From the NCBI GenBank assembly GCA_010093815.1, contig ML996567.1: a stretch of 64,000 nt of DNA; one strand, given 5' to 3'. How positions within the stretch are numbered: position 1 is the stretch's first letter; every line of letters begins with the position of its first letter. The DNA is from Pseudovirgaria hyperparasitica. Lineage: Eukaryota. Below the pieces are notes generated by a model. The model did no database searches. It was given only the letters and a program-made list of their open reading frames with translations, and was not told where the DNA came from. The translations under genes and the position numbers were made by a program. This document shows, in pieces, positions 1-64,000 of the stretch.

Positions 1-208
1 CAACAACAAGATGGCTATTTCGAACTCGATCGATGATACTGTTACGCCACCCAAGTACATCACTCCTGCCGAACTGCTCTACAGATGGCATGTATGTTTG
101 ACGAACTACCTTGGGTATAACTACAACACACTCACGTGGGTCTTGGGCAACGACAAGCCGCAAAATCCCAGCTGCAAGAAAGTCGATGTGCTAAGGACAT
201 TTGTCTAA
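1..208 (+). CDS. 3' end (partial) of a fungal small secreted/cell-wall-type protein
   Basis: Frame is open from the window edge to TAA at 206-208. The C-terminus LYRWHVC...YNTLTWVLGNDKPQNPSCKKVDVLRTFV resembles a two-cysteine motif I recall from fungal secreted proteins. The start lies outside the window. Confidence 0.6.
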   Translation, partial: NNKMAISNSIDDTVTPPKYITPAELLYRWHVCLTNYLGYNYNTLTWVLGNDKPQNPSCKKVDVLRTFV

Positions 209-1296
209 GCAATGAGTATTTGAGGATGGACGACGGTATAGAAGCTTTACACCCATGGTTCGAAGTTTTGATAGCCCTGGCCCGTAATATGCGACGGTGA
301 ATAAGGAAATGGCTCCAAACGAGCCCGAGATAATTTACCTTGAGGCGGACGGTGACGACTCTTGCACATGAACCTGTAACGTATGGCTGAAGACAGCACT
401 ATTAATAATTAATACGAAGCACTCCTTGTTGTACTCACTTTCGATGAAGAATCTTATGAGTTGACCGTTTACGTTCAGCCGGGACCAAGCATGACCTCAA
501 GAGTCTCGAGTCCTGCCTAAACGCTATTCGGTGCCCGGGTTGCTTGTCGCGGTGGGCTAATCACCCGCTACGCAGCCAGTCCATGCTAACCCTCCTAGGC
601 TACTATGTAGTATATGAGTTTCTATCCGTACGGTGAATAGAGACGCGGCTCGAGCTTGAAGTGGAATTGAATGGGTGGGAACTTATTGCTCTGTTTCAGG
701 CAAGCTCAATTTCCGCAGCAGTGAGTCGGTGCCACTCATTTCAGACTTTTAGAGACTGATTCTGTTTACTCAAGTCTGGAGCAAGAGCGTCCTCGTGCTT
801 GTTCACATCTACTCACATGCTCATGTCGATGGACGCAGTCAGATGTTCTTCTGGACTCTTGAAGGATAGCATTGTGTAAATTCAAGCGAATATCCCACGA
901 GACACAACGAGATATTCCGAGGATTGGTCACATACTTTCCCGAAAGAGGCAATGGTACACACTCACAAGTATGGGATGGATCGATATATAGAAATTCGGT
1001 GTCCAGGTCACACTTGGTTGCTAATGTTGTTGATGTGCTCGTCGTCAAGTCATGTATCTGATGTACAATCAAGACGAGACGCCGCTTCGTTGCCAATAGT
1101 GCACTCATAGTATCATTCGTGAAATGTAGTGACTTGCAATGGCACGAAGGGTAGACATGTTAGCCAAAGTGGACACGAAGCAAGACGGAAAAAAATGCTG
1201 TGATCAGCACGTAAAAGGATTTTCTAAACATATATATACATCGAAAGTAACTTCATGTTCCTCTGCTCTTTCTCATCGTACCATTTCCTCATCTAC

Positions 1297-2519
1297 TTAC
1301 CTTGTATACCATCCGTTCGTTGCCATGTACTTCAAATCCAACACACTTGAGCTTACGTTCTGAACATTTGGGACCCCCAGATTGCCCGCATCGTTCAAAA
1401 CCTCATTGCGAAGAGTCTGCATCGCCTTCCTAACGCCATCCACACCATAGCAATTGGCATACATAAACGGCCTCCCAATGCCCACCGCGCGGACTCCCAA
1501 GGCCAACATCTTCAACACATCCGTCCCGTACCGTACGCCACCATCGGCATACACCTCGATCTGCTTGAAGATCTCAGGCGCTTCATTGTAAATCTCCAAC
1601 GCGACCTCGAATGGGCTGGGGCTGAAATCAAGCTGACGCCCGCCGTGGTTAGACAGATAAATTGCAGGCGCCCCGTTCTCGACAGCGAGTTTGGCATCCT
1701 CGACACTCTGGATGCCCTTGGGCACCACGGGCAGGCTGGTCATGTTTGCAATCTTGCGGTAACGGGCCCAGGTAAAGAGGGTTAGACTATCGTCTGCGCT
1801 GCCAACTTGGTAGCGATTTGCACGCGTACGCACGCCGTTGGCAGCAGAGTCAACGGTCAGGAATATAGCTTTCTGGCCTGCAGCCGCGATCCGGTCGAGG
1901 CGCTGCTGGACGACAGTGTCGTTGTTGTCCACGTATAGCTGCTGGAAGCTGTGGAAGGTGGAATTCGATCCGTTAGTCTTCGCGGCTATGATTTCGTCCA
2001 TGGGAATCGAGCTGAAGAAGCTCGTGACGTAAAGCACGTTCTCCGCCTCCGCAGCCCGCACCAGACTCTTCTCGCCCTCCGGATTCGCATACCCTGCGCG
2101 TGCAGCAGGCGCGATGAAGAATGGCACTGAGTAGTTGTATCCGAGTATCTTTGTGGGCAGCGTGGACTCGACGTCCATGATATCAACAAAGACGCGTGGT
2201 CTCCAGCGGACACGGCCGAAAGATTCAAGGTTATTGCGGTATGACCATTCGCCGGCGGCGCCGTTGCGGTAGTAGGTGTAGGCGCTCACGTTCATGTAAT
2301 TACGGGCGGCGGCGTCAAAGTCGGGGATGCCTTGAATGGTTGAGAGATCGGGAAGGGAATGGTTGGTCGGGATGAAGGCTTCAAAACTATGAACTGTCAG
2401 TTCTAGCAGTGGGGAATATGATTGGGAAGAACTTGCCCAGTGTCTGGCTCATTGTCGAATGGCCGTACTGCGAGAGCAGTATGTATCAGAAGCGTTGCAA
2501 GTACGAGAATGAAAAGCAT
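1297..2519 (-). CDS. FMN-dependent alpha-hydroxy acid dehydrogenase/oxidase with N-terminal signal peptide, no cytochrome b5 domain (~390 aa)
   Basis: Motifs PFFIAPAA, QQLY, TVDS, VVPKG, SNHGGRQLD, DGGVRYGTDVLKMLALG, GRPF. Exon 1 (2519-2437, MLFILVLATLLIHTALAVRPFDNEPDTG) joins in frame through a 50-nt GC-AG intron (2436-2387; GCAAGT...CTGAC...CATAG). Confidence 0.92.
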
Positions 2520-4870
2520 ATTGAAGAAAGGTAGTTATACAACACGAAAAAAAATAAAGGAGTGAATTTACGCATACATAAAATCTTTCAATCCCTTGAT
2601 TAGAAGTCCACTCTTTATAACCTCGATCATCATCCTGACGCAATTGGCAATTCTCGTCCGCGACGCGCCAGCACATCCTTCAACCGGGTGATATATCGGG
2701 ATTCATATCCTGGAATAATGCTCTCCACCAATGTAGAGATCAGAGACCAAGTCACTCTCCACCAAGTCCAAGGCTGTGTCGTGTCCTAGCAGTCTGTGCC
2801 CAGGAACAAGGATGCTTACATTCCTAATTTGACTAGCTCGCAGATTGTCAAGCCTCGGCTGACAAATGAGCAGTGACATACCTACTGCTGTCAGTTTATG
2901 CCTCATGTCTATTATCTCCGTCAATCTGAATCCTCTGCCAAGGCGCTACACGATTTCTCGCAGAGGGTCTGGTTTTATTTATCATGGTATTTTAGGAAAA
3001 TGTTTACCGATGTAGCCGAGTTTTAGCCTGTTTCGTTCGTGCTCATTCATGAATCATCTTCTTATAAAAGCAAAATATAAGCCTACTAGCAAGTAGGTAG
3101 TAGAAGATGGTTTCGGTGGATGAACTCTATAAGCTCTAGTATCAGTAACTCTCTTTTCAAGTGTATAGGGGCTATCATGTACTTCTAACGGCTATTACTC
3201 GAGATAGTATACCATATACAAGTAGTAACTATACAGTAGCACAGAGGACGAGCAGTTCAACTTTGGACTCTATATAGATACCTCATGAGCTATAATAGTA
3301 TCGTAAAATTCCATAAATGTTATTTTTATCATGTAAAACTAGGTAAACACAGAACTAAGAAGTCCTAGGAATTCTCTAGTTGAAACCTAGCCGCTTAGCA
3401 TCTTGGCTAATTTCGGCTCTAGTTTCGGCTAGAGATAACGTCTTTATGCAGATTTTGATAACTGACAAGGTTTATGGAAGTACGTAACTCTGCAATGGAT
3501 CGTTATTTATTTTTGCTAGTCTTTGAATAGCTTACTCAGTCGAAATACAACCATATGCTTCTTCGGTACCTCTATTCAATTTAAAACACGGCGTCCCTGT
3601 ACGCTACAAGATACTATAGAAGGCTAGTTCCGGCACCAGGACCCGGTAAATGCTATCTGCATAACAACTTCTTGAATATACGAGAGCCACGAAGATGCGG
3701 CGAACCCCGAGGTGGCATCCACTGAGGGGCGCGTATAGAATGCTAATAATGATGGCGACATCATTCTGCGGAGTGACCAGGTATCACAGATGATACGGAT
3801 TGCTGTTTGCGTTTATGCAACTAAGGCTCCCTATCGAATATAATGGTATGCGTGGCTGGGTACATCTCGTCATGCATGCGCGTCGGTTCCTCGACCCAAA
3901 GTCTTCGCCATATCTCGTCTCTCACTCTTCAGATATGAAACACTGGCAATCGAGATCATAAATGTCTGCCTCGTTAGGCATCTTTTGCGGGAAACAAGGT
4001 ATTCCTGGCTGCGAAACAGCCGTTTCGGTGTCATGAATGGATCATCGAAACGTTGAGACATGCAATAATAAACAAGGCTAGGATTTACGATACATGCAGG
4101 GACAGCGGAAGTGGCGTTTGTTGCCGGAAACAACCTGACAAATGAGAAGTACTGAGTACGCGTAAGCATTCCTATAGAGATGGGTGGAAAAAGAGAGCGG
4201 CAAGAAAAGTGGCGCCCTCCAGAGTCCAGACTCATCCTGGGTCAGCAAGCTGGCGGTAACTATCGAGTTCGATAGCCAGAGTCCGCAGGGTGACCCAAGG
4301 AAATTCTTCTGCGGAAGGTGGCTCTAGTCTCAACCCGATTCATCAGTCGTAGACCATAATGAAGAACCTACACCCTTGTCTGTGGGTGTCCACGCGTCCA
4401 CATTACAGTGCTAGCGAGTCAGTGTAGATGATTCAGAGAGCGATGCCACTCAGTAAAGCTGCAGATAATGTTTATGTGGTCGAAATAGGCTCATCTGCAG
4501 CGTCGCGATTGGAACCAGACCCACTTTCGGCCGAGTTCCGGCTGCTTCCGAGGTTGCCTTGTGCTGCGCCACCGGCCAGAGCCATTGCACATGATAACTG
4601 GCTGTAGAGAATGTGTGAACAGAAACTGGATCATTGATCAATGCTTTTAAAATACAAATTCGAAATGAATGGTTTGACATCGACATAATTCATTCGCTGC
4701 ATAGCTTCATGGTTCCTTCAACCGTGCGCCTATGCAGATCTCCAACGCCAGACAATGCCAGACTAGTCAATCATTCGAGATAACGATAACAGCCTCAAAA
4801 TCTCTGCTCTCAGCATAGAGGACCAAAAAGGGAACCCACTGTAGACCAATACCATGCCTGATCATCGTCG

Positions 4871-7800
4871 TTACGCGGCAAGACTCCTCCGGCCCATCCC
4901 TCTCCGCATGCTCTCTAATTTCTTCACGATCCCCTCGTGTACTTTCCGAGATTTAGCCCAGTCGTCTCGCATTTTACACATGCGAATAGTCGCAATAATC
5001 CCGAGTCCGACAGCCTTGAGTGTCGGCCGACGGTCGTGGAATGACGCGTCTGGAGTGATGCCCATTTCAGCTACTAGATTTAGGGACGCCTTATTACTGT
5101 TCCTCCATTAGCACATTTCCTATCAACAACGAGGAAGTGGGAATTTACCAGATGCCGTACATGCCGACTGTGAGCAGGAACCACCTCTTTTGCCAGCCGA
5201 GGCCTTCGCGGAAACTTTCTTCCCGTTCACATCGCTTTCGAAGATAGCCGATTTGGCGGGCGAGGCCCCTGAGCTCACTCTGGTGTCGCTTCTCCATGCT
5301 CATTATTTCCTCGCGAAGGCGCAGTCCATCTTCGACGGCTGTGTCGTGGTCAATCTTAATACTGCGTAGGCGAGTCGTGGTTTCCTTGGTAGCATTACGG
5401 AGCTCAACGGTGAGACTTTGTACTTGCTGTTCCCGTTCTGCCAGCTCTTCTTGAAGCACGTTCAGCTCATCGGACATGTCCCGGATACGAATTTGTAGCT
5501 TGTTTATTTCGGATGTTGTTCGAGGAGATCGGCCGCTTGTTGCCTCAGCTTGCTGCAAGCGCGTCTCCAGTGTCTCTATCTCATCTTCCTTAGATGATAT
5601 CTGGAACTTTAGATTGTCAGTCTCATTTGCGGCTTTGCGAAGTTGTTTATCCTTCTCCCGGAGTTCGGAGCGCAGTTTCCCCTCGAGTTTGACGAGCTCA
5701 GTCTCCTTCTCCGTCACGCGCAACGAAAGTTCTTCAGCCTCAAGCTTAGCATTCTTGACAATTTCTTGTAACTTTCTTCGCTCTTCAGTCAAAACCTTCT
5801 CATTGCCAGTCTGACGCGAAGTATCGAGCTTCACTATCCGCGATTGGAGGGATTCGCGATCTTGGTCAGCGATCTTAACTTCTGACTCAAGAGTCGAAAC
5901 CTTGGTCTGAAGGGCCGTCTTCTCTCGCTCCGCTGTGCGGATCTCTTTCTCAAGCTCGGTGACTTTGACTTGAATGTTGTGCGATTCTTCAAGCTCTTTC
6001 TCTAGCAAAATGACCTTTTCTCGCAGCTCCTTCCTCTCTTGCTTCGTGTCCTCAGCATCATCAACCAACACCTGAATCTCATCTTCTAGATCCTGCTTAG
6101 CAGTCTCAAGCTCAACTTGAAGCTCTCTTATGGTCTCTAGGCGCTCTGCTGCCGTATCCTTGGCGTCGTCGAGCTCTCTATCTTTGCGGCTGAGGTCGTC
6201 ACGGAGATCTTCCAGCTCGTTATCGCGGTCACGCACTATATTTTGGACTGCTTCCAGTTGAGAATCGGGTTCATCTGCGTGCTGTCGAAGAGCTTCTAAT
6301 TCGGAGTTGCGCTCTTGCAGAGATTTCCGTGCATTCTCTAGTTCCCGCGTGCGCTCATTGACCATAAATTGGAGTTGCTTCATCTCTTCTATAGTCGTCT
6401 CCTGTGTAGAGACAGCTTTCCGTATAGTGGTCAATTCTTGGTCGCGCTGGCTAAGTCGCTGTTGAAGACGCTGCACTTCCTCGATGGCAGCATTTCTCTC
6501 CTCTGAAAATTTCTTTAGAGATTCGATCTCCTTCTCTCGTGCGTCAAGTTTTATTTGCACCGTCTGTGTGAGCTCTCTGGATGCAGCTTCATTGGCACCT
6601 GCTTGTTGTTGCTTCTCGTTGAGCTCTCTGAGTTGGTTTCGCACCTCTTCAAGCTCCTCCAGTTGAGATTCTGCGGCATCTAGTCGTACCGTCAAGCTCT
6701 CGATTTGAGAATCTTTCTCTCTTAGGGCTTTTCGTGCCTGCTCGCGAGAATCGTTTGCCGCTTGCTGCACCAATTGCACTTGATTGTCGCCCTGAGATTC
6801 AGCAAGCCTGATCCGGTCCATAAGAGAATCAATATCGTCTTGCTTAGAATGCTCCATAGACTGGGCTTGGCGTTGAAGCGCACGGATCTCGAGTTGCTTC
6901 TCGCGATCAAGGCTCTTGAGTTGCTCTTCCAGATCTGCTTGTTTTCGAAGTGCTTCTTCGTCAGACGTGTGCAGCCTTTGTTTCAACTCTTCAAGTTCGG
7001 CATTCTTCGCCTGAAGCTGCTTGTCAAGCCGGCTTTGCACTTCTTCTCCCTCATTGTCCCGTTCTCGCTCTAGGCGCTGTAGATCGTCTTTCAGCGCAGC
7101 AATATGCTCCTCCTGTTCTGCAATCCGCCTGTCTTTCTCCTCAACCTCAGCGTCAGCCTCACCGCTCGCGACTCGAAGCTTGGCCTCCAGTGCTTCTACC
7201 TCGTCTTCTTTCTGATCAAGCAGGCTCTCCTTCTCGCGCAGCTCTGCCTCAAGGTCACCAATATCATCTCGGTATTTCTCGGCTTGTCGGTCGTCCGATT
7301 GTGCATTGTCCAGTTTTTCTCGAAGTTCGTCGAGCTCAACAGCACGCTCCTCATTTATTCTCCGGAGCTCATCCATTTCTTCCCGTATCGCATCGTCCAT
7401 GTGCCTTCTCTTAACCTTCTCTGCATATTCCCTGAGTTGTTGTCGATATTGCTCCAGCTCGTACTCTGCCTGTTTCATAGACTTTCGATAGGTCCGAAGG
7501 TTCAATTGCATTTCTGCAGAGCTTTTCTTCAGTTCGACGTTCTCTTTGGACATTATTTGGTAATGTTCGGGTCCGTTCCTGGTCAAGTTTTCTTCTAGAT
7601 AGTGTATCTTTAGCTTCAGGCCAAAGTTTTCTTTGTCGATCTGTTCAAGTTTCTAAAGAATCATGAGCGTGTGGTTTAGAAGGAAATCATCTGAACTTAC
7701 AGCTTCCTGCTCGCGGAGCGTCAAAACGTTTCCACCGTCTCCGAATCCTTCCTCACCTCTTCTTGGTAATGCCAAAGGAGTGCTCATCATACTGCTACTC

Positions 7801-8264
7801 GCGGCCGGTGGTAGAGGCGTTCCGGTTGACTGATTGACTAGGCTACTGGAGCTGTACATTTCGCTGGGTTCTGGTAATGGCGTGTTCCCTAGTTTAAAGC
7901 CTGGCTTCATTGCGGCAGGTGTAATGGCCTCCCCAGGTACCCTGAAACGAGGGGTAGTATCATGATCGCCAAGATGTTCGGCGAGAGCGGCGCGCTTTGT
8001 AGCAGATTTTAGGAGGGGAGTGAACTCCTCCGCTCGACGTGGTTGTCGCAGCTGAGCGAGCGGGATCCGTTGTTGTACGGGTGTAGAGTGTATTCCGCGT
8101 TGCGAGCGCATTTGTGATACGATATCCTGGCGTCCGCCGGGTCCCTTGGACGGTGACGCGAATGATTGAACCTCCGAGAACTCAGGCGCGGCAAAACTCA
8201 TACCCTCTGCTATATGAGTTTCGCCGTAATCGGTGCGCGGCGATTCAACTATGCCTGCCATCAT
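4871..8264 (-). CDS. pcp1: Spindle pole body gamma-tubulin receptor Pcp1/PcpA (CM1 motif, long coiled coil, C-terminal PACT domain)
   Basis: Intron 7700-7653 restores the CM1 motif LTLREQEA|KLEQIDKENFGLKLKIHYLEE. About 800 aa of heptad coiled coil follow. Intron 5148-5097 restores the PACT-like end (REESFREGLGWQKRWFLL...RRPTLKAVGLGIIATIRM). Confidence 0.88.
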
Positions 8265-8557
8265 GGGAGCGTGGCGCGACGTTCTTGGGGATACGAAGAA
8301 TTTAGGGTTAATGAGTGTAGCAGACCATGCGGAAGAGAAACGATGGCGCGTCGAAATGCAAGCGCCTGCGTGTGATTGTTGTACATAGGTATCTGATGGA
8401 ACGCGCTTGTCAAGTAAACAAAGAAGCCGCGCCGGATTTAAGCCTATTTTGTTGCGCTAGTCATGCGTCATCACGTGAATCTACCGATGCCAAGAACGTC
8501 GGAGCTTTGAAGTTGCCTCCTGGTCGGGCATTCCGTTCATCTCGTTTCCATGTCAAA
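8265..8557. promoter_or_regulatory. Compact bidirectional promoter between pcp1 and the SGT1/ECD-like gene
   Basis: 293 nt between divergent ATGs. Contains GTAAACAAA (forkhead-type, 8414-8422), TCACGTGA (bHLH/Cbf1-type, 8471-8478) and CGCG cores. The motifs are short and their function is not demonstrated. Confidence 0.45.
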
Positions 8558-10417
8558 ATGGAGCGACCACAAGATGATGGACTCAAGTGGTTTGGTGAAG
8601 GGTTTGATGGATTCCCCAAGCGACTTCCCGGAGACTGCGTTGAGTACAGTATACGCATTATTGATTCCAAACTTCCGGATACGGCGATCAGGGAAAAACT
8701 CAGCAATGTGGAGCGTACAGCTTCTAGACTGAGTAGGGAACTACTGAAAGACTATATCTGGCAGAGAGATATCTTTACTCTCAATCTCAAGCGAGAAGAC
8801 AATTTCTGGATCCTCCACGGCCGTACAGATTTTGGCGATTCCGTCGCGGACGAATGGCTCATCGTGTATTTACTAAGGGAGCTGAGCCGACTAATTGACA
8901 ACGCCTGGATACGAGTATATGACACTGATGGAGAATTCCTGCTGATAGAAGCAGCAAATGCGCTTCCGCGCTGGCTCAATCCCGAGGTTGCCCAAAATAG
9001 AGTGTGGATTCATGGAGGGAAGCTTCTCATCATTCCATTGCATCAATCGTTGACGTCGCAAGGGAGAACCAGCCCGATCACGAAGCCGTTGTCAATGATA
9101 GAGGCTACTTGCTTTATATGTCGAAGCCCAAGAAAGTTGACACATTCGCCATTAATCGAGGAGGAGGCTTTTTACCGCATTCGCAATCATCCAGGTCAGA
9201 TCAAAGACAATCTCCATCATGCACCACTATACATTCCACGGAGGCTTGCATATGTAGTACATAAAAATCCAAGTCATGTCAGTGCAGCTATAGAAGCATT
9301 CTATCTCCGCGATCCTATAGCAGTCCGGCCATTAAATACGAAAGACAAAAGCACCCTCAACTTTCCGCCCGAGGACTTCGTTAAAACTGTGGTAGGTTTC
9401 AACAAGGTGGGGTACGCACAACTCTACAGTCAGGATTTCACGCCCTCGAAACTATGGGAGGAGTGGCTGCACGAGACCAATGATGCTGTCACACGAAAGC
9501 GTTGGGAAGTCGCAATGAAGCTTACTTGTGGGTTTGAAATGTTGGTGGAGGATCCGCAAAATCAGGACAAACGTGCTGTGCGAGAAATAAAACTTCTACT
9601 GGAAGATCTTGGTAGTGGCGAAGAGCAGCTCCCATGCGACAAAGAGGTAGAATCATGGGTAGTCCAGGAGGATAACGAAGACTGGTTGGATATCGACCTG
9701 GAGAGTCTTGAAGATGAGCTTCAGGGAAGGAAAGGCAATGGAAAGAGAGGCGCCAAGGGAGGCTTTGGTGATGAGGCGACTCAAGACAATCTGCGCAAGA
9801 TGGTGCAGCGATTTGAAGATTTCTTGAATAACGACGAATCTGATGATATGGACGAAGATAACGATAACGAAGACGAAGAAGACCAAACAGATGAGGACGA
9901 GGACCGAGAAGTCTCGTTCGATGAGGAAGAGTTCGTGAAACTGATGACTGAAATGATGGGCCTTCCGCCTGCATTAGGAGGAGAAACACATCAAGACAGA
10001 GTAGAATTGGGAAGGGCACTAGCATCCCTGACAGAGTTCAAGGTAGATGGTGCCAAGGCTGATACTTCTGAGGATGTTGATGATGATGATGACGGAGACG
10101 ACGCTGAAGATATTAGAACGTTGTCGGAGCTCATGGGATTGGAATTGAAAGCTGCTGAGGCTCTTAACTTGAACATAGACCCATCAGGAAGGTCTGCACG
10201 TACATCGGGGGTCAAGTGTTCCGGGGAGCCAGTGACAACTGGGAAAGTGAAGAGAAATCAGGCCAACGAGGCGGTTGGCAACGTCTTCGAAGCATCAGAA
10301 GATGAAGAGAAAAGTGACATAGATATCGATTTCGAACTCGCGAATGACCTTCTGAAGAATCTTCAGGGGTTAAGCGTAGTCAATGTCGCTGCTGGTAATA
10401 CCAATGGTCTGAAATAG
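8558..10417 (+). CDS. SGT1/ecdysoneless (ECD) family protein (~619 aa)
   Basis: Motifs YIWQRD.F.L, GRTDFGDSVADEWLIVYLLRELS, DGEFLLIEAANALPRWLNPE...NRVWI, AFYLRDPI, MKLTCGFEML, then an acidic C-terminal region. Start placed at ATG 8558 (MERPQDDG), in frame with ORF 8327. Confidence 0.9.
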   Translation: MERPQDDGLKWFGEGFDGFPKRLPGDCVEYSIRIIDSKLPDTAIREKLSNVERTASRLSRELLKDYIWQRDIFTLNLKREDNFWILHGRTDFGDSVADEWLIVYLLRELSRLIDNAWIRVYDTDGEFLLIEAANALPRWLNPEVAQNRVWIHGGKLLIIPLHQSLTSQGRTSPITKPLSMIEATCFICRSPRKLTHSPLIEEEAFYRIRNHPGQIKDNLHHAPLYIPRRLAYVVHKNPSHVSAAIEAFYLRDPIAVRPLNTKDKSTLNFPPEDFVKTVVGFNKVGYAQLYSQDFTPSKLWEEWLHETNDAVTRKRWEVAMKLTCGFEMLVEDPQNQDKRAVREIKLLLEDLGSGEEQLPCDKEVESWVVQEDNEDWLDIDLESLEDELQGRKGNGKRGAKGGFGDEATQDNLRKMVQRFEDFLNNDESDDMDEDNDNEDEEDQTDEDEDREVSFDEEEFVKLMTEMMGLPPALGGETHQDRVELGRALASLTEFKVDGAKADTSEDVDDDDDGDDAEDIRTLSELMGLELKAAEALNLNIDPSGRSARTSGVKCSGEPVTTGKVKRNQANEAVGNVFEASEDEEKSDIDIDFELANDLLKNLQGLSVVNVAAGNTNGLK

Positions 10418-10736
10418 TCACAGCAGACCAATCCCCATTGATTGGGCTTACACTTATTGCACTCATCGTGGTCGTCTCGTCTTTTCTGCGCCCGGGGACA
10501 CATAATTGCTCTGGAGCGGCTTTATGGCTATGTTATAGCACATTCGACAGGCTCCTAAGTCGTGGCAAGGGTAAGAGTATGCTGCCCAGGAGGCCCAGGC
10601 ACTTTGTCCCGCCGGCCCTCAGTAAGAAGCAATACTACGGACCGATGCCAGGAATTGCACACTATCCAAGCATTCCAGAGTACCTCGTCGTGACCTACGA
10701 ATGCTACGAGGAGACCGATGTACGCACATCGTCATA

Positions 10737-11272
10737 TCAGACTCCAGTCATTGTATGTTCTGTACTTCCGCGCTCTTTGAGTAGCTTCTCCACTACCGCC
10801 CTTGCTTGAGCCATCAATTCACCCTCGAAACCTCGTCCGACATCCCCTCTTCGTTCATTGAGCCAGCCCACATCCAGTTGTCCGAGACTCATGTGTCTTC
10901 CATCTCCTTGATCTTCTGCTTTGCTAGCAATTATACCTGCGTCTTCAAGGGCTTTCGTCTGTGCTGCGAGCGCATCTTGTACGTCAAGAACGAGGGAAAA
11001 GTACCTTCTGGCTGCCTTGAGAAAGGCTCTTTTGTGCTCATCTGTTGGATCCGGGTCATTCTCAGCTAGTGTTGGGTTATTCGTAGGCGAAGGTGAAAGG
11101 GCGACCATGGCGGCGCGAGCATATTTGAGGATCTCTGGAATTTTCTTATTGACATTTAGCTAGATTCAGCAAGTAGTTAACATAGTCTTACCTGATCAAT
11201 GACATTCAACTCGCGAATGTGCTTAGCAGCGTTCGAGGCGTCGCGCAATTCTTTAGGTGGACTACCTTCCAT
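10737..11272 (-). CDS. MED11: Mediator subunit Med11-like protein
   Basis: Exon 1 (11272-11192, MEGSPPKE...HIRELNVIDQ), donor GTAAGA at 11191, acceptor 11145 (or 11160, also in frame). C-terminal LGQLDVGWLN...E.ELMAQAR motif typical of filamentous-fungal Med11. Confidence 0.75.
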
Positions 11273-11641
11273 CGCGTATCGACGTCAGGCGCTCGGGTTT
11301 AGGACATGCATGAGAGAGAAGTGAATCCGCTAAGTTCTGTTCTGACTGCGGAGCTGCTCCGTACGGTAACTACGGAGCAGTCGGCTCGCTGCGCGTTGAT
11401 CACACAGCTTTGTCTGCTGTGGCGCTTCATCACATTAATACGCATCTCCACCTCGCACATCTGCGCAAACCTACTCCTCTCAGCACAGCAATATCGAACT
11501 CTTGCTCAGCATATGTAGACATTGCCCAGGCTCCGTGTGTATTCGCATATTGACCTGAAGTCACGCGTTTCCAACAGAAGACACCGCACCAATATCCAGA
11601 TCTATCAGGCATTCCATCGAGGCCGGAAAGTCTCCTTCGAG

Positions 11642-14148
11642 ATGTCTGGCCCTCCTCCTGGGCCAGGTGCACCTGGTTCACGGAGTGTTAGTGTCAACAA
11701 TGGTCCTCCCAGTGCTGGTATGGCGCCTCAGCAACCAATGCCTCCGCAACAGGCGACAACTCCAGCAGCGGCCGCGGCACAGTCCCAGTCGCAGCAAAAT
11801 CTCAATCAAATTGTACGTTCCACCAATGTGGCTCCTCACTGGAGCATGGCGAAGACGCTTGTGTCTCCTTATCGGCGTTCGTTCAAACCGTCCGATATCC
11901 CATCCTTTTCGCGTCCTCCGCCTCTAGCCTTTCCTCGCCTTCAGCCGCCTCTGCGACTGCGAGCTTCGCCGATGCAGGCTCCACCGGGGCAAGGGCGGAC
12001 TCATGATGATGAGTTTACACCCTATCGTGCTTTTCTTTTGGTCGAGATTCTTTTGTCATCAAAACGATTCCCCATACAGGCTAACATAATATAGGTATTG
12101 GAATATCTAAACAAGAAGGGCTATAACAGGACTGAAGCTATGCTCAGAAAGGAGTCTTCACAGTTAGATTCTAATCGCGCTCCAGTCGATGAAAGCGGCT
12201 TCGCTAAATTTCAGCGTTCCTATGAACTGCTTCGGACTTGGATCGATGGAAACATTGATCTGTACCAGCCTGAGCTAAGAAAGCTGCTATGGCCAATTTT
12301 CGTGTATTCATTTCTTCAGCTCGCCGCCGACTTCTATCAGGATGATAGCAAGAAGTATTTCGCACTGTACAAAGACTCCTTTATGCGGGATCACCCAGAC
12401 GATGTCCGTCAACTCGAGGCAATCAGGAATCCTGAACATGTTAGCGAGAATCAGACAGCCAAGTTATATCGTAACAACAAGTACCGACTGTCGTTGACGA
12501 ACATGGCTTTCAGCAGCTTACTTCAGTTCCTAGAGTCCAAGGAGCGAGAAGGTGGCAGCGTCCTGCTCATGATTCTTCAAAATCACATGAACATCGTAAC
12601 TTTCGAGCGTTCAGCAGCGGGACCTGAACGGACTATTCAAGCAATTAGATTTGGCACAGGCCACGACGATGATCTACCAGGCGAGGATGAGGGTATTCCT
12701 GGTCATGCACCTGGATCTGCAAATACGGGAAGGGAGTCGACTATCCTGGCTAAGCTGCAATTGGCACAGATGCCTATGGAGCCTGAACTGCAAGAAGATG
12801 TACGAGCTCAACTTGAGGAAGAAGATGCTAGAAACCCTCCAAAACCTGGTCAGAACTCTTTGGTAGATGAATTTGAACAGCGTATCAAGACAGAGCCCGA
12901 AGACGATGTTCCAAATCGTGATTTGGTACCGCTTCCGCCATCTGTAGCACGCGATGTGAACATGGAGGTACAGAAGGTCATTGAACATAGAGACCGATTC
13001 CGCATATCAGGCCGAACTGGAGGCGTGGGTCCAGGCATTAGTGTGACTATGTTCACGTTCCACAACACATTTGACAAGTAAGTTCTTTTCCGTCATGCTA
13101 CTTCGGTGCACTGACCACGTGTATTAGCGTCAATTGTATGGACTTCTCCGGAGACAATACACTGGTTGCGGTTGGCACAGCTGAGTCGTATATCCGAGTA
13201 TGGTCAATGGATGGCACCGCTTTACCAGATACGCCTGGTGTTAACAATTCTACACCTTCATCATCCAAGCGTCTATATGGGCATTCTGGTCCGGTATATG
13301 CTGTCTCATTCTCGCCATCAACTGCTTCTCCTGACCCGGCAGGGCCTTCCACTAGCTCAAGATATCTCCTCTCGTCCTCAGCCGACAAATCGATCCGCTT
13401 GTGGTCATTAGAGACCTGGTCAAACGTGGTCGTCTACAAGAGTCATGATGCGCCCGTGTGGGACGTCAAATGGGGTCCTTATGGCCATTATTTCCTCACC
13501 GGCTCTGCGGACTGGACCGCTCGACTATGGTCAACCGATCACGTGGAACCTCACAAAATCTATGTAGGCCATGACAACGATGTTGACTGCGTTGCCTTTC
13601 ATCCCAATAACCTCTATGTATTTACTGCATCGTGCGACAAGACCGTGCGTATGTGGCATATTAGTAGCGGTAGCTGTCTCCGACTTTTCACTGGCCATAC
13701 AAGTGCAATTACCGCTATAGCTTGCTCCCCTGATGGCAAAGTACTCGCAACAGCAGATGACACCGGCTCCATCATTCTCTGGGATCTGGCCAAAGGCCGC
13801 CGGAAGAAACGCATGCGAGGCCATGCAAAAGGCGGTATCTGGAGTCTTTCCTGGAGCGTGGAGAGCACCGTGCTGGTATCGGGTGGTGCCGATGGAACAG
13901 TCCGTGTGTGGGACGCTGTTCAAGAAACTATTGACGGCAAGATCGTCGCTGAAGGTGGTGCTGGCACAAAAATCGATGGTGCTGCGGGAGCTGCTGGCAC
14001 GACGGCTGGGAAGAAGACAAAAACGCCCAAGGAGACTGTCGTGTCGGCGGATCAGATCAGTGCGTTCCCGACGAAGAAGAGTCCGGTGTATCATGTACAG
14101 TTTACGCGCATGAATCTGGTCCTGGCGGGTGGTGCTTACATGCCGTAG
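11642..14148 (+). CDS. TAF5: TFIID/SAGA subunit TAF5 (LisH, NTD2, WD40 repeats)
   Basis: NLNQI|VLEYLNKKGYNRTEAMLRKE across intron 11813-12094, LLWPIFVYSFL, MFTFHNT, intron 13078-13127, WD40 repeats and the C-terminal AFPTKKSPVY.V.FTRMNL. Confidence 0.96.
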
Positions 14149-14900
14149 ACGGCGGTTTGCATCATCTTGACCTCGGCGCATGTGAGGGCTCTGGAAAATG
14201 GCGTTGGTGGCGTATGGAGAGAGATATCAGGACCATCGGCTGGCTAGCCTTGACATGTATAGTGCTCATAAAATTAACGTCGCGATTGCTTATTTGAATT
14301 CGCCTTCTACTGTTCAGCAACCGTTCTCGGGTCCTTGACCCTCTGGTCATTCTCAGTATCGTGACATTTTGACTTGAAATGTTGCACTCGTGCACCAACA
14401 ATCACGCGACGGCCACAGTCTGATTAGCCGTTGCAAATCAAAAGCATGAGTTCGACTGTTCGACTCCTACTTTACTGTCAAATACCGCACGTCTAGCCAG
14501 TACTTAATATTTCGAACACGGTTGGTCGAGGGTTTCTCGATTCAGTAATTTGATCACTCCGGCACACGTCGTCGCGCCTGTATGCGATACACAACATAGT
14601 CAATCACGCAAGATCTATAAGTAATACCGATCAGCTCTAACGATGGTCTACACATGCATTACTTTAAATATGTCTGTTCATAGGGTTATGTGTATGCGTG
14701 AATAGAAGAGCTGATGTTGTGTTGCATTCGTTGTTTGCCACATACCTGGGCTTATCCCTTGTCCGGTAGGCTTTAATACGTACGATTAAGTAGCTAAGAC
14801 CATGAAGCACTGTATTAGAACGGTCGTTTGTGGACTTCGAAGTTTGCTACATAGCCATCTGTGGATAGATCAGAATCCCCAAGTACAGCAATTTTCTACG

Positions 14901-15978
14901 TTAACTCCCCTTCAGCGGCTCAACCCACAAAAAATCCTCTGGGTACCTATGGCGAAACAAAGCGGACTCCGTGCCCAAGTACAGCTCCTCATAATGCGAT
15001 GTATTACAGCACGGGTGGAGACGCCCGTACTGCTCGTTGAGCAGTCTCTGGCCAAGTTCAGTACCTGTGGAAAGATACAATAACAGAGGGCTGAGATTGG
15101 GGAACAGCGCTATGTATGTACGATTGAGTGTTCCTGAAGCACACAGCGAGTCATGCATCTGCTCCCATTTGCTCCGGGGACCAGGGGGCATATCAGGGGC
15201 GACGCTCGTGTGTACTGCGTCAAGATCTAGCAGTAGTGAATTAGGGTCATATTCTATGATGATAGTACAATTGCTACTACTTACACTGGAGAACACTCAT
15301 TGTGTAGGCCGATGCGAGATACATAATGCTAAAAAGCCTCCTACGCGCCTCGTCTCGCCATTGGGGGACAGAGTCATCAAAGTGCGTTCGAACAAATTCC
15401 CAGTGGTATAATTTCAACCCATTGGTAATGCGGTGAATGTGATGTAACAGGCCAGGATGAAGCTCTTTCAAGAAAGACCTATCTGTGCTGTTTGTCTCGC
15501 TATTTGCATAAATGGATGAGTCTTGTGCTTCTGTAGAGATGTACCTCGATTTTTTAGGATTTGTTTTCTTGTACCATCGCTCCAGGTTCAATAGATAAGC
15601 TGGGATGCTCTCGAGGGTATTGTGAAGATCACGAATTGTCTGGCCGAGCTGGCTGTCTTGGAGGGGCCACCGCAAATCATAATATATCGGCGAGACAGTG
15701 TGCCCTGCACGCTCGGTGTTGTAGATGTGTGGAGCTTTGCCGCTAATTAAGTCGGCATATGTGACATTCCAGGCAAAGAACGGTCCCTTGTGTGGCCTTT
15801 TCCGCTTATTATGCGCATGGATGATAGAGTGGTGATTGCGGTTTGTCCTTGAAGAGCATGTGTCCTTGAGTGCTACCTGAGCCATTTCTGGCGTCAATTC
15901 TGCTATGAATCGTGGTCTCGAATAATAGGACTGTCGAAGCGTAGCAGCGTTATTTGGATGTGCATGTGCCAATCTCAA
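14901..15978 (-). CDS. Hypothetical (orphan) spliced protein
   Basis: ORFs 15277-15978 and 14901-15296 are joined in frame by a canonical 58-nt intron (15284-15227; GTAAGT...CCTAAT...CTAG). A second in-frame intron near 15063-15121 is possible. No domain recognised and the start codon is uncertain. Confidence 0.5.
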
Positions 15979-16465
15979 GTAATGAAAAGCGAGAGTGTAT
16001 TCATATGTATGTTAACGATGCTTTGATTGATATAGAAGTGCCTGAGCGAGTGCCTGTAAGTCCGACAAAACTGAGGAGTGGACCGATAGTGAGAGTCACT
16101 GTTCACAGGGCAAAGAACAAGAGCTGTATGTCTTGGCGTGCTTGTGGTGCCCCGGGCCTGAGTTACTTAGCAAAGTAACACGCCTTACAACGGAAGTCAC
16201 TACTGTCTCCTAAACCTTTGACCTAAACAAACGATTTACTTCTTTGCTGACAGGCATGAAAGCCCTGAATTGCTAGAATATGTGAGGTTAGCTCCATCAT
16301 ACCGCACCAGTACATTGAAGACTAGACCAAAGGATCGCAAAGAAGATTTGTTCTGTCGAGCACAGTACGTGGTTTGTCCCGGTTAGATGATAACATACCG
16401 CATCGGCGTATCATATTGTAATAATATAATACCTCAACGTATCATACAGCCACTACTAAACCTCT

Positions 16466-18368
16466 CTAGAACAGCCTACATACATCTAATTTGGCCACAC
16501 TCGGGTCATGGTCACTGATTTGCGCATCTCTCTTCTCCCATGTGTTGATATGGATGTGCTCATATTTAACACGTCCAAGATACTTCTTTGCAGCCAGCGC
16601 CGGGCTCACGAATATATGATCCAGTTGCTGGCAATTCATATCAAAGAGATACGTATACCGCTCCTCAGGCACCAAACCGGCGATTTCATCCAAGTCTTGC
16701 ATGGACGACTGCTGCTGAAACACTTTCAGTGGGTTTGCGAAGACGAATTCGTTAAAGTCGCCCGCGGTAACGATCGAGGACGTAGGATCCTTGGAGAGTA
16801 TTTGGCGAATGAATGTCGCGGTGATATTTGCTTGTTGTGTGCGCACGTCAAGGACGCCATTGATTGGTGGCCGCGAGTCGCCTTCGATAGAATAGAAGAT
16901 GAGCCGCCTTTGGATGCGAAGTGGACGTTGATGGTGAAAAACTTATTGCGCCCGTCGAGAGTTTCCCATGCCGCAGCCAGGGGTTTGCGAGATGCTTGCC
17001 AGGCTGGGTTTGTAGGGTCGATGCGGCCGGGGTTGTACTTGAGCTCTGGACCGGCAAGGACTTCGTTCGCGTCTGTTGAGCTTCCAGGGTTCACTTTGCG
17101 GAGGCGGAGGACTGCTGGGTCGTATAAGTATGCGGTACGAATATTGCCACCGGGCTCGCCACCGTCTTGGTCGTCTACTGGGTCAATGTCGACATAAGAG
17201 TAACTGACGCCTGAGATGCTATTGATAGCAGAAGCGAGGCTGGCGAGGGTCAAGTTTGCATCAACAATGGCATCATTGGTTGCTCCATTGTTGTCTTGTA
17301 TCTCTTGGAGAAAGACGAGTGATGGAGATTTCATGACGTTGGCGATGTGAGAAGCGATTGCAGGCAGAATTGACTTTGTTGGCGTAAGGTTCTCAACATT
17401 GTACGATCCGAAGGTCAGATCCTTACAAGTCTTGCCAGAAGTCAAGGTCGTAGAGGATGGAAGAGTGGGAGCAGCAGAGCTGGTGACGACAATGCCAGTT
17501 AATGGCAGGATGCGATAAAAGCCGAAGGCATAAGTAATGACACCGGTGATATCCTGGAGAGAATCACCAAGCTTAGTGCCGGCAGAATTGTTTGTCCCAT
17601 CAAGAGGAGTGCCTATAATAATGGCCTCAGGATTCCCGTCTGTACGCTGTCAGCCTCACGTAACGTGTGAATGATAGTTATGTTGCCTTTGTTCGTCATC
17701 GTCAGTCCGCCTCTAGAATTCCTGCCTGATACTTTCCAATCGCCAGTGACCCAAGTGTCACCAAAATTATTCGGTTTACTGATGGCTTTCACGCCTTTCA
17801 CGGTCACGAGCTCTCCTGACAAGCTCTCCCAGAAGTCCAGACCAAAATCACCAGGTCTTAACAAAGGGTTCGCAATGGAGATTTGACTAGAATTGTTGGG
17901 CACTCCAAAGATATCTCCGTTGTCAAGCCCAGAGTACTGCTGAGTCGGTGGTGAGCCAGTATCCTTGCCAATCACTAAAGGAGCGACTGTGGTCCCCGAA
18001 GACAGCTTGGTCACGTTACGCGGGCTGGTGAGCTCGGTCAGAAGCATGTACGTCGGATTCGCCACCGGACGGTATTCTGTAATGACGCCGCCGAGATTGA
18101 CAATGTCGCCAACTGACAAATTCCGTCCTATGGTGCTGCTAAATACGTGGAGTGATTCTGAAGTGGCGACATCGTTGTCCGGTGTGGTTGACCGGATATA
18201 TATGCCGGCAGGACTCTTTGCAGTGACAAGACCAGTTACGTTCGAAACCGCCTGTCCAGCATACGGTGAAAGGAACCTGTTGCCATTGATCTCAGCTATC
18301 GTGAGTGCTAAGCCAAGGTTAGACAAGGACAAAACCGCTATGCCATCGGTAACGGCGGAGAGCTTCAT
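16466..18368 (-). pseudogene. Secreted endonuclease/exonuclease/phosphatase (EEP) family nuclease with N-terminal OB-fold-like region, frameshifted
   Basis: Signal peptide, IAEING..FLSPY, YNVENL, LQEIQDN, GGEPGGNIR, NVHF.SKGG, GDFNE, LDHIFVS, SDHDP. Intron 17686-17640. A tandem ATAGA duplication at 16887-16896 shifts the frame before GDFNE/SDH. It could also be an assembly error. Confidence 0.8.
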
Positions 18369-18796
18369 TCTGTTGTCGTAAAAGGCCAGTAATTCGAGAC
18401 CGGCGCTGACTATGGGGGAACTGGATGGATATGGGCGTATTTAAAACATCAACCCGGGGAGAAATCATTGTCGGCAATCGCCCGTCCACTGGTGCATCTA
18501 CAGATGTCGAGGATCCGAAGCTTGGCTTGATTGCAGAATGATGTAGCCAATCAGTCAACCACGTTGCGCGATTCAGCATTCGTGCCTGATGATGTGCCTG
18601 GTTGTGGTGCCGAGCCAGGAACGCCTCGGACTGCTCAATTAGGCGTTCCAGTCCGTTTCAGGCAGGAGCCAAGCCTCAGGCTACACATTCACGTATGCAT
18701 CTGTTCAGGATCCCTCTCGTGATTATGCATTTGAGAGGAGATCTCCTGGAATAGACCTTCAAGGTTGTAGATACGTGCAATTTTCAATTGCGCCAA

Positions 18797-21073
18797 TCAA
18801 CCAAATTCTCGACTGCGGACTCTGCCGAGCGCACCACCACGTATCCCATCCATGTTGTTAAAGCCTTTTCGGTTTGTTAGACCATTCATCACTTTCCGAC
18901 CGTTCCAAGCTGCGTTGATCTTGACTCTGTCTTCTGGTTTCTCCTCCATAAGTTTGCTCCACAGCTCACGAATGCCTGCTCTGCGCGCGGGTAGCATAGA
19001 GTATTGCAAAGAATAGAGGTTTTTACGATGGATAGGAGGCACAAATCGGCCTGTGACAAGGCACAGAAACACTCCTGGTGATAAATAATGCTTCCTGATC
19101 CGATTTCCCAACGCAAAATACTCGTGGAACATGGCGTTCAACGGCAGTGGTACGGATCGCAGATTAATGTGAGACGTACTTGAGCCCGAATCCATTGATG
19201 TAGGCCTGTATGTGCGCAGAGTCGGCTGCAGGTCAAATCTAATACCACCTGAGATAATCGACATTAGCAGTGCCTAGACTTGATAACGAGCGTCTTCTTA
19301 CCTGGTAGCCTCCTTGAATCTTTGATGCGTAACATCAAAGCGAACAGTGGGAAATGATTCAAACACGCAAGCAGGGTATCCAAACCAGCCTTCACAGAAA
19401 TGATGGCCATGCGCGCAGAAGCAAATGTCAAATAGAAGACAAACACTGTAGGAAGTAGGAAGAACAGAAGCGTGAATAGTATCGTTCCCAGCAACAGCTG
19501 GTCAAGTTCGTAGTCGCATGAATCTATACGATTTCGCAAAACATTACGCTTCTTTCCCCGGAACAGATGAAAAAGTGAAATTATTATCGTCAGCTGCCAA
19601 TTGAAAATTCTTGCTGACGCGACGTAAAAAGAGTAGATATGCAGTGTGAGAAGAGAAACCAGATCCGCGAACAGCGATATCGGCATCGTGGCGCCAGCAA
19701 AACTCGAAAAGCCGATGAAGCGAATAATTCCAGGGAGTGCGGGTCGGAGCATTGACATTGCTCCAGCCCAGTGATCAATAACCCACAGGAAAAGGTCACC
19801 CAGGAAAGCGGCGAGCTCGGTGTTGAGCTTCAGCCCTCCAGGCCATTCCATCAGCCATGATATCATCCGCCGCAGGCCTTCTACGGACCATGTATTGAAT
19901 ACCATATCCATCTGGGAGGCTACAAGGACGGCATTTTCAATGATGTAAGAGCCAAGTGCAATACCGATGATGACGTCGTTAGCAACAAGCCACAGGCTAT
20001 TGTAGAACCGGATATACTCAGGATGGTTGTTGGTGATACTCTCCCAGTTGGCCTTTCGCTTGCGTATTGTGAGGTACTGAATAGGCCAATAGCAAAACTG
20101 TTGGAGACGGATATCCACTTGTTGCGCAGTCGCCGAGATATCTTTCAGAGCGGCAGCTTCGTCAGACACTCTCCAGTCCAGGATGCGCAACACAAGCTCT
20201 CCGAATACCCTGTGCAGCATCAAACATAGGATAAATATATGAGCTGCGACCGGGTATATGTACATCGTCCATAAATATTGTAGGACGAGATGTATGTAGT
20301 CCCACAGGTCAGTCGCTGATTCCACGACTTTTTCACTGACACTCAGCGCACGCTTTGCTCGGACTCCCACAAGCCCTATATTTCTCTGCAACAATGCTGC
20401 AAGCTCAAAAGAGCAGTTGATCTGGTCGATTATGTGAGGTAGTGAGAGTTCCTTCCGGGTAGGTGGATGACTTGTTACTGTGTGAAGTTTCAGCTTTTGC
20501 ACAAGTGCCATTTTCCTCTCTCTCTCGAGCTCTTCTGCTGCCTCGATGTCGCCCAGTGGTGTCCCCTGGCCGGACCGCTCTGGTTTATCGTCGAGCGCCA
20601 AGGTCATTGGCGTCAAAGACATATACTGCATACGCGTCGAGTGTGGACGGTCGAAAATGATTATCTGTATAGTTAGACCGTTCTCGGGGCAAAACAATCG
20701 TGGTCGCTTGGTATTGGGCTCCGTGTAGACTATAATGCAGGTGATATCGAACCTAGTCGGTGCCTGGATGGGATTCAGCAGTCCTAACACTTGTAATGGA
20801 GATCCACCACAACGATCGAAAATTTGGCTGATTGGATGTGGCGCATTACGGTATAAGGTTCCCACTTGCAGCGCATTGTTCACGCTTCTGAGCTGTCGCA
20901 TCGTCAGTCACGACTTTGACCTCTAACAATTATCATACCTCGACGTCGAGCATAACGCAGACAACGAAGAAGTCGAGCTCTGAGTTTTTCCAACCCAAGA
21001 GGACTCCATTCTGCGAGGCATGATGTGTGCCAGAGGGCCAAAAGATGCGCATCAAGCCATTGGTCACAACCAT
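18797..21073 (-). CDS. GPI1: GPI-GlcNAc transferase subunit Gpi1 (PIG-Q)
   Basis: Exon 1 (21073-20939) MVVTNGLMRIFWP...GVLLGWKNS. Introns 20938-20893 and 19301-19249. Motifs YNSLWLVANDVIIG, WLMEWPGGLKLN, SLFHLFRGKKRNVLRNRIDSCDYELDQLLLGTILFT. Confidence 0.95.
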
Positions 21074-21090
21074 ATCATCTTCCGATGTTC

Positions 21091-21479
21091 TCAGAAAGAT
21101 CCCCGCCGCTTAAGTTGTTCACGAGCAGAAATTCCGCCGCCAGCTGTTCGCGGGTGCTATCAAAGTAATGAGCTTCTTCCCAATCTATACAACGGTGTAT
21201 GGGCTATTAACCAGACGTGCTTCCTGCAGTGCAATTCTTTCAAGAGGTACAATGAGTAGCAGGAAGAATACAGAAAGTATGCCAAATCCCTTCGCAGTTC
21301 GTGTCTATTTCAGAATATATTAGTTTTAGGTACAGACGGGAAGCTAATCGGTCACTCACAACTACACCGTGATCCCACGCGAATATCGCAAGCTCATACA
21401 GCCGTGTCACCAGGTCCCACCGCGCCGTTATATAGCCAGCAACGAATATGCCTAACGTGATTCCGGAAAACGGGTGCAT
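21091..21479 (-). CDS. Small (92 aa) hydrophobic membrane protein directly upstream of GPI1
   Basis: Exons 21479-21360, 21304-21212 and 21156-21091, with two 55-nt phase-0 introns (GTGAGT..TAG; GTTAAT..TAG). Product: MHPFSGITLGIFVAGYITARWDLVTRLYELAIFAWDHGVV|TRTAKGFGILSVFFLLLIVPLERIALQEARL|HPRTAGGGISAREQLKRRGSF*. Confidence 0.8.
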
Positions 21480-21715
21480 AGATTGGCGATGACTCGGCAC
21501 ACATGCCAATGCGCTGGTCGAAAGATTTTGCGAACGATTGGCGACCCGATCGACGACTCGAGAGAACGAGCGATGCACAGACTGTAGTGGCCGCTAAGTT
21601 GTCGAAAGGATGTCGTCCGATGCAGTCATTGCTCATGTTTGAATTATCTGGCGCGAGGAGAAGCGTCGTTTGAAGTTGGAGATCTGCAAGCGGGCTGTCC
21701 CGCGTTAGCTCCGCT

Positions 21716-21725
21716 ATCACGTGAC
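21716..21725. promoter_or_regulatory. Cbf1/bHLH-type E-box ATCACGTGAC in the divergent promoter of the small-ORF/GPI1 unit and the nucleoporin gene
   Basis: Matches RTCACGTG on both strands. The same core occurs at 8471 and at 36070 (upstream of APC2). Confidence 0.35.
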
Positions 21726-22156
21726 CCGCTCAATCAAGTCACTCAACAAAAGATTGCATATCTCGAGGAAAAAAGTTCAACGGAACGTGTAAAGCACGAG
21801 TAATTATTGCTCAACGAGGCAGTATCCAGCCTGTACGTAAAGCCATCTCTTATGATATATTCAAAGTCTCTCCAGGTGAATTGAGGATGGAGCGGAGGTG
21901 AATTTTTACCTTAAGAAGCTTAGCAGAGGCTTTAGATCCACGTCTAGCGCACCGACGCGACGCGGCTCATTCGCATCCTTGCTTGACCTTGCATCACATT
22001 ATATATCCACCACCATCCGTCGTGTCAATCGAAGTTTCATCGCGACACCTAACGATATCTTGCAACCCTCAGACACAAAACTCTGGTCGACGAGGAAAGA
22101 CACACATAAAATAACATCTCAGATCTAGCTCGAAGCTAAACCACCTGCAAGACATC

Positions 22157-24227
22157 ATGCCCATCTGCAGGTTCTGGCAGCAGGGTAACTGCAGGAATGG
22201 AAGTGAGGGCCAGTAAATCCATAGAGGTCGCACTATGCTTACTTCGTATACAGACGACTGCAAGTTTGAGCATGCTGGCCCTGGTGGGACCCAGAATCAA
22301 AATCGCTTCAACGCTTTCAATGCCCCGTCGAATTCGGGGCGCACGTTCGGAGATCGATACCGACCTGGTAAATTCCCTATTTCAAATTTGACAGATGAGG
22401 GGTAACATTTGATGCAGGGGGTAGCAATACTAGGGATGACAATACGTAAGTAGATCCTGATTGTACCAGCACTTTGTCTCATTCACCTACAGATATGGCG
22501 TTACCGCTAGTGCTATAGAGACCGATCTCTCGAAAGAACGGCCTATTTGGCCTTTGTCGAGCTATGGACCCGGCAAAGATGCCCCTAGGCAGCTTTTTGG
22601 TGGCTTTCCAGTCGAGCAGAGTCCCGAGGAAATGCGCATGCTAGCATATGCTGCTGTTGCAAATGGGAAACCGGAAGCTGCGGTAAGCATAGCGCTTTGC
22701 ATTCAAGAAGTTATTCACTGATCATTTTGTTAGATGCAAGATGAGCGCGCACTTGCAGAACAAGTGAATGGTCAGATCCAGAAATGCTTAGGCGATCTTA
22801 ATGGAGCAGTCAAGTATGTCCTTGATGGTCGAGATGCCCATCCTAATAGACATGACGAGTGCGTATCGGGAAATACGTCAGGTATAGGCAATCAAGCCCG
22901 AAGTAATGCCTTTTCTACGGTATCTTCAACGCCCGCAACCTTTGGTCAGAATACATCAACATTTGGTCAACCTTCTGCTCCCACCCAGACGTCTGCATTC
23001 GGACAACCATCCGCGCCAGCGCAAAACACAGCTTTTGGTCGGCCATCAGCACTTGGCTCTACACCAACTTTCGGCCAACCCTCTCAGCCAGTATCTGCGT
23101 TTGGCCAGCCATCAGCACCACTTGGGAATAGCTCTGCTTTAGGGGGACAATCAGCATTTGGACAACCGTCAGCTCCAGGCTTTGGGCAGAAGTCTGCCTT
23201 CAGCCAGCCGTCACAACCTGCTTTCGGCCAGTCAGGCACATCGTCGACATTTGGACAACCCTCTCAGCCAGGACTAACGTCTGCATTCGGCCAAGTCCCA
23301 CAGCCAGGACCAACACCAGCATTCGGACAGCCTGCCTTTGGGCAGCCATCTACTCTTGGCCAAACACAATCTCAAGGCTCAAATTCAACGTTTGGTCAGG
23401 CATCACAGCCAGGTTCGACATCGACATTTGGTCAGCCCTCGCAATCCGGTTCAACACCGGCATTTGGTCAACCATCACAGCCGGGCGCAACATCAGCCTT
23501 TGGTCAGCCTTCGCAGCCAGGAGCTGCATCAGCATTCGGGCAGCCCTCGCAGACAGCAGCCGCGCCAGCGTTTGGTCAGCCATCAGCTTTTGGTAAACCA
23601 GCGTTCGGAACGCCATCTCAGCCTGCGTCGTTTGGTGGACAACTAAATACTGGCGGAAGTGCTTTTGGAAAGCCTTCTCAGCATGCATTTGGTGCATCGC
23701 CCTTCGGTGCCGGTATCAGTGGAGCTAACCAGTCACCCCATGTTGCCCAAGGAAATACCCCACAAACGTCTGCATTTGGCCAATCCGCATCGAATTTCGA
23801 TACTGCTGCCAATCGAGCCACATCCACGCAAGCAAATGCAAATGGATTTTCTACTTCTCCAGCGCAGGGGTCTACTATATTCCCGCCATCCACGGTAGAT
23901 TCAAGAACGAAAAATCAGAACGGCCTTTTGTCGTCATTCAATGGTCGACCTGTCTCTTACCAGACATGGCCTCCAAACACTGAGGGTGGATCTAAAAGGG
24001 CACAAAACAGTTTACCTTTCTATCAGCCAAATGGCAGAGACTGGGAACGGATATGGCTCACTGATATTCCGCAGCCGAATACCGCAGCAGAGCCCCAGTT
24101 GCCACCCAGTGTCGATACTGGGATTCTTACGGAGGCGTACAAGTTTGCTGTTGAAAATGGCAAATTTAAGGATGACATCATGCCGGAATATCCACCCAAG
24201 CGAGAGTGGGTCAATTTCAATGTCTGA
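22157..24227 (+). CDS. amo1: CCCH zinc-finger FG-repeat nucleoporin (Amo1/Nup42/NUPL2-like)
   Basis: Spliced N-terminus CRFWQQGNCRNGNDCKFEH (C-x7-C-x5-C-x3-H), DLSKERPIWPLSSYGP, many FGQPS repeats, C-terminal MPEYPPKREW. Introns 22203-22253, 22368-22417, 22446-22492 and 22683-22733. Confidence 0.88.
22930..23790 (+). repeat. Degenerate coding repeats (FGQPS nucleoporin FG repeats)
   Basis: More than 20 recurring TTYGGNCARCCNTC units encoding FGQPS/FGKPS. Confidence 0.9.
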
Positions 24228-25037
24228 GCATTTACTTGGCGCAATATCGCTCTCTAAATCATCTACACTGATGGTGGTGGCATTTCTCGCATTTCGTCTG
24301 GTCTAGTCACAGCTGCATAGCGAGGGCGTTTTACATGGTACATAGAATGTTGCGACTGAATTTGGAGCTGCTATAGAGGTCTGCTAATTCCTTTCAATAA
24401 TGCATGATGTAGATTAGGCGAGTGCTTGTTCATACCGAGTCATGTTTCATTTACATAAGCTCGGATTGCATTATTACTGTGTCGTTTAATGCAGTCCATC
24501 CTTCTGCTCCAGATCCATTGACATCCCCTAGCACTCCCAACCCTGCTGCGCTACATAAAACTCCTAATCCACGAAGTTCATGCGTTTCAAGCCGGGCACG
24601 AGGCTAAGGCTCTCTCTCTCCCCCTTACGCCTCTACCCTACCTAGTTAGCAAAGATAAGAAGGGCCTCGGAGACGTGCATAACACGAATGAAATACCATA
24701 CCGTTACGTAGCAAAGAGCACGGGAAGGGTTTCAGCAATGACCCGAGCCTTTCTTGCTCAACATTGCCATTGATAAACCAGCTCACGTACGGACATACAT
24801 TCAATCCGGATACCTACTAGTATGGATGCGGTGCCACTCGGCTGCAAACCAAGAAGCTAGTCCAGCAGTAACTCCGAGACCTTCTCAGAAAGTTTTTTTG
24901 TCAGCCCAGCCATGACCATTGTGGTTTTCACGCTTAATAATGTGTAATTGAGCACTATTCATTTGACTAGTATTGGTCTTTTGTTCCAGTGGTTCACTTC
25001 CGACACCATGTACATCCTCTGATCACCAGATATCAGA

Positions 25038-26938
25038 ATGTCAGCCCTCATCTTGCCCCAAACCGAAAATCATCCAGTATGTGTGCTCGGCGGCGGCGTT
25101 CTGGGACGACGTATCGCCTGTGCGTGGGCAGCCGGGGGCTATGACTGCAACATCCGTGATCCAGACGAAGAACAACGTGCGAGTGCAGTACGTTATTTTG
25201 AGACCAGCATTTCGACGTTTCTGGCGGCAGAAGGTGGCGCTTGTGGGACTGTACGTGCATACGATGACCTCGAGACGGCGGTCAAGGATGCCTGGCTTGT
25301 CATTGAGTGCTTCCCGGAACGACTCGACTTCAAAGTGAATATGTGTACAGAGCTTGAGAGGCATGCACCAAGAGACGCGATGATGTGTACAATTTCATCG
25401 AGCTATGTGTCGAGGGAGGCGCTCGAAAAGGTAGGCGACGAGACAAAGAAAGGGATTTGTAATATGCACTGGACGATGTCTCGTAAGTTCTGTCCAGTAT
25501 AGCGATGGGCTGCTGATTTCTCGTAGCTCAGAATAAGATGGTCGAACTCATGACAGATGGACAAACTGATGAACGCGTATCTTCCTTCCTTTCGCAGCGC
25601 CTGGCGGAGATTGGCTATCTACCTGTACAGGCTCGCAATGAACCGACAGGCTTTGTGATCAGTCGCATGTGGGCGGCGATCAAGCGCGAGGCACTCATGA
25701 TCGTATCTCAAGGAGTTGCAACCCCTGAGGAATTGGACTCGGTGTGGGCTGAGATGTATACAAAGAACACCGCTGGGCCTTGTAAGATGATGGACGCTGT
25801 CGGTCTAGACACTGTATCTTTCGTTGAACAGCACTATGCCAAAGAGAGAAACTTACCCACCGAGCATACCGTCGACTACCTCCAGAGATACATTGATGAA
25901 GGCAAGCTTGGTACGAAATCCAGCAAAGGTGGCTTGTATCCTCCTGGTACGGCTCAAGAGACTGCTCAGAATTCCGCTGATCACCGCGACGCGTTGCATG
26001 CTCCCACAATATACTTCCTTGATATCGGCCTTAGCAACTCGCCCAAGGACTTCTTTAACAAAGGTCGTATCCTAATGGGAGGGACCGATGGACGCCCACT
26101 CAAGACTTTAGTCGACAGGCAGCACATGCCCGATGGGATTGCGATATCACTGAACCTGGGTAAAATATTCTGGACAAGCATGGGCATACCGTCCGCGAAT
26201 GACGGTTGTGTCTATTCCACTAACCTCGATGGCTCCGACATCCAGGTTGTCGTCCCTGTTGGAAACATCCATACAGGTAAGCAAATAACAATAGACCGCG
26301 TAAACAAGAAGCTTTACTTCTGCGAACGCGAAGGTCTCCGTGTGATGCGCTGTAATGGTGATGGCTCCAACCATGAGGTCCTCGTGCAAAACGGCGACTG
26401 GCGCAACCCGGACGAGATGAAAGATCAGATGCGCTGGTGTGTTGGTATCGCTGTTTCACCATCAACAGGCCAATTCTACTGGACGCAGAAAGGCTACTCG
26501 AAGAGCAACCAAGGCAAGATCATGCGCGCTAATATCGATTTCCCTGCTGGCCAGAACGCGACAAATCGGACTGATATAGAATGTGTGTTTCAGAAACTTC
26601 CTGAATCCATCGATCTCGAATGCGATGAAGAAGGTCATATCCTATACTGGTCGGATAGAGGAGAGCTGCCGATTGGAAACTCGATCAATCGAGCGTCTTT
26701 TTCCAGGCTAAGAGCAATCACGGACCCCAGTGTAAAGAGTATGCCGGAGGAGCACTATGATTTAATCGCACGCAACATGCACGAGACGATCGGGCTAGCT
26801 GTTGATATGAAGAACAAATACATCTACTGTACGGATCTTAGTGGGACGCTGTACCGGTTCAATTTGGATGGAGGTGGCAGGAGGAAGTACTATGACGGAG
26901 AAGGGTCTTTTACTGGACTTGCCCTGATGCATGTATGA
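25038..26938 (+). CDS. 3-hydroxyacyl-CoA dehydrogenase-like protein fused to a C-terminal YWTD/LDLR-type beta-propeller
   Basis: VLGGGVLGRRIA Rossmann motif, VIECFPERL, GFVISRMWAAIKRE, GPCKMMDAVGLDT. Then propeller repeats (IFWTSMG, LYFCEREG, FYWTQKG, LYWSDRG, IYCTDL). Intron 25483-25526 joins the two ORFs in frame. Confidence 0.88.
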
Positions 26939-29665
26939 TATGTCTTGTTTCCTATACCAGATTCTCAACAATACTCTTCATTTTATTCTCCTTCTCTTCT
27001 TGGTGGTGTTCTTTATAAGAGTCCGGTCGTGAGGAGGGTGCGCTATTCAAATGGGGGAGCCCTCAACCCTGGAGAAGTCAGCAGAATTTCTATTGTAGAT
27101 TATGTGTCTATCAGGGCCACAGTGGCAATGCTCGTCTTATATTCAGATATCGCCCTGCAGATGATCATAATTTTTACCTTCCACTGTCTTTTTACGTGCT
27201 CTGGAGATCCCGTGTCAGAAGCTTAAATCTGCTATGTTTTCTGCATCAGACGGTGCATATATTGTGTATTTCTGAGTCTCTTTATAATTGTTCGCAGGGC
27301 TTCTCGCTCATACTAATCCTCCTCTTTGCTTGTCTGTACCACATGCGCCCAGATGCTCGGCCTCTGTCACAGTCGCGCTTGTCAAGTTGTGGATCAGTCG
27401 CTACGCCAAACAAGAAGTAGCAGTGAGTCTGAGAAGAAGAATCGAATATGGATGCTTCAAGCACCGTACCCATCGAACACTATGCCCAATCTATAGGAAT
27501 TCAGGGGTACGCGCTTGCCACGAGAGTAAGAGGTGGATGGAAGATAGCGAATGTATAGCAGCTGAGTGGTTGGAGAATGTTGAGTATTGGCCCTTATCAG
27601 TCACTGTTGGGTCTTCGATGAAAGTGGTCTCGCAGCCAGATGAATATAATCATGTTAAGATGTCATCGCCCGACTAACATGGACAATTTGGATTGTCAAG
27701 CCAATGCTAGCCGCGAAATAGGAAACTTCCCATACGTCGAGGATGGAATTTAAGGATTCTATTGTTTCCTATGTTTTACACGCTACCCATCAAGACAAAT
27801 GTTCTAGGCCGGCACAGTTCTCGCTCTGTACAAACTGCGCTAAGCTCGCAGGAAAGTTTCCACAAACACCACCTTCATACTATTGCACACATTCGCCCAC
27901 ACCTTGATTCAGTCTCCGAACATCGTTTAATGGCTTCCTTGAAGAATAGATATCGCCTAACATTCTTCGAAATGTGCTCCTTGCAGAGCCTTGCCCGGTT
28001 GATCCTCCACTTCTAATCTACCAATTTCAGATGCGCCTTCTTGTACTGGGAACTGGGCAAGTGCTGATGATATCAGTTTCGACTCCTGCGAAGCTTATAT
28101 TGACAAGATAGTCCTCTTCATTCGAGACGCGAATCGGGATCAGCAAAGATGGTCTAGGCCACGCCGACTCGCCGCTGCCAGCGAAGATAATTGAACCCCC
28201 CCGCTTTGATACTGTGCAGACACATAGTATTTCTCTCCAAGAATCCTGCCCAGGTCACGTTAGTACGATGAGCATAGCCACAAGATTGAAAATTGGGGAA
28301 GACTGTCACTCGACGATCCCAGTGTTCAACAGAGCATGGACCCACCCGTATGAGATCATTGATCTTGCCATTACAGCGGACCTTCTCTAGATCGGCACTG
28401 TTAGTAAGTCAAAATTTGTCCTCAGCGCGTGTTAGGCCGCCACAAAGCATAAGACGACTTACATCTAAATAGTAACATCAGCGAACCTAGGACAAACTGG
28501 TTATGGGAATCAATATTCAGGGGAAAGAAAGACGGTTTGAACTTTGACAACTCAGCCCATGGACGTATGGTAGTGGTGGGACAGTGTCTGAAGAGCACTG
28601 AGTCCGGTAACAGGCCGTACGAATGGAAAGATCTTTCATGTTGGCAACCCTGTATATTGGCTGGTCAATTTGTAAGACAGGCTGGGCCAAAATGAAATGT
28701 ATCATAGCAGTGGACTCCACCATGTTCAAGTCGCTGGCACCGAGAAGGAGTTACACAATGGAATGGGGTTACTAATGGGCATATCATCACAAGTTATGCG
28801 TGTATCGAAAAGATGCAAAGCGTACCGTCGCTGACTGTCTGATGGTCTCGATACCTCAAATCTTCAAAGACAACCCAAGTCATCGGGTACCACTCTTCTA
28901 TACTTCAACTGCGGTTTGGAAGATTTGATTTTATAATCGTAGCGTTTTTCGGCTTCGAATCAGGGGCGGACGGGGTACATAAAAGCTAAAGTATCGCCCA
29001 TTAGGCTGAGGAAGCAGATTATAGCTTTGTACTAAATCATATTAAGACTATATAAAGTATCTAGCACAACTTCGAAAACTCCCGCAGAAAAATAAGACCT
29101 CGACGGCCATTTGAATCTTGCAAGCTGTATGTAAGCTTCCGTCTATTCGTAGCGGTACCTATATATCAGCAGCTTATAAATATATTTCAATGCTTATCGA
29201 ACTATGCTCCTGTGTGAGAGTACTCTGTGCGGCCTATGGACAATCCCATATAGATTCTATTTTTCTATGCTATGTGGTGCTGCAATAAACAGCCAGTGAG
29301 CCCGGATATGTTACAGAAGTTCGTAGAAGCGTTGATCTACTATCATCAGCCTATCCCTTGACAGCGTATCTATCGAGGATACGTCACTGACACCGTACAT
29401 AAATGTCAAACACCTCGCTTGCTAGGGGGTCTGTACCACACACGGGTTTCTGCATTTTGCTAGCGCGTTAGTGAATGTTATGACTTGCGCACTCTCCCTA
29501 CCCACCCACCAAACTTTTTCTTGACCTTCAACTTTCTCCTTCGAACCACAAACTCTCCAATCATCGACAACCGGCTAATCTTCTGTTGCATCGTTTGATC
29601 ATCTCTCAATATTTCCTTGCATTCTCTACTTTGCCCACCAGTACAGCTATATCCACCGATCTACC

Positions 29666-30491
29666 ATGTCCACCTCTAGAAACCTTACTCCTGATGTTGA
29701 AGCTCTCATCGAAGTTGGTCTTAAGAGATCTGAGATCAGCACTGAGGTCCGGCATCCTGAAGTCGATAATGAAATCAATCTGGTTTGCATTGGCACCCTG
29801 AGACCATCGACAAGACTGCCCGGTGCGAAAGTCTTTGTGGACATTACAGCAGATACTTCGCTACCTCGTCACTCATACAGTATAGCACATCATGCTAACG
29901 CAATGATGTACGAGATGAAAGATGGTAGTCTCAAAGCCTTAGTACCACAGAAAATTTGGAAGGTGCGAGGAAGAGACATCCACCTAATGAACATCATCAA
30001 ACCCAGCCTCTCAAGCGACTTCCTCGAGGGAGACGCCAAACAACAGCTGGGAATACTTCTGGGTTTCTGTTTTGGGGCTCTCCAGTGGGAGCTCAAAGGC
30101 TTGGAGGGGCACTTTGACGCAAAGAAGTGCCTCTTACAAACCTACAAATTCCTTGAGATAGGAATTTTCGATAAATCTAATGCAGGCTCTGCAGAGCCTT
30201 CTGCTGCCAGCCTAGGCTTGGTATGAGCTTCAAACTCTTTCAGAGACATCACTTACTGACTACATATGATAGGATTCGGAGAATACTGCTGCTGAGTACG
30301 GTGACTCTTCGTCGGCGGACAGGGAGGAGGAGATGGCTGAGTTTGCAGCAGAAGCGCACGCCCACTTTCAAATGATGGTAGCGTCGATCGCAGATGCAGC
30401 CCATGACTTGGATGGAACTACCCAGTCCCAGGTAGCAGCACTCCTCGCTAAGCATGAAGAGGAGCTGGATGAGTTCTTGGACGGTTTGTAG
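29666..30491 (+). CDS. Hypothetical protein, paralog A (~257 aa)
   Basis: Exon 1 29666-30220, intron 30221-30272 (GTATGA...CTGAC...TAG), exon 2 30273-30491 (DSENTAAE...VAALLAKHEEELDEFLDGL*). Aligns with the 33669-34877 protein at both ends. Confidence 0.75.
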
Positions 30492-31359
30492 AGAACTCAA
30501 GCGAGTTGCTAGATGTGTAATACTACTCCCTTGAGGAGGCATAGCGTTGTGTTATCGTATCAAATAGGTATAGATCAATAGACAAGATGATATCTAAACG
30601 CCTTGTGTCATTCAACATGGCGTTATAGCTGTCATAACACTACTTTAAAGGGTTAGCCATGTTATAGTAGTAGTAAAAAACTATAAAGATCAGACCTATA
30701 GAGTATCTGCTACTGTGAGGACACCAAAGATCATAGCTATATGTACTACTAAGAGGTTTGAATCCATTGAATATCATGTAGAATGACAATCTTATATAAC
30801 ATCGAATATCTCTATAGGTGTTGATCACGCTTGAACATCCGAGGAGACAAGACCTATGGAGCATTCCCCTGTACAGTCATATTACGACTCACGCTCCTAC
30901 TAAACACTATGAAGGTTCTACCATGTGAGCTATCACAAAAAATGACGTCTGTATCTAAATTGTGATGTTCTATTGCCGACAAGAGGCACTTAGTTTTATA
31001 CCTTGATGACTAGCTTGACGATTCAGCACTGCCAGAAGGGCCAATACTTCTGTTCAATTTCACGAGTATATCAATTGTTTTGCGTGCAAGTGTTTGTGAC
31101 TCGAGTAGACTAGAGACACTCAGGTGGTATTTCGTAGCTTAGAAACACCTAAATCAAGGATCCATTACCTAGTCTGAAGATCTGTATAAGATACGGATGC
31201 ACACAAAGTGTTATGAAGTCTTATAACATTCGAGATTTGACTACATAGACAGAGAGGCTTTACTGCATCTACTAGAGGATATAGCGATTCACAATATTCC
31301 GCAGAAGGATACCTCGAGTAGATAGGAGGATATTCAAAGATTCTCCATACTATGGAAGT

Positions 31360-32596
31360 CTAGAGTATATTGCCATAGAGCTCGAGGTAGTATAGGTCCT
31401 CTAGGTCAGTGGTAGACATAGGGCTGTCGGAACTGTATGTCCTGACTGCCGGTTGAATGTTGCTGTCCTCACTTATTATGCGTCGGGACTCCATAGTCCT
31501 GATTATGGAACTATCTTCATCAACAGAATGAGGGAATATGGGTCCTGTCCAGCGGTCGTCATTGTCTTGGAGGGCGCCAGACATATGGAGGCTAGCAGGG
31601 GCGGCGTGAGGATCCGGATATGCATCATGACTAGGAGAGCAATTGGGCGGTGCAACTACTCTTGACATTTGAGAGTCTTCCGATGAATAACCTTCACATA
31701 GTCTAGCGAATTCTTCCAGCGTTTGGTCCCGCGCTTGATGTAGCAATACTGTGGCTCCTTTGCCATCGATTCCAAAGAGGATGGAATAGGCGAACAAATC
31801 GGGCACGAAACCATTCGCTTGGACTGCCCCAGCGCGCATGATCCGCTGCTTCAAACTTGTGTATCTTCTCTTCAGGTAGTCTGGCCTGTCAAGACTATCC
31901 ATGTTCCGTAAGGTCATATATGCGCCAGCGAGCCAAAAGAACACCGGGCCATTTTCTCCATCCGCCTTTTGGACAGCTTCCGCTTCTTTCTTCCACAAGG
32001 CATTAACTGTGGCAAAAACTGTTATACAGGTAAGTGCTGGCTCTGACCAGGTGAGTTGTTCATCACTTACGTATGTCCAACACAATGAATGCATCGACCA
32101 TAGCGCGCAGCAATCGTTTGACTGGTTTTTCGAATTCAAGACCTTGGTTTCCCTTTTCCCATTCTTTCAAAACCATTTCGATCTCATAAAACCTGCCCAA
32201 AGCCGTACTCAGCTTGGTTCGCTGTCCTAAATCCAAAGTCTTGAAAGCCTTGAAGCTATATCCTATGAAGTGCTTTAGCTGTTGTTGTCCTGGCGAGAAT
32301 TGCCTCATTGCCTCCGGCTCTTCGATCAACTTAATGCGCTTGACCCTTTTTACCAATCTCTCTCGTGTCATCCCCATCACTATCTGGAGAGCCTCGATAT
32401 TCATCGCCTGATCCTTTTCCGTTTGCTTTGAGGCGTGCTTGAGTACACTGAAATTGAAAGAGGAGTGAGCTTTGACTGCCTCTGCGAGGAGCTTCATAGA
32501 TTTCTTCTGAGTGATGTAGTATGCTACTTTATCATAATAAGCCGGTGGATCTACTGGAAGGTTCTGGTTCCAGAGATCGTCGGGGGGTGATGACAT
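31360..32596 (-). CDS. Hypothetical protein B (~394 aa), helical, with acidic low-complexity tail
   Basis: ORFs 32063-32623 and 31360-32139 are joined in frame by intron 32070-32019 (GTAAGT...ACAG), giving FIVLDIL|FATVNALWKK. First ATG at 32596. No family recognised. Confidence 0.7.
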
Positions 32597-33668
32597 TTCG
32601 TCGTGATTGTGGCAAGGTGACAACCTAAATGGTACCGTATAGAATCAAGCGTAGCTTCGTGAGCGGACCTCTAGGTTCTGGTGATACCTTAGAGTAAACA
32701 GACACTTGAAGATGTTTAACAGTCGCTGAAGTAGAACAACATCTTACGCAGCAAATCGCGCGGTAGATATATCCCAGAGGTCAGCCCTACAAAGCCACCT
32801 CATTCCAATCTAGCAAAGAATCGTGCCCCATACCAATGAAGTATAGCTTTTGTTATTCAATATGCTACTCTTAAAAGTAATATATGGAGTGAGACTGTAG
32901 ATCTGGAAAGAAGAGAGGACTGTGTACCCATGCCATTCGCCACATATGGACTTCAGGCAAGTGAAGCGAGCAGCAGACAAAGAAAGCGTTCTAGCAAGAA
33001 CATTCCCGTGGCGGTGTAACATAGCAAGAAATGAACTATCATGGGATTCTTCATGCGGTCATACAAAACAATGCTGACGACCTAGGAATGCCGTGTAACG
33101 TGACACATCCATACCAAGGACTTCTGGGATGACAGAGATAGGTGAGATAAGTACAAGGATATTCTTTAAGCCACAAATTAGTTCCGCGAATGACTGCTTG
33201 GAGAAGATCCATAGGTATATCAAGCCTCTACGGTTTTTCATAAAGTAATCTGGTAAAGTCACACTGAATTCGCCCGATCAGCCACAGTTCTCGATATCCC
33301 ATGGCTGTTTCTAACCCAAGCATCATGTTCGACATCACAGTCTGTGTACGCTCAAGCTATATTGTCAACTTTTATGTACACTTCTTCGATACTTTCATGG
33401 CTCCGGGCTTATACAGATAGTGTTGAGTGAGAGCTCTGTCTCTATAGCCAGGCATGTTTCAATACGATTCACTCGCAAACCGGTTCACCTGTTCATCTCA
33501 CCGCCTGCTTTTTTACTCACTCTGAATACGGTGTGCAACTGGACTTTAGGATGATTCACTTTCCGCTTGTGGCGAGAAGACTTTAAAACACGTCAACTCT
33601 ATTCTTATCATTATGTTTCAGTACACCTGACTTCTCTACGACCGCAACAGCGACTCCCTGTTCTCAAT

Positions 33669-34877
33669 ATGGATCCTTACGTTCCTATCCTGTCCGAAAG
33701 CGACTGGGATGAGTTGCGAGATACTGTGATTGATATCGATGTAAGAGACTTCCAAGGCATGTTGCTGGTATGTATTGGGAGACTCGTCGATGGCACGATT
33801 TCGGCCGGAAGCAAGGTATTTGCCAACATCTCCGAAGACAATCAGGAAAGATGCAGTTATCTCATCACACGCGGCTACCTGGTATACGAAGACGCCTTCA
33901 CCGGAATCCTCGAGCCCTTCATCATCAGCCGTGTCCGTAAGAGCGGTGGCAAGCTCCCTTTTCGAACTATAGGAATCAACGACGTTGTGGACCCGATTAT
34001 TCCTTGCAAATTCTTGGCTGCTGATATATATCACGCCGGACCCAACATGCGTGCATTGGGCTATCGCATGCTCGAGTATTATCGCTTGTGTGGAAGCGTT
34101 CGTCCAGATGTTGTTGAGATGATGGCCAAAATATACGAGACAAGGGCGCTTACGAAGCCACCTCAGTCCCCAAAGCGCCACGGAGCAAAGTATAATGTAC
34201 AGCCTCAGAAGCGGATCTCTCAGGAGCCTTCTCGCCAGCCTGAAATGACGGCAAGAGAAGTCGTGAGTATAACAAGGTCTAGAAGTGGCGATCACTGATC
34301 GTGACAGATTATCATTGATGACTCGGACGACAACAAGTCGGTGAAGCCTGAACACAATTTTCAATCCGAGCCCACGCTTCTGAGTCGTCTGCGTTCGGTA
34401 TCGTCTTTTTCCATTTCTTCATCAGTCGAGTCTGCTAACACGGAGCGCGTGTACAAGTCCGTTCGCGGTCGTCAAGCTACCCCCGGCGTCGCTCTTCGCC
34501 AGCGTGTACACATGCGAAACCATCTTCCACGATCACTGTCAGGAGTGGGTCCTCTGACCACTCGCGACCGCCAGCCAGTAACACCCGGTCGTCAGCTTCT
34601 CCCAGCACCAGTAATGAGCGATCTTGGCGTCACCACACCTCCAAATTCGCCCCCGACTGTCGAAAACTTAGGTGCCAATGGGCGACCAATGTCCAGAGTT
34701 TTACGCAGACATGTCGACAAAGCTCGCTTCGTGTATTCGGCGCATGAGACATTGAACGACGCATGTCAGCTAATCACCAGTGAGGCTCGGGTGCTTAGTC
34801 TACTTGAGCGTGGAAAGGTTGCAAGGCTCTTGGCTAAGGTGATGGGAGATGTGAGCGCAGCGCTGGAGGATCTCTGA
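33669..34877 (+). CDS. Hypothetical protein, paralog A' (~387 aa)
   Basis: Exon 1 33669-34262, intron 34263-34307 (GTGAGT...CTGAT...CAG), exon 2 34308-34877. Homologous to the 29666-30491 protein. Confidence 0.75.
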
Positions 34878-36294
34878 TGGTCTAGGAATGGTCCGTGTTG
34901 GTTATCAGTTCAATGTCGGACAGTAAGACCCATCGTGGCTTTCTGCTGTTGTAGAGTCTCGAAGGAGGACCTGAGGAGGTATGAATCGTTTGAGATGCAT
35001 GTGTCGCATTTTGCCAGAGCATGATTGTGGAGGGTGCTTCATCATTTGTTCGTATGATGCACATATATGCATTCACACATGTTCTATCGTTTGTTTGATG
35101 AATGCAGACATCAGACAGTCTCAAGTATTTGAGAGATGGTACACCACGTGCGATTAGCATTCAGCTATAAAGTAATTGATATTTCTCACATTTGAATTGG
35201 ACCTACTTGGGAATCTAGTATACATACGTCATAGTAGAACGCGGTGATATTAATGATTGCGGTAAATCCATCCTTTAAGCTAATGTGTACGTAGGTTTGA
35301 TCGCTCTTCTACCTCTTCGGCGGTCGTCTCTTAAGTTTAAATGTGTATTGTAGGTCAATCGCCTGCTCCTTCATTTCCTGCCAAACGTAATGCCACTGAC
35401 CTTTCTCTCCTACTTATGCGTTAACAATTGAGTCTTTCTAGTAAGTTTTAATGTACCATACCTTCTCGTTGCAGACCGCCCATCTCTTCTGGTGGCTTCT
35501 CGCCTGTCCTAAGCTGATGAACTCTTTTATGAACGCGACGCACGGCATGGTGAAAACTAGGCTGACGCAGGAGCTGTAAATTCATGTATCAGTGTCTGTC
35601 ATAGTTCTACGTAGATATGTGGATGGCTTGCATACCCATTCGGCAGCCTTTGTCTGCGAAATGTCAGTCTGCATTGTAGGCTGTGGAGTGGCGAAGAACT
35701 TGCCTCGAACACTGCTAGCCACCACCTCATCTCGAGACGGTGTCTTCAGTGGCTACAGCATTGAGCATGCGAATCGCGATATACTGTTTCTCTTGTATGC
35801 ACAGGGTCGGTGGTCCGTTGATGAACACTGCACCGAACTTCAGTGATATCAGCGTGCCTTGTAGAATGTCCTACACGCTTTATCGATAAGAGGTATTAAT
35901 GCCTTAGGCATCAAAATTGATGGACAGCTTCCAGATAACAGAGTAGGCGGTTTATAGACATTATGAAACTTGAACGGAATATTTCAGGTAGCTTAAATCG
36001 TCTACAAGTTCAAGATTTGGACATCTTTTCGAATTCCACATCGGTATCACTATAGGCAGGCCGGGCTTGTCACGTGAATACGTGATAGTGCAGACGCGCC
36101 TTCTATCCCGCGCCCGGCCCCACGCGCTCCCCTGTGGATCGTCAACGTTCAGAACGAGCAAACGACCTATCGGGAATTTGTTACTATCTGAAACGTCGAG
36201 ATCATGCCGCAGTCATAATAGAGAGGCGTTGTTTCCTGTCTAAGAGGATCATTCACAGCATGCTCCAATAGCATAACGCGACGGAGAGTTTGCA

Positions 36295-38761
36295 ATGATG
36301 ACCAATACAAGACTGAGGCATCATGCCGCCGTATTTGAGTCTGTGTTCCAAGGAGCGGACTCTAAAGCTGAGGGGTTACATTTCGCATCGATAGGGCCAG
36401 ACCGCGAAAAAGCAGCCAATCCCGAGATACTGATAGATACTGTGTGTGGTTCTTGCTCGCACTATGTTCGCGCAGGATGTTGACGCCTTCAGGTCGAAAC
36501 ATACATCATGAAGATTCGATCGCATTTTACGATCACCTTGCAGCCCAAGGTCCAATCCATGCTGGCAACGTCAATTGAGTGTAAACGCGCATGGGAAGTA
36601 CTCGAGAACATCGCACAGTCATATGGTCGTGCGCGAACCTCTTATACTCAGTCTTTTACGGACGGACTCACACAAATGATCAAGCAAGAAGCCAGAACTG
36701 AGACCGATGTGCAAAATATGGCCAAGGACGCTGTCAGGAGATTTCAACGCGAACTAGAGTCATTGTTCGTCCAGGCTATACCTGCTAAGCGATTCTCGAA
36801 AACCCTGAGCTATGTTCTTTTTGATGCGGGATGTAAGTTATTCCGCTTACACATGAATGCTCCAAACTTTTCGATTCACTCTACTGAAACTGGGGATGTG
36901 AAAAGACGACTCGTACAGCTGCTAAAAGGTCTACAAATGGTCGGACTGGGAGGAGACGCAGCTCACCGATCATTCGCTCATGCCATGGACAAGTTACTGA
37001 GTGAATTCGTCGTGAGCCACTACATGAAGGTAGATTGGTATGGCAAGCTTTCGGTGACAGCGAAGTTAAAAGAATGGATCAAAGACGGCTTTGGACAACT
37101 TGTTTTGTTAGTCATGGAGTGCCTGACCGACAGCACTACAACAGTGAAGCTCACATTTGGTATGGCTGAAATTACATCTTGGCAAAAGATGGCCATCGAA
37201 CGTCTTGGTAGAGCTCGTGCGGACAACCTCTTTGATTACATAGTGAACTGGGATCAGTCCATCGGCGCCATATTAGATCTCAAGGTTCGATAACATGAGC
37301 CTCTGTAGTTCATTTATCTGGTCTAACAGATTGTAGGAATATCTCACCACGAACTCTGAAAGAGCACACCTAGTCGTCTCGTTCACAGGCCAGCTCTATC
37401 GGCGCCTCCTGCGCCCAGGGACAACAACTACCCATATCCTAGACATATACATTTATGTCATTAGGGCTTTCAAAGAACTCGATCCTAAAGGGGTGTTATT
37501 AGAACGTGTCGCTCTACCCATCAGACGATATCTGAAAGATCGCACTGACACGGCCAAAATTATTGTATCAAGTTTACTTGCAGATATTCAGGATGAAGAC
37601 GGCAATCATGTCGATCCAGGTGGTGACATTTCAATAGAGATAGCCACAGAAATGCTCAAGCCTATCTCATCCACTGCTAACGACCACGACGACGATCTTA
37701 ACTGGGGAGACCTGAATTGGACCCCGGAACCAGTAGACGCCTCTGCTGAATACAAGAGCTCGAGAGCAAACGACGTCATATCCTACCTCCTCACCCTCTT
37801 CGATCCAGGCGACTTCATCACTGAGCTGAAAAATATCCTCGGCGAACACCTCCTCACAAATTCAGACTCCTCATTTGACAAAGAGATTCGCCTTCTCGAA
37901 CTCTTCAAGCTCCGATTAGGTGACTCCCAAATGCAAGCCTGCGACGTCATGCTTCGCGACGTGGTCGACTCCAAACGACTCAACACCACAATTTCTTCCT
38001 CCCGTCCCACAAAACCCCCTATCCGCGCACATGTTCTGTCTTCTTTCTTCTGGCCTCCCCTCCGCGACGATACATTCACCATTCCCGCCACAGTTGCCGA
38101 AGCGCAGGCCATCTACGCCGCCGGATTCGAAGCTATCAAGGACATGCGCAAATTGCACTGGCTGCCCGCTCTGGGTAAAGTCACCGTCGAGCTCGAGCTA
38201 CAGGACCGCGAAGTGTCCGTCGACTGCACGACATGGCAAGCCAGCGTAATTCACGCGTTCCAACGCTCTTCGTCCGAGCCCCAGCGCGTCGGCGGTGTTG
38301 CGCGCTCTGTGCAGCAGCTCGAGGACCACCTGGCAATGGACGAAGCGCTCGTGCGCAATGCACTCGCATTCTGGGTTGGTGAACGCGTGCTTGCGCCACA
38401 TCCAGACACTCCAGACACATATGTCGTACTCGAACGCCTTACCAGTGCGGCACGCACGACACGGGCGGAGGTCGAGGCCGCCAAAGAAGAGGCAGCAATG
38501 GAGGCACCCGGGGGCGGCGGAGTCGTTACAGCTAATGACCTTCTCGATCGTAATCGCAGTCTGTACGAGACGTTCGTGGTAGGAATGTTGACGAACCAGG
38601 GCGGCATGACGAGGGCTCGGATCTTGATGATGCTGAAGATGGCGGTACCAGGTGGGTTTCCTGGTGGAGCGGAGGACGTGGGGACTGTGCTCGAGGGCTT
38701 GAGAGAGGCTGGCAAGGTGGACAGCACCGGGGCCGACGTGTGGGCTGTCAAGAAGGGATGA
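36295..38761 (+). CDS. APC2: Anaphase-promoting complex subunit 2 (cullin homology and C-terminal winged helix)
   Basis: LFDYIVNW...GAILDLK|EY, RRLLRPG..T..IL..YI, LDPKGVLLERV..PIRRYLKDR, WTPEPVDA, EIRLLELFKLRLG, C.VMLRDV..SKR, LSSFFWP, LHWLPALG, FVVGMLTN. Introns 36442-36492 and 37285-37336. Confidence 0.93.
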
Positions 38762-39393
38762 ACCATGGTGTGAGCGCGTACGCCAGAAACTTCAATATCG
38801 TTAGGGAGTAGCATGAGGTGCCTACGGGACTTGCTATGATACCACGTATGATACAGCCATGACATAATAGAGGTATCGATCTCTAAGAACCAGAAGCCAC
38901 GTTTTTCAATATGCGCGCAGACATCCCCCCTCCCCTTAAACCTTTCCACGAAACATCGCAGACTTTCCAGCACGCCCGTTCTAAACTGGGCAATAAGAAC
39001 CCCCCAAACTGAGAAAGCTAGCTCATGTTCAGACACGACGCTCGCGACTAAACCGTGAACCTCGAAAGACAACAGAATATCAGCCATGGGCCCTCCTCGT
39101 AAACGCACGTGCATGAAACATTTGAATGGCTGTGACAACCCACTGAGCGGGCTGAAGACATTCGGAAGTATTGAGGGGTATTGGCTTAGTATGGCTGGGC
39201 GCAGACGAGGATGGTGTGTTGTCGCTTTTATTGCAGTCAGTCATAATTTTTGAGGCTTAAAGAGCTCCGTGGGAGAATCATGACAGCGGCCAAGATATTC
39301 GCGTTACAACGTTGTATATTAGCTCTTACGTTCACTAGGCCACTATGATAGGTGTATTGAAGCTCTATGGTAGTCGTCTGTCTAGTGCTCATT

Positions 39394-42300
39394 TCAACCC
39401 ATAGCACCTTCGACAGCCTCGGATAATGTCTCCCATCCCACCCTCATCCATGGCGCAAGAGCCGTTGCTCTCTGAGCATCTGCCGCAGTCCCGGTGCCAC
39501 TATACGCTTTGGCCAGATCCGCTGCATCTAATGGCCCCATTGGCGGGACTGCGCGCCTCGCACTTACCAGCGCCATTTCCGCTGGAAACACCGCGTCGGT
39601 TTCGCCCGCGAGTTGCGCCCAGCCATGCGGCTGGCCGGGACTGAGTAGGATGCTTTTCTGGATAGACGCCAAGACAGGGCTTGGATCATTGTCTGTTGCT
39701 GATTTGGAAGAAAGCGATGCGATGGCATCGAGTACGATTTCTACGCGCCGCGCCTGTAGTGTATCAATGCTCACGCTTCCGCTCCGGATATTTGCCAGGT
39801 CTTCGTATACAGCCTCGAGCGCCTCAGTGTCGTTCTCGATAGCAGCCATGGCGCCGAGCAGGATGATAGCGTCGACATTTTGGGCGTCCGAGGAGCTGAT
39901 AACGTCGAACAATTGGTCGCGCGCGACGTCTTTTTCATTTGCACCGCCATCGGCCCACAGGATAGTTGCGAGGAGGCAAACTACCTCTGCGGAGGATGCG
40001 GATTCTTCGAGAGCGGTGCGGAAGGCTGCGATGGCTTGTGAGGCGGATAACTGATCAAATGTGGTGCGTGCGAGATAGTGGTAGGCGAGGCCGAGTACGA
40101 GGCGACAACTTAGACGGATTCGAGTAATTGTAGAAACGTCAATGGTGAGTGAGTCACTGTCAGAGGTCAGATCGAGAGCTGTGTCTGCATTTTCAGCGGC
40201 GGTAGCATAGGCATGTGTAGCCAGGAGATTACGGGCGAGGTCGGCTTTTGCGGCCGCGAAGCATGATAGTGAGGTAAGAGATTCCGTGGTCTCGTATTCT
40301 GCTTCGAGATCCGAGCACAAGGTTTTCAGAGTCTCGACAGCTGCAGAGTAGTCGCCAATTCGTTCGAAGTAGATCGCATAGAGGTGTCTGAAAGGTGTAT
40401 CGGTGGGTGTTTGGGAGATCAGCTGCTGGAGAGCGAAAAGGGGTTGGATGAGGTTTGTGATGTTGCTCGAGTCTGCAGCCGAGGACAAGAGATGATCAAA
40501 CGTTGACAGGGTATATTGTTGTTTCGTGATGAGCAAGGCAGAGTCTGATATTTCGAAAGCATGTGTGAAGTGGGACAGAGCCTCTCTAGCATCTCCCCAG
40601 AGGAGAGCAATGAGGCCCTCTCCAACCCAAGCATGGGCATAGTCTGGATCAGTTGACTGTGCGCGGCTAAAGGCCTGGTGTGCCAGCTCAAGGTCATTAC
40701 GTAGAAGGTACAAGGTTCCAAGGTTGGTCCAGACCACCACACTTCGCTCGTTAAGATGAAGACTTCGTACAAAACAGTGCTGCGCGACTTTTGGGTTGAG
40801 CTGTGTTGATACTACTCCTAGTGCATTCCAAAATTCTGAGTTACCAGCTTCTAGCTCGATAGCACGTTTAAAGCATTTCATTGCGGCTTTGAGATGTTTC
40901 GTCACTTTTTCGCCTTGTACGCTGCCATCAGGATTCTGTTCAATGTGGACGTGTGCTCTATGCTCGGTCCAACCAAGATTATACCATGATACAGCTCTCG
41001 CGTGTATGTCATTAGCACAGCTATAGATAGCGCGCTTTTGAGCAAGAATGGAAGCATGTAGTACAAGACGGAGCTTCGAAGTTGCTCCCTCTTCATCCGA
41101 TGATACAATCTCCTTGACCTGATCGGCGCCTACTTTGTTTGTCTCGACGAAGATATCAAACTCCTCGATGTTTATATTCTTTTCAAGCAGAACCCGAATT
41201 TTGTCGAATGGTATGTGATCCAGTTTGCTCTGTACGGCAGAGAAGACGGCGCAAGCATCACCGACAGCTTTCCATAGATTGAAAGCCTCGGGTTTGTAGT
41301 CTGCGATTTCTGTAGCGGTCTCAATAGCTCGTATAGCGCTTTGGGCTGCCTGGCCAAAGAATCCTGTAGCGAGGCTTTTCCAAGCTTGGTCGACAAGAGT
41401 TTGGAGAAGTGCAATTGCTACACCGAATTCTTGCTTGCGTTCTCTTAATACCTCTTCATACCCAGCAGTAGCTGCTTCGTATTCTCCAAGCTCACGGTTG
41501 ACATTTGCCAGCATATACTTCGTGAACCAGGCCTCGCCAGTCTTCTTCATCATAACGCCTTCCGCTGGATTCTCTGCATACTTGAAGGTCCGTGCAGCGG
41601 AGTTGTATCGTCCTGAATTATGATAACTTTCGCCAAGACCAACGTACGAATGGTAGTCATCTGGACTTATTCGAAGGGCGGCTAGAAAGGACACAACACT
41701 TTTGGAGTACTCCTGTTTGTTCATTTGCACCACACCAAGTGCAGAGAATGGCCAGCTGATGCCTTTCTTCTTTCTAGATCCTGGTGGAGGCTTTGCTTTA
41801 CCTGAGTCGACTACTCGTTGTGCAATGATCTCCACAATATCCCATTCGCCTTGATCCGCAAACGACCGTGCTAAGCGTTCTGCTGCAACAATCTCTGATG
41901 CTGAGAGCTCGAAAGCTTTCTGGAAACATGACCTTGCTCTCTTCTTATCCTTGGCATAGTCGGCATAGTAATTGCCCAGACTAGTATAGGCGGGTGCAAA
42001 GTTTGGATTCGCTTTTATCGCAGCTAAGAACATCGCATATGCCCTTTTTCGATCTTTCCGCGCGGCCTTTGACGAGTCTAACTCCCATTGACATACACCA
42101 ATCCGATAGCATGTTTGAGATCGCAAGTCCCTAGTGCGCGAGTCTTTCAGATCTATCTGTTCGAGGAGCTGTTCGAGCTCTGCGCGGCCAGTGGCGTAGT
42201 CTCCGTTGAGAGCTTTACACCAGGCAGCCTCCGTACCTATTCGAATGTTCGAGTCGTCTCGCTCGAAAGCTTTCCTCAAGAATCCAATCGCCTCGGCGTA

Positions 42301-43730
42301 TTCCTCCTCTTCCTCTAACACTAAACCGACGCCTATCAATGCAGGCGTAAACTGAGGCTTTCTTGATAGAATATCGCTGAAGATTGATTTCGCTTCCGGA
42401 TGGTGTCGTGGTGTCTGATACTGCACAAGTGATGTACCAAGGACGCTGTTGAGAGAATCAAGGTCATTCTGGAGCTTCAAACCAGACTTTTGACATTCGG
42501 ATTTGAGAAGTTTTAGAGCCTTCCGTGATGTCTCCACGGAGCTTTCATACTCTTCTGTGTAGAGATAGTACTCCGAAATAAGACGATGGGCTAGGTATGA
42601 GTCTTTTGCGGCGTCAATGCCATCTGTCATGAGTAGCAAAACATCTTCAGATGTCAACGGCCCGTCTTGCTCGTCGTCCGAATTCTCCAAAGCTGCGCCG
42701 CCTTCGTCGGAATCGTCCTCTGGGAATGGTGATCTATCGCTAGCCAAGTATGCTTTGAGCACTTTTGCGAGGCCATTCTCTGGAAAGAACTCAACGAACT
42801 CTCTCAGTACGTTGACATCCATCTCAGCAATCTCTTCAACGTCTTTCCATTCGAGTTCAATCTGCCAAGCAAGCAGAAATGAGTGCTTGATTATTACCAT
42901 GCCTTCTGCCATTTTGATGACTTGTTTCCTCCTTTCTTCTTTCTTGTCCGAGGGCGTGACGACGAGCACATCGTAAATCCTTTGAAGAAGCTTCTCTTCG
43001 TACTCTCTCCGTACGTCATCTTCATTTGTCCAGTCAATGACTTGCTGATACAGCTCTTCCAAGTCGCTTCTCTCGAACACCTCTCTCCTAACCTCATTCG
43101 TGACCTGTCCAATCCTTGCACCAAGTCTCGTCCTCCTCTCACCAATTTCTTTGTTAATCTTCTCTTTCTCCTCAGTCTCGGTAAGTTCAACCAGGCGCTT
43201 GTACGTTATCGCAGGATGCGAAATCCTGCCCTCCAGAAAGTCATACAGACTACTGTTCGGTAAGAGTACCCGCAGGGCTTTTGAATATTGTAATTTCGTG
43301 CCATTAGCTTTTGCGAAACCTACGAGCTTGTCAACCGCCTCTTGGCATCTATGCTTGTCCTCCGCAACTGCATAAATCCCTGCAATCTTGACTGAAAGAT
43401 CGATATATTGATCGACCTTCTTTCCTCCCTGTGAGCCATAAAGCTCTCGCAAGCCAAGGTATGGGTCTTTCTCGTTCGGCCTGAGGGCTGCAGCGGATTC
43501 GTAGGCGGAACTAGCATCGTCTGTTCTGCCTAGCTTGTCGTAGGCGCGACCAAGGAATAGTTTACTTTGTGCGTCAGTTAGGTTTCTGGATGTGTATGTG
43601 TCGACAATTACGCAAAGTAGTTTTCGGGATCGTTGGAGAGAACTCGAAGTGCCTGTTCAACAGCGTCCCCCCACTTGCCCGCATCGATTGCAGCTTTTGC
43701 AGCTTTGAGGGCTGCTTTCGAACTAGACAT
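39394..43730 (-). CDS. SKI3: Superkiller complex TPR protein Ski3
   Basis: Exon 1 MSSSKAALKAAKAAIDAGKW..., intron 43611-43565, then ~1400 aa of TPR repeats with IGERRTRLGA, FAPAYTSLG.YY.D, RARSCFQKAFELS, AQHCFVRSL and a C-terminal APW. Confidence 0.93.
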
Positions 43731-46700
43731 GTTCGTAGAAAGAAGTTCAGATGACTGGCGGAGGCATTTCAGCTAATAAGAGCCACCATATGAAACAGAA
43801 GCTCTCTGTAAGGATATGGTGGTGGTAGTCGGTCGTTACGCGCACTCCGTGGAGGTCGTCATCATTTGTTATAAGTCGGATAATTGATGTCACTAGCTCC
43901 TCTAAGAAACACTACCTTCCTACACGCGCCAAGAGCCCAATTCCCCGCAACCTGAATAAATCACTAGGCACTGCTACGAACATTTCATTTATTTCGACAA
44001 TTGGCGACTCTATTAACTAGTCCTAATCAGGTTAGCATACGCGAGACCTAATAGACATGCATAGACTGGTCAGATCATGGTTTTTGTCATATCGTACATA
44101 AGTCTTCCATGTTACCGCATCCATCATAAATTACGCTCTGGTATGCGGTATTAGAGACGCTATGCATCTGCTTCGAAGGGAATGAACGTATATGCAGCTC
44201 GAGATCTTGCGGCTTCCACAATACGTTAATGTTTTAACCATGCATTTGCAATTGGTGAAGCAGATGGGCTGCCCGTGGGTTGAAGGACCGCAGTCCGCAC
44301 ATGAATGAAGCCAATCGCGACAGTGTTTACCGCTTAGTTCTGCTGCGATACCCTCTATTCTCTGCCACAATTGCAGGTCCAATTTCAAGCAGGTCAAGAT
44401 TACTGGCCTTCTGACCACCGATACCTGGTCATTAAGCACTGGCTCTGCTAAGACCTGCTATTTGACCACCTCGAAACTTGCACATCAATATTCCGTACCA
44501 AACATCTTATTCCTTAGGATTCAATCATCGCGTTCGTAGCGACATTTCACATCGAGTCTCGTACAGCCAATATCACATTAGTCACGAGTAGTTACAGCGA
44601 TCGCTTTCGCAAGAGCGACCGGTCCATTTCCTCTTATGCGCCGATAGCTGCTGTCCGGATGGCTACTCACTTTATCAAAGCGGATCTGACCTTGGTATTA
44701 TTGTGAAGAAGAGGTCTGAGATCTTCCATCAGGTTAATCCTCATTTCGAAGTTCAAAGTTGTATGGGAACTGTGGAGGGGCGCGAATGAGCGTTCATTGT
44801 TGCTTTCCGGAAAGATTTTTACATTCTTTTGTGTATGGAAACACTCGGTGGATTTCTATGACTAGACTTGCCCTGTGAGCATACCTGGTGTACCCACAGC
44901 CTGACGAGTCATGTATACAACATAACTGTCATAATACCGAAGGATAGGATCAACGTAATAAAAACTGGTCAGTGCACACGTCAACAGATGCATTATTGAC
45001 TAGTGAAAGTTTAAAACACGTGCGAATAACCACGCGCTGTAGTAATTCATGAAGATAATGAACCTCTTTTTCGAAGTTAGGCATTGAGATGAACTCGCAG
45101 GCGGTATACTGAGACCATATTGCTAGAGGCCGTTGAGCGGGTCAGAATTGTTGCAATCGACTCGGCGTCGTACGTCATTTACACGATGCAGGAGACGATG
45201 AGAGCGGCATACGAAGTGTAGAGTGTGCGATTTAATGCTTGAGCGTGGTCGGAGATGTTTATTGGGGCGCATACGAGATTCTTGTCGCTGTCGGCGAGGC
45301 CGTGAAATGAAGTGCCACGGGCGTGCGTAGGTATGACTGAGGCCCTAATATATCCATCTTGTCGACGGATGTGTGGGCGCGTATCACTCGGGCTGTAACG
45401 TGTAAGCATATGAGATCCATATAAGTTGATATCAGCACAGAGCAGGCTCTGAAGAAGGACACCAGGAGGGAAATAACACCAGAGCTCTCCTGTCTACTTC
45501 GCGGCATCTTCCGTACCCAGGTGGCTCGGTTTCGCCATGATCTCAGAGGGACTCATCTTTACAGATGTCGCAACACCTAGTGGGCTGGAGCACGGAAATA
45601 ACACGTCGAAAGGTTTTTACGTAGAACCATGCGGCTAAAGAACGATTTGCTTCGCAGGCTCCTGTTAGAGACATCGTCGAGGCCGCGTGTGCTATAGCTT
45701 TGACGAAGGTAGAGGGCCCGTGGAGAGAAGTCTATCTCGTTCTGATCTGTCTGACTTCTGCGCATGGATTTTCACATATAACAAGCGTGTTTTCCACTTG
45801 TATGAGGATGGTCGCTGCAGTATGGAAAACCTTGTGTGTGAAGATTTTCAACTACATGTAAGGTGTCACACCCGTCATTTAGTCGCTGGGCACGCGAATG
45901 AGGTCTGCATCCGATGAGGCTTGTTCTAGTCTCGAGTCAGGAACTCGAGGGAATATTCCGTTCATGTCCGATAGATGGGCGATATGTGGTATGTGGTACA
46001 ACGGCGTAAGCACTGGTGGTCCAGGTGTCAGGCATTTCACGCACGGATTCGGAATCTAATCCACAAACGGTCGTCCAGTCTTTACCAGTCAAGAAAAATC
46101 TGCTGTTCGTAGCGCTACGTGTCTATGTTAGTCTTCAGATGTAGTGAGAATTAACCATGGTATGTGGCAGTCATCATCTTATCTATAGACGTGCCGAGAC
46201 ACTTCAAGACTTCAAGCGCCATCGAGAGGGTCGGGAGAGCTATTCTAGGACTTTTGACTGGGACATGGACTTTCACAGCCCTACGACCGTCCAGGACTCT
46301 CTGACTTAGTTCAGGTCAGGTCTAACTGAAAAGGGCCTAGAGGTTACTCAGTTGAGCTTATCCGGGGGCAGGTCCCCACCTAGGTAGGTGTGAGGGTTTC
46401 AATATATATATCGTTTAGCTAGACTTGGCGCTAGTTTCATATCTTTATGTACGTAAACAATCATTGGATAATGAGGTGCGAGTGACATTCTCGAATATAA
46501 TAGTGCCTTGGCTGTCTCCCAATCTTTGCATGGTCCAACCTGGGATACACCTGACTTTACTGCCGATCGAGGGTGCTCTAGCAGGCATCCTGTCTCTTGC
46601 GCACATACTACGTTCAATGCGCTGCAAGAGAACAGTGGGCTTCATGGGCGCCGATCAGTGCTTGTCATTCAAACGTCAAGTCAAGGCGTCTGGGCTTCAA

Positions 46701-47025
46701 GCGCATTGATGAGTACCCTCAACGCAGGACTTACAGCTACTCATCATGGCAACATGACATGTCTCTGTAGACTCTTGAAAGATCAAACAACGGATCGCAC
46801 CAGTCTTGTCACTTGTATGGATATATACATTAGGGTTCGAGCGATGACGCTCTCGCGACCAGGAAGCTTCGATAGACACCCAGACTCTCTGCAACAGTGT
46901 ATCAACATACCGGGATGTACCTCGTCCACACAGCGCCCCAGCTCGTGTCATCTCGCAGACTTCAAATTCAGGTAGCCCACCTGCAACAGTCTCTTTCTGA
47001 GTTGCTTCTACTGCTACGCGTAAAC

Positions 47026-48365
47026 ATGGGACAAGAGTCAAAAGCCAGGAATTTGGTCGTTGCAATCATTACCCATACGAGTGTTGCATTGATTGTGGTT
47101 TTATTGCGGCTTTACGTCAAATTTATTCTCACTAGAACTGGAAGTCATGAAGATTGGATTGTGGCTGTTGGCATGGTGTGTGGCGTTGCTTTATCTGTGT
47201 TACAATTTGGGGCTAATCGCGTCAAAGGTATTCGCCATCCTCATGACTATTGCCCAAATGCTCGGTGAGTATCCCAAACTCAGAGGAACGTTCTCAAAGT
47301 AACATTGTCGCAGAATTTCGAGCCGGTCTAGGTCAGCATCAGGACCATATTAATCTGTCGCAAGCGATAGATCAGCTCAAAGTGAGCAATAGCGTAACCA
47401 GATTTCAGTACAGATTGCTGATATGGGTATTAGTGGCTTTGGTGGAGCATATACGCCTACACCAACGCGCTGAATACTACGAAACTGAGTATTCTCATGT
47501 ACTATCAACGCGTATTTAACAGCGACCATAGGATCATGACAGGCGTGAAAATAGTGGGCATTTTCGTCATCCTGAATTGGATCACTGTCATTTTGACGAA
47601 TCTGCTGCATTGTTTGCCGATTCATGCATTCTGGGAGATTCCACTCAAACCGACGGCGAAGTGCCTGGATACCTTTGCGTAAGGCTGCCTTGGAACATAG
47701 ATTGTTCGTGGCTGACTGCAATAGACTCTGGAAGGCCCTTGCCGCCATAAATATTGTATCAGACGTGCTCATCGCGGCATTGCCGCTGCGTGTTGTATGG
47801 GGTCTAAAAATGACCAGAACAAAGCGAATTTTATGTTGTCTCTTGTTCGCGCTCGGAGGCTTGTAAGCTCTCCCCTGTGCATGCAATACGGACATCAGTT
47901 AACCATCAAAGTGTCTGTGTCGTCTCTGTCCTTCGTCTACAAACTGTGATGGTTCTTGAACGACATATGGACGATAACAGTTGGTACGGCAGCATAACGG
48001 TGCAGTGGTCAGCTCTCGAAACCAACATAGCGATCATATGCGCGTCGCTACCCGCAATGTACCATCTCGCGACCCTGACTTGCAGGTCTGTTGGTGGGCA
48101 TCTTAGCTCTCACAGTCAATCATACTTTCGCAGCACAAAATCGAACAGGTCTACAAGATCGAGAGACGAAAATTCCAAGGCCATTGGTTCCCTGCCAAGG
48201 AGTGCGATCAGGAGGGTTGATGAATTTAGTGTACATAGTGAAAGCGTTAATCGACTGGTCGAGTCGCAGAAGCCAGGTGGTGAAACGCCAGACTCAAGAT
48301 CTGACCGAAGTGGTAGTGACAGTGGAGCGACGGAGCGCTCGAATGGCTGGGTCGAAATGATGTAA
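47026..48365 (+). CDS. PTH11-like (fungal rhodopsin-domain) multi-pass membrane protein without CFEM domain
   Basis: Five GT-AG introns join hydrophobic exons carrying LRLY.K, EDW, TKLSIL.YY.RVF, C.PI.AFW, NIVSDV.I..LPL..VW.L, S.LRL, WS.LE.NIAIICASLP. Confidence 0.88.
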
Positions 48366-49172
48366 GTATATCCATAAAATCCTGAAGATAATGTTTGTTC
48401 TGCATTATGGGCCTGGCAAGTACAGGACTCAAAAAGCTCATTGTCAATCGTACCAGAGATGCGTATCGACGTGACATACGGCGCGTGTTGTTTTCAAGAG
48501 AAATTCAGCAGAAACTTTGCGTACATTCATCTCCGTCCTCTTTCAATCGCCAGCCATGACTACATTTTTGGCGCCCAACGCCTCGCCCGTGGTATAGATC
48601 GTGAATCTGTAGAAGATATCATCTATCGCGCGCGCAGTTTCTGCCATACAATATATCGGGTCAGGTAGCGTGGTTCCGGCGATTGGATATAGGTTGACGA
48701 AGTCGAAGTATACATAGATGGTCCGTTAGACTTTCTAAAATGGTTCAACTAGAACAACAGGAGATGGGGAACGTGAACGACATAGCGCCAGTGCCGGGCA
48801 TTGTTTCAATTGTATCGCTCCATAACTTTCAGACGAAAGTTGATTGAATATATGTTGGTTAGAGACATGAGGTTGAGTTGGATATGCTGCAGATAGGTAA
48901 ACTGCAGTAGGCACGAAGCATGAGAAGAATGAGAGACGGACCGTGAATAACAAGGGAGAAGTAGAAAAAATCAATACCGTGGCTTACGCTTGACATACAA
49001 AGGATTTCCAGAGTTGCAATGCAGCGGAATTCAATTGAACTTCGTTGTAAACAACAGTATGTACCTTATGTGAATCGAACATTATAACACATTCGACGGA
49101 GACTTGGTGACCCATGGTGGAAAGAGAGTACTGATTCCCATCCAGAGTCACGGAGTATGCTCAGTATACACC

Positions 49173-49948
49173 TCATATGTCAATACTGCCGATCTGCGAT
49201 CTTCGGACGCGCGGCTTCATCTTGCTCGAACCTGTAAGGGGGCCCGAGGAATGTCTAACAAAAATTAATTAATAACATAAGTCAATAAACGAAGTAAGGG
49301 CTTTAAATGAGATAAAACCCACCCTCAAAGCGATGGCCTCACATCCCTCTGACACTGCGCCGTCCCTTGAACCTTCGTACTTGATAAAATAATCATTCTG
49401 GGCATCTTCTGTGCAAACTTTGAACCCTGAAAATCCCAATCAGTATAGGACGTCGCATCACGCAGAATCTGGACTTTGCAGCAATTACCGTTGAACATCG
49501 ATGGCCCTCCATCACTGCTCAGTATTCCATATAACCCATCCCGACTGACACTAATCAAGTCCCAACCGTTATTACCAACAGTCGTGTCGTTGCTAAAAAA
49601 CCATTGCTTCGAGATGAAGTCCCCGTCTGTTTTTTCCGGCCCAAATGCAGCATGAAATCCGTCGGTGATCGCATGTAACCCCTCTGCACTAGCAAGTTGC
49701 AGAGTTCCATTGGTGAGGCGAAAGCCAGTTATAAAGCTTGATGGCCCAATGGCAGCTCCCCAAGTGCCATCTTCCTTGGGCACAATACCGATAGTCCGAT
49801 ACGCTGATGAAGTATTGACAGTACTCCAGATCTGCAAGAAGAACGGATTTTCATGTAGAGTGGTGTCATTAACACTAGATGGATAATCGAAAGCAGAGAC
49901 GCTCATAGCGTGTAGGAATATGGCCATCACGACCAGAGCCGCGGACAT
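49173..49948 (-). CDS. Small secreted protein of unknown function (two C-terminal cysteines)
   Basis: Signal peptide MSAALVVMAIFLHAMSVSA and N-glycosylation sequons. Intron 49488-49427 gives GFKVC...GCEAIALR. A probable second intron is 49322-49255; the last exon is uncertain. Confidence 0.65.
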
Positions 49949-50129
49949 AGTGTCAGGACTTTCGACTTGCGAAGTGACTTTTGATGAACGTAAAATCTTT
50001 CGCGATACAAAACTTTGCCTTTCATGCAGCATTCAGATTCCAAAACCAGCCGCCGGTTAGCCAACGGCTATAAGTTAAATTAACCGTCGAAAGACTGAAA
50101 ACTTATTAGTCTTAGGCTAGATATCGAAA

Positions 50130-51402
50130 TCATGACCCCGCCTGACAGCTCGGACGTATCCGATCGATAACCCGTTTTGATTCGGAACTGGATATCCCTT
50201 CGATATCGATCTTACCTGCAATCACTTGTTGTAGATCAGGTAATACTATTTCTCTCGAAAGTGCCTTGAGATAACTGAGCACCTTCAGCTCGAACGCGCG
50301 CACAGGATAGCTTTCGCTCGGTAAGTGCATTCCCTCACGGACAGCGGCCTCAAGCAGCAAAACCGCCTAATACCACATGAGTAGCCATATTTGACCGGCC
50401 AGTGAGACTAACGTACCTTATTCATGTATCTCTGCCGTATATCTGTCCACATCGGAGACTCTTGTAGAGCCGCTTCATCGTCACAGAAGAGCTCTTGCAC
50501 ACTGGGTCTCTCTTCGAGACTACACGTCCCAAAACCAAACGCAAAAATTTCGTTCAGAGGTTCGGAACCATGTGAGCCGAGATGAAGGTACGATTCCACA
50601 CTTGCTTGAAGCATCCATTCACCAAACAGTTCGAGTAAACGCTCGTTTATCTCCCCTGCGTATCGGTACGTGCGTGCGAGTGTCTGTTCAAGGAATATCA
50701 CCAGAATATCGCGTAGACTCGCATAAACATGTTCGACATCAGACCTTAGGTCATACCTGTGATTCGACTGAAGATCATTCACCAGAAAGCTCACGTATTG
50801 ATAGCGTATCTGCTCCTCTAAAGGGAAGTATTTGCTCATGAGTACATGTGAGTGCACGTAACCATCTTCCCGCTCCTTTAATCGATTTGAGTTACTGCGT
50901 CGGATGTCTTGTAATGCTGAGTCACTTATAAAGTTTGCGCGGTACCTACATGTAAATATTGAGGTGGTATAGAGCAGGCGAAGACGGTATTCCGCGTCAG
51001 TAGGAAGCTTTCGATTTTCTAAAGCTGGCTTCAAGAGACCGAGCCATTCTTTAATCCGATTTAGTCAGCTTGTTTGTTATACCAGGAAGTCTAGCTTATT
51101 GCCAGCAAGACTCGAGGAGTGATCGTACCATGGACTGCTTCGAGTTCTCCCGAGGCGATATTCCAATGCGGCTTTGCGCCGTTCAGCTCATTCTCACGAG
51201 CCTTGATGAGTGATTTGATGCACTTGTAGACCATGTAGTCGAGAATTGTGACGTCCACGTCGAATTGGGTCTTGCTGTCGACCGACCTGAAACAGGTGTG
51301 GTTCTCGAAAAGTTTGATTTCTTCCTCTTCTGTGCCACTCCACTGTTTCAAGGTACTCAGGGTCCCAGTCAGGTCCTGTCTCTTGCGCTTGCCCGTAGCC
51401 AT
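50130..51402 (-). CDS. Hypothetical fungal protein with basic NLS-like start and LisH-like helix
   Basis: Three ORFs linked by GT-AG introns (donors ~51128 and ~50416). GKRKRQ N-terminus, DVDVTILDYMVY, WMLQASVE.YL, YP...FE..V..YL..L...P.L.Q. Confidence 0.65.
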
Positions 51403-51823
51403 AGCCTATATTTTACAGCGCATGATGATGGTGATGGTTGCACGACGTCGTAGCAATCGGTAAACGAATCGACCAACGGGCGGGTCCAGGAACAAGTACT
51501 TCGAGCGTTATTGAACAAATGGAGTTGGGTTGACGCGACGACGATGTGGATACGTGCAAATGTGTGCAGACGTGTCGCGGCTGTCACGGTGCGGTACCCA
51601 CTTGTCCCGGCTGCACCCTGGCGATCTCCAGCCGCCACACCACAGATGACGTTGCCCGGTGCGGGAAGACCAAACGGGAGCTGAAGCTGTTTTGATTCAT
51701 CAACCTCACGCCAGTTAGGATACCAACAAGGTCTCATAGAGTCTACAGCTGCGTCAAGCAAAGATTTATACTCTTCCTTTCGTTACACACGGAACAACGG
51801 TATTGGCTCAGGTCCACTCCATT

Positions 51824-54800
51824 ATGACGCACCTCTTGAGAGGTAAACAGGCTGGCATCCACAATGATTTGTCCGCAGGAATACTGCCAGAGTTCTTCAG
51901 AATTGACGATGTAAGCAATCCATTTCAACCCAACATACTTCTTTATGGACTTCACTCATATCTAAGGTGTAGATCACTCGTCTGGGTATCAACTCTCAAG
52001 TTTCGCAAATCGCGTATGACCCGGTGCAGTCCCTAGTTGCAGTTGGAACGAACGACACGAAGTTCGGCAATGGGCAAATATATGTTTTTGGTCAAAAGAG
52101 GGTTGCTGTCATGCTGGATATGAAGATGAAAGCATCTGTGAGAATACTACAGTTCTGCGCGGACAAGCTGATATGCTTGAATTCGAATAACCACTTGACC
52201 ATCTTCTCTTTGGATACGAAAAAGATACTGGTTTCATACACGCCTCCAGCTACGGTGACTACAATGCACAGCGATCCTACTCTTGACTATGTGCTGCTTG
52301 GCACTACATCAGGCTCGTACCTTTATTAGACATGACTCTGGACGAATACTGACCATAAATTAGGTGAGATATTCGCCTATGATTTGGACAGAGAGGCTAT
52401 GGCACCATTCAAACTGCCCAACTACTGGCGGCAACAGAACCCGCAAGTTCGTTCCGCCCCTATTATCTCATTGCAACTTCATCCTCGAGATGTTGGTTCG
52501 CTCCTGATAGGTTATACTGAAGGAGCAGTCTTGTATAGCTTCAAGCTGAACCAAGCCTCCAAGTTCTTCCATTACGAGATCCCTCGAGGAGCCCCAGGTG
52601 GCGACTCAGATCCAGGGACAATGAATAGACTCAGATGGCCGAAGCTGACTCAAGCCTTGTGGCATCCAACTGGAACATTCATCCTTACTGGTCACGAAGA
52701 TGGTAGTCTTGTCTTTTGGGACCCTAAAGACGGGCGCATTGTGATGGCAAGGACGCTTACGGATACAAATGTCAACCAGCCAGGTGCAGGAATTGTCAGC
52801 ATGGGTAATACCCCGGGCACGTTTGCTGCGAAAGAGCCTATCTTCAAGATCGCATGGTGCGCCAACACAGACCCCGACGATACATGCATTTTGATCAGCG
52901 GCGGCGCCTCAACCACTCTAGCGACCAAAGGTCTTACTTTGTTTGAACTTGGTCGAACTCCGAACTATGCTACCTCTTCCTGGCAAATTCTATCAGGCCA
53001 TCTCGCAGACCCCAAGCGACAACGAATCCTTCCGTCTCCTCCTAATGCTGAAGTTGTGGATTTTTGTCTGATTCCACGTACGTCGCCACATTTCGCCGGT
53101 GCACACGATCCGATAGCTGTGCTCGCAATCTTGTCTTCTGGAGAAATCATTACGCTTAGCTTCCCCAGCGGTATTCCAATCAACCCCACAAATCATTTAC
53201 ATCCTTCTATGACCTTCGTTCACCCATATATCTCGAATTTCAGTCTATCGCCAATGGATCGGACTCGCTGGCTGGGATTGACCGAAAGAAGACAGCATGG
53301 GCCGCCAATTCTTCGTGGTGGTTTTGAGGAACGGCATGTGCCGAAACGATTCGAGAATCGTAACGTCATACAGACAGCGCATGTAGACGGGACGATCCGA
53401 ATGTGGGATGTTGGTCATGGAGACGAGATCGAGAACGATACACTGCTACAAGCTGACGTAGGTCGGGCACTGGGCCGTCTTGATGGCGTTAAGGTATCGA
53501 AGATTTCCTTGTCCGGTGCAAGTGCTGAACTTGCCACTGGTCTAGAAAGTGGTGAGGTAGTAGTGTTCCGATGGGCAACTAACAGATCACCCGGTGTAGA
53601 ACCTCGCACCAATAGAAAGAATGCAATACGGGAGCTCACTGATATTACAGACCGGAAAGACCCAGCTCTATCCGAGGGGTTTCATCCTTACACGCTCCTA
53701 GACGAACAGAATGGCCCGGTCAGTGCGTTAAACATGTCAGACGTAGGATTCTTGGCGGCTGGATTTCAAGGCGGCAGTCTGTCTGTCATAGACATGCGAG
53801 GACCTGCAATAATATACAATACTAGCGTCACAGAGTTTATAAAGGATAACAAAGGTGGTAGTTTCAAGCGAAGAAGCCAGGACAAAAATCCATCATCAGC
53901 ATATCCAACAGCGATAGAGTTCAGCGTCATGACAGCTGAAGGCGACGGTGAGTTAGTCGATAAGCTTCTATGGCTTCACATTGATTATTTCAGATTATTC
54001 AAGCATATTGATGCATGTTGGCACGAGCAATGGTCACGTTGCAACATTCAAAATACTACCAGGAAGTGGAGGTATCTACACGGTGAAATACGCTGGCTCG
54101 GTCAGTGTTGATGACCGCATCATTACTATACACCCTATCAATTCAGGCACAGGTAATGCTGCCTTTGCAACTCAAAATGCGGTCGCCGGGCTCCGGACGG
54201 GGTTCAAGACAAGCGGCGTGATAGTAGCGGTGTCGCAGACCGGTGCAAGAGTATTCAAGCCCGCGACAAATAAAGGAGCACACAAGACATGGGATGAATT
54301 CTTTTGTGACTCTGCTACCGTGGTCCGCTACCAAGATGCCGGCTACGCTCTCATGGGTCTTTACGGTGATGGATATGCAAGAGTATATTCACTCCCTGCC
54401 TTGAAAGAAATTGCGGCTGTGAGAATCGACCATATTTTTGACATCCGTCGCTTCCAAGACGCTATCATCACTGCGACTGCAGATATCCTAGGTTGGACTG
54501 GACCATCTGAGATGGCACTGGTCAATCTCTGGGGCGCTGGACTGGACCTTAACAAGGCTCGCGATGGGTTGTTCAATCCCGAGTTGATGTTTCCGCCTCG
54601 ACCAACCATCTCGAACTTTCAATGGATGTCCGGGACCCAATATGTGACACCACTGGACCTGGACTTACTGATCGGGGGGCCCGATCGACCACCATCCAAG
54701 AAAATGATCATGCAGGCTCGTGCTGAAGACCGTGAACGCATGCAAGCCGAGAGAGCGCTGAAACGGCCAGCCGCAGCCACAGCCTCTAGTGATGAGGGGT

Positions 54801-55030
54801 ATTGGGCATACATGCAACGTCAGCTCAACGAGAGAGCCGAAAGATTGAACATTGTAGGCGACTCGATGGACCAGCTTGGAAACGCCAGTCAAGGATGGGC
54901 AGATGATGTAGGCAAGTTTGTGCAGAAACAGAAGCGAAACATGATCATGGGAGGTATGTAACATCATTTGCAGGGCTGCTTAGCATGAAACTAATCGCCT
55001 ATAGCTGTTAAGGGTAAATTTGGTCTATAG
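51824..55030 (+). CDS. SRO7: Lethal giant larvae/tomosyn homolog Sro7/Sro77 (WD40 exocytosis regulator)
   Basis: LRGKQAGI.NDLS, AYDPVQSLVAVGT, LHPRDVG.LLIGY, WHPTGTFILTGHEDGSLVFWD, SDVGF.A.GF..G.L..IDMRGPAII, SNARE-like C-terminal coil. Introns 51911-51972, 52313-52363 (GC donor), 53948-53993 and 54954-55004. Confidence 0.93.
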
Positions 55031-55773
55031 TGATCAAGTTGCTGTATTGTTCGAGTAAGGATGTGTCCCGGGTGATGGCACAGCTGATGTATACGGGCGA
55101 TGAAAAGGTAAGACCTGGCCTGACTAGCCCATGGCGCGAGCATTTTTGAGAGCATAAAAGGTGCGAACAGCTTTCACGAGTCGGAAATCAGGTTAAATGT
55201 TTGTAGGTTTCCCCAAGAGTGCTATGAAAGCCATGGCTCCTATTGAATAGTATATGAGCGAAAAAGAGCCATATTGCCCTTCGCCACACCATATCCCTCA
55301 GGTTCTCAGGAGGCAGGGACAATCTGGTAGTGCGTCAGTCCCAAGGGGCCGGCGGCGAGGACGTTGATTTGATCGCTGCATCTCTTCACCAACAACGGAA
55401 GGGATTTCTACAGATGATTTCTAGAGATTATATCTGAAGACGTTATAGGTCTAATATGAGATGGAGAGTGCATGCTTCTGATCAAGTGTTCATCTCATTG
55501 GGATGTGTGAGGCCCAGGTCTGATGTTAGAGTGGGTTGATACATTTATGCGATAGTACTTGCAAACACTATCCTGCGCAAACAAGCTCAATCACAGTGGC
55601 CGATATCGGCGATTGTTCGGATCTCGAAGCAACCCCACTAATTTGATGGCTCCCTCGGGCTTGAATACGCGGTTATATAGAAGACGACACCATCATGGCC
55701 TCAAGAAACCTTCACTCCTCCGCTTCGCGATGAGGCATCACTGCCAGGCATCTCACAATCTCAATCATCCAAC

Positions 55774-56718
55774 ATGATGCAGCTGAGGGGTCCAGTCCTT
55801 ACCTTCCCTTTCAACTGCCTGCAATGCAGCACCACCTCGCCCAAGATCAGCGTCATAGACGCTACGCGGGAAAGCATACGTCCTCGCCGCCGTACCTACG
55901 CTCAAGTTCACTCCAAGCCGCACGAAGACCTATACTCATGGCCTGTTCCTGAGCCTCCCCATCGTACACCCACCCCCTACCAGATCCTCCACCATAAACC
56001 ATCCGATCGGTACTCCAAAACACCCTTCTACCAGCTCGTAAAGCTCTACCACCCCGACCTTGCTAAAGCAGACTCACGCATCCGTGCCCTCCCTCCACAT
56101 ATCCTCGCCGAACGCTACCGCCTCATCATAGCCGCCCACACCATTCTCTCTGACCCTGTGCGTCGCTCTGCGTATGACCGCTTCGGGGCCGGCTGGTCTG
56201 CCTCCAGCACGCTCGGCTCCTCGTCATCCACGACCGGCAAGTCAAGCTGGTACTACCCATACGACTCTCACATGGATTCATCCTACAAGGCACAGCGAGA
56301 GAGATGGCGGCCCGGCGAGTCTCCCATGGGTAACGCGACGTGGGAGGATTGGGAGGCGTGGCGCAAGCGGGTCAATCCAGACGGACATACACAGAAGCCG
56401 ATTTATGTGAGCAACGGCACGATGGTGATGTTCGTTTTGTGCTTGACGGCAGTCGGGGCAAGTTTGCAGAACCAGCGCATCGAGGTTGCGGCGGAAAAGT
56501 GGGAGGACCTTCAGGAACGGGTCAATCGGGAGAGCGCGAAGGATTTGCGGCATGTAAGAGAGGCGGGAAGGGCGGCTGGGGATACGGAGGAGAGTATCCA
56601 ATATTTCTTGGATTCGAGGGCAGGAAAGGGCGAAAAATGGCAGAAAGAAGCGCTAAGGAAAATGCTGCCGCGCAAGGAGGTCTGTGAAAGTGGAGGGGTC
56701 GCTGGAGACGTCAAGTGA
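55774..56718 (+). CDS. J-domain (Hsp40) protein, Jid1-like, probably mitochondrial membrane-anchored
   Basis: PTPYQIL...LVKLYHPD...ERYRLII.AH.ILSDP..R.AYD J domain, NATWEDWE motif, one hydrophobic segment, Arg-rich presequence-like N-terminus. Confidence 0.85.
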   Translation: MMQLRGPVLTFPFNCLQCSTTSPKISVIDATRESIRPRRRTYAQVHSKPHEDLYSWPVPEPPHRTPTPYQILHHKPSDRYSKTPFYQLVKLYHPDLAKADSRIRALPPHILAERYRLIIAAHTILSDPVRRSAYDRFGAGWSASSTLGSSSSTTGKSSWYYPYDSHMDSSYKAQRERWRPGESPMGNATWEDWEAWRKRVNPDGHTQKPIYVSNGTMVMFVLCLTAVGASLQNQRIEVAAEKWEDLQERVNRESAKDLRHVREAGRAAGDTEESIQYFLDSRAGKGEKWQKEALRKMLPRKEVCESGGVAGDVK

Positions 56719-57548
56719 CTCTCTGCTTGGAGAAAAATACATTGTGGTTTGTCACGGTGTTCCACGCAGCAGTATGACACGGCGTTCGACAGGGCGACAC
56801 AAGGGTTAGACGATGAAACGATATATATAGCAGCCATGGCTCCGCATTGCGTCTTATACACGATACTAGGACATGATTCTAGTTTAGCGTTGCACCTCGA
56901 CGGCTGAGTCGTCTCTGATCTCGTCTGGACGAGACTTGGAGAAGACAATACAGACGTCTTATCATTCTACGCGTCTGTCTTGTGTCTCAGGACCAGTAAC
57001 GCGTGAGCAAAATGCCAAGAGCAACACCACCTTTATGCGACCTAACGCAGGCGTGTCTCTTTCCGACCCTTGGATCTATCCTTCTCATTCAAAGTGGCTG
57101 TAGATATCGTTCGTCGTCCACGAAAACGTTACATGATATTCCAATGTCTTCTAGATCTACTATGACGGACCATCACTTCAGCGGCCAAGACACAGTAGCT
57201 CACGCCTCTCACGCGAACATGAATCATTTACATCAGAGCACTCGACATATGTTCTAGAGAGATGAAGGCTGAATGCATGGTAGACACACAGGCAAGACGA
57301 TGCCAACATCGATCACAACCACCCGGACCATAACTACTACGATCACGAACAAGATAACTTTAGGCACCACAATGAGCACAACTACATTGATCATGAGCGT
57401 TGAAATGGCAGGCACGTTTTACGAGTCATCATAATGTATGACTTTAACGCCAGCTAAAGGGCCACTGATCCTGTGGGCCTGGTCTGTGATTTGAACGCCA
57501 ACGCCGACCTGCTAAACCTGGTACATAGTCCGTAATAGATGGGAGACA

Positions 57549-60364
57549 TCACGTTCCATCAACCAATGCCGTCGTAAGCCCTCTCACTCTCCTACTGTTT
57601 TCATCTGCCTCTCTCTCCTTCTCCAATCTTCCCGTAACAGCGCGCTCTAGTACCGCCTGATCCCTCTGCCTCTCCGCCATCCTCTGCAACCCGACGTCCA
57701 ATGCAGCCTGAAACCTTTCTGCACCATACAGTTCCTCGTACTGTTTCCTGGTCTGTACTGCAAGCTCGGTCTCGATTGCACTCAATACAGTCTTGGCCTT
57801 CGCAGTCACGTCGCGCAGCGCCTTGCTCTCCGCCTCTAGCTTCGCCTTCTTGCGTTCGTGCTCGGTTTCCTTCGCTGCTTCTGCGTCTCGCTTGCGCTTC
57901 TCACTAAGCACTTGCTCACGCTTCGCCTTTGCGGCAAGATACCTCGCTGAATGCCCGAGGGCTGCACCGTGCTTTTCTGGTTGCATAACGTCGAGTGGCG
58001 GCACGGTGAAGAACAGGACACGGCCCTGTGCGTCGCGCTGGAACTGCTCGCGGATCTCTGGTGGGATGGTTAGGTTTGCGTGGGTGTCGAGAGTCCAGAC
58101 CTCTGGGGCTTTGGGCGCTTGGTAACTGTGCATGCTCTGAGGCGGACCGGTCGAACGTTGTTGGTAGACGCTGGGTGTATGAGATGTGGCATGTGAATGG
58201 TGTGGCATAGGAGCTGGCTGGTGCGCATAATTTATGTGGGGGGTCAATTGTGGGAAGACGGGAGGTGGTTGACTGGGAGAGGGATGTTGCGGCATGTGCT
58301 GTGCTGGAGATGCAGCGTTCTGGCTGTAGGTATGCTGATGATGCGACGGTGTGTACGCAGGCTGTGGGTGGTGGTTTGGGGTAGGCGTAGGCGCCGGTAT
58401 TGGGGTTTGAGATATATTCATGTTGTAATCTCGCCGCGACTGATTCGAGTAGCCGTCTTGTTGTGGCGCTGGCACGTTTGAGATCTGTCGTGGAGGGGGC
58501 GGTGGAGGTTGAGGTGGTGGAGTTGGAGTGGGCTCCGGAGGTGGTGAGTCCTGCGTATCATGTCAGCGGTGTTGTTCCCAGGTGAACAATGCACAACAAA
58601 AACAAATCCTTACCTTTGGATCTCGCGGGCGGTTGTGAACCGCACCAATCTTTGGAGGCGCGTTTTCAGCGCCCCATTGAGGTTTAGGAAGATCGTCTGT
58701 CTCTTTCGCGTCGTCCGCGAGTAGATATGCAATTGGACTTGGGTTCTTTTTCATCTTTTTGGGTACATCGAACAAATCCATCTCATAGTCCTTTTCCCTG
58801 ACCTCGTCCGGCAGGCAGCTGGCCCAAGTCTTGATCTTATTGAGCTTATGCTTTTCTTCGTTGTACCGAGCCTCACAAACATATATCTCTTTGTCTGCAG
58901 GAAAGTTACGTGGACGGCCTTTATTATACCGTGTGACGAACATGACGAAGCATCTGTCAACCACCTCTTCTATAGGGTGGTCGCGATACTGGCCGGTCTT
59001 GACCACCTCATTCTCCAGAAAGTGACGGTCAAAGCGATGGATAGTCTGCTCGGGGCGGTAGTACCAACATGCATTGACCCATTTAGCGCCTTCTTGATCT
59101 TGCCACGTCCTGTATACTTGTGCGACAATCGGCTTGGTCACGTCGTTTGCGTTTTGGATATGGACCCAGTCGCCAACCTTCCAGAGCTCTCCGTTGTGCA
59201 AAATGCCGTTTGGCATAGGTAGTCGACCATCTTCCATAACGAACTCCGTGTCAGCCTTCTGCTTCTCGGCCGCTGCCGAGTCTCGAGCCTCCTTCTGGAG
59301 ATGAATGGCATCCTGATATATCTGACTATCATCCTTGTTGTAGCTTTTGGCATTTTCGAACATAATCTCAACATCCTTCATGAACTGGTCGACAGAGGTA
59401 TACTTCTTACGCTTCAATTTTTTCTTTAGTACGTCCATGGCCATAGGGACTTTTATTTCGACATAGTACTCGGGCATCGTGGTCTTATCGGGCAGTCGTT
59501 CAAAGGCGCTGATCATGAGCTGCGATTGCGAGTTCTTCGGTTTGCGCATTGCTTTCATGATATTCTTGATCCTGGCTTCCATGGGAGTATCCACCCGTGG
59601 TGGCCGGCCACGCTTCTTTCGAGATTCTGCCTCTGCGGCAGCCTTTTCTGCGGCGTCAGCTTTGACATCTGCCTCGCGCTTGGCTATGGCCGTCGATGTC
59701 CTGGCGCCTTTCCGCTTTTTGCGTCTCCCACCCTCTTCGTCAGATTCGTCGGCATCTTCGTCTTCTTCTTTCTCGTCCTCGTCCTCATCATCTTCCTCCT
59801 CATCTTCCTCTTCGCCATCAGCCACCTCGTCGTGAGTGGGAATCTCGCCGAGATACGGAAGTGTTGCAACCTCCTCGGTGATGATCTTCTGTTCGACTAA
59901 CTTCTGCAGTTGAGCCTCGAGAACATTTTTTATTATGAGCGCATCCTGGTAGGGGCCAGAGTTCGGAATGTTGTAGACCTGCGCATTGAAGGGGATCAAA
60001 GCAAAATCCCTGACAAACTCGGCGAAGTTCTTGTATTCCTTGTTGTTGATCTTGCCTTTAATCACACTAAGCGCCATTGGCTCTTGGATGACGAGGTAGT
60101 AGTCCGGAACATTGCGCTTGTTGACCTTGCGCTGGAACCACTTCGAGGGATCTTCACCACTGCAAAGAGATCAGGACGTCAAGACCACAGAATAGATTTG
60201 GGAGCTTACTCTTGTCTATAGTCGTAGATGTACTGCAAAACCGATTGCATGGCTTGCCATTCTTCGTCTGAGACCGTCGAGGGGGCTGCATCGGACTGAG
60301 ATGTCGGCTCCACGGTCTCGGTCGTAGGCAAAGGAGTGTCGCTGGGTGCGCGTTCGGCTGCCAT
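57549..60364 (-). CDS. RSC1: RSC complex subunit Rsc1/Rsc2-like (two bromodomains and a BAH domain)
   Basis: Bromodomains (VPDYYLVIQEPMAL...NAQVYN; MPEYY.EIK.PMA...NAKSYN), KRGRPP AT-hook, BAH domain (VGDWVHIQN...CWYYRPEQT...YVCEARYNE), FQRD..GRVLFF..PP. Introns 60209-60160 and 58613-58551. Confidence 0.9.
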
Positions 60365-60998
60365 AGTGTCTAGTGATGTTGCGACACGCAGTCGAATATG
60401 CGCAAGCACTGCGATGGGAGAAGCTGCTACGAATGAGAAGTTCGAAGATGGTTACTAAAACGCGACGCGCCGCAAGCCGGACGGCTTTGGAGTGGAATAT
60501 GCCAAGGCCAAACTTGATTGGTTGCATTATTATCACTCAAGATGCCACGAAAGTAACGCAAATGAATTTGGGTTTCCCTGTTTTACCATACTCTGTGTAA
60601 CTTAGGTCCCCCTAGAGATCCTCTGGAAATGATGAGGTTCTGCGAATATTTTATTCACGATACACCTGCATTTCTCTTTGGGCCTGCGGGTAACGGAATG
60701 CACGCTAAGCATCCTAGAATAATGATGAATTGGTCTATGGACTATGCAATAGTCCTTCAGACAACACCATCGACTACCATCAACGATTTTTGCTCGCTTC
60801 ACAAGAAGTTGCCTGGGGATTGATCCATGGAATCTGCGACTGACTACTTTTAAGAGTTAGGAGCCGTTAGAGACAGAATAAACGCACGTTAGCAACAGCG
60901 CCACCCTCTAAGCTATTATCTGTCTATATCGGTATCACAAGACTGGAACTTCGATACAGCATAATTTTCCACACTGACAGCACACCTTCATTCATAAA

Positions 60999-62033
60999 AT
61001 GAGAATCAGATTGCGAGCGCCATCCGGTGTCTCTATCATAACTGTGGCCGACGATGCCACTGTCGCAGATCTGACATCCGCAATATCAAAAGAGACATCT
61101 CTGCCCTCATTCGATCTCAAGTCAGGGTTTCCACCCCAGCCCTTGGATCTCACGTCTTTCGATTCCTCGCTGTCACTCAAAGATACCGGTCTTAAGCTAA
61201 ATGGCGAACAACTTATCGTCTTATCTCGAGACGTTCAAGCTCAAATGTCTCATCCTCTTCATGCTGCCCCTCCGACTCTCTCATCACAGCAACCCGCTCG
61301 TCAAAGCAAAACTTCGTCCCAGGGCTCTGCTCAACAACCACTCTCTCTATCTAGATCGCCCCGTGACCTCGAATCAGATCCGCCAGAGGTTCCTATTCCG
61401 TCACACCAAGCGACCATGGTGCTCCGAGTCATGCCAGACGACAACAGCTGCATGTTCCGTGCTGTTGGCTCCGCCGTACTCTCTGATAGTTTAGACGTCA
61501 TGACAGAACTCCGCTCCGCAGTTGCGCAAGGCATCCAAGCCAATCCCGATCTCTACAGCGCCGCCGTATTACAAAAATCACCTGATGAGTACTGCAAGTG
61601 GATTCAGCGGGAGGATAGCTGGGGAGGTGCGATCGAACTTGGCATTCTAGCGCAGAATTTCGATATCGAGATATGCAGTATCAGCGTGCAAGACTTGCGC
61701 GTGGATCGATTCAATGAGGGCAAGGATAACCGTATCATCCTCGTCTACTCCGGAATTCATTATGATACCATCGCTATGAGTCCGAGTGATCCGCCGCACA
61801 CGAGGGCCGACATGCCTGCTGATGTTGATATTAAGCTTTTCGGTACTTGGGATGAGGAGGTACTGGAAAAAGCGAGAGACCTTTGTAAGATTCTCCAAGG
61901 CAAGCATTATTTCACTGATACTGGCGGCTTCGACATTAAATGTAATAAGTGTGGATGGAAAGGGAAGGGTGAGAAAGGAGCTGTAGCGCATGCAAATGAG
62001 ACAGGCCATTACGACTTTGGCGAAGCATCGTAA
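60999..62033 (+). CDS. OTU1: Deubiquitinase Otu1 (ubiquitin-like, OTU and C2H2 zinc finger domains)
   Basis: MRIRLRAPSG...GFPP ubiquitin-like domain, VMPDDNSCMFRA, SWGGAIEL, YSGIHYD, C..C...HANETGH. Intronless. Confidence 0.95.
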   Translation: MRIRLRAPSGVSIITVADDATVADLTSAISKETSLPSFDLKSGFPPQPLDLTSFDSSLSLKDTGLKLNGEQLIVLSRDVQAQMSHPLHAAPPTLSSQQPARQSKTSSQGSAQQPLSLSRSPRDLESDPPEVPIPSHQATMVLRVMPDDNSCMFRAVGSAVLSDSLDVMTELRSAVAQGIQANPDLYSAAVLQKSPDEYCKWIQREDSWGGAIELGILAQNFDIEICSISVQDLRVDRFNEGKDNRIILVYSGIHYDTIAMSPSDPPHTRADMPADVDIKLFGTWDEEVLEKARDLCKILQGKHYFTDTGGFDIKCNKCGWKGKGEKGAVAHANETGHYDFGEAS

Positions 62034-62547
62034 AGCGGAGAGGTAGCCACAGCTTTATCATATTCATGTACTACGAAAGAGACGATTGATGTGTATAGGA
62101 AGCCTGAGCCACATCCAATATATCAGATGTACCCAAAGATTACATGACAGATATCAGTATCATCAAACAAATGATGTGCGCTAGTTCTTATGTCACGATC
62201 AAACAGGCCCCCAAAGATCATCATCTCTAGCCATATATAGTCCCTGACTTGTTCAGTAGTGATTACCTCACTTGCTGAACAATCATCAACCCTGCCACCA
62301 AGCCTGCAGCCGTGGACACTAAAAACAGGGCTCACACTATGATTCAACGTCCATCCATCCTTCATTCCATGTATTAGGCAGGACGCCTGAGATACTTCAA
62401 ATATGCGGTGTATCCCATCTCTTGCCTACCTTCCTATGTCTACCTACTACCTACCCCGCCATCTAGCTGTCTGGGTTTTCACTTCATTCTGTCATTCTTA
62501 ACCTAAAGTTTCTACTCAACTTCATCCAGCTCAAAGTCAACATCGCC

Positions 62548-63673
62548 ATGTCTCCAACTGTACCCACCGTCGACTTCGGCAAATTTATCCATGGCAGCCC
62601 ATCGGAGAAGAAAGAAGTTGCGGTGCAGATTGACGACGCATTCCGCAACATCGGCTTCGTCAAACTTACAAACCACAGTGTACCCAAGGACATGGTACAG
62701 AAATGCTTCGACTGGGTGTGTTTCCTTCTCCTCTCGTTCATAATATCCCTATATCAAACCACCGCACTACGCACTAATCATTGTCACCCTCGAACCTTAA
62801 TAAACCCTACACCACTTCTCACACCCTCTACTATCCCATCTCCATCTCCCTTTACTCACACCCACCTCGCCACAGTCCAAGACATTCTTCTCCCTACCCC
62901 TCGAATCCAAAATGCTCTGCCCACACCCCCCAGGCGGCGCCCACCACCGCGGCTACTCCGCCCTCAGCACTGAACACTTAACCAGCATCCCGGACACCAA
63001 AGAATCCTACGAATCCGGAAACCCACTCGACGCCGCACAGCCCAACATCTGGCCTCCCGCCGACTTAATCCCAGGCTTCCAGCCCTTCATGGAGTCCTTC
63101 TTCACGTCCTGCGCGGCGTTCGTGCACATCTTGCTCACCGCGCTGTCGCTCGCCCTCGACATGGACTCCGACTTGAGCGCCACGCATAGTGAGAGTCTGT
63201 TCCAGCTGCGTCTGCTGCACTATCCCGCTGTGGCTAGGCGTGTGCTGCAGCGTAATGAGGCTACGCGGATTGGTGCGCATAGCGACTTTGGTACGCTGAC
63301 GCTGCTGTTTCAGGATGAGGTTGGTGGGCTGGAGGTTGAGTCTCCGCCTGGGTCGGGTACGTTTATTGGGGTTCCGGGAGCGCAGGGCGAGAGGGGCGAG
63401 AGTGTGTTGGTGAATGTGGGGGATCTGCTTGCGCGGTGGAGCAATGATCGGTGGAAGAGTACGGTGCACAGGGTCGGGGTGCCGCCCGTTGTGGAGGGGA
63501 GTGCGGAAGAAGACATGTGTGCGCCGCGATATTCGATACCATTTTTTGCTACGGCGAATGATGATACCGTGATCGAGGCGCTCCCGGGGTGTTGGAGTGA
63601 GAGCAACCCAAAGAAATACGAGAGTGTGACGGCAAGGGGATATGTGCAAATGAGTATGGCGGAGTTGTATTGA
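62548..63673 (+). CDS. 2-oxoglutarate/Fe(II)-dependent dioxygenase (IPNS-like family)
   Basis: VPTVDF...GFVKLTNH, HRGYS, LRLLHYP, HSDFGTLTLL (HxD), VNVGDLL.RWSND..KST.HRV, RYSIPFF. Intron 62716-62875. Confidence 0.92.
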
Positions 63674-63917
63674 GATTATTTGTTGACAAGCGGAACGGAA
63701 AATATCGAAGGCTTGGACTCGACTTATCAAATCTCTCCTACATGAGATACGATGCCCATTCCCACTGGACTACTTCATGTCGAACAAGACCATGGATAGA
63801 AAACAAACATAACCATTCATCTTGTACAGACCGTGCCCTTATGTCAAAACGCCTTTCTACGCCTAGCCAGATGTGCACCCAAATGCGCCGTCGTAAGAAA
63901 TAATTCAGAAAGAGTTT

Positions 63918-64000
63918 TTATATCGAATCTCTGGACTTCTTCTTTTTCTTCTTCTCGATCTCCTCGCCACCCTCAGACTTTCTCTTCTTCTTCTTATCTT
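63918..64000 (-). CDS. 3' end (partial) of a gene with a lysine-rich tail, nucleolar Nop56/Nop58/Cbf5-like
   Basis: The minus strand reads DKKKKRKSEGGEEIEKKKKKKSRDSI* with the stop at 63920-63918. Identity cannot be fixed from the tail alone. Confidence 0.5.
   Translation of the reverse strand, partial: DKKKKRKSEGGEEIEKKKKKKSRDSI

Follow-up and report, generated by a model that had tools for sequence, protein, structure and literature searches.

The production of two proteins from one shared mRNA is unusual in fungi. Leaky scanning is the mechanism in green-algal polycistronic loci, and in delayed reinitiation of the GCN4/ATF4 type, a short, strong upstream open reading frame (uORF) leads ribosomes to skip a nearby AUG and to start further downstream. 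Two or more conserved proteins per capped mRNA are described for green algae (PMC7896298) and for animal uORFs that encode micro-proteins, such as MIURF-MIEF1 (PMC13303939), and human PYURF-PIGY is given as a characterized bicistronic transcript (PMC13303939). For fungi, two further reports describe dicistronic mRNAs with a 26-bp spacer in Glarea lozoyensis (PMC4471562) and an engineered 9-nt spacer that supports reinitiation (PMC11677970), with post-termination reinitiation inferred by the authors in both cases. Leaky scanning set by the context of the AUG is described in Neurospora (PMC7049704).

Here, we analyzed a 64,000-nt stretch of DNA from Pseudovirgaria hyperparasitica (from contig ML996567.1; the stretch is referred to as the window), on the minus strand of which a 92-codon micro-ORF lies directly ahead of GPI1. 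A search of open full texts found no description of this arrangement. The preliminary description of the locus had drawn a parallel with human PYURF(PreY)-PIGY, and that parallel is borne out by PMC13303939: a single mRNA carries, or here would carry, a pair of conserved ORFs, and in each case one ORF encodes a subunit of the GPI-GlcNAc transferase (GPI-GnT). In humans, this subunit is PIG-Y, the small, downstream ORF, whereas here it is the large Gpi1/PIG-Q, and the micro-protein could not be related to either PIG-Y or PreY (no such Pfam match at E values up to 10).

The locus also resembles the G. lozoyensis dicistronic operon glpks3-glnrps7 and the IGG1/IGG6 spacer in being a Pezizomycotina candidate for a dicistronic mRNA with a very short spacer; there, two proteins are made. 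Those genes serve secondary metabolism, are lineage specific, and have very long upstream ORFs, whereas here a housekeeping gene of an essential pathway is paired with a 92-codon ORF, the pairing is kept across five classes, and the start codon layout favors leaky scanning or bypass no less than reinitiation. By analogy, the locus recalls the GCN4/ATF4 type in that 21 of 40 sequences have a mini-uORF with its end 9 to 25 nt ahead of the micro-ORF AUG. The ORF to be skipped here, however, encodes a protein that is conserved, and it lies clear of the main ORF. Compared with the algal polycistronic loci and MIURF-MIEF1, both the kingdom and the proteins are different.

Results

A spliced micro-protein gene ends 17 nt before GPI1

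The micro-protein gene is a three-exon ORF of 92 amino acids on the minus strand, with its ATG at 21479 and its stop codon (TGA) at 21093-21091. Exon 1 (21360-21479; codons 1 to 40, 40 codons) is near-invariant across Pezizomycotina. It is followed by intron 1 (21305-21359; 55 nt, GTGAGT..ATAG), exon 2 (21212-21304; codons 41 to 71, 31 codons), which carries the second hydrophobic helix, intron 2 (21157-21211; 55 nt, GTTAAT..GATAG), whose donor GTTAAT is unusual, and exon 3 (21091-21156; codons 72 to 92, 21 codons plus the TGA), which encodes an invariant C terminus with the final residues RRGSF. A spacer of 17 nt (21074-21090) separates the stop codon from the GPI1 ATG at 21073. The three exons, the two start codons, the stop, and the spacer length given in the preliminary description all hold to the base. 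A two-exon, 79-amino-acid model of the micro-gene, with its stop at 21187-21185, was excluded by the RNA joints and by the conservation of exon 3.

Downstream, GPI1 consists of exon 1 (20939-21073), which encodes the conserved N-terminal motif GLMRIFWP, intron 1 (20893-20938; 46 nt), exon 2 (19300-20892), intron 2 (19247-19299; 53 nt), and exon 3 with the stop codon (18797-19246), all on the minus strand. Exon 2 carries the Pfam Gpi1 domain PF05024 (E = 6.4e-112, 373.7 bits against a cutoff of 22.2), matched over profile positions 1 to 265 of 265. The spliced product, 725 amino acids long, is identical to residues 95 to 819 of the public protein P0121. The window thus holds two non-overlapping coding ORFs on the same strand, as judged by the nucleotide diversity pattern of the micro-ORF (below) and the PF05024 match of GPI1.

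The 5' leader (21480-21712, minus strand) lies under RNA contigs (X1 to 21712, X2 to 21574) and holds upstream AUGs at 21636, 21629, and 21504. The AUG at 21504, 25 nt 5' of the micro-ORF AUG and with G at -3, opens an out-of-frame uORF of 36 codons (21394-21504, TGA at 21396-21394) that runs over the micro-ORF start. If the transcript of the window starts above 21636, the strong AUG at that position opens a uORF of 80 codons. The micro-ORF AUG itself has a weak context (T at -3, C at +4), and the GPI1 AUG has G at both -3 and +4. Within the spacer, an out-of-frame AUG (21078-21076, A at -3) opens a 4-codon ORF that spans the GPI1 AUG.

Spliced RNA contigs cover both ORFs

Contigs from X1 and X2 (two runs from one sample of one study, data type unrecorded) skip exactly 21305-21359, 21157-21211, 20893-20938, and 19247-19299, and all four skipped introns have GT..AG ends on the minus strand. 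We took these contigs as RNA derived because all four introns are missing. The splicing predicted for the micro-gene is therefore confirmed, both of its 55-nt introns being absent from the X1 and X2 contigs. In each run, one contig runs unbroken from 21712 or 21574, respectively, across the spacer and GPI1. A second species gave an equivalent result: contig L048 (2,698 nt) is the spliced form of the genomic contigs L027, L028, and L030 (99 to 100% identity) and spans both ORFs without one micro-gene intron and three GPI1 introns. RNA over both ORFs, as the preliminary description had anticipated, is thus gapless in two species.

L048 opens with 114 nt that do not belong to the locus and that we take to be the start of a photosystem gene; this stretch is probably an assembly chimera rather than an alternative exon.

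Two further contigs are cDNA-like. L017 (2,623 nt) carries an intronless micro-ORF from base 70 and a complete 731-amino-acid GPI1 ORF, and L033 (2,868 nt) an intronless micro-ORF from base 294 and a complete 720-amino-acid GPI1 ORF, with 52 and 107 nt, respectively, left 3' of the GPI1 stop. No poly(A) tails were seen on the cDNA-like contigs.

The spliced contigs that span both ORFs (X1, X2, and L048) are of a kind able to merge overlapping transcripts. Those of X1 and X2 continue for about 2.4 kb past 18400, over an ordinary intergenic gap of about 430 nt and into the next gene, so the continuity of a contig is not proof of one transcript.

The micro-protein forms a strongly conserved family

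Exon 1 showed 88 to 98% identity among the 120 best of 1,029 matches. Moreover, 13 of 20 retrieved homologues are annotated as 92-amino-acid proteins with an identical exon-3 peptide, which independently confirms the three-exon model. Across the 59 loci that we modeled, introns after codons 40 and 71 recur in intron-bearing loci, and other lineages have one micro-gene intron or none. Nucleotide diversity in the micro-ORF was 0.23, 0.10, and 0.58 at codon positions 1, 2, and 3 (35 loci); judged by this sequence variation, selection on the micro-ORF acts at the protein level. The N-terminal 40 residues are the most conserved part of the micro-protein, and the last 14 residues before the stop are near-invariant, with free variation at their synonymous sites. 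That variation led us to reject a conserved RNA motif ahead of the stop, as known from reinitiation in some viruses.

Hydropathy peaks at residues 3 to 19 and 43 to 67, and AlphaFold2 places helices at residues 3 to 36 and 39 to 71 (pLDDT of 82.8). Two hydrophobic helices in a small protein are also what PIG-Y and Eri1 have, a resemblance that is little informative. The micro-protein exons matched no Pfam family at E values up to 1, and 13 full-length homologues, searched at E values up to 10, matched only COX8 (0.28) and a Piezo unit (0.11). Pfam presumably includes models for both PIG-Y and DPM2; neither the exons nor the 13 homologues matched a PIG-Y or Eri1 profile, and the 13 homologues matched no DPM2 profile. 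A profile search of 1.84 billion representatives gave 256 matches at E values up to 0.001, and the best 150 of these 256 all resemble the same family or unspliced fragments. The Atlas search returned only the micro-protein's own Ascomycota clusters and one weak bacterial row at 0.82, and a profile search of the PDB found no relatives. On sequence and prediction, the micro-protein is a real, uncharacterized, strongly conserved family with a predicted two-helix, hydrophobic fold.

A sequence search of the PDB with Gpi1 likewise found no solved relatives and no PIG-Q-containing structures. A complex prediction for Gpi1 (P0121 residues 95 to 819) with a 92-amino-acid homologue, run without alignments, scored 0.00 and is evidence neither way.

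Linkage to GPI1 is conserved

The GPI1 start lies 6 to 63 nt 3' of the micro-ORF stop in 76 of 80 environmental fungal loci; in the remaining 4 the contig ends too early to tell, and no locus with the two genes apart was seen. The adjacency proposed as a check of the preliminary description is therefore general among these loci. Because 76 of 80 loci share this spacing, the arrangement of micro-gene and GPI1 is far above chance. Room for a terminator and a promoter between the ORFs is absent, with 17 nt in the window and 6 to 63 nt in the 76 loci. Neither do the introns provide room for an internal promoter, since in the 250-kb genomic contig L007 the micro-gene is intronless and the spacer is 10 nt. 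An Mdm35-like gene, found about 600 to 1,100 nt upstream in Leotiomycete- and Sordariomycete-like loci, was considered as a third cistron and rejected, being absent from the window.

Gene models that fuse the micro-ORF to Gpi1 make up 68 of the 120 longer matches listed. These models come from five classes (Dothideo-, Eurotio-, Sordario-, Leotio-, and Lecanoromycetes), and relatives of laboratory species such as Neurospora crassa and Aspergillus nidulans are among their sources. P0121 is such a model. Its junction peptide is absent from 21160-21060 in all three reading frames, so P0121 depends on an invented splice within exon 3, at the cost of the conserved C terminus.

Start codon contexts across 40 sequences

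We then compared start codons across 40 distinct sequences, which are related to one another, so that the following counts should not be read as independent. At -3 of the micro-ORF AUG, 34 of the 40 have T and 6 have C, never a purine, and all 40 have C at +4. A purine is found at -3 of the GPI1 AUG in 35. An upstream AUG is located at -16 to -42 of the micro-ORF in 34 of 40 sequences and has a purine at -3 in 33 of these 34; 21 open mini-uORFs that end 9 to 25 nt before the micro-ORF AUG, and 13 open ORFs that abut or overlap it. The conserved strong upstream AUG and the weak micro-ORF AUG were outside the preliminary description and bear on the mechanism.

Internal methionine is absent from the micro-ORF (0 of 3,637 residues), and the density of AUGs per 100 nt is 0.53 in the micro-ORF and spacer versus 3.13 in the first 130 nt of GPI1. 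Depletion of out-of-frame AUGs was not significant when assessed by synonymous-codon shuffles (1.08 observed versus 1.30 expected). One out-of-frame AUG at +82, in a weak context, is kept in 32 of 40 sequences, and another AUG, mostly in a strong context, lies 5 to 8 nt before the GPI1 AUG in 19 of 40. The latter should intercept scanning ribosomes.

Spacer length modulo 3 is 0, 1, and 2 in 16, 16, and 8 of the 40 sequences, and each of the three stop codons occurs. These results indicate that the two ORFs stand in no fixed frame relation, and the exclusion of a readthrough fusion, first argued from the 17-nt spacer of the window alone, extends to the set as a whole.

Discussion

Because the micro-gene lies 17 bases ahead of GPI1 here and the arrangement is found in all filamentous relatives examined, both proteins most likely come from one shared mRNA. 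The preliminary description is supported in this: those of its proposed checks that could be made here all turned out in its favor. We further consider it probable that this one mRNA bears two cistrons and that ribosomes get to GPI1 through leaky scanning, uORF bypass, and/or reinitiation. The 92-codon ORF and GPI1 would then form one transcription unit with its promoter region upstream of about 21712, and the mature mRNA would carry both cistrons on a single molecule. The upstream cistron would encode the conserved two-helix micro-protein and would simultaneously be a long uORF for GPI1.

The ribosomes that translate GPI1 would be those that fail to initiate at the micro-ORF AUG, and we infer the following route for them. 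The micro-ORF AUG is kept weak, with a pyrimidine at -3. A strong upstream AUG 16 to 42 nt ahead of it opens either a mini-uORF of about 4 codons with its stop about 10 nt before the micro-ORF AUG or a longer uORF overlapping the micro-ORF AUG. Ribosomes using the upstream AUG would be carried beyond the micro-ORF start and may reinitiate about 200 to 300 nt on, at the good-context GPI1 AUG, after an intervening stretch that has no in-frame AUGs and hardly any in the other frames. Post-termination reinitiation over the 6- to 63-nt spacer may contribute.

Several points count against a shared bicistronic mRNA. An mRNA in which a 92-codon ORF stops 2.2 kb and two introns ahead of the 3' end is an expected target of nonsense-mediated decay. 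The 80-codon uORF that would be opened by the strong AUG at 21636, should the transcript of the window start above it, is another such point. In addition, out-of-frame AUGs are not depleted at the codon level, and the AUGs at +82 (32/40) and 5 to 8 nt before GPI1 (19/40) persist.

A different account would have two overlapping, separate mRNAs, with the GPI1 start inside the micro-gene and the micro-gene poly(A) site inside the GPI1 coding sequence, which short-read assembly then merges. The contigs of X1 and X2 demonstrably merge into the next gene, and a Zymoseptoria Iso-Seq preprint reports false polycistrons that arise from overlapping UTRs. We nevertheless regard two mRNAs as unlikely, since they leave unexplained why, across five classes, all 76 informative loci keep a spacer of 6 to 63 nt, why the micro-ORF AUG is always weak (40 of 40), and why methionine is lacking. 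In intronless lineages such as that of L007, they would also require a GPI1 promoter and start inside a highly constrained coding sequence of 279 nt, and the ends of L017 and L033 fall neatly on either side of the two ORFs.

Less probable still, and by a clear step, is a shared mRNA on which the 92-codon ORF serves, in essence, as a regulatory uORF in cis, whose conserved peptide stalls or gates ribosomes and has no function as a free protein. The near-invariance of the last 14 residues amid varying synonymous sites speaks for such a role, a ribosome paused at the stop would presumably cover a GPI1 AUG 6 to 20 nt downstream, and any translation of the micro-ORF reduces flow to GPI1. Conservation peaks, however, in the N-terminal 40 residues and not at the C terminus alone; compared with the arginine attenuator peptide type and other arrest peptides, 92 codons, two conserved introns, and two long predicted helices are features more like those of a membrane micro-protein. 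Moreover, the regulatory and free-protein roles are mutually compatible. Finally, a single fused protein made by stop codon readthrough, frameshifting, or alternative splicing, as is implied by the 68 fused models among the 120 longer matches listed and by P0121, an exact match to the window, is highly improbable, given that the RNA contig joints are only the four canonical introns, that spacer frame and stop codon vary, that the P0121 junction peptide is found in no frame, and that different models join the micro-ORF and Gpi1 differently.

With the shared bicistronic mRNA as the preferred reading, a functional hypothesis can be put forward, which we hold only tentatively and consider doubtful: in filamentous ascomycetes, the 92-amino-acid hairpin may be a hitherto unrecognized part or regulator of the GPI-GlcNAc transferase, with a function corresponding to that of PIG-Y/Eri1 or DPM2. 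A bicistronic mRNA, retained from the common ancestor of the five classes sampled, would couple its production to that of Gpi1, and the strong mini-uORF, the weak AUG, and the AUG-poor layout would determine how much of each protein is made.

Fungi depend on GPI-anchor synthesis for life, and the enzyme of its first step is a drug target, with jawsamycin acting on Spt14/Gpi3 (PMC7341893). If the shared-mRNA reading is true, many public gene models need correcting, as fused models account for 68 of the 120 longer matches listed, including P0121 for the gene of the window, and the locus would offer a natural system for studies of leaky scanning and reinitiation. In every filamentous ascomycete sampled, a naturally bicistronic mRNA would then give rise both to Gpi1 and to an unstudied micro-protein that is more strongly conserved than Gpi1 and is a candidate new component of the GPI-GlcNAc transferase, and the pair would be a class-wide housekeeping case of bicistronic translation in fungi.

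Gene structure and RNA-derived contigs at the locus

On the minus strand, the three-exon micro-gene lies directly 5' of GPI1, and its coordinates were the same as in the preliminary description: an ATG at 21479, a TGA at 21093-21091, a 92-aa product (the micro-protein), a 17-nt spacer (21090-21074), and the GPI1 ATG at 21073. Exon 1 (21479-21360, 40 codons, opening with the ATG) and exon 2 (21304-21212, 31 codons) are each followed by a 55-nt intron, the first (21359-21305) running from GTGAGT to ATAG and the second (21211-21157) having the unusual donor GTTAAT; exon 3 (21156-21091) carries the stop. GPI1 has two introns (20938-20893 and 19299-19247), stops at 18799-18797, and encodes 725 aa, and its exon 2 matched Pfam PF05024, the Gpi1 domain, across the entire profile (E = 6.4e-112). 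A two-exon, 79-aa reading of the micro-gene (stop at 21187-21185), prompted by the poor second donor, was excluded by the RNA joints and the conserved exon 3.

The stretch occurred in none of the sequencing runs recorded as RNA; two runs of unrecorded type from a single sample, X1 and X2, contain 0.88 and 0.84 of its words. Over 18400-22000, each run gave one long contig (5496 or 6308 nt) that omits exactly 21305-21359, 21157-21211, 20893-20938, and 19247-19299 and matches the rest with zero mismatches; the omitted segments read CT..AC on the plus strand, equivalent to minus-strand GT..AG. We read these contigs as RNA derived because exactly four GT..AG introns are missing from an otherwise perfect match, and both micro-gene introns, previously only predicted, are spliced out in them. 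The contigs (from 21712 in X1 and 21574 in X2) run unbroken over the micro-ORF, the spacer, and the whole of GPI1, and their joints are the four canonical introns only, so no splice fuses the two ORFs there.

Both contigs also extend ~2.4 kb below 18400, over a normal ~430-nt gap into the next minus-strand gene, so their continuity is not proof of a single transcript. This run-on is either read-through or overlapping UTRs joined by assembly, and a Zymoseptoria Iso-Seq preprint describes the same assembly artifact for overlapping neighbor genes. Two overlapping but separate mRNAs, the main rival to a single transcription unit, would accommodate contigs joined in this way, but we consider them unlikely, and they leave unexplained both the conserved tiny spacer and the start-codon layout described below.

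Among the neighbors, the minus-strand ORFs at 17613-18440 and 16726-17649 below GPI1 were reached by the X1 and X2 contigs, and a 251-aa ORF in the next minus-strand gene had no Pfam match. On the plus strand, a second RNA contig (21803-22000) with a 103-nt GT..AG intron (21833-21935) starts just ~90 nt from 21712, where the minus-strand contig ends, and the region between resembles a compact bidirectional promoter that would also serve a plus-strand gene further on (ORF 22734-24227). That ORF encodes 497 aa rich in FGQPS-type repeats and had no Pfam match at E values up to 0.01; we take it to resemble an FG-repeat nucleoporin.

Contigs from other species carried similar signs of splicing. The environmental locus L048 (2698 nt) is 99 to 100% identical to the genomic loci L027, L028, and L030, covers both ORFs, and is missing one intron of the micro-gene and three of GPI1 that are present in these counterparts, which identifies it as a spliced RNA contig across both ORFs. 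Its bases 1-114 are foreign to the locus and read as the beginning of a protein resembling photosystem II D1; this 5' end probably arose by chimeric assembly with an abundant transcript. Two further loci, L017 and L033, have an intronless micro-ORF (starting at bases 70 and 294), spacers of 30 and 29 nt, complete GPI1 ORFs of 731 and 720 aa, and just 52 and 107 nt after the GPI1 stop. A 2.6- to 2.9-kb bicistronic mRNA would look like this, and we regard both as candidate RNA contigs. L018 lacks introns found in its relatives L039 and L041, to which it is 85% identical.

The micro-protein as a conserved family

A 40-aa exon 1 query matched 1029 proteins of 43 to 139 aa. The best 120 of these were 88 to 98% identical across the 40 residues, and the named sources among the matches listed covered numerous genera of filamentous ascomycetes. 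Thirteen of 20 retrieved homologues were annotated as 92 aa and shared both the three-part structure and the C terminus, and the remaining 7 were unspliced or mis-spliced predictions; mean column identity in the homologue alignment was 83%. Nucleotide diversity in the 35 environmental loci modeled with 92 codons was 0.23 at codon position 1, 0.10 at position 2, and 0.58 at position 3 (0.11, 0.05, and 0.49 in exon 1), and synonymous sites still varied freely at invariant C-terminal residues, which indicates that the peptide, rather than an RNA element, is what selection acts on. That the micro-ORF is a purely cis-regulatory uORF is, in our view, quite improbable.

Hydrophobic stretches occur at residues 3-19 and 43-67, and an AlphaFold2 model (mean pLDDT, 82.8) predicted a helical hairpin (helices 3-36 and 39-71) with a short helix at 82-88. 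The micro-protein matched no Pfam family and none of the solved structures searched, and, apart from one weak bacterial row (0.82), an Atlas search returned solely its own Ascomycota clusters. The 92-aa proteins are often labeled "phosphatidylinositol glycan class Q" in their sources, a label that evidently spread from fused gene models. These proteins make up a genuine, conserved family that lacks a name of its own.

Linkage to GPI1 and the inter-ORF spacer

Against longer proteins, the exon 1 query gave 293 matches, and 68 of the 120 listed carry a Gpi1 domain and are therefore models fusing the micro-ORF to GPI1. Taxonomically, the fused models fall in the Dothideomycetes, Eurotiomycetes, Sordariomycetes, Leotiomycetes, and Lecanoromycetes. 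One public protein, P0121, which its source calls Gpi1 of the dothideomycete Pseudovirgaria hyperparasitica, matches the window exactly along micro-protein residues 1-82 and along the complete 725-aa GPI1. None of the region's three frames contains the 12-residue junction peptide of P0121, so this model requires an invented splice that loses the conserved C terminus. Fused models vary in how the stop is bridged, and, going by their share of the matches listed, the fusion error is widespread in annotated ascomycete genomes.

In Leotio/Sordariomycete-like loci (L009, L032, L043, L049, L054-L065, L077, L078, and others), an Mdm35/TRIAP1-like gene is a conserved neighbor on the same strand, about 600 to 1100 nt ahead of the micro-ORF. 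Some gene models take it in as well, P0144, P0193, and P0229 being fused models that carry PF05254, and it is absent from the window.

Scanning metagenome contigs confirmed 221 loci, and 80 of these were retained. The GPI1 start, marked by GLMRIFWP or a closely similar motif, lay 6 to 63 nt past the micro-ORF stop in 76 of the 80, in line with the conserved adjacency that the preliminary description had put forward as a check; the other four contigs (L006, L011, L035, and L070) end short of that position, and apart from these, no micro-gene without GPI1 occurred among the 80 loci. With duplicates removed and the window included, 40 distinct sequences had spacers of 6 to 32 nt. Spacer length modulo 3 was 0, 1, and 2 in 16, 16, and 8 of them, upholding the earlier exclusion of a readthrough fusion, and all three stop codons are used by the micro-ORF. 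With no fixed spacer frame and varied stops, readthrough or a fixed frameshift is not the purpose of the arrangement; a fusion protein such as the public models depict is barely credible. Introns after codons 40 and 71 are common to most lineages, with one or both lost in some. The 250-kb genomic contig L007 has an intronless micro-gene and a 10-nt spacer, so no separate GPI1 promoter is hidden in introns.

Start-codon layout

The 40 sequences are related, so that the counts overstate independent events: position -3 of the micro-ORF AUG was T in 34, C in 6, and a purine in none, and +4 was C in all 40 despite lineage differences in the surrounding bases. The GPI1 AUG had a purine at -3 in 35 of 40. 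In Neurospora, a purine at -3 is reported to be informative and weak AUGs to be leaky (PMC7049704). Codon 2 of the micro-ORF (21476-21474) was His encoded by CAC in 35 of 35 loci, with neighboring codons varying at the third position, which hints at nucleotide-level constraint right after the start codon. No internal Met occurred in 3637 micro-protein residues, though the second helix varies freely among hydrophobics. Between the micro-ORF start and the GPI1 AUG, AUGs occurred at a density of 0.53 per 100 nt, compared with ~1.6 for random sequence of even composition (by arithmetic) and 3.13 in the first 130 nt of GPI1; relative to synonymous shuffles, out-of-frame AUGs were not further depleted (1.08 observed versus 1.30 expected).

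An upstream AUG was present 16 to 42 nt ahead of the micro-ORF AUG in 34 of 40 sequences, with a purine at -3 in 33 of the 34. In 21 cases, it begins a mini-uORF, usually four codons long, whose stop lies 9 to 25 nt before the micro-ORF AUG; in the other 13, the uORF stop abuts or overlaps that AUG, and 9 of the 13 end at +86, the type found in the window (minus strand, AUG 21504, stop 21396-21394). If the window transcript begins above 21636, a strong AUG at 21636 opens an 80-codon uORF. An out-of-frame AUG at +82 was kept in 32 of 40, always with T at -3 because of the surrounding codons, and its ORF terminates ahead of the GPI1 AUG in 30 of the 32. Another, 5 to 8 nt before the GPI1 AUG and mostly with a purine at -3, was found in 19 of 40, including the window (21078-21076), and opens a 3- to 27-codon ORF across that start; in some lineages, the TGA of this tiny ORF overlaps the GPI1 AUG. 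The potential 80-codon uORF, these two out-of-frame AUGs, and the shuffle result fit poorly with the route to GPI1 proposed below.

Discussion

Our analysis suggests that the micro-gene and GPI1 probably form one transcription unit, its mRNA carrying a protein-coding long uORF and then GPI1, which ribosomes would reach by skipping the weak micro-ORF start, by reinitiating past the micro-ORF, or by both routes. The micro-ORF AUG would be deliberately weak, with skipping ribosomes going on to GPI1, and both uORF forms, mini and overlapping, would take ribosomes beyond it. After the uORF, 200 to 300 nearly AUG-free bases may serve for regaining competence before the GPI1 AUG. Such a layout follows the logic of delayed reinitiation. 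Post-termination reinitiation over the short spacer is plausible as well: a 26-bp Glarea spacer (PMC4471562) and a 9-nt derivative of it (PMC11677970) are reported to support reinitiation after long ORFs, and yeast can be induced to reinitiate after termination (PMC11952965).

Bicistronic mRNAs are already known from human PYURF-PIGY (PMC13303939), Glarea operons (PMC4471562), and green algae (PMC7896298), beside which the micro-gene/GPI1 pair would stand as a further case; searches of openly accessible full texts yielded no published description of the arrangement. The pair is notable because it is a housekeeping one, is kept across five classes, and combines a so far unstudied micro-protein with one subunit of an essential enzyme.

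Follow-up and report, generated by a model that had tools for sequence, protein, structure and literature searches.

In Rec114/Rec7, an N-terminal PH domain is reported to be followed by a long IDR and by C-terminal helices that dimerise (PMC10393190). In Fusarium, intron retention is described as the most frequent and most often regulated splicing event, and the retained-intron RNAs are reported to largely escape NMD (bioRxiv 10.1101/2021.11.08.467853). A definition of the SUMO-interacting motif (SIM) is given in PMC12751080, and failure to detect homologs is reported to account for many lineage-specific genes (PMC7660931). Here, we examined two genes, A and B, in a 64,000-nt stretch of contig ML996567.1 of Pseudovirgaria hyperparasitica, a fungus that parasitises rusts (the window); among the literature matches listed for this species, none concerns these genes. 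A and B are old tandem duplicates that are constrained at the protein level and, as judged from their sequences, they appear to be another orphan paralog pair, from a fungal lineage that has been thinly sampled.

The coordinates, reading frames, quoted peptides, and both phase-0 GT-AG introns given in a preliminary description of this DNA are present in the sequence (Table 1), but the claim that each gene is spliced at one such intron agrees with the public models only for A. Spliced gene A (29666–30491, 257 aa) equals public model P0006, with every letter matching, and its intron has a CTGAC branch motif 14 nt before the intron end. Gene B (33669–34877) yields 387 aa when spliced, but RNA contigs run through its intron and public model P0005 ends at 209 aa with the intron not removed. 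This candidate intron has a CTGAT branch motif 10 nt before its end and holds two in-frame TGA codons, so that its retention would lead to a stop at 34298 and a product of 209 aa. There are 26 donor/acceptor pairs in B that would restore the frame, and only 34263–34307 combines a GTRAGT donor with a YAG acceptor; consensus-like short introns of this kind were met once in 20,974 non-coding bases. The 189 codons of exon 2 are open, as in only 9 of 20000 shuffles, and its coding score of 1.96, the lowest among the four exons, compares with a non-coding maximum of −3.04. All four exons of A and B are coding-like, in the correct frame only. The public 209-aa model of gene B probably lacks a coding exon. 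An antisense frame of 260 codons (33636–34418) was rejected as a shadow of B, because it has no Met, its codons are in exact register with those of B, and its coding score is lower than that of the sense frame.

Table 1. Positions of genes A and B, their parts, their neighbours, and the RNA contigs over B within the window
Feature	Position	Strand	Remarks
Gene A exon 1	29666–30220	+	185 codons; coding score 2.94
Gene A beta-rich core	29780–30034 (about residues 39–123)	+	predicted
Gene A helix hairpin after core	about residues 124–168	+	predicted
Gene A intron	30221–30272	+	52 nt, phase 0; donor GTATGA, acceptor TAG
Gene A exon 2	30273–30491	+	short acidic linker, then C-terminal hairpin; coding score 6.97
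Gene A C-terminal helical hairpin (49 aa)	30342–30488	+	predicted
Gene M	31360–32596	−	394 aa; without detected relatives; between A and B
Gene M intron	32019–32070	−	joint seen in run X3
Gene B exon 1	33669–34262	+	198 codons; coding score 3.82
Gene B SIM-like motifs, exon 1	residues 5–8 and 21–24	+	motif match
Gene B beta-rich core	33765–34025 (about residues 33–119)	+	predicted
Gene B helix hairpin after core	about residues 124–157	+	predicted; basic linker starts next
Gene B CDK-type site	residue 167	+	motif match
Gene B candidate intron	34263–34307	+	45 nt (3n), phase 0; donor GTGAGT, acceptor CAG
Gene B exon 2	34308–34877	+	Ser/Pro/Thr/Arg-rich basic linker, then C-terminal hairpin
Gene B SIM-like motif, exon 2	residues 198–205 of spliced product	+	motif match at exon start
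Gene B C-terminal helical hairpin (49 aa)	34728–34874	+	predicted
RNA contig X3 over gene B	33447–35408	not given by contigs	gap-free; continues into spliced minus-strand neighbour
RNA contig X4 over gene B	33592–35103	not given by contigs	gap-free; separate from neighbour's contig
Small convergent neighbour of B	35309–35730	−	85 aa, four exons; possible source of antisense read-through

The paralogy of A and B, proposed in the preliminary description, was confirmed by pairwise alignment with shuffle statistics. The exon 1 products aligned locally with a score of 82, reached by 0 of 2000 shuffles (mean 28.8, maximum 55), and BLASTP of the N-terminal cores gave 31 of 92 identical residues (34%; 34.3 bits; E = 8e−7 for a single comparison). 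When the last 49 residues were aligned without gaps from the stop codon, 14 were identical and the score of 35 was reached by none of 20000 shuffles, only once among 6903 pairings of ends from unrelated ORFs of the window, and, for each tail, by 0 of 3456 windows from five long window proteins; free local alignment of the tails was weaker (score 43, 1 of 2000 shuffles). At the DNA level, blastn found no match at E < 1, and words common to the upstream regions were not above chance. Codon positions 1, 2, and 3 of the core were identical at 45%, 61%, and 26%, with third positions near chance, a bias that the protein-optimised alignment inflates and that is not significant in the tail alone (p = 0.084). 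Together with the coding-like character of all four exons, this pattern supports the proposed old local duplication with both copies under selection. The two-domain layout survived in part: the N-terminal core and the C-terminal tail are shared, but an extra helix hairpin follows the beta core, and these post-core helices are dissimilar in sequence between A and B (437 of 1000 shuffles reach the score).

Searches for relatives returned little beyond the pair itself. An N-domain profile run against 1,835,955,588 proteins gave two matches, both to self; in further homolog searches, 1 of 774 candidates was confirmed, again self, and 0 of 256; and the protein clusters of A and B have one member each. 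Pfam, PHROGs, and NCBIfam scans yielded nothing above cut-off for A, B, or M, and DUF3512 (PF12024) was rejected for A (19 bits against a cut-off of 23.4, E = 0.0014), with no match in B. Sequence searches of the PDB found 0 matches for B exon 1, 0 for profile A1, and 10 chance-level matches for the tail profile (E of 0.68 or worse); the ESM Atlas gave a best value of 0.82 for the B N-domain and nothing usable for A; and of the pattern matches in viral and metagenome contigs (67 and 183), none was confirmed. Single-protein searches of the fungus's own genome, whose counts are lower bounds, gave no further copies, and neither did profile searches of the window and of four stretches of 10 kb. 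Within this 35-Mb genome, A finds B at only E = 0.147, and the B core finds A at E = 0.035. Because the A-B pair itself scores only 34 bits, the blank in the homolog searches carries little weight: such a score would be invisible among 1.8 billion proteins, so that relatives separated from the pair by the A-B distance would be missed. Thus, of the suggested unrecognised family, the absence of a recognisable family held, whereas its membership amounts to two proteins of one genome, with weak homolog detection.

Two independent low-confidence models (mean pLDDT 49.5 and 38.5) agree on the secondary structure and place, in both proteins, a beta core, a helix hairpin, a disordered linker, and a second helix hairpin in that order; the modelled core of six to seven strands and then a helix fits a PH-like layout. 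These models did not lead to a fold assignment: Foldseek gave no match at E ≤ 0.001 in the PDB or BFVD, a result obtained on poor models in which the beta core was barely tested, and for that reason we make no claim of a new fold. The highest Z values in the fold searches, 5.2 with 45 residues aligned at rmsd 2.2 and 8.5 with a syntaxin bundle over 115 aligned residues at rmsd 4.2, reflect common helical arrangements. Two candidate memberships were rejected. The Tudor/Royal profiles PF00567 and PF06003 match only at other loci of the genome, and the pairwise score against the genome's Tudor domain was reached by 217 of 1000 shuffles for B and 823 of 1000 for A. The best local match of B to that domain is one short strand-like stretch. 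Neither A nor B has a Pfam match to PF03525 or PF15165 of Rec114/Rec7. A likely Rec114 gene lies elsewhere, on contig C4, with PF03525 in two exons (E = 0.0015 and 0.0022, under cut-off), and profiles A1 and A2 score ≤0.8 bits on it. Stray scores were seen between the B N-domain and the low-complexity linker of this candidate (5 of 1000) and between the A tail and its tail (42 of 1000).

A 19-residue hydropathy scan found no membrane segment in A or B (maximum 1.25); in the same scan, which is not SignalP, the first 30 residues reach only 0.24 (A) and −0.04 (B), and the idea that they are secreted effectors was dropped on this signal peptide test. A search for classical NLSs gave no match. The SIM-like pattern has two matches in spliced B, none in A, and none in 10,609 control residues, although SIMs are loose motifs and the pattern was composed after the motif had been seen; because A has no match to the strict pattern, it is not a family trait.

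Gene M stands head-to-head with B and tail-to-tail with A and is unrelated to both (471–772 of 1000 shuffles reach the score). Repeats around the three genes are only short and chance-like, and no RIP-like signal was found there. A, M, and B, all without detected relatives, lie between conserved housekeeping genes, with a 3HCDH gene and APC2 as markers on the two sides, and on the best reading they form a small island of lineage-restricted genes. The 85-aa neighbour beyond B may be Mrx7-like.

RNA over B came from runs X3 and X4, both of one sample and available as contigs only; neither is recorded as RNA, and both were taken as such from their spliced joints. The B intron was crossed without a gap in both runs, in contigs that carry no strand information, and no spliced form of B occurs in the contigs of this sample, so that the expectation of simple splicing was not supported there. 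All six neighbouring introns covered by RNA were spliced; they measure 50–62 nt, and the B intron is shorter than every one of them. The X4 contig over B starts 77 nt before the ATG and ends 226 nt past the stop codon, the shape of a sense mRNA. No stable RNA fold was found over the B intron (z = −0.54), and an Rfam scan gave no match. Neither X3 nor X4 has a contig over gene A, which is no evidence either way on A.

We tentatively favour, as a reading that may well need revision, a tandem adaptor pair in which full-length B is made only upon splicing of a weak intron. A and B would be soluble, non-enzymatic adaptors. In each, the beta core and the helix hairpin would form a folded unit at the N-terminus that binds a target; a disordered linker would come next, and then an amphipathic tail of two helices through which the protein dimerises or docks. 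B would be the long, probably nuclear, regulated copy, with SIM-like and CDK-type sites in a basic linker, and A a short acidic copy sharing both ends with it. Because the B intron is weak and holds stops, the default RNA would give the 209-aa form, which would lack the exon-2 SIM-like site and the tail; full-length B would be a minor fraction or the product of an unsampled condition, such as host contact or a developmental stage. A bolder version, which we regard as very improbable, is that the fold is undescribed and that B acts in the nucleus as an adaptor that reads SUMO, with the minimal intron as a switch that adds or removes a SIM-like site and the dimerisation tail, while A, the short acidic copy, pairs with B via the shared tail and either assists or restrains it in a stage-specific mycoparasite programme.

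The gap-free RNA over B might instead be antisense read-through from the convergent minus-strand neighbour, with the mRNA of B itself lacking or scarce in this sample and normally spliced whenever it is produced; B would then be an ordinary two-exon, condition-specific gene, perhaps repressed by antisense RNA. This accounts for the RNA over B nearly as well as retention does. It would explain why the B intron alone is retained while six others are spliced, and the X3 contig over B is joined to introns spliced on the minus strand (CT..AC joints). Antisense RNAs are also reported to make up 44.6% of 5,481 lncRNAs in Fusarium (bioRxiv 10.1101/2021.11.08.467853). In X4, however, the contig over B ends at 35103, short of the neighbour's contig, which starts at 35243. 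Moreover, a contig that spans two genes shows no single transcript, and convergent genes with overlapping 3′ ends also fuse in assemblies; we consider antisense read-through unlikely, if a real contender. That B is now truly a 209-aa protein, its splicing recently lost, exon 2 a 3′ UTR relic, and the tail kept by A only as roles were split, agrees with the unspliced form in both runs and the public model and with the low coding score of exon 2, but is improbable: the open exon 2, the intact splice signals, and the indel-free tail with its matching stop position favour full-length B, and splicing would have to have been lost very recently.

Two further explanations concern what the genes are. 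A and B may belong to a known or widespread family, such as one that joins a PH-like or SH3/Tudor-like barrel to a helical tail, as rapidly evolving members that escape detection because the lineage is poorly sampled. The poor scores with which the two find each other even within their own genome, and a strand-helix order that fits a PH-like layout, make this conceivable, and it is compatible with the adaptor-pair model; the non-significant Tudor match and the separate Rec114 candidate, with its negligible A1/A2 scores, leave it somewhat doubtful. Still more remote than the loss of splicing is the idea of a conflict island made up of A, M, and B, of the poison-antidote, self/non-self, or meiotic-drive type, in which full-length B would be neutralised via shared domains by the short acidic A or by the short form of B. 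Three genes without detected relatives are indeed grouped between conserved genes, and conflict systems typically comprise paralogous long/short pairs in which one partner is tightly controlled; however, no family match to any such system was found, repeats and RIP-like signal are lacking nearby, the genes are single copy in the genome, and M is unrelated to A and B.

As it stands, the locus provides a corrected gene model of B and one more orphan pair, with function only inferred, and unless a function emerges it bears on no open problem of long standing. Should the splice switch and A-B pairing hold, the adaptor pair would be a compact case of lineage-restricted proteins under intron-retention control, with a beta core that might represent a new fold.

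Set against Rec114/Rec7, A and B are alike in a beta-rich N-terminal domain, a disordered linker, and a short C-terminal helical module, but this is an analogy only, since there is no sequence match, an extra hairpin follows the core, and the tail has 49 aa rather than about 30. Like the SIM-bearing SUMO-reader adaptors reported in PMC12751080, B has, within disordered sequence, hydrophobic cores of four residues with acidic and Ser residues after them; unlike them, it offers a motif match only and lacks both RING and SUMO-like domains. Budding-yeast meiotic introns of the Mer1/Nam8 type (PMC3082912) and Fusarium retention are reported as cases in which a weak, stop-holding intron selects between a short and a full-length product, the scheme proposed here for B, whereas B is known from one unstranded sample in which the spliced form was not seen, and its regulation is only proposed; its donor is consensus-like, and the weakness would sit in the 45-nt length and the CTGAT branch motif. 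Finally, like orphan genes reported from filamentous fungi, some of them locally duplicated (PMC5082898, PMC7660931), A and B are small, clustered, old local duplicates without detected outside relatives, but their region is neither repeat-rich nor decaying, their frames are intact, they are unsecreted, and B has an apparently retained, stop-holding intron.

Genes A and B lie where the preliminary description had placed them and, spliced as proposed there, encode 257 and 387 amino acids. Their similarity at both ends was confirmed. Exon 1 against exon 1 scored 82, a value reached by none of 2000 shuffles (mean 28.8, maximum 55), and BLASTP between the two gave 31/92 identities (34.3 bits). The last 49 residues (the tail) aligned without gaps to the stop codon with 14 identities and a score of 35, which was reached in 0 of 20000 shuffles, by 1 of 6903 control pairs of unrelated ORF ends, and, for the tail of A or B, by none of 3456 windows from five long proteins of the window. 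Because no DNA-level similarity between A and B remained alongside this significant protein similarity, the duplication is old, supporting the earlier proposal of an old local duplication. Judged from their sequences, A and B are a genuine family of two for which no relatives were detected.

Coordinates of the genes, introns, frames, and RNA contigs considered
Feature	Position	Strand
Gene A	29666-30491	+
Intron of A	30221-30272	+
Gene B	33669-34877	+
Candidate intron of B	34263-34307	+
Frame antisense to B	33636-34418	-
X3 contig over B	33447-35408	
X4 contig over B	33592-35103	
Gene M, between A and B	31360-32596	-
Small neighboring gene	35309-35730	-
Its 18-nt microexon	35636-35653	-
Its GC-AG first intron	35654-35703	-
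Region upstream of A	26940-29660	
ORFs of 218-244 codons	15277-16011; 49325-50032; 50408-51064	-
ORF on contig C4 sharing a motif with M	L006 997-2070	-
Rec114-like gene (L017)	G000:C4:704525-707620	

Selection on both copies, as had been suggested, is visible as protein-level constraint. Codon positions 1, 2, and 3 were identical between A and B at 45, 61, and 26% in the beta-rich N-terminal core (p = 3e-5, a value inflated by an alignment made on protein) and at 45, 43, and 31% in the tail (p = 0.084). Under a three-periodic model for which 6,871 codons from the window served as training data, each of the four exons scored as coding, and did so only in its correct frame (2.94 and 6.97 for A; 3.82 and 1.96 for B); the top non-coding stretch of the length of B exon 2 scored -3.04, a contrast favored by the use of the same non-coding set in training. 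The antisense frame, which has 260 codons without Met and is in exact codon register with B, is read as a shadow ORF.

A deep profile built from the two N-terminal domains alone matched only A and B among 1,835,955,588 proteins, and each is the sole member of its own protein cluster. Nothing usable for A or B was obtained from word-based protein searches, Pfam, NCBIfam, PHROGs, PDB sequences, the ESM Atlas, or viral and metagenome contigs, and the domains that the preliminary description could not recognize still match no family. The genome contained no third copy at the sensitivity of these searches, and a profile search found no trace of one in the ~2.7 kb upstream of A; this region has no ORF longer than 133 codons. 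The absence of relatives is weak evidence. Within the 35 Mb genome, A retrieved B only at E = 0.147 and the B core retrieved A at E = 0.035, so relatives this remote would be invisible among billions of proteins. Many lineage-specific genes are explained by a failure to detect their homologs, as described in PMC7660931, and the lineage of this fungus is poorly sampled. The fungus, Pseudovirgaria hyperparasitica, placed in Acrospermales by database taxonomy, is described as a mycoparasite (PMC7082219) of rust sori (PMC3317363). Titles and abstract starts retrieved under the species name included no publication on these genes.

The proposed intron of A is the same in the public model, and the public record is identical to spliced A. 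The proposed splicing of B fared differently. Runs X3 and X4 come from one sample and are regarded as RNA on account of the introns missing from their contigs (6/6 covered introns spliced, in M, the small neighbor, and APC2); over B, each gave one piece that crosses the intron without a gap, and the public B model is an unspliced 209-aa protein. The B intron still looks real from its sequence. Among 26 frame-restoring choices, no other pairs a GTRAGT donor with a YAG acceptor, only one such element turned up in 20,974 non-coding bases, and the open frame of exon 2 spans 189 codons (9/20000 shuffles); that this exon is a recent relic is improbable. The intron is 45 nt long, against 50-62 nt in six RNA-supported introns, and contains two in-frame stops. 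Two points are added here: the B intron is not removed in the RNA at hand, and a coding exon is probably missing from the public B model.

In one of two readings, a sense mRNA keeps the intron; this fits the X4 contig, which has the shape of a B mRNA and is separate from the neighbor's contig. Antisense read-through hiding a normally spliced B fits the X3 contig, which continues into minus-strand introns, and is rather unlikely; the contigs carry no strand and lose minor forms. Neither reading is exotic, because in Fusarium retention is described as the predominant splicing event and the one most often under regulation, and antisense RNAs are common as well (bioRxiv 10.1101/2021.11.08.467853). 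We tentatively favor, as the most likely mode of action, an adaptor pair in which full-length B depends on splicing of this weak intron. A and B would be non-enzymatic, the N-terminal unit binding a target and the two-helix tail dimerizing or docking. B would be the nuclear copy, responsive to SUMO and kinase; A, the short acidic copy, could partner or compete with it through the same ends.

Both products are predicted to be soluble: a hydropathy scan showed neither a signal peptide nor a membrane segment in either. AlphaFold2 models built on two-sequence alignments were poor (pLDDT 49.5 and pTM 0.51 for B residues 1-159; 38.5 and 0.29 for A); at this low confidence, both place a helix hairpin after the core strands, and the A model ends in a linker and second hairpin. 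Fold searches with them returned only common helical arrangements. It is somewhat unlikely, though compatible with the other readings, that A and B are divergent versions of a known fold; Tudor-like similarity was not significant. The tail helices are amphipathic (moments 0.31-0.53). The linker has 41 aa and a net charge of -9 in A, and 179 aa, +14, and 41% Ser/Pro/Thr/Arg in B. B has full CDK-type sites at positions 167 and 290. SUMO-interacting motif (SIM)-like motifs, as defined in PMC12751080, occur at B residues 5-8, 21-24, and 198-201. A strict pattern requiring a hydrophobic core and four acidic/Ser residues, written after the motif was seen, occurs twice in B but neither in A nor anywhere in 24 other ORFs (10,609 residues). 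With the intron kept, B lacks both the 198-201 motif and its tail. A putative splice-switched, SUMO-reading pair with a new fold is very unlikely.

The window is gene-dense and fungal, with SGT1, Gpi1, 3HCDH, APC2, and TPR matches; the repeats in it are all short and of the kind expected by chance, and neither a RIP-like signal nor an Rfam match was found. That the locus is a conflict island is highly improbable. M (394 aa; intron visible in RNA) is unrelated to A and B in pairwise comparison, and no relatives of it were detected, the single match among 412 candidates being M itself. M residues 309-348 share a 40-aa motif (24/40 identical, pairwise E = 1e-12) with an otherwise unrelated C4 ORF, neither having a Pfam match; a weaker match (E = 4e-4) lies in the tail of an Atg9-like gene on contig C19. 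The small neighbor, a putatively Mrx7-like four-exon gene of 85 aa, had no Pfam match with exon 3 alone queried; an RNA joint supports its first intron and microexon. The three further tabulated ORFs had no Pfam match at E <= 0.01.

The fitting category for A and B is that of locally duplicated, taxonomically restricted genes, as described in PMC5082898, from which they differ in lacking decay and secretion. Their layout is reminiscent of Rec114, with its PH domain, disordered region, and C-terminal helices (PMC10393190). This is analogy, not membership: C4 holds a likely Rec114/Rec7 ortholog, judged by two exons each matching PF03525 just under the cut-off, then an extended low-complexity stretch and a short terminal helical part, and A and B have no profile similarity to it. 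The fungus is not known in any sexual form; this gene hints that meiotic genes are kept. The retained B intron, known from the contigs of one sample, resembles in its working the regulated meiotic introns described for yeast (PMC3082912), as a likeness only.
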